A stretch of DNA of 5,802 nucleotides, taken from positions 1 through 5,802 of the IMG/VR virus record IMGVR_UViG_3300045988_019603. One strand, given 5' to 3'. Position numbers and translations under genes: made by a program. Each line of letters begins with the position of its first letter. The first letter of the stretch is position 1. Positions 1 through 5,802 of this stretch are shown piece by piece. Below the pieces are notes generated by a model, which saw only the letters and a program-made list of their open reading frames with translations, had not been told where the DNA came from and made no database searches. This DNA comes from a virus.

Positions 1-119
1 GATGCACGCAACGGCCGAGGCAGCAGCAGAAACACTAGAACAGCTGAAACAGATGCAGCAGACCGAACAACCGAAGCAGAACGAACAGCCAAAGCAGCCG
101 AAACCGGAAGAAAAAAAGA
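1..119. repeat. Terminal redundancy, copy 1 (identical to 5684..5802); marks a circular genome
   Basis: Base-by-base comparison shows 119/119 identity with the last 119 nt of the window. Confidence 0.95.
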
Positions 120-151
120 AAGAGGTGAAGGAAAACGAACCGAAACAGTGA
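1..151 (+). CDS. VP3: Putative internal scaffolding protein (VP3-like), 3' portion of a gene that wraps the circular junction (continues from 5388..5683)
   Basis: The frame starting at nt 2 is open to TGA 149-151. Nt 1-119 are identical to 5684-5802, where the same frame is open back to ATG 5388. The joined ORF is 444 nt (148 aa) plus a stop. It ends in a charged low-complexity tail (QPKQNEQPKQPKPEEKKKEVKENEPKQ). Its size and its position directly upstream of VP1 fit gokushovirus VP3. Sequence-level resemblance is weak by eye. Confidence 0.6.
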   Translation, partial: MHATAEAAAETLEQLKQMQQTEQPKQNEQPKQPKPEEKKKEVKENEPKQ

Positions 152-176
152 GAACCATTTCGCGCAAGTGCCGCGG

Positions 177-1868
177 ATGGAACGACCGCGAAGCAGATTT
201 GACCGGAGTCACCAACTCTTAACGACCATCAACGAAGGAGACCTAGTACCCATCTACTACGATGAGGTACTTCCGGGCGATACAGCAAAAGTACACCTTA
301 ACGGCCTTATCCGCATGAGCACACCAATCTATCCTATCATGGATAACTGTTACATGGATACATATTTCTTCTTTGTTCCGTGCCGTCTGCTGTGGGAGCA
401 CTGGGAGAACATGTTCGGCGAGAACGACACCGACTACTGGGCAGAAAAAACCGAATATTCCACACCGACATGCAAAATCGGCGGAAAAAGCGGACTGAAC
501 AACGGAAGCATAGGAGACTATTTCGGGCTTCCGACCGAGGTAAAAGGAGAAATCAAAGTAAACGCGCTGCCAGCACGCGCTTACGCCATGATTTATAATG
601 AGTGGTTCAGAGATGAAAACCTAGAAGCGCCAATGATGCTAGGCTACAAAAAAACGGATGAAGCGGGAAACGATGACGACCCGGCAAACGGAAACGATAT
701 GAACGCAAACATACCGTCGGTCACCACGATAACGAATGAAGCATACATTTACGGAAAAAGGCCAGCGAAAGCGGGAAAGTTTCACGACTACTTCACATCC
801 TGTCTGCCGTCACCGTTGAAAAATGACCCTATGGAGATCAACCTGACAGGTGATGCACCAGTAGTTATGGGCACCTACAACAGCGAAACAGGCAAGGTTG
901 AACCGTATAAAATGAACACGGATATCTGGTTCAACGGCACCGGCGTAGGCGCAGGACGGGCATTCAACCGAACTACCACGATTCCGACACCGGGATTTCC
1001 GGCGCTAGAACTGGCGGGTGTAGAAACCAACGGCGCAGCAACTGACCCAGAAGGAAACAACATCATAATGGGCGATCTGTACGCCAACCTGAGCAACGTG
1101 TCCGCAATCAACATTGCGGACCTACGCATGGCGATCGCCTTGCAGCATATCTTTGAAGCAGATGCACGCAACGGCACAAGGTACAGAGAGTTCCTTTCCG
1201 GCACATGGGGCATAACATCACCGGACAGCCGGCTTCAGATTCCTGAGTACATCGGCGGGCAGCGCATTGCAATCAATGTCAATCAGGTCGTTCAGACAAG
1301 CCAGACGGACACCACGACCGGACAGGCATTGGGCAATACGGCAGCATACAGTCTGACCACATGCAGCAAGCAGATGGTAGACTATGCAGCAACCGAATAC
1401 GGCTATATCATTGGTCTGGCAGTGGTACGAGTAGAGCACAGCTATCAGCAAGGACTTGCGACAAAGTGGACACGCGGCGGGCGGTTCACATACTACGACC
1501 CGCGATTAGCAGCGCTAGGCGAACAGCCAGTATATAATCGTGAAATCTATGCACAAGGCACTCCCGAAGATGAAGAAATCTTCGGCTACCAGGAGGCTTG
1601 GGCGGATTACCGCTACAAGCCATCTTACATAACTGGAGAAATGCGGTCGAACTATAAGACCAGTTTGGACGCATGGCACTATGCAGACGATTATAACAAA
1701 CTCCCACGTCTCTCGGCAGAGTGGATTCAAGAAGGACAAGAGAACATTGACCGAACGATTGCAGTAACAAGCAACGTATCACACCAGTTCTTGTGTGACT
1801 TCTATTTCACAGAAGAATGGTATCGCGAAATGCCTATTTACAGTATTCCCGGCATCGAGAGAATCTAA
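177..1868 (+). CDS. VP1: Microviridae major capsid protein VP1 (F-protein family), 563 aa
   Basis: The N-terminus MERPRSRFDRSHQLLTTINEGDLVPIYYDEVLPGDT...FFFVPCRLLWEHWENMF matches the conserved gokushovirus VP1 signature (FD-SH, G-L-P, EVLPGD, FFVP-RL-W). The size is typical. ATG 177 is preferred over the track's in-frame GTG 168. No canonical SD lies upstream of either start. The stop is TAA 1866-1868. Confidence 0.95.
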   Translation: MERPRSRFDRSHQLLTTINEGDLVPIYYDEVLPGDTAKVHLNGLIRMSTPIYPIMDNCYMDTYFFFVPCRLLWEHWENMFGENDTDYWAEKTEYSTPTCKIGGKSGLNNGSIGDYFGLPTEVKGEIKVNALPARAYAMIYNEWFRDENLEAPMMLGYKKTDEAGNDDDPANGNDMNANIPSVTTITNEAYIYGKRPAKAGKFHDYFTSCLPSPLKNDPMEINLTGDAPVVMGTYNSETGKVEPYKMNTDIWFNGTGVGAGRAFNRTTTIPTPGFPALELAGVETNGAATDPEGNNIIMGDLYANLSNVSAINIADLRMAIALQHIFEADARNGTRYREFLSGTWGITSPDSRLQIPEYIGGQRIAINVNQVVQTSQTDTTTGQALGNTAAYSLTTCSKQMVDYAATEYGYIIGLAVVRVEHSYQQGLATKWTRGGRFTYYDPRLAALGEQPVYNREIYAQGTPEDEEIFGYQEAWADYRYKPSYITGEMRSNYKTSLDAWHYADDYNKLPRLSAEWIQEGQENIDRTIAVTSNVSHQFLCDFYFTEEWYREMPIYSIPGIERI

Positions 1869-1878
1869 GAAAGGAGGA

Positions 1879-1904
1879 AGCCCCGCAAAAGCGGGGCTAT
1901 TTTT
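1879..1904 (+). terminator. Rho-independent terminator-like hairpin after VP1, lying between the VP2 SD and the VP2 start codon
   Basis: The stem AGCCCCGC (1879-1886) pairs with GCGGGGCT (1891-1898) around loop AAAA, and ATTTTT follows. The SD AAGGAGGA (1871-1878) sits immediately 5' and ATG 1907 immediately 3'. Confidence 0.7.
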
Positions 1905-1906
1905 GA

Positions 1907-2779
1907 ATGGAAACATTATTAAAACTTTTGCCATCACTCATGAAAGGACTGAGTATATTAACAGGCATCATAACGAACAGTAACCAGAGCAGCGCCAAAA
2001 ACAGCCAAGGAACAGGCAGCGAGAGCAGCACAGGCAGCGAGACCACAACCGGCAGCGTAACAGCACCGCAGCAGATAGGAGCAACGCAAATCAGCACGCC
2101 AACAGGTATTACCACATTCGGCAACCAGAGCAGCGTAAACACCGCAAACGCACTGCAAATGATGAGCGGACTGCTGAGCAACATCGCAAATGCTGGAAGC
2201 CAAGCAAGCGCCAAGAAGTACAACAGCGCAGAAGCAGCAGCAGAAAGAGCGTTTCAGAAAGAGATGCGTGGGACGGCCTATCAGGATACCGTAAAGGACA
2301 TGATAGCAGCGGGCATCAATCCTATTCTAGCAGCAACCAACGGGGCAACAAGCGCACCATCAGGAGCGTCTGCAAGCATTGGAAGCCAACACTATAACCA
2401 GCAGAGCGCACAGGCAGCAAGCGTATCCGCAATGTACGAATACGGCAACAACACGGCAGAACTGGCAGACAAATACTTAAAACTGGCAAAACAGAGCACC
2501 AGCGCAAAACAATTTAAGAGCGCGAAAAGCTGGGAACAGGCAGCGAGCGAGCTGGCAACCTCAAGCGCAAAACAGGCACAACAGTACACCTATACAGCTA
2601 ACAAATTGGGCTCAGGCCTTGCGAAAGCAGGAGAAAAAGCCAAAGACGCAGCAAAAAAGGCTGGTAAAGCAGCCAAAGAAGGCGTTGACAAAGTGGCAGA
2701 AGATACTATCAACAAGGCAGCAAGAAGACGCAAACTAATAGATGGATTCAAATCTGGAAAAACATACACAGGAGACTAA
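1907..2779 (+). CDS. VP2: Microviridae minor capsid / DNA pilot protein VP2, 290 aa
   Basis: It contains the conserved VP2 core motif ...AERAFQKEMRGTAYQDTVKDMIAAGINPILA... (TAYQ-x5-DM-x2-AG-NP-LA). It has a hydrophobic N-terminus, a Ser/Thr/Gly/Gln-rich region and an Ala/Lys-rich C-terminus. Its position directly after VP1 is the expected one. Confidence 0.85.
   Translation: METLLKLLPSLMKGLSILTGIITNSNQSSAKNSQGTGSESSTGSETTTGSVTAPQQIGATQISTPTGITTFGNQSSVNTANALQMMSGLLSNIANAGSQASAKKYNSAEAAAERAFQKEMRGTAYQDTVKDMIAAGINPILAATNGATSAPSGASASIGSQHYNQQSAQAASVSAMYEYGNNTAELADKYLKLAKQSTSAKQFKSAKSWEQAASELATSSAKQAQQYTYTANKLGSGLAKAGEKAKDAAKKAGKAAKEGVDKVAEDTINKAARRRKLIDGFKSGKTYTGD
2012..2065 (+). repeat. Degenerate 18-nt tandem repeat x3 inside VP2 (TGSESS / TGSETT / TGSVTA)
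   Basis: The copies are ACAGGCAGCGAGAGCAGC (2012-2029), ACAGGCAGCGAGACCACA (2030-2047) and ACCGGCAGCGTAACAGCA (2048-2065). They are in frame with VP2. Confidence 0.7.
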
Positions 2780-2785
2780 GAAAGG

Positions 2786-2815
2786 AAGGGGGATGGCAAA
2801 ACATCCCCCTTTTTT
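2786..2815 (+). terminator. Rho-independent terminator after VP2
   Basis: A 10-bp stem, AAGGGGGATG (2786-2795) paired with CATCCCCCTT (2802-2811), encloses loop GCAAAA. The T-run continues to 2815. Confidence 0.75.
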
Positions 2816-2981
2816 AGTAACAATAATCCAGAAAATAGAGAATGTGGAAAACTTGAGTTTTCAACACTTTCAACAGGTTTTCAACAACAAGTTGCACAAA
2901 GAAATTCGTCATAATGACGAACTTTCAACAATTCAACAAGTTTTCAACAAAGTTTTCAACAGGCAAAAAGGCAATAAATAA
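2793..2981 (+). CDS. Doubtful 62-aa ORF across the iteron region (hypothetical; probably non-coding)
   Basis: ATG 2793 follows AAGGA (2782-2786) but lies inside the terminator stem. The ORF body is made of the TTCAACA repeats, which fall in all three codon phases. The region is also visibly T-richer than the genes. The track's longer version (2742 start) overlaps the VP2 3' end. Confidence 0.2.
   Translation: MAKHPPFLVTIIQKIENVENLSFQHFQQVFNNKLHKEIRHNDELSTIQQVFNKVFNRQKGNK
2858..2961 (+). repeat. Iteron array: seven direct copies of TTCAACA (extended (G)TTTTCAACA), three upstream and four downstream of a hairpin
   Basis: TTCAACA starts at 2860, 2869 and 2880, then at 2924, 2932, 2943 and 2955. 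Spacings are 8-12 nt. I spotted no exact TTCAACA anywhere else in the window. A degenerate copy, GAGTTTTCAAAAG, is at 3003-3015. Confidence 0.8.
2901..2926 (+). promoter_or_regulatory. Hairpin at the centre of the iteron array (candidate origin or operator stem-loop)
   Basis: The core stem is TTCGTC (2905-2910) paired with GACGAA (2916-2921), with loop ATAAT. Bulging C2922 extends it by GAAA (2901-2904) paired with TTTC (2923-2926). Confidence 0.5.
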
Positions 2982-3024
2982 ACGTAGTAACGTTAAAAAA
3001 ACGAGTTTTCAAAAGTTTCCACGC

Positions 3025-3042
3025 TACTACTACTACTACTAC
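3025..3042. repeat. Perfect (TAC)6 trinucleotide microsatellite in non-coding DNA
   Basis: TACTACTACTACTACTAC is read directly at 3025-3042. Confidence 0.95.
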
Positions 3043-3077
3043 AACAAGTTAATATATAAAGGAAGCGAGGTGTCAAA

Positions 3078-3108
3078 CGGCACAAGATAGACAAGGAAGC
3101 TTGTGCCG
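3078..3108 (+). promoter_or_regulatory. Perfect 9-bp hairpin immediately upstream of the VP4 start; SD-like AAGGAAG lies in the loop
   Basis: CGGCACAAG (3078-3086) pairs with CTTGTGCCG (3100-3108). The 13-nt loop ATAGACAAGGAAG contains AAGGAAG (3093-3099). The alternative in-frame GTG 3103 lies in the 3' arm. ATG 3118 is 10 nt downstream. Confidence 0.5.
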
Positions 3109-3117
3109 GTAACAAAA

Positions 3118-4107
3118 ATGCCATGTACAAAACCATTAGTATTTCAGATGGATACGAAAAAACCGCAACTGTGGGGAAGTCTGGAAAACCTATCAAAGCA
3201 AGGACTGCAAGCGGACATCATGGACGGAATCAAAAAAGGAAAATTCGCATTGTTACCATGCGGTAAATGCGAGTATTGCCGCAAACAGATGGCAGAACAA
3301 TGGGCAACAAGAATAGAGCTAGAAGCCAAAGAGTGGGACGATGTGATTTTTCTAACGCTAACATATGACGATGATCATATCCCATACGGCGAAATTATCA
3401 AAGGCTACAAAAGCATTCAAAGTCAGACAGTGAGCAAGCGAGACGTGCAACTATTCCTAAAACGGCTACGGAAAGCGTACAAAAAGCCAATAAAATACTT
3501 CCTAGCAGCCGAATATGGAGACAGAACAAAAAGACCACACTATCACGCGATAGTATTTGGACTGAAGCCACCCGATGCACAATGGTATAAAAACCAAAAG
3601 GGCAACAGCTACTTTAAAAGCGAGTGGTTGCAAAAAATCTGGGGGAAGGGCATGATAGACTTTTCACCAGCACAGCCGGGCAGCTACGCATATGTGGCGC
3701 AGTACGTCAACAAGAAAGCCATAGGCGCAGAGCAAGAGGCTAAATACTGGATGGAAGGTCGAGAACCAGAGTTCCGAATCATGTCGAAAGGCATCGGCGA
3801 AAAATATCTGAAAGAACATAAAGATGAAATCTTGAAAACAGATAACATCATATGCGCAGGAGGACGCTCAAAAAGGCCTCCACGCTATTTTGATAAGATT
3901 CTAGATAAAGATACCAGCCAAGACACAGAAAGCTACTTTAAAGCACATTCTGAAAAACTAAGAGAGGTTAGAGCCAAACGCAGACGCAACGCAATACAAA
4001 GTTTAATCAATATCGAACAAAGCACCAGCGTAGATTATGAAACCTATCTCAACATTCAGAAAGAAAAAAACAAGCTAAAGCAAAAGTGGCGTGAGCCGAA
4101 AGCATGA
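3118..4107 (+). CDS. VP4: Microviridae replication initiation protein VP4 (HUH rolling-circle endonuclease), 329 aa
   Basis: The N-terminus MPCTKP is typical (M-x-C-x-x-P). A Cys cluster follows (LPCGKCEYCR). Motif 1 is FLTLTYDD. The HUH motif PHYHAIVF has H-Y-H at 3538-3546. The two-tyrosine motif YVAQYVNK is at 3691-3714. An alternative start at GTG 3103 (5 codons longer, nearer the SD-like AAGGAAG) cannot be excluded. Confidence 0.93.
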   Translation: MPCTKPLVFQMDTKKPQLWGSLENLSKQGLQADIMDGIKKGKFALLPCGKCEYCRKQMAEQWATRIELEAKEWDDVIFLTLTYDDDHIPYGEIIKGYKSIQSQTVSKRDVQLFLKRLRKAYKKPIKYFLAAEYGDRTKRPHYHAIVFGLKPPDAQWYKNQKGNSYFKSEWLQKIWGKGMIDFSPAQPGSYAYVAQYVNKKAIGAEQEAKYWMEGREPEFRIMSKGIGEKYLKEHKDEILKTDNIICAGGRSKRPPRYFDKILDKDTSQDTESYFKAHSEKLREVRAKRRRNAIQSLINIEQSTSVDYETYLNIQKEKNKLKQKWREPKA

Positions 4108-4205
4108 CGCGCACAGCGCTAAAAAGGAATGGATTTAGCCGAGTTCCGCATACGCTACACACGGCAGAGCGCTAAAGCGCTTTCAAAACAAAGGAGCAAA
4201 ACCGG

Positions 4206-4239
4206 GTTACAAAAGAAAGTTACAATTTTATTACAAAAC
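4206..4239 (+). repeat. Three direct repeats of (G/A)TTACAA upstream of the peptidase promoter
   Basis: TTACAA occurs at 4207-4212, 4220-4225 and 4231-4236. Spacings are 13 and 11 nt, roughly one helical turn. Confidence 0.5.
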
Positions 4240-4261
4240 GGGAAAATCAATAAAAAACCTA

Positions 4262-4278
4262 TTGACATATGATATAAT
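4262..4278 (+). promoter_or_regulatory. Extended -10 sigma-70-type promoter (TGATATAAT) for the peptidase and downstream genes
   Basis: TG is at 4270-4271 and a consensus TATAAT at 4273-4278. A consensus TTGACA (4262-4267) is only 5 nt upstream, so it is not at functional -35 spacing. The call rests on the extended -10 alone. Confidence 0.5.
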
Positions 4279-4397
4279 AGAATCGAAAAAAAGAGAGGTA
4301 AACACCATGAAAAAGTAAAAATTCCTAGTAAGAGTATACTTCAAGAACAATACAACAGAATAGACCAAACACTTGAGTTTTAAAGAGGTTGACAAAA

Positions 4398-4790
4398 ATG
4401 CTTAAAAGCTATATCATGAACACAGACGGAAATGTACAGCTTACAAGACACTTCAAAGTAAAAGAATTTGCATGTAAAGACGGCAGTCCAGTAGTATTCA
4501 TAGACGACTACCTATACACCGTTCTGGATATCTTACGACATAAGATAGGAAAACCGGTAATCATTACCAGCGGATACAGAACACCAGAGTGGAACAAAAA
4601 ATGCAGTGGAGCAAAATACAGCTATCACATGCGCGGTATGGCAGCAGACATCCGGGCCGATGGCATGAGTGCAAAAGAGCTTGCCAACAAACTGGATGAA
4701 ATCGTCCCGGATGAATGCGGCATTATCGTATACAACAACTGGGTGCACTTTGATGTACGACCCGGGAAAAAATACAGAAAGGGGGTGTAA
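4398..4790 (+). CDS. Zinc D,D-/L,D-peptidase of the M15 (LAS / VanY-like, Peptidase_M15_3-type) family; probable cell-wall hydrolase or lysin, 130 aa
   Basis: The motif series is F-x-x-x-EF-x-C, SGYRTPEWN, S-Y-H-MRGMAAD (His77-x6-Asp84, codons 4626-4628 and 4647-4649) and WVHFD (His117, 4746-4748). This gives the H-x6-D...H zinc triad of M15/LAS enzymes. The SD AAAGAGG (4382-4388) lies 9 nt before ATG 4398. The track's TTG 4389 start abuts the SD and is unlikely. Confidence 0.85.
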   Translation: MLKSYIMNTDGNVQLTRHFKVKEFACKDGSPVVFIDDYLYTVLDILRHKIGKPVIITSGYRTPEWNKKCSGAKYSYHMRGMAADIRADGMSAKELANKLDEIVPDECGIIVYNNWVHFDVRPGKKYRKGV

Positions 4791-4792
4791 CA

Positions 4793-4867
4793 ATGAAATC
4801 ATGGAATGTACGCGACCAGACCAAAAAAACAAATTGTGAGCAAAACAGAAAAAACAGAAAGGAGTAA
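4793..4867 (+). CDS. Possible 24-aa basic peptide (MKSWNVRDQTKKTNCEQNRKNRKE) filling the gap between the peptidase and the J-like gene
   Basis: ATG 4793 lies about 6 nt after AAGGGGGT (4780-4787). The stop TAA 4865-4867 overlaps the next gene's SD. It is below the ORF-track size cutoff and no family is recognised. Confidence 0.3.
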   Translation: MKSWNVRDQTKKTNCEQNRKNRKE

Positions 4868-4871
4868 ACCA

Positions 4872-4988
4872 ATGGCACACAGAAGCGAAGCAGGTCGAGG
4901 CGACCAGAAAAAATTTACCCAGACTGCAAAGCGGGTAAAAAACATCAACGTAAGGCCGAAGGTATCACGAGGCGGTGTCCGGCTGTAA
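4872..4988 (+). CDS. Small basic DNA-binding/packaging protein, analogue of phiX174 J and gokushovirus ORF8, 38 aa
   Basis: The protein is MAHRSEAGRGDQKKFTQTAKRVKNINVRPKVSRGGVRL. It is highly basic and ends in RGG-(I/V)-RL, which I recall as typical of these small Microviridae proteins. The SD AAAGGAG (4858-4864) lies 7 nt upstream. The track's longer 4806 start has no SD. Confidence 0.65.
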   Translation: MAHRSEAGRGDQKKFTQTAKRVKNINVRPKVSRGGVRL

Positions 4989-5019
4989 ACGACACAAACC
5001 AAAGAAAGGAGGTGAATTA

Positions 5020-5136
5020 ATGGCACTAATTAAAGTCAAAGACGTAAAAGAAGCAATCGCCCTAATGATGAACATCCTTGAAAAGCTCGACGAAATCTAC
5101 CACGCGCTAAAGGATGCAAGCAAAGAAAAAGAGTAA
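5020..5136 (+). CDS. Hypothetical 38-aa protein (MALIKVKDVKEAIALMMNILEKLDEIYHALKDASKEKE), predicted amphipathic helix
   Basis: A near-perfect SD, AAAGGAGGTG (5005-5014), lies 5 nt before ATG 5020. The stop TAA 5134-5136 overlaps the VP5 SD, so packing is tight. It is absent from the ORF track (under 60 aa) and no family is recognised. Confidence 0.55.
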   Translation: MALIKVKDVKEAIALMMNILEKLDEIYHALKDASKEKE

Positions 5137-5146
5137 AGGAGAAAAC

Positions 5147-5401
5147 ATGAAACTGAAATTCTACTCATTCCACGATGCATTGACCAACGGCTATTCACAG
5201 CCATTTCTGCAGAACAACAGAGCACAGGCGGTCCGGACGGCACGATGGAAAGCCAACGAAAGCAAACCGAGTGAAATCGAAGATATTTCGCTCGTAGAGT
5301 TAGGCGAGTTCGACACTGAAACGGGCTACATGAGCGAAGCAATGCCTGAACACATCGCACGGCTCATCGACCTGAAGGAGACGACCAATGTTAAATCCTG
5401 A
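5147..5401 (+). CDS. VP5: Gokushovirus VP5-like non-structural protein (proposed phiX174 protein C analogue), 84 aa
   Basis: MKLKFYSFHDALTNGYSQPFLQNNRAQAVRTA....DISLVELGEFDTETGYM matches the VP5 pattern I recall (MK-x-Y-x-x-D-x-x-x-x-x-F-x-x-PF...A-x-R-F...D-x-x-L-x-x-LG-x-FD-x-x-TG). The SD AAGGAG (5136-5141) lies 5 nt before ATG 5147. The track's 5114 start lies inside the preceding small gene and has no SD. Confidence 0.75.
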   Translation: MKLKFYSFHDALTNGYSQPFLQNNRAQAVRTARWKANESKPSEIEDISLVELGEFDTETGYMSEAMPEHIARLIDLKETTNVKS

Positions 5402-5802
5402 AGCACTGGTAAGGTACTACGGTCTGCCGACCGAGAGAGTAACAAACAATCCGGGCAGCAAAACCACACCAACGTGGAAAGCAGTCAAACGACCGAACGG
5501 CACTACAGACTATATCGAGCAGCCGGACGAAAACACATACGAAAAAATCCAGCGAGCCGGCGAGGGCTACGACCTTGCAAGCGCAATCGCAAGACTGGAA
5601 GCAGGGGATACCAGCATCAAAGCAAAGAGCATGGTATACACCGAAGGAACTAACCTTGAAAATCTGCCGAAGGATATCATGACGATGCACGCAACGGCCG
5701 AGGCAGCAGCAGAAACACTAGAACAGCTGAAACAGATGCAGCAGACCGAACAACCGAAGCAGAACGAACAGCCAAAGCAGCCGAAACCGGAAGAAAAAAA
5801 GA
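5388..5802 (+). CDS. VP3: Putative internal scaffolding protein (VP3-like), 5' portion; runs off the window end and continues at nt 1..151 via the terminal overlap
   Basis: ATG 5388 lies 7 nt after AAGGAG (5375-5380) and overlaps the VP5 3' end by 14 nt. I translated the frame by hand (MLNPEALVRYYGLPTERVTNNPGSK...) and it stays open to the window end. It is absent from the ORF track because no stop occurs before nt 5802. Confidence 0.6.
   Translation, partial: MLNPEALVRYYGLPTERVTNNPGSKTTPTWKAVKRPNGTTDYIEQPDENTYEKIQRAGEGYDLASAIARLEAGDTSIKAKSMVYTEGTNLENLPKDIMTMHATAEAAAETLEQLKQMQQTEQPKQNEQPKQPKPEEKK
5684..5802. repeat. Terminal redundancy, copy 2 (identical to 1..119)
   Basis: 119/119 identity with the window start. 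Confidence 0.95.

Follow-up and report, generated by a model that had tools for sequence, protein, structure and literature searches.

The VP2-VP4 intergenic region and its repeats

The window analysed here, a stretch of 5,802 nt (positions 1 to 5,802 of the IMG/VR record IMGVR_UViG_3300045988_019603), belongs to a circular gokushovirus of 5683 nt in which VP2 ends at 2779 and VP4 starts at 3118. VP4 (3118-4107, + strand) is the HUH replication initiator (Rep), matching Pfam REP_ORF2-G2P with E = 1.4e-20. The gap between the two genes is non-coding, as its two ORFs have no family match above any curated cut-off and the repeats described below occupy all three codon phases. An Rfam scan of 2700-3200 found nothing near threshold (best 22.9 bits against a gathering score of 58.7), and no consensus promoter or terminator sites were found inside the element. 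Two structures flank the element without being part of it. On the left lies the VP2 terminator hairpin (2786-2816, + strand), a 10-bp perfect inverted repeat AAGGGGGATG/CATCCCCCTT followed by TTTTTT. On the right lies a VP4 leader stem-loop (3078-3108, + strand; -10.4 kcal/mol, z -6.0), which shows compensatory changes at two stem positions across clade A, is absent in clade B (the two clades of gokushoviruses carrying the element are referred to as A and B), and in KT264784 is separated from the element by about 230 nt.

The heptamer TTCAACA occurs seven times on the + strand, at 2860, 2869, 2880, 2924, 2932, 2943 and 2955, and nowhere else in the genome; no further copy is found in the window on either strand. 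The chance expectation is 1.03, and 0 of 200 shuffles reached seven copies. The array described by the sequence-only reading is thus confirmed, at the positions it gave, and the codon phases it listed are arithmetically correct. CAACAAGTT recurs at 2885, 2934 and 3042 as it had stated, the phiX174 origin sequence it gave is correct, and so is the 11/20 match to that sequence. The hairpin it placed at 2901-2926 also exists: folded as DNA it gives -7.6 kcal/mol (z = -4.8, 0/200 shuffles), while as duplex it is the palindrome TTCGTCAT-A-ATGACGAA (2905-2921).

Yet the repeat unit is longer than had been noticed, a 9-mer TTTTCAACA or CTTTCAACA of about 12 nt with its linker, and the element extends on both sides of the reported span. 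At its left end lies an eighth, inverted copy at 2843-2851 (TGTGGAAAA; on the - strand TTTTCCACA, a perfect match to the DnaA-box pattern TTWTNCACA), which is present in 48/59 clade A and 11/92 clade B unique elements. A first block of three direct boxes (+ strand) follows at 2858-2886, namely TTTTCAACA at 2858-2866, CTTTCAACA at 2867-2875 and TTTTCAACA at 2878-2886, holding the first three heptamers. The central spacer (2887-2921) carries the semi-conserved GTTGCACAAAG and the palindrome. The second block (2922-2961, + strand) has four direct boxes with start-to-start spacings of 8, 11 and 12 nt, CTTTCAACA at 2922-2930, AATTCAACA at 2930-2938, TTTTCAACA at 2941-2949 and TTTTCAACA at 2953-2961, holding heptamers four to seven. 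An AT-rich second spacer (2962-3005) with the semi-conserved ACGT-N-ACGTTAAAA leads to a tandem box pair that is decayed in this genome, TTTTCAAAA at 3006-3014 and GTTTCCACG at 3015-3023 (+ strand), each with 3 mismatches to the canonical DnaA box TTATCCACA. In close relatives these two copies are perfect TTCAACA, within TTTTCAACA-C-TTTCAACA, whereas clade B has TTTTCAAC-TTTTCCACA followed by a 4-bp spacer.

The best-conserved part of the element lies beyond the span first reported. At 3024-3041 (+ strand) we found (CTA)6 (period 3, 6.3 copies, 100% match; expected 0.00 for four or more CTA), followed by CAACAAGTTA at 3042-3051, which is invariant in the BLAST-selected alignment and runs into the AT run TTAATATATAAA (3049-3060). 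The region 3000-3062 has no predicted structure (MFE 0; all 200 shuffles fold at least as well). CAACAAGTTA with the AT run (3042-3058) forms the putative unwinding region and a possible Rep cleavage site, as it matches the phiX174 cleavage decamer CAACTTGATA at 7/10 positions. Altogether, 2843-3058 is a self-contained non-coding element of about 215 nt.

Distribution of the element and its relation to Rep

The element is present in more than 200 gut gokushovirus genomes. In 148 aligned elements the box columns are at least 95% conserved, while the linkers are weaker; across 148-151 non-redundant elements the only common alternatives are T/A at position 3 and A/C at position 6, giving TTTTCAACA, TTTTCCACA, TTATCAACA and the canonical TTATCCACA. 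The element is 75% identical between clades, against 58-60% for VP1 and VP4 DNA and a 54% background, in 55/55 comparisons (a more lenient identity measure, under which shuffled sequence scored 0.75, was discarded). Apart from one Shine-Dalgarno-like word (AAGAAAGGAG), the only 10-mers shared between the clades lie in the element. The complete box-trio-AT core is conserved better than any gene in hundreds of gut gokushovirus genomes, yet part of the high identity between clades may reflect recent exchange of a block that includes the peptidase, which is 81-87% identical at the DNA level. The element travels with the M15 lysis enzyme and a shared flank. It should be kept in mind that the large comparison set was selected with the trio core, and only three of the sets are unbiased.

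The main proposal of the sequence-only reading was that the repeats are iterons bound by the phage Rep around a nick-site hairpin, as in CRESS-DNA viruses and geminiviruses. This interpretation is only partly supported: the region is indeed a conserved DNA-level protein-binding array with the look of a replication origin, but the evidence favours the reading's fallback suggestion, a host-factor binding array, and the Rep-iteron model fails the tests that could be run. Co-variation of the repeats with VP4, which had been proposed in advance as the way to examine the model, was not seen; the same TT(T/A)TC(A/C)ACA boxes occur with Reps 33-96% identical to that of the window, and the boxes are unchanged between clades whose Reps are only 33-38% identical (35-38% when clades A and B are compared with each other). 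Moreover, the element is inverted relative to rep between genomes whose Reps are 93% identical, and within one Rep lineage of 85-91% identity the two orientations number 73 versus 6 (inversion being seen overall between Reps 86-93% identical), while gene-strand base skew does not change with orientation. The element lies upstream of rep in one clade and downstream in the other. The central hairpin is not universal either: a stem of at least 6 bp is present in 71% of clade A and 47% of clade B elements, its loop varies, and some lineages have an alternative hairpin TGCACAAA/TTTGTGCA or none. In addition, 31 gokushoviruses of a third, equally related group and three cultured ones (phiMH2K, Chp2 and SpV4) have no box cluster and no trio run.

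Nonetheless, some link with Rep is still possible. The sequence-only reading had set itself one refuting condition, close Rep relatives that lack the array, and this was not triggered, as within both Rep lineages nearly every complete genome has the element. The element adjoins rep in all 149 genomes assessed, its trio/AT end faces rep in 144 of them, and direct repeats next to rep are a classic origin layout. The invariant CAACAAGTTA, with its 7/10 match to the phiX174 decamer in structure-free DNA, could be the nick site of a rolling-circle (viral-strand) origin, although the element-less relatives show no comparable motif, group C genomes show no consistent CAACNNGNTA, and no Rep nick motif shared by all three groups was found at the 10-mer level. 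A literature search for the phiX174 decamer returned only unrelated primer sequences. The repeat family and the trio module, moreover, match those of DnaA sites. Binding and nicking by VP4 were not assayed. On balance, we consider a Rep-iteron origin unlikely.

A scan of 185,579 bacterial and archaeal species representatives for the invariant core gave 20 hits, of which nineteen are Thr/Tyr/Asn-rich coding sequence and one is a free 5.7-kb phage contig; no host origin with this core, no integrated copy and no host were identified. No similarity was found in PLSDB plasmids, and the best matches to a dif/XerCD site have 10-12 mismatches of 28. A loose scan of viral contigs for iteron pairs returned mostly chance hits and was abandoned, and a scan of viral contigs for the unwinding module with canonical boxes found larger contigs but no other microviruses.

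A putative DnaA-directed unwinding module

The 9-mer TT(T/A)TC(A/C)ACA falls within the DnaA-box family. TTATCAACA and TTTTCAACA are used as boxes or standard motifs for Clostridium, Treponema, Mycoplasma, Borrelia, Porphyromonas and Chlamydophila origins (Pelliciari 2021, PMC8287927), and TTTTCAACA is one mismatch from TTWTNCACA, the search standard used for C. difficile oriC. Yet the commonest box of the element has A at position 6, which the E. coli consensus lists as C. Within 119 nt (2843-2961) there are five TTWTCMACA sites against 0.18 expected for the whole window, and by the criterion used to predict origins (at least three boxes matching TTWTNCACA with no more than 1 mismatch, mean spacing below 100 bp) the window qualifies as a DnaA-box cluster, with one perfect and four one-mismatch boxes.

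On the complementary strand (CTA)6 reads as six perfect DnaA-trios, 3'-GAT-5', where the published "basal unwinding system" (BUS) of bacterial oriC asks for at least three consecutive trios (3'-NAN-5', consensus 3'-GAT-5'); relatives have 3-6. Boxes and trios share the strand, orientation and register of the B. subtilis, S. elongatus, S. aureus and H. pylori origin scaffolds, and a tandem box pair is present in the window and in relatives. The phage consensus TTTTCAAC-TTTTCCACA-GCCC-(CTA)5-CAACAAG-TTATATA can be compared with S. elongatus TTTTCCACA-TTTTCCACA-GCCCC-TACTACTAC, B. subtilis TTATCCACA-AATCCACA-GGCC-CTACTATTACTTCTACTA, Bdellovibrio TTTTCCACG-CCC-(CTA)5 and C. botulinum TATCAACA-AGCC-(CTA)6, with the same strand, orientation and 4-bp spacer. 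Although boxes were not part of the search pattern, 116 of 151 unique elements have a box with no more than 2 mismatches within 13 bp of the first trio, 36 of them with TTTTCCACA at a spacer of exactly 4 bp. The published rule places such a box 0-16 bp upstream of the first trio. By this rule with the E. coli standard TTATCCACA the window narrowly fails, like 35 of the 151 relatives, but TTTTCAAAA is only 1 mismatch from the element's own commonest box TTTTCAACA; since the standard of the host is not known, this point is left undecided for the window. The short GC-rich gap is lacking in the window, where the box abuts the trios (CCACG|CTA), whereas clade B relatives have a 4-bp gap (GCCC, TTGC, TACT and others); given the permitted 0-16 bp spacer, the gap is typical rather than obligatory. 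AT-rich DNA immediately beyond the trios is present in the window, and an AT run is conserved in relatives.

We therefore favour, with a probability of roughly 60%, that the element copies the architecture of a bacterial chromosomal origin core, with about ten DnaA boxes, nine of them pointing the same way, the last tandem pair leading straight into 5-6 trios and an AT-rich, structure-free stretch. The sequence anatomy and the comparisons between genomes are what the analysis demonstrates, whereas the role of DnaA and the mechanism below are inferred from them; neither DnaA binding nor strand separation, on scaffolds such as TTTTCAACTTTTCCACAGCCC|CTACTACTACTACTA or on the window itself, nor replication was measured, and the box preference of the host DnaA was not checked. 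In this view, host DnaA-ATP would occupy the box array on the double-stranded replicative form and, guided by the trio-proximal boxes, extend as a filament onto the trio strand and open the adjacent AT-rich DNA. The opened region would then serve either, as we prefer, as an entry site for the host replicative helicase, giving Rep-independent, plasmid-like (theta) replication or maintenance of the replicative form tied to the initiation potential of the host, or as single-stranded substrate that helps the HUH Rep to nick. The invariant CAACAAGTTA is not a trio and is not explained by the DnaA model. Because the partner would be the conserved host initiator rather than the fast-evolving Rep, the module could be inverted, moved to either side of rep and exchanged between phage lineages together with other host-linked genes. 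The unchanged strand skew fits a function on duplex DNA.

Other roles were considered. The array may bind host DnaA only to titrate or redirect it, as a datA-like decoy that perturbs host initiation, or to let DnaA regulate phage transcription. The box evidence is the same, many replicative-form copies with about ten boxes each would be an effective sink, and independence from orientation fits. However, the most strongly conserved part is not the box array but the trio-proximal pair, the trios and the AT run, with fixed spacing; these matter only for strand opening, and a decoy or operator would not need them, making this role improbable. Even less likely is an array for a different factor, such as a host response regulator that binds direct repeats at about 10-11 bp spacing, Spo0A-like sites (TGNCGAA in the palindrome) or an unrecognised small phage protein. 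The spacings of 8-12 nt and the two inverted TGACGAA of the palindrome are in its favour, and the DnaA assignment rests on resemblance alone. Yet no phage ORF co-occurs strictly with the element (the peptidase is in 52/84 clade B genomes and the others in fewer), the palindrome is not universal, and the trio and spacer geometry, which matches bacterial origins base for base, would not be explained.

Finally, the inverted box could pair with box 1 in a hairpin (2843-2866) on the packaged single strand and nucleate a DnaA-DnaB-DnaC primosome of the ABC type to start conversion to the replicative form, a mechanism established for M13 carrying an A-site hairpin. A stem forms on either strand, so orientation would not matter. 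The hairpin is predicted but weak (-5.6 kcal/mol, z -1.9; 10/200 shuffles do as well), and the inverted copy is missing in 81/92 clade B elements; while these observations do not settle whether it is an A-site, nine direct boxes and the trios would serve no purpose, and we regard this as the least likely of the alternatives.

Microviridae are the textbook case of replication by a phage HUH nuclease plus host elongation factors, and DnaA plays no part in phiX174 replication. No paper in the library searched links Microviridae or Gokushovirinae to DnaA boxes or trios, and an oriC-like module in such phages would suggest an unreported way to replicate or persist. Perhaps, and this is only a tentative possibility, a widespread group of human and animal gut gokushoviruses carries a functional, portable oriC-type origin, whose replicative form could replicate as a DnaA-dependent minichromosome with plasmid-like, cell-cycle-coupled persistence without integration, alongside Rep-driven rolling-circle production of progeny ssDNA. 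That would be a single-stranded DNA phage with two replication modes, one taken over entirely from the host's chromosomal initiation system. If the module works as predicted, these phages would read the initiation state of the host directly, a concrete mechanism would be offered for the long-term, non-lysogenic persistence of gokushoviruses in the gut, and the minimal bacterial origin core would be shown to be a mobile module that viruses can capture and shuffle. It would also provide a naturally minimised (about 60-215 nt), highly sampled variant series for studying DnaA-trio function.

Comparison with known origins

The closest known system is the BUS, that is, DnaA-boxes #6/#7, the GC spacer, DnaA-trios and AT-rich region of the B. 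subtilis origin and its predicted counterparts in about 85% of bacteria (Richardson 2016/2019; Pelliciari 2021, PMC8287927). Tandem boxes in the orientation and strand of the 5'-CTA-3' repeats, a spacer of 0-4 bp, 5-6 trios, the following AT-rich DNA and a further upstream box cluster are shared, and the phage consensus is nearly superimposable on the S. elongatus, Bdellovibrio and C. botulinum cores. In contrast, the phage module sits in a 5.7-kb single-stranded DNA phage next to an HUH rep gene and not next to dnaA/dnaN, its nine boxes all point one way with 8-12 nt spacing, the non-trio CAACAAGTTA follows the trios, and it is inverted and moved between genomes; in the window itself the proximal boxes are degenerate and an extra CTA replaces the GC spacer. 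It may therefore work like an oriC core but is not one.

The phiX174 viral-strand origin, 30 nt inside gene A with CAACTTG/ATATTAATAAC (NC_001422, rep_origin 4306), belongs to the same virus family and is served by a homologous HUH initiator, and CAACAAGTTA with its AT run resembles the cleavage decamer. The element differs in being intergenic, accompanied by box and trio repeats and variable in orientation, and the resemblance is short and lies in AT-rich sequence. With CRESS-DNA virus and geminivirus origins, made of iterons plus a nonanucleotide stem-loop, it shares direct repeats near a hairpin next to an HUH rep gene, but not co-variation of the repeats with Rep, a conserved hairpin and loop, or a fixed orientation. 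The A-site of the ABC-primosome, an ssDNA hairpin containing a DnaA box (Masai 1990), could be imitated by the inverted and direct boxes on phage ssDNA, although that hairpin is weak and not conserved and the rest of the module would be superfluous.

DnaA-assisted plasmid and phage origins, such as P1 oriR and the F, pSC101, RK2 and R6K origins with DnaA boxes beside Rep iterons, as well as oriC minichromosomes, likewise represent mobile replicons that recruit host DnaA through boxes, and if the theta-mode reading is right, the replicative form would behave like an oriC minichromosome. Those origins pair a few DnaA boxes with iterons for their own initiator and have no DnaA-trios, whereas here the repeats themselves are the DnaA-box-like sites and a full box-trio core is present. 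None of those replicons is a single-stranded DNA virus.

Genome organization and the repeat array

The window is a complete circular gokushovirus genome of 5683 nt, in which a terminal direct repeat of 119 nt (positions 1-119 repeated at 5684-5802) shows that the circle was opened inside the VP3 gene. All genes lie on the + strand; these are the VP1 capsid at 168-1868 (Pfam Phage_F, E = 1.8e-147), VP2 at 1907-2779, VP4, the HUH Rep, at 3118-4107 (REP_ORF2-G2P), an M15 peptidase at 4389-4790, VP5 and the VP3 scaffold. The closest GenBank records are human-gut Gokushovirinae.

The sequence-only reading had reported seven TTCAACA repeats around a hairpin upstream of the rep gene, and this observation was confirmed. 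TTCAACA occurs at 2860, 2869, 2880, 2924, 2932, 2943 and 2955, all on the + strand and nowhere else in the window, whereas chance expectation is 1.03 and 0 of 200 shuffles reach seven. The hairpin (2901-2926), the recurrences of CAACAAGTT (2885, 2934 and 3042), the spread of the repeats over all three codon phases and the phiX origin sequence used for comparison were all correct as well. Yet the description was incomplete in three ways. First, the repeat unit is a 9-mer (TTTTCAACA or CTTTCAACA). Second, an eighth, inverted copy lies at 2843-2851 (TTTTCCACA on the - strand). Third, two decayed copies lie at 3006-3023 and are followed by (CTA)6, CAACAAGTTA and an AT run. The accompanying interpretation, a candidate origin or Rep-binding region of the iteron type, was only partly supported, as our comparative data speak against Rep iterons.

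The central palindrome at 2905-2921 consists of two inverted TGACGAA, which fits the Spo0A-box consensus TGNCGAA, and the reverse complement of the repeat (TGTTGAA) is one base off TGTCGAA. If the host sporulates, Spo0A could bind here, as it does at phi29 and B. subtilis origins, although such binding was not examined. Between the element and VP4, a stem-loop at 3078-3108, just before the VP4 start codon, shows compensatory changes at two stem positions across clade A: CGGCACAAG/CTTGTGCCG, TGGCACAAG/…CCA, TGGCGCAAG/CTTGCGCCA and TGGCCCAAG/CTTGGGCCA, while the loop ATAGACAAG(G/T)AAG is conserved. It is preceded by a conserved Shine-Dalgarno-like GAGGTG (3067-3072), while the ATG at 3118 has no Shine-Dalgarno sequence of its own. 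Perhaps it brings a distant ribosome-binding site next to the start codon, or acts as a translational operator for Rep; clade B has nothing like it.

Distribution and conservation of the element

A BLASTN search with the gap (2812-3117) found about 200 nt of it (2859-3060) at 68-86% identity in 33 more gokushovirus records, while the two closest relatives match across the whole gap at 93-96%, giving 35 records in all. The Reps of most of these are only 33-40% identical to that of the window, and in most the element lies downstream of VP4 on the opposite strand. A scan of viral contigs for the invariant core, a set thus selected with the trio core, gave together with the loci already retrieved 161 gokushovirus loci carrying the element, on the gene strand in 73 and on the opposite strand in 88. 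Two clades emerge. In clade A (Rep 80-96% identical to the window), the element lies between VP2 and VP4 on the gene strand, whereas in clade B (Rep 33-43% identical) it lies after VP4 and is mostly inverted. One genome, L017 (IMGVR_UViG_3300045988_015275), has a clade A Rep (95% identical to that of the window) but the clade B arrangement, with the element inverted and just downstream of VP4, and is probably a recombinant.

Three samples that were unbiased with respect to the element agree with this picture. Close Rep relatives devoid of the array had been specified beforehand as evidence that would count against an origin or Rep-binding role; every complete genome with a capsid >=73% identical was found to have the element, and so did 79 of 80 close relatives of a clade B Rep, 73 inverted and 6 direct. 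The only close clade B relative without it, L469 (8,781 nt), is an over-length contig. In contrast, 31 genomes of a third group (capsid 51-55% identical, Rep 29-38% identical to both clades) lack the element and have only 0-4 scattered box-like 9-mers and no box-plus-trio arrangement. The cultured phages phiMH2K, Chp2 and SpV4 also lack it.

In an alignment of 148 non-redundant elements, the box columns are >=95% conserved and the linkers are much weaker, and within boxes the only frequent alternatives are T/A at position 3 and A/C at position 6. The family is therefore TT(T/A)TC(A/C)ACA, which includes TTTTCCACA and the canonical TTATCCACA. The most conserved block is the right end, composed of a tandem box pair, a 0-4 bp spacer, (CTA)3-6, CTACAACAAGTT and an AT run. 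Between the window and 55 clade B genomes, the element is 75% identical, compared to 60% for VP1 DNA and 58% for VP4 DNA against a shuffled background of 54%, and the element is higher in 55 of 55 comparisons. Apart from one Shine-Dalgarno-like word, the only 10-mers shared by the two clades lie in the element.

Relation to Rep and to the neighbouring block

Co-variation of the repeats with VP4 had been put forward in advance as one way to examine an iteron function, yet the boxes do not change across Reps that are 33-38% identical. Moreover, MG945447 and MG945233 have Reps 93% identical but carry the element in opposite orientations, the difference being a clean inversion of only about 210 nt between collinear flanks, and both orientations coexist within one Rep lineage. 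The central hairpin is common but not universal, and some lineages have a different one in its place. No phage ORF co-occurs strictly with the element. The coding strand shows a very strong A-over-T skew, with gene-strand AT skew of +0.33 to +0.37 genome-wide and +0.47 to +0.56 at VP1 four-fold degenerate sites. It is the same in all three groups and whether the element is direct, inverted or absent, so there is no sign that the element sets the packaged strand, even though codon selection could mask such an effect. The phiX174 viral strand is T-rich, which would make this the opposite bias.

The sequence just right of the element in clade B is homologous to the sequence of the window immediately after the VP4 stop codon (4109 onward). 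This region (4109-4290, corresponding to 1385-1560 in gene sense of the clade B locus L173) contains a conserved TTGACA (4262-4267) overlapping an extended -10 TGATATAAT (4270-4278), and a small hairpin, AGCGC-TAAA-GCGCT (4168-4181), which in clade B reads GGCGC-TAAA-GCGCC, a compensatory change. The M15 peptidase is 68-72% identical in protein between the two element-bearing clades (81-87% in nucleotides), against 37-41% in protein for the core genes, capsid and Rep, and is nearly absent from the element-less group (2/27), which indicates exchange of a host-linked block between gokushovirus lineages. The element therefore belongs to a host-linked accessory block, with the diverged Reps on different sides of it. 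Part of the high identity of the element may reflect recent exchange of this block, and for that reason the motif-resolved conservation is the stronger argument for constraint. Long GC-rich alternating CG/CA palindromes, e.g. TTTTCGCGCGTGCGCACGCGCGCGAAAA, lie beside the element in clade B and in KT264784 (loci L172, 1120-1175; L173 in gene sense, 1066-1110; L001, 2975-3015; L176, near 4400), whereas the window has none. They could be single-strand hairpins, for example a complementary-strand origin, or recombination hot spots at the inversion boundary. In addition, one contig (L011/L479, IMGVR_UViG_3300045988_004182, 10,711 nt) encodes both a clade A Rep (94% to the window) and a clade B Rep (89% to MG945233), and is either an assembly chimera joined through the shared element/peptidase block or a real co-integrate of two gokushoviruses.

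Resemblance to bacterial origin cores and proposed role

The resemblance to bacterial origins was checked against Pelliciari et al. 2021, who define the basal unwinding system (BUS) by a DnaA box with <=2 mismatches, often with a tandem second box, a spacer of <=16 bp including a GC-rich gap of about 4 bp, and at least 3 DnaA-trios with consensus 3'-GAT-5'. The box criterion is satisfied by 116 of 151 unique elements, although boxes were not part of the search pattern. The window itself narrowly fails with the E. coli standard, its proximal 9-mers having 3 mismatches each, and it also lacks the GC gap, which is replaced by a sixth CTA. The host, whose own standard would apply, was not identified, although strong Shine-Dalgarno sites suggest a Firmicutes-type host.

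Our analysis establishes the anatomy of the element, its match to the BUS, its conservation, and its independence from Rep and from orientation; what the element does is inferred from these, in the absence of any biochemical data. In this view, host DnaA-ATP would fill the box array on the replicative form, extend onto the trio strand and open the AT-rich, structure-free region (3000-3062 has MFE 0). We favour helicase loading and theta-type, plasmid-like replication or maintenance, as this reading explains the orientation independence, the full set of unwinding elements and the absence of integrated copies in bacterial genomes. A helper role for Rep nicking remains possible, since the element always adjoins rep, with the AT end facing it in 144 of 149 genomes, and the unexplained invariant CAACAAGTTA matches the phiX cleavage decamer at 7/10. 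A DnaA-box hairpin primosome site on ssDNA, a mechanism established for M13 A-site constructs, is weakly supported, as the hairpin is marginal and the inverted box is mostly absent in clade B.

Full-text searches combining Microviridae or Gokushovirinae with DnaA or DnaA box found nothing relevant, and a search for DnaA-trio with bacteriophage found no report of trios in a phage genome. The core itself is already described from bacterial origins, and what is new, as far as these searches go, is such a core in a single-stranded DNA phage. Box-trio cores may be more widespread in phages than is recognised, as about twenty larger IMG/VR contigs (among them our L391, L404, L399, L378/L394/L446, L389/L402/L423, L433, L444 and L414) carry textbook box-trio modules with 5-10 clustered canonical DnaA boxes, e.g. 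TTATCAAC-TTATCCACA-CCCC-(CTA)6-AAATATATATA. In L404 the nearest large ORF is a phage terminase (Terminase_6C), so at least some are genuine phage DNA and not chromosomal origins.

The phage consensus reads TTTTCAAC-TTTTCCACA-GCCC-(CTA)5-CAACAAG-TTATATA. Among the cores taken from the assay scaffolds and BUS tables of Pelliciari et al. 2021, that of B. subtilis is TTATCCACA-AATCCACA-GGCC-CTACTATTACTTCTACTA, that of S. elongatus TTTTCCACA-TTTTCCACA-GCCCC-TACTACTAC, that of Bdellovibrio TTTTCCACG-CCC-(CTA)5, that of C. botulinum TATCAACA-AGCC-(CTA)6 and that of C. acetobutylicum TTATCAACA-AATCCACA-CTCC-CTACTACTA…. Strand, orientation and spacing are the same. Boxes with A at position 6 are standard in several low-GC taxa, TTTTCAACA is within the one-mismatch tolerance used to map C. 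difficile oriC, and the C. difficile trio run is CACCTACTACTATTACTACTA.

Follow-up and report, generated by a model that had tools for sequence, protein, structure and literature searches.

Genes for Peptidase_M15_3 enzymes have been found in human-gut Gokushovirinae and Alpavirinae (Roux et al. 2012, PMC3394797; Kirchberger et al. 2022, PMC9239249). Those of the Gokushovirinae were described as horizontally acquired putative endolysins (PMC3394797), and a peptidase block of ~700 nt was reported to be exchanged by recombination between distant microviruses (PMC3394797, PMC9239249). Related systems are known from other microvirus families, with alphaproteobacterial hosts. M15 peptidases are encoded by five of six isolates of the Occultatumvirinae roseophages, and the microvirus enzyme was likewise read as a putative endolysin in that study (PMC11499846). 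An M15 peptidase is encoded by one of just four genes predicted in the phage vB_RpoMi-Mini. Gp7 of the Rhodobacter phage Ebor is a microvirus peptidoglycan hydrolase whose activity was verified biochemically (PMC11980548). In all of these phages, as in the one described here, the accessory wall hydrolase is presumed to act in lysis. A second Ebor gene product, Gp1, is a predicted membrane protein of 45 aa (PMC11980548), for which the gokushovirus lineage has no counterpart.

The phage described here and phiX174 both represent small-phage lysis solutions without a holin-endolysin pair. In phiX174, the E gene is overprinted on a second gene, and its product is a membrane-located inhibitor of MraY. 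In contrast, the lysis-type gene here encodes a soluble predicted hydrolase in its own ORF.

We analyzed a window of 5,802 nt (IMG/VR record IMGVR_UViG_3300045988_019603), which consists of a circular genome of 5683 nt plus a 119-nt assembly overlap. The window is 87% identical at the nucleotide level to MT121961 over 90% of its length, and it belongs to an abundant lineage of gokushoviruses from human and animal guts. The peptidase gene shares family, virus group, and habitat with those of Roux et al. and Kirchberger et al., and nothing essential differs. An earlier reading of the window (the sequence-only reading) had allowed that the presence of this gene alone might not be new, as is now clear from both studies (PMC3394797, PMC9239249) and from GenBank record KX513876, which annotates the gene as "peptidase M15"; MG945xxx records also annotate a peptidase. 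Publications from 2012 and 2022 already cover the gene, its horizontal acquisition, and its transfer among microviruses, and the window is a further example. What we add is a clade-wide tally documenting the lack of membrane ORFs, together with an assessment of the neighboring small ORFs.

The genes around the peptidase are in the order VP4, leader, peptidase, remnant ORF, VP8-like gene, 38-aa ORF, and VP5. The features used below are as follows.

1907-1975, + strand: N-terminal hydrophobic segment of VP2 (Kyte-Doolittle 19-residue mean, 1.55; phrog_18604, pilot-protein families)
3103-4107, + strand: VP4 replication initiator (Pfam REP_ORF2-G2P, 1.6e-20; phrog_942, 1e-108)
4108-4397, + strand: AT-rich leader 5' of the peptidase ORF, within the exchanged module (GC, 0.355)
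4398-4790, + strand: peptidase ORF (130 aa), a single-domain zinc peptidase (Peptidase_M15_3/MEROPS M15A, LAS fold)
4793-4867, + strand: remnant ORF (24 codons), a cut-down copy of a longer gene
4872-4988, + strand: VP8/J-like basic protein of DNA-binding type (38 aa; net charge, +9; phrog_10695, 5e-5)
5020-5136, + strand: conserved 38-aa core ORF, amphipathic helix
5147-5401, + strand: VP5 (84 aa; Pfam Phage_ORF5, 1.2e-13; phrog_1670)

The peptidase had been placed between VP4 and VP5. It lies in that interval but does not adjoin VP5, as three ORFs stand between the two.

Family, active site, and homologs of the peptidase

A ribosome-binding site (AAAGAGG, 4383-4389) ends 8 nt 5' of the peptidase start. 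The earliest in-frame start possible is TTG 4389, so an N-terminal extension could add at most 3 aa. The protein matched Pfam Peptidase_M15_3 (PF08291; E = 1.1e-21; 77.5 bits; cut-off, 23.2) over profile positions 2 to 108 of 108, and PHROG 894 ("endolysin"; E = 4e-43). There was a secondary match to Pfam PF05951 (DUF882/Peptidase_M15_2; 30.8 bits; cut-off, 27). The NCBIfam equivalog NF053624 for MepK (YcbK), a peptidoglycan L,D-endopeptidase, also matched (E = 6.5e-11). We rejected the peptidase as a MepK orthologue because the score was far under the equivalog cut-off (42.4 versus 185 bits) and the protein has no export signal.

The motifs of the peptidase are SGYR (residues 58 to 61), H77-x6-D84, H117, and D119. 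In 82 microvirus homologs, S58, G59, Y60, R61, H77, D84, and D119 were invariant, while H117 was kept in 81; H77, D84, and H117 were also invariant once 25 Faecalibacterium-phage-type homologs had been added to the alignment. We propose that H77, D84, and H117 are the metal ligands. The dN/dS of the gene (~0.15) indicates purifying selection, and the protein carries a cationic C-terminal tail.

The AF2 model (pLDDT, 87.6; pTM, 0.83) retrieved the Streptomyces albus G zinc D-Ala-D-Ala peptidase (1LBU), VanY, VanXYc, and Ply500 as top Foldseek matches in the PDB; LysB4, LysECD7, ChiX, and Hedgehog N-domains were also matched. Viral M15A peptidases in BFVD reached TM-scores of up to 0.90. The peptidase thus combines the marks of the M15_3/M15A group, i.e., a profile match over the whole domain, the H-x6-D...H and SxxR motifs, and the Hedgehog/DD-peptidase fold. 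The structure 1LBU was matched by sequence as well (E = 2.8e-5), with the H-x6-D regions aligned. However, 1LBU, VanY, and VanXYc are larger than the peptidase, have extra domains or membrane anchors, and are only 15 to 29% identical to it (TM-scores, 0.42 to 0.55), and substrate specificity cannot be carried over from them.

These results agree with the sequence-only reading, which had recognized an M15/LAS zinc peptidase from the H/D/H and SGYR residues at the same positions. Its description of the protein as an accessory peptidase of endolysin type was also borne out.

The endolysins of the Faecalibacterium phages FP_oengus and FP_Toutatis and of Salmonella phage SP6 (gp46) are 39 to 44% identical to the peptidase and colinear with it (118 to 138 aa). 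They are signal-less and have the same H/D/H residues. That such signal-less, colinear homologs are annotated endolysins supports an endolysin function for the microvirus protein. The microvirus peptidases lack a 7-residue loop (PPGLGRA) of the Faecalibacterium-phage proteins. A further difference concerns the surroundings of the gene. In each of the three tailed phages, a small ORF whose product has a strong transmembrane segment lies 10 to 94 nt downstream of the endolysin gene, and the FP_oengus and SP6 annotations call it a holin, whereas the gokushoviruses have no conserved ORF of this type.

The exchanged module and the neighboring ORFs

A module of ~690 nt (4107-4795), comprising the leader and the peptidase ORF, was ~90% identical at the nucleotide level across genomes whose VP1 and VP4 were only ~40% identical. 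The leader alone showed 88 to 91% nucleotide identity to genomes with ~40% VP1 identity. The DNA identity boundaries of the module were sharp (4107 and 4795), and peptidase identity was uncoupled from backbone identity. The module recombines between distantly related gokushovirus backbones. Its site is a variable interval, an insertion region bounded on the left by VP4 and followed by a conserved core block (38-aa gene, VP8-like gene, VP5, VP3, and VP1), in which VP5 opens the right-hand part (VP5-VP3-VP1). The peptidase is missing from four verified relatives (L129 to L132), although VP3, VP5, the VP8-like gene, and the 38-aa gene are all retained there; up to 9 of 31 GenBank records may likewise lack it.

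The composition of the peptidase gene (GC, 0.435; GC3, 0.48) was inside the range of the other genes and carried no signature of recent transfer. In a neighbor-joining tree, the microvirus peptidases were monophyletic (99 of 100 bootstraps), and the clade is old. The tree did not identify a donor lineage (sister-group support, ≤25). The best cellular or prophage homologs were mostly from Clostridia. MAG bins pointed to no host, as none of 46 bacterial-genome loci with a homolog contained a microvirus VP1, VP2, or VP4. Another candidate microvirus, a 5.4-kb contig (P0179) whose peptidase resembles that of FP_oengus, proved to be a tailed-phage fragment. The idea of a horizontally acquired cassette stands as far as the mobile ~690-nt block is concerned, but recent acquisition finds no support in the typical GC and GC3 or in the old, monophyletic clade.

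Within the leader, an extended -10-like element (TGATATAAT, 4270-4278) and a conserved spacer (TTGACAAAA, 4389-4397) were found. The pattern TGnTATAAT occurred twice in the window (0.17 expected) and within 320 nt 5' of the peptidase in 27 of 82 relatives; the spacer TTGACAAAA was kept in most. The sequence-only reading had given the module its own promoter, which is uncertain. Judged by its sequence, the element at 4270-4278 is a plausible candidate. A complete sigma-70-like match occurred only at 4389-4417, across the peptidase start codon, so transcription from it would begin inside the ORF, and the sigma-70 scan as a whole gave no excess of sites (8 versus 6.0 ± 2.5 in shuffled sequence). 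Leader folding did not exceed that of shuffled sequence (z = -0.95), and an Rfam scan of the window returned no match at E values up to 1. The leader probably does not code for protein, because its 47-codon ORF (4129-4272) is found in a different frame in relatives or runs into the peptidase ORF.

The sequence-only reading had pointed to the small ORFs at 4793-4867 and 5020-5136 as possible partners of the peptidase, and neither qualifies as a peptidase-specific one. The former is a decayed remnant of a gene for a protein of 73 to 75 aa (M..KSWNVRDQTKEALEELL...RREYNNGTTS), which is intact, at 71 to 75 aa, in at least 38 relatives. Its first ~11 residues match the full-length gene, and relatives with backbone A have truncated versions of 16 to 26 aa with differing tails. 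The latter is a core gene: all 82 loci with the peptidase have it, and so do the four verified relatives without the peptidase.

The VP8-like ORF (4872-4988) had been overlooked earlier. Homologs were present in 82 of 82 peptidase loci, directly 5' of VP5 in the genomes inspected, with a dN/dS of 0.16. The VP8-like protein is not a lysis partner.

The 38-aa protein encoded at 5020-5136 could still contribute to lysis in a more general way, by perturbing the membrane without a transmembrane segment. It would then be the core lysis function, which releases the peptidase, and the two genes would form a cassette. The gene occurs throughout the lineage, in peptidase-less genomes as well, as would be expected of a core release factor. 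It is under strong purifying selection (dN/dS, 0.08), and in 48 of 82 loci no more than ~10 nt separate its start from the stop codon of the peptidase. Its predicted amphipathic helix (hydrophobic moment, 0.53; mean hydrophobicity, 0.16) is comparable to magainin. Nevertheless, the protein has a net charge of -1 and no hydrophobic stretch, its heptad-like pattern equally fits a coiled coil, and it matched no known family in Pfam, PHROG, or NCBIfam profiles. In the window, two other ORFs separate it from the peptidase, and where the two genes do adjoin in other genomes, this may simply be because VP4 and the core block flank a hotspot for insertions. We regard a membrane-perturbing role as improbable.

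Export signals and membrane proteins

By hydropathy, the peptidase has no signal peptide, SAR sequence, or anchor. Its highest Kyte-Doolittle 19-residue mean is 0.83 and residues 1 to 25 average -0.36, with no extension beyond 3 aa possible; longer gene calls in relatives add hydrophilic sequence only. We also searched the + strand of the window for membrane proteins (ORFs of ≥25 aa with a Kyte-Doolittle 19-residue mean of ≥1.6) and found none. Only two stretches in the + strand stop-to-stop frames reached 1.4, namely, the VP2 N terminus (1.55) and 347-403. The second, an out-of-frame stretch in VP1, was rejected because it precedes any start codon; the ORF from GTG 380 is basic and non-membrane. 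Both statements of the sequence-only reading on this point, that the peptidase has no N-terminal signal or anchor and that no + strand transmembrane ORF exists apart from the mildly hydrophobic VP2 N terminus, therefore hold.

Among 86 related gokushovirus genomes, there were five stray, non-conserved membrane-ORF matches, one of which was a VP2 N terminus; hence there is no conserved holin-like ORF. The positive controls, i.e., the ORFs beside the FP_oengus, FP_Toutatis, and SP6 endolysins, scored 2.57 to 2.62. In tailed-phage or bacterial loci, a transmembrane ORF was located within 900 nt of the peptidase homolog in 21 of 26 cases. Two membrane-like ORFs on the antisense strand, 4799-5026 (75 aa; hydrophobicity, 2.68) and 4533-4880 (115 aa), were considered as hidden holins and discarded, as stop codons interrupt the first in 13 of 31 relatives and the second in most of 82. 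These ORFs result from the A-rich, T-poor composition of the coding strand (A, 37%; T, 17%).

Compared with a holin-endolysin cassette, the window has the signal-less muralytic-type enzyme and lacks the adjacent small transmembrane protein. A small membrane lysis protein of the phiX174 E type was not found in any + strand frame either. The usual pore-forming helper for crossing the membrane is neither encoded in the window nor conserved in the 86 relatives, and the literature searched contained no characterized export route for microvirus peptidases. The export puzzle is real and is common to the lineage rather than specific to this window.

Export by the host is one conceivable answer. A route without a recognizable signal (e.g., wall teichoic acid-linked or non-classical) would carry the peptidase out to the wall, where the enzyme would await the collapse of the membrane potential. 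The Svl lysin of pneumococcal phage SV1 is an example of a Gram-positive phage lysin that waits at the wall. Such a route would be in keeping with a peptidase without a signal in a genome without a holin, and the mostly clostridial homologs are compatible with a Gram-positive-type host. But the peptidase has no cell-wall-binding domain and the proposal is pure analogy, and we give it a very small chance.

The enzyme might instead be needed at entry. Located in or on the virion, it would digest peptidoglycan locally for DNA delivery by the pilot protein, e.g., through a thick wall. M15A domains do occur in tail-associated lysins of tailed phages (Gp5-like proteins of 500 to 1200 aa), and Ebor virions contained traces of that phage's peptidoglycan hydrolase (PMC11980548). 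In the window, however, no hydrolase domain was found in VP1, VP2, or VP3 (Pfam, PHROG), and the peptidase is a free-standing ORF unfused to any of them. The tailed-phage proteins most closely related to it are endolysins encoded within lysis cassettes, and sister phages without the peptidase presumably still infect. A role in entry is thus highly doubtful.

A probable role of the peptidase in lysis

We consider it probable that the peptidase is an accessory lysis enzyme of endolysin type in this gut gokushovirus lineage and that it gains entry to the wall without a canonical holin. The soluble, signal-less protein would be made in the cytoplasm and, late in infection, would act on the sacculus by cutting the peptide part of peptidoglycan. 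Access may come through membrane damage or leakage caused by some phage core or host function other than a canonical holin. The peptidase would speed up or complete wall breakdown rather than trigger it. The sister genomes without the peptidase also lack membrane ORFs, which indicates that the lineage has a basic release mechanism independent of this enzyme.

In tailed phages, this type of enzyme comes with a holin, while 87 gokushovirus genomes have no conserved one. The contrast raises the question of whether the peptidase acts by itself, together with the 38-aa protein, or against precursors in the cytoplasm. By analogy, the substrate could be cytoplasmic, because the closest solved structures are DD-carboxypeptidases or pentapeptidases, some of which act on soluble precursors. 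The peptidase would then stay in the cytoplasm and hydrolyze precursors at their D-Ala-D-Ala end, whether these are soluble or lipid-linked (D-Ala-D-Ala, UDP-MurNAc-pentapeptide, or inward-facing lipid II). Transpeptidation would be starved and growing cells would burst without any holin, making the enzyme a catalytic functional analogue of phiX174 E. The lack of a conserved export device across the 87 genomes would fit such a site of action. The best PDB matches are DD-peptidases (1LBU, VanY, and the dipeptidase/pentapeptidase VanXYc), and one homolog is named "D-Ala-D-Ala carboxypeptidase family metallohydrolase." VanXYc works on cytoplasmic precursors.

However, the tailed-phage homologs of the same size and colinear structure adjoin holins, which implies that the wall is attacked from outside the membrane. 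Relatives without the peptidase would have to be released in some other way. In Foldseek, VanY and VanXY gave TM-scores of only 0.42 to 0.49, and the PDB matches include the endolysins Ply500, LysB4, and LysECD7. Cleavage of cytoplasmic precursors is accordingly unlikely in our estimate. Its fuller form, a catalytic "protein antibiotic" that clips D-Ala-D-Ala from precursors inside the cell until wall synthesis fails and the cell bursts, seems to us quite unlikely. If true, it would be a new enzymatic single-gene lysis and would explain how this whole lineage of gokushoviruses, and perhaps also other microviruses that encode M15 peptidases, can do without a holin.

For an accessory endolysin-type enzyme as for its alternatives, the interest of the question lies in the virus lineage: gokushoviruses are among the most abundant gut phages, and the peptidase is the only recognizable lysis-type gene in a very common lineage. 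The Peptidase_M15_3 gene itself is abundant, with 1481 protein clusters at 90% identity, many of them on contigs of 5 to 6 kb.

Gene map and identity of the peptidase

The first 119 nt of the window (1-119) exactly repeat its end (5684-5802). These identical ends make the window a complete gokushovirus genome assembled in circular form, with a unique length of 5683 nt. All of its recognizable genes lie on the + strand, which is strongly asymmetric in composition (A, 37%; T, 17%). The nearest GenBank records were human-gut gokushoviruses; across 90% of the genome, MT121961 was 87% identical to the window, and for KX513876 identity was 90% across 69%.

Recognizable genes of the window
168-1868, + strand, VP1 (Phage_F, E=1.8e-147)
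1907-2779, + strand, VP2 pilot protein (PHROG pilot-protein families)
3103-4107, + strand, VP4 replication initiator (REP_ORF2-G2P, phrog_942)
4398-4790, + strand, peptidase (Peptidase_M15_3)
5147-5401, + strand, VP5 (Phage_ORF5)
5388 through the junction to 151, + strand, VP3 (148 aa, by translation across the circular junction)

The sequence-only reading had described the 4398-4790 product as an M15 zinc peptidase with a His/Asp/His triad and no signal peptide, and all three points held. The 130-aa protein matched Pfam Peptidase_M15_3 along the whole profile (E=1.1e-21; score, 77.5 bits; cutoff, 23.2 bits) and the PHROG 894 "endolysin" family (4e-43). An AlphaFold2 model (pLDDT, 87.6; pTM, 0.83) reached TM-scores of up to 0.90 with phage M15A peptidases, and its PDB matches were the zinc DD-peptidase 1LBU, VanY, VanXYc, Ply500, LysB4, and Hedgehog N-domains. 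A PDB sequence search also ranked 1LBU first (E=2.8e-5), and the alignment took in the H-x6-D motif. The active-site residues are SGYR58-61, H77, D84, H117, and D119; among the 82 homologues from related microvirus genomes, all were invariant except H117, which was kept in 81. The median pairwise dN/dS was 0.15. No hydrophobic N terminus was present (top 19-residue Kyte-Doolittle mean, 0.83), and an in-frame N-terminal extension of more than 3 aa is impossible. These results show that the peptidase is an intact, selected, soluble M15A enzyme without an export signal. Since the closest solved structures are DD-peptidases, it could attack D-Ala-D-Ala precursors in the cytoplasm, which we consider unlikely.

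The gene is real, correctly identified, and already known. Its presence had rightly been suspected not to be new: Roux et al. 2012 (PMC3394797) reported M15_3 peptidases in 11 human-associated Microviridae (5 of them Gokushovirinae), showed horizontal acquisition, proposed an endolysin role, and found holins beside the bacterial and prophage homologues. Cultured microviruses from marine and soil sources have also been described as carrying M15 peptidases (PMC11499846 among the papers), and a microvirus peptidoglycan hydrolase, that of Ebor, has been verified biochemically (PMC11980548).

Membrane ORFs and neighboring small genes

We scanned the window and 86 other genomes (80 IMG/VR genomes, the best of 235 peptidase matches; 2 GenBank relatives; and 4 peptidase-less relatives) for ORFs 25 aa or longer in which the 19-residue hydrophobicity came to 1.6 or more. 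No coding-strand ORF of the window reached this threshold. Coding-strand stretches of at least 1.4 were limited to the VP2 N terminus (1.55) and an out-of-frame piece, which was rejected as a membrane ORF because it sits ahead of any start codon. Only 5 of the 86 other genomes gave matches (one on a chimeric contig of 10.9 kb, three as isolated ORFs, and one at a VP2 N terminus), and none was conserved. The lack of a visible holin, previously noted for the window, thus extends to the whole lineage. Antisense hydrophobic ORFs (e.g., the 75-aa ORF at 4799-5026 and that at 1897-2223) were discarded as pseudo-ORFs that only resemble membrane proteins and are broken by stop codons in relatives; they are long and hydrophobic because the coding strand is A-rich and T-poor.

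As a positive control, the same scan gave 2.57 to 2.62 for the small ORFs adjoining the endolysins homologous to the peptidase in Faecalibacterium phages FP_oengus and FP_Toutatis and in Salmonella phage SP6. Overall, 21 of the 26 loci from tailed phages or bacteria had a strong membrane segment no more than 900 nt from the homologue. The tailed-phage homologues are holin-dependent endolysins, whereas no such adjoining ORF was found in the gokushovirus lineage. Ebor likewise encodes a small membrane protein (PMC11980548), in contrast to this lineage, in which no conserved membrane ORF was found.

How the peptidase reaches the wall with no holin is a genuine and testable puzzle, general to peptidase-bearing microviruses rather than specific to the window; our literature search returned no paper explaining export in microvirus lineages without a holin. 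We infer that these gokushoviruses would use the peptidase as their muralytic effector during lysis, with a primary lesion forming first and the peptidase then speeding up or completing wall breakdown. It is probably an accelerator or completer and not the trigger, because sister genomes have neither the peptidase nor membrane ORFs. On balance, we favor this role in completing wall breakdown after a primary lesion as reasonably probable. Signal-independent export by the host seems improbable, and there is a similarly slim chance that the peptidase is virion associated with a role in entry.

Two neighboring ORFs had been proposed as lysis partners, and neither proposal was borne out. At least 38 relatives have an intact, conserved gene of 73-75 aa (e.g., 1466-1690 in the related locus L099) for a helical protein, M..KSWNVRDQTKEALEELL...RREYNNGTTS, and the first ~11 residues of ORF 4793-4867 (24 codons) match its start. 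In the window and its closest relatives, only 16-26 aa of this gene are left, and the tails differ; relatives without the peptidase have a similar protein of 68 aa upstream of the 5020-5136 gene. ORF 4793-4867 is a decayed remnant, not an independent gene. ORF 4872-4988, missed by the sequence-only reading, encodes a 38-aa protein of the VP8/J-like type (phrog_10695; charge, +9) with homologues in 82/82 loci.

The second proposed partner, at 5020-5136, is a real 38-aa gene (dN/dS, 0.08); it was present in 82/82 peptidase-bearing genomes and in all 86 related genomes checked, and it started within ~10 nt of the peptidase stop in 48 of the 82. KT264799, MG945157, KT264798, and MG945423 carry it at the same site, followed by the VP8-like gene, VP5, and VP3, and tblastn found no peptidase in these four. 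This makes it a lineage core gene rather than a partner gained along with the peptidase. Its product matched no family. With a hydrophobic moment of 0.53 and a net charge of -1, it forms an amphipathic helix that might cause the lesion despite having no transmembrane segment, a reading to which we give little weight.

Leader, mobility, and ancestry of the peptidase module

The sole full sigma-70-type match (TTGACA, 17-nt spacer, TATCAT at 4412-4417; 11/12) was the best in the window. This match (4389-4417) overlaps the start codon, so that transcription would begin inside the ORF, and the window had no more sites of this type than shuffled sequence did. Its first part lies in the spacer TTGAC(A/G)AAA (4389-4397 in the window, with counterparts in loci L049-L128), between the ribosome-binding site and the peptidase ATG. 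This spacer is kept in most of the 82 loci, even where the peptidase is only ~70% identical. The leader also holds an extended -10 motif, TGATATAAT (4270-4278), a pattern found twice in the window versus 0.17 expected and within 320 nt upstream of the peptidase in 27/82 relatives. A dedicated promoter is thus a plausible candidate. In some relatives a 47-codon leader ORF (4129-4272) runs in frame into the peptidase, which yields gene calls of 165-216 aa; in others it is frame-shifted. This region is conserved at the DNA level and probably noncoding.

Peptidase identity is uncoupled from that of the backbone. Compared with the window, related genomes such as L049 and L050 share 92% of peptidase residues and only ~40% of VP1 and 39% of VP4, whereas three others (L001, L114, and L122) share 94% of VP4 and only 69-72% of the peptidase. 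DNA similarity to distant backbones is limited to a few blocks, mainly the leader (4107-4360; 88-91%) and the peptidase (4385-4795; 90-92%), with weaker islands over the 38-aa gene and where VP1 meets VP2, and with one inverted element (2859-3057). An ~690-nt module, from just past the VP4 stop to just past the peptidase stop, is therefore exchanged among gokushovirus backbones. Kirchberger et al. 2022 (PMC9239249) described the same pattern (peptidases, 74% identical; VP1, 21%) inside a 700-nt block. The interval from VP4 to the 38-aa gene is an accessory-gene hotspot, since peptidase-less genomes carry other small accessory ORFs there.

The idea of an acquired cassette holds for this mobility but not for a recent origin. 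Peptidase composition (GC, 0.435; GC3, 0.48) is within the range of the other window genes. In a neighbor-joining tree, the microvirus peptidases formed one clade on a long branch (99/100 bootstraps) for which no sister group was resolved. Acquisition was therefore old, and the tree, which had been expected to identify the donor lineage, did not single one out. Among cellular proteins, the best matches (36-47% identity) were mostly from Clostridia, and the best tailed-phage matches were Faecalibacterium and SP6-like phages. The Faecalibacterium-phage endolysins differ in a 7-residue loop (PPGLGRA) just before the WVH motif, missing from all microvirus peptidases of the clade; its site is at residues 112-113 (window, about 4731-4736).

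The inverted element at 2859-3057, noncoding and ~200 nt long, lies between VP2 and VP4; in distant gokushovirus backbones its counterpart (77-78% identical, opposite orientation) immediately precedes the peptidase leader. Direct repeats occur within it, namely two copies of a 34-nt unit at a distance of 148 nt and two copies of TTCAACAGGTTTTCAACAA, and it may be an origin or recombination site. The VP1/VP2 junction (1830-1919) is kept at 74-76% between backbones with ~40% VP1 identity, and at 1879-1898 it has AGCCCCGCAAAAGCGGGGCT and then a T-run, which together resemble a terminator with a strong hairpin.
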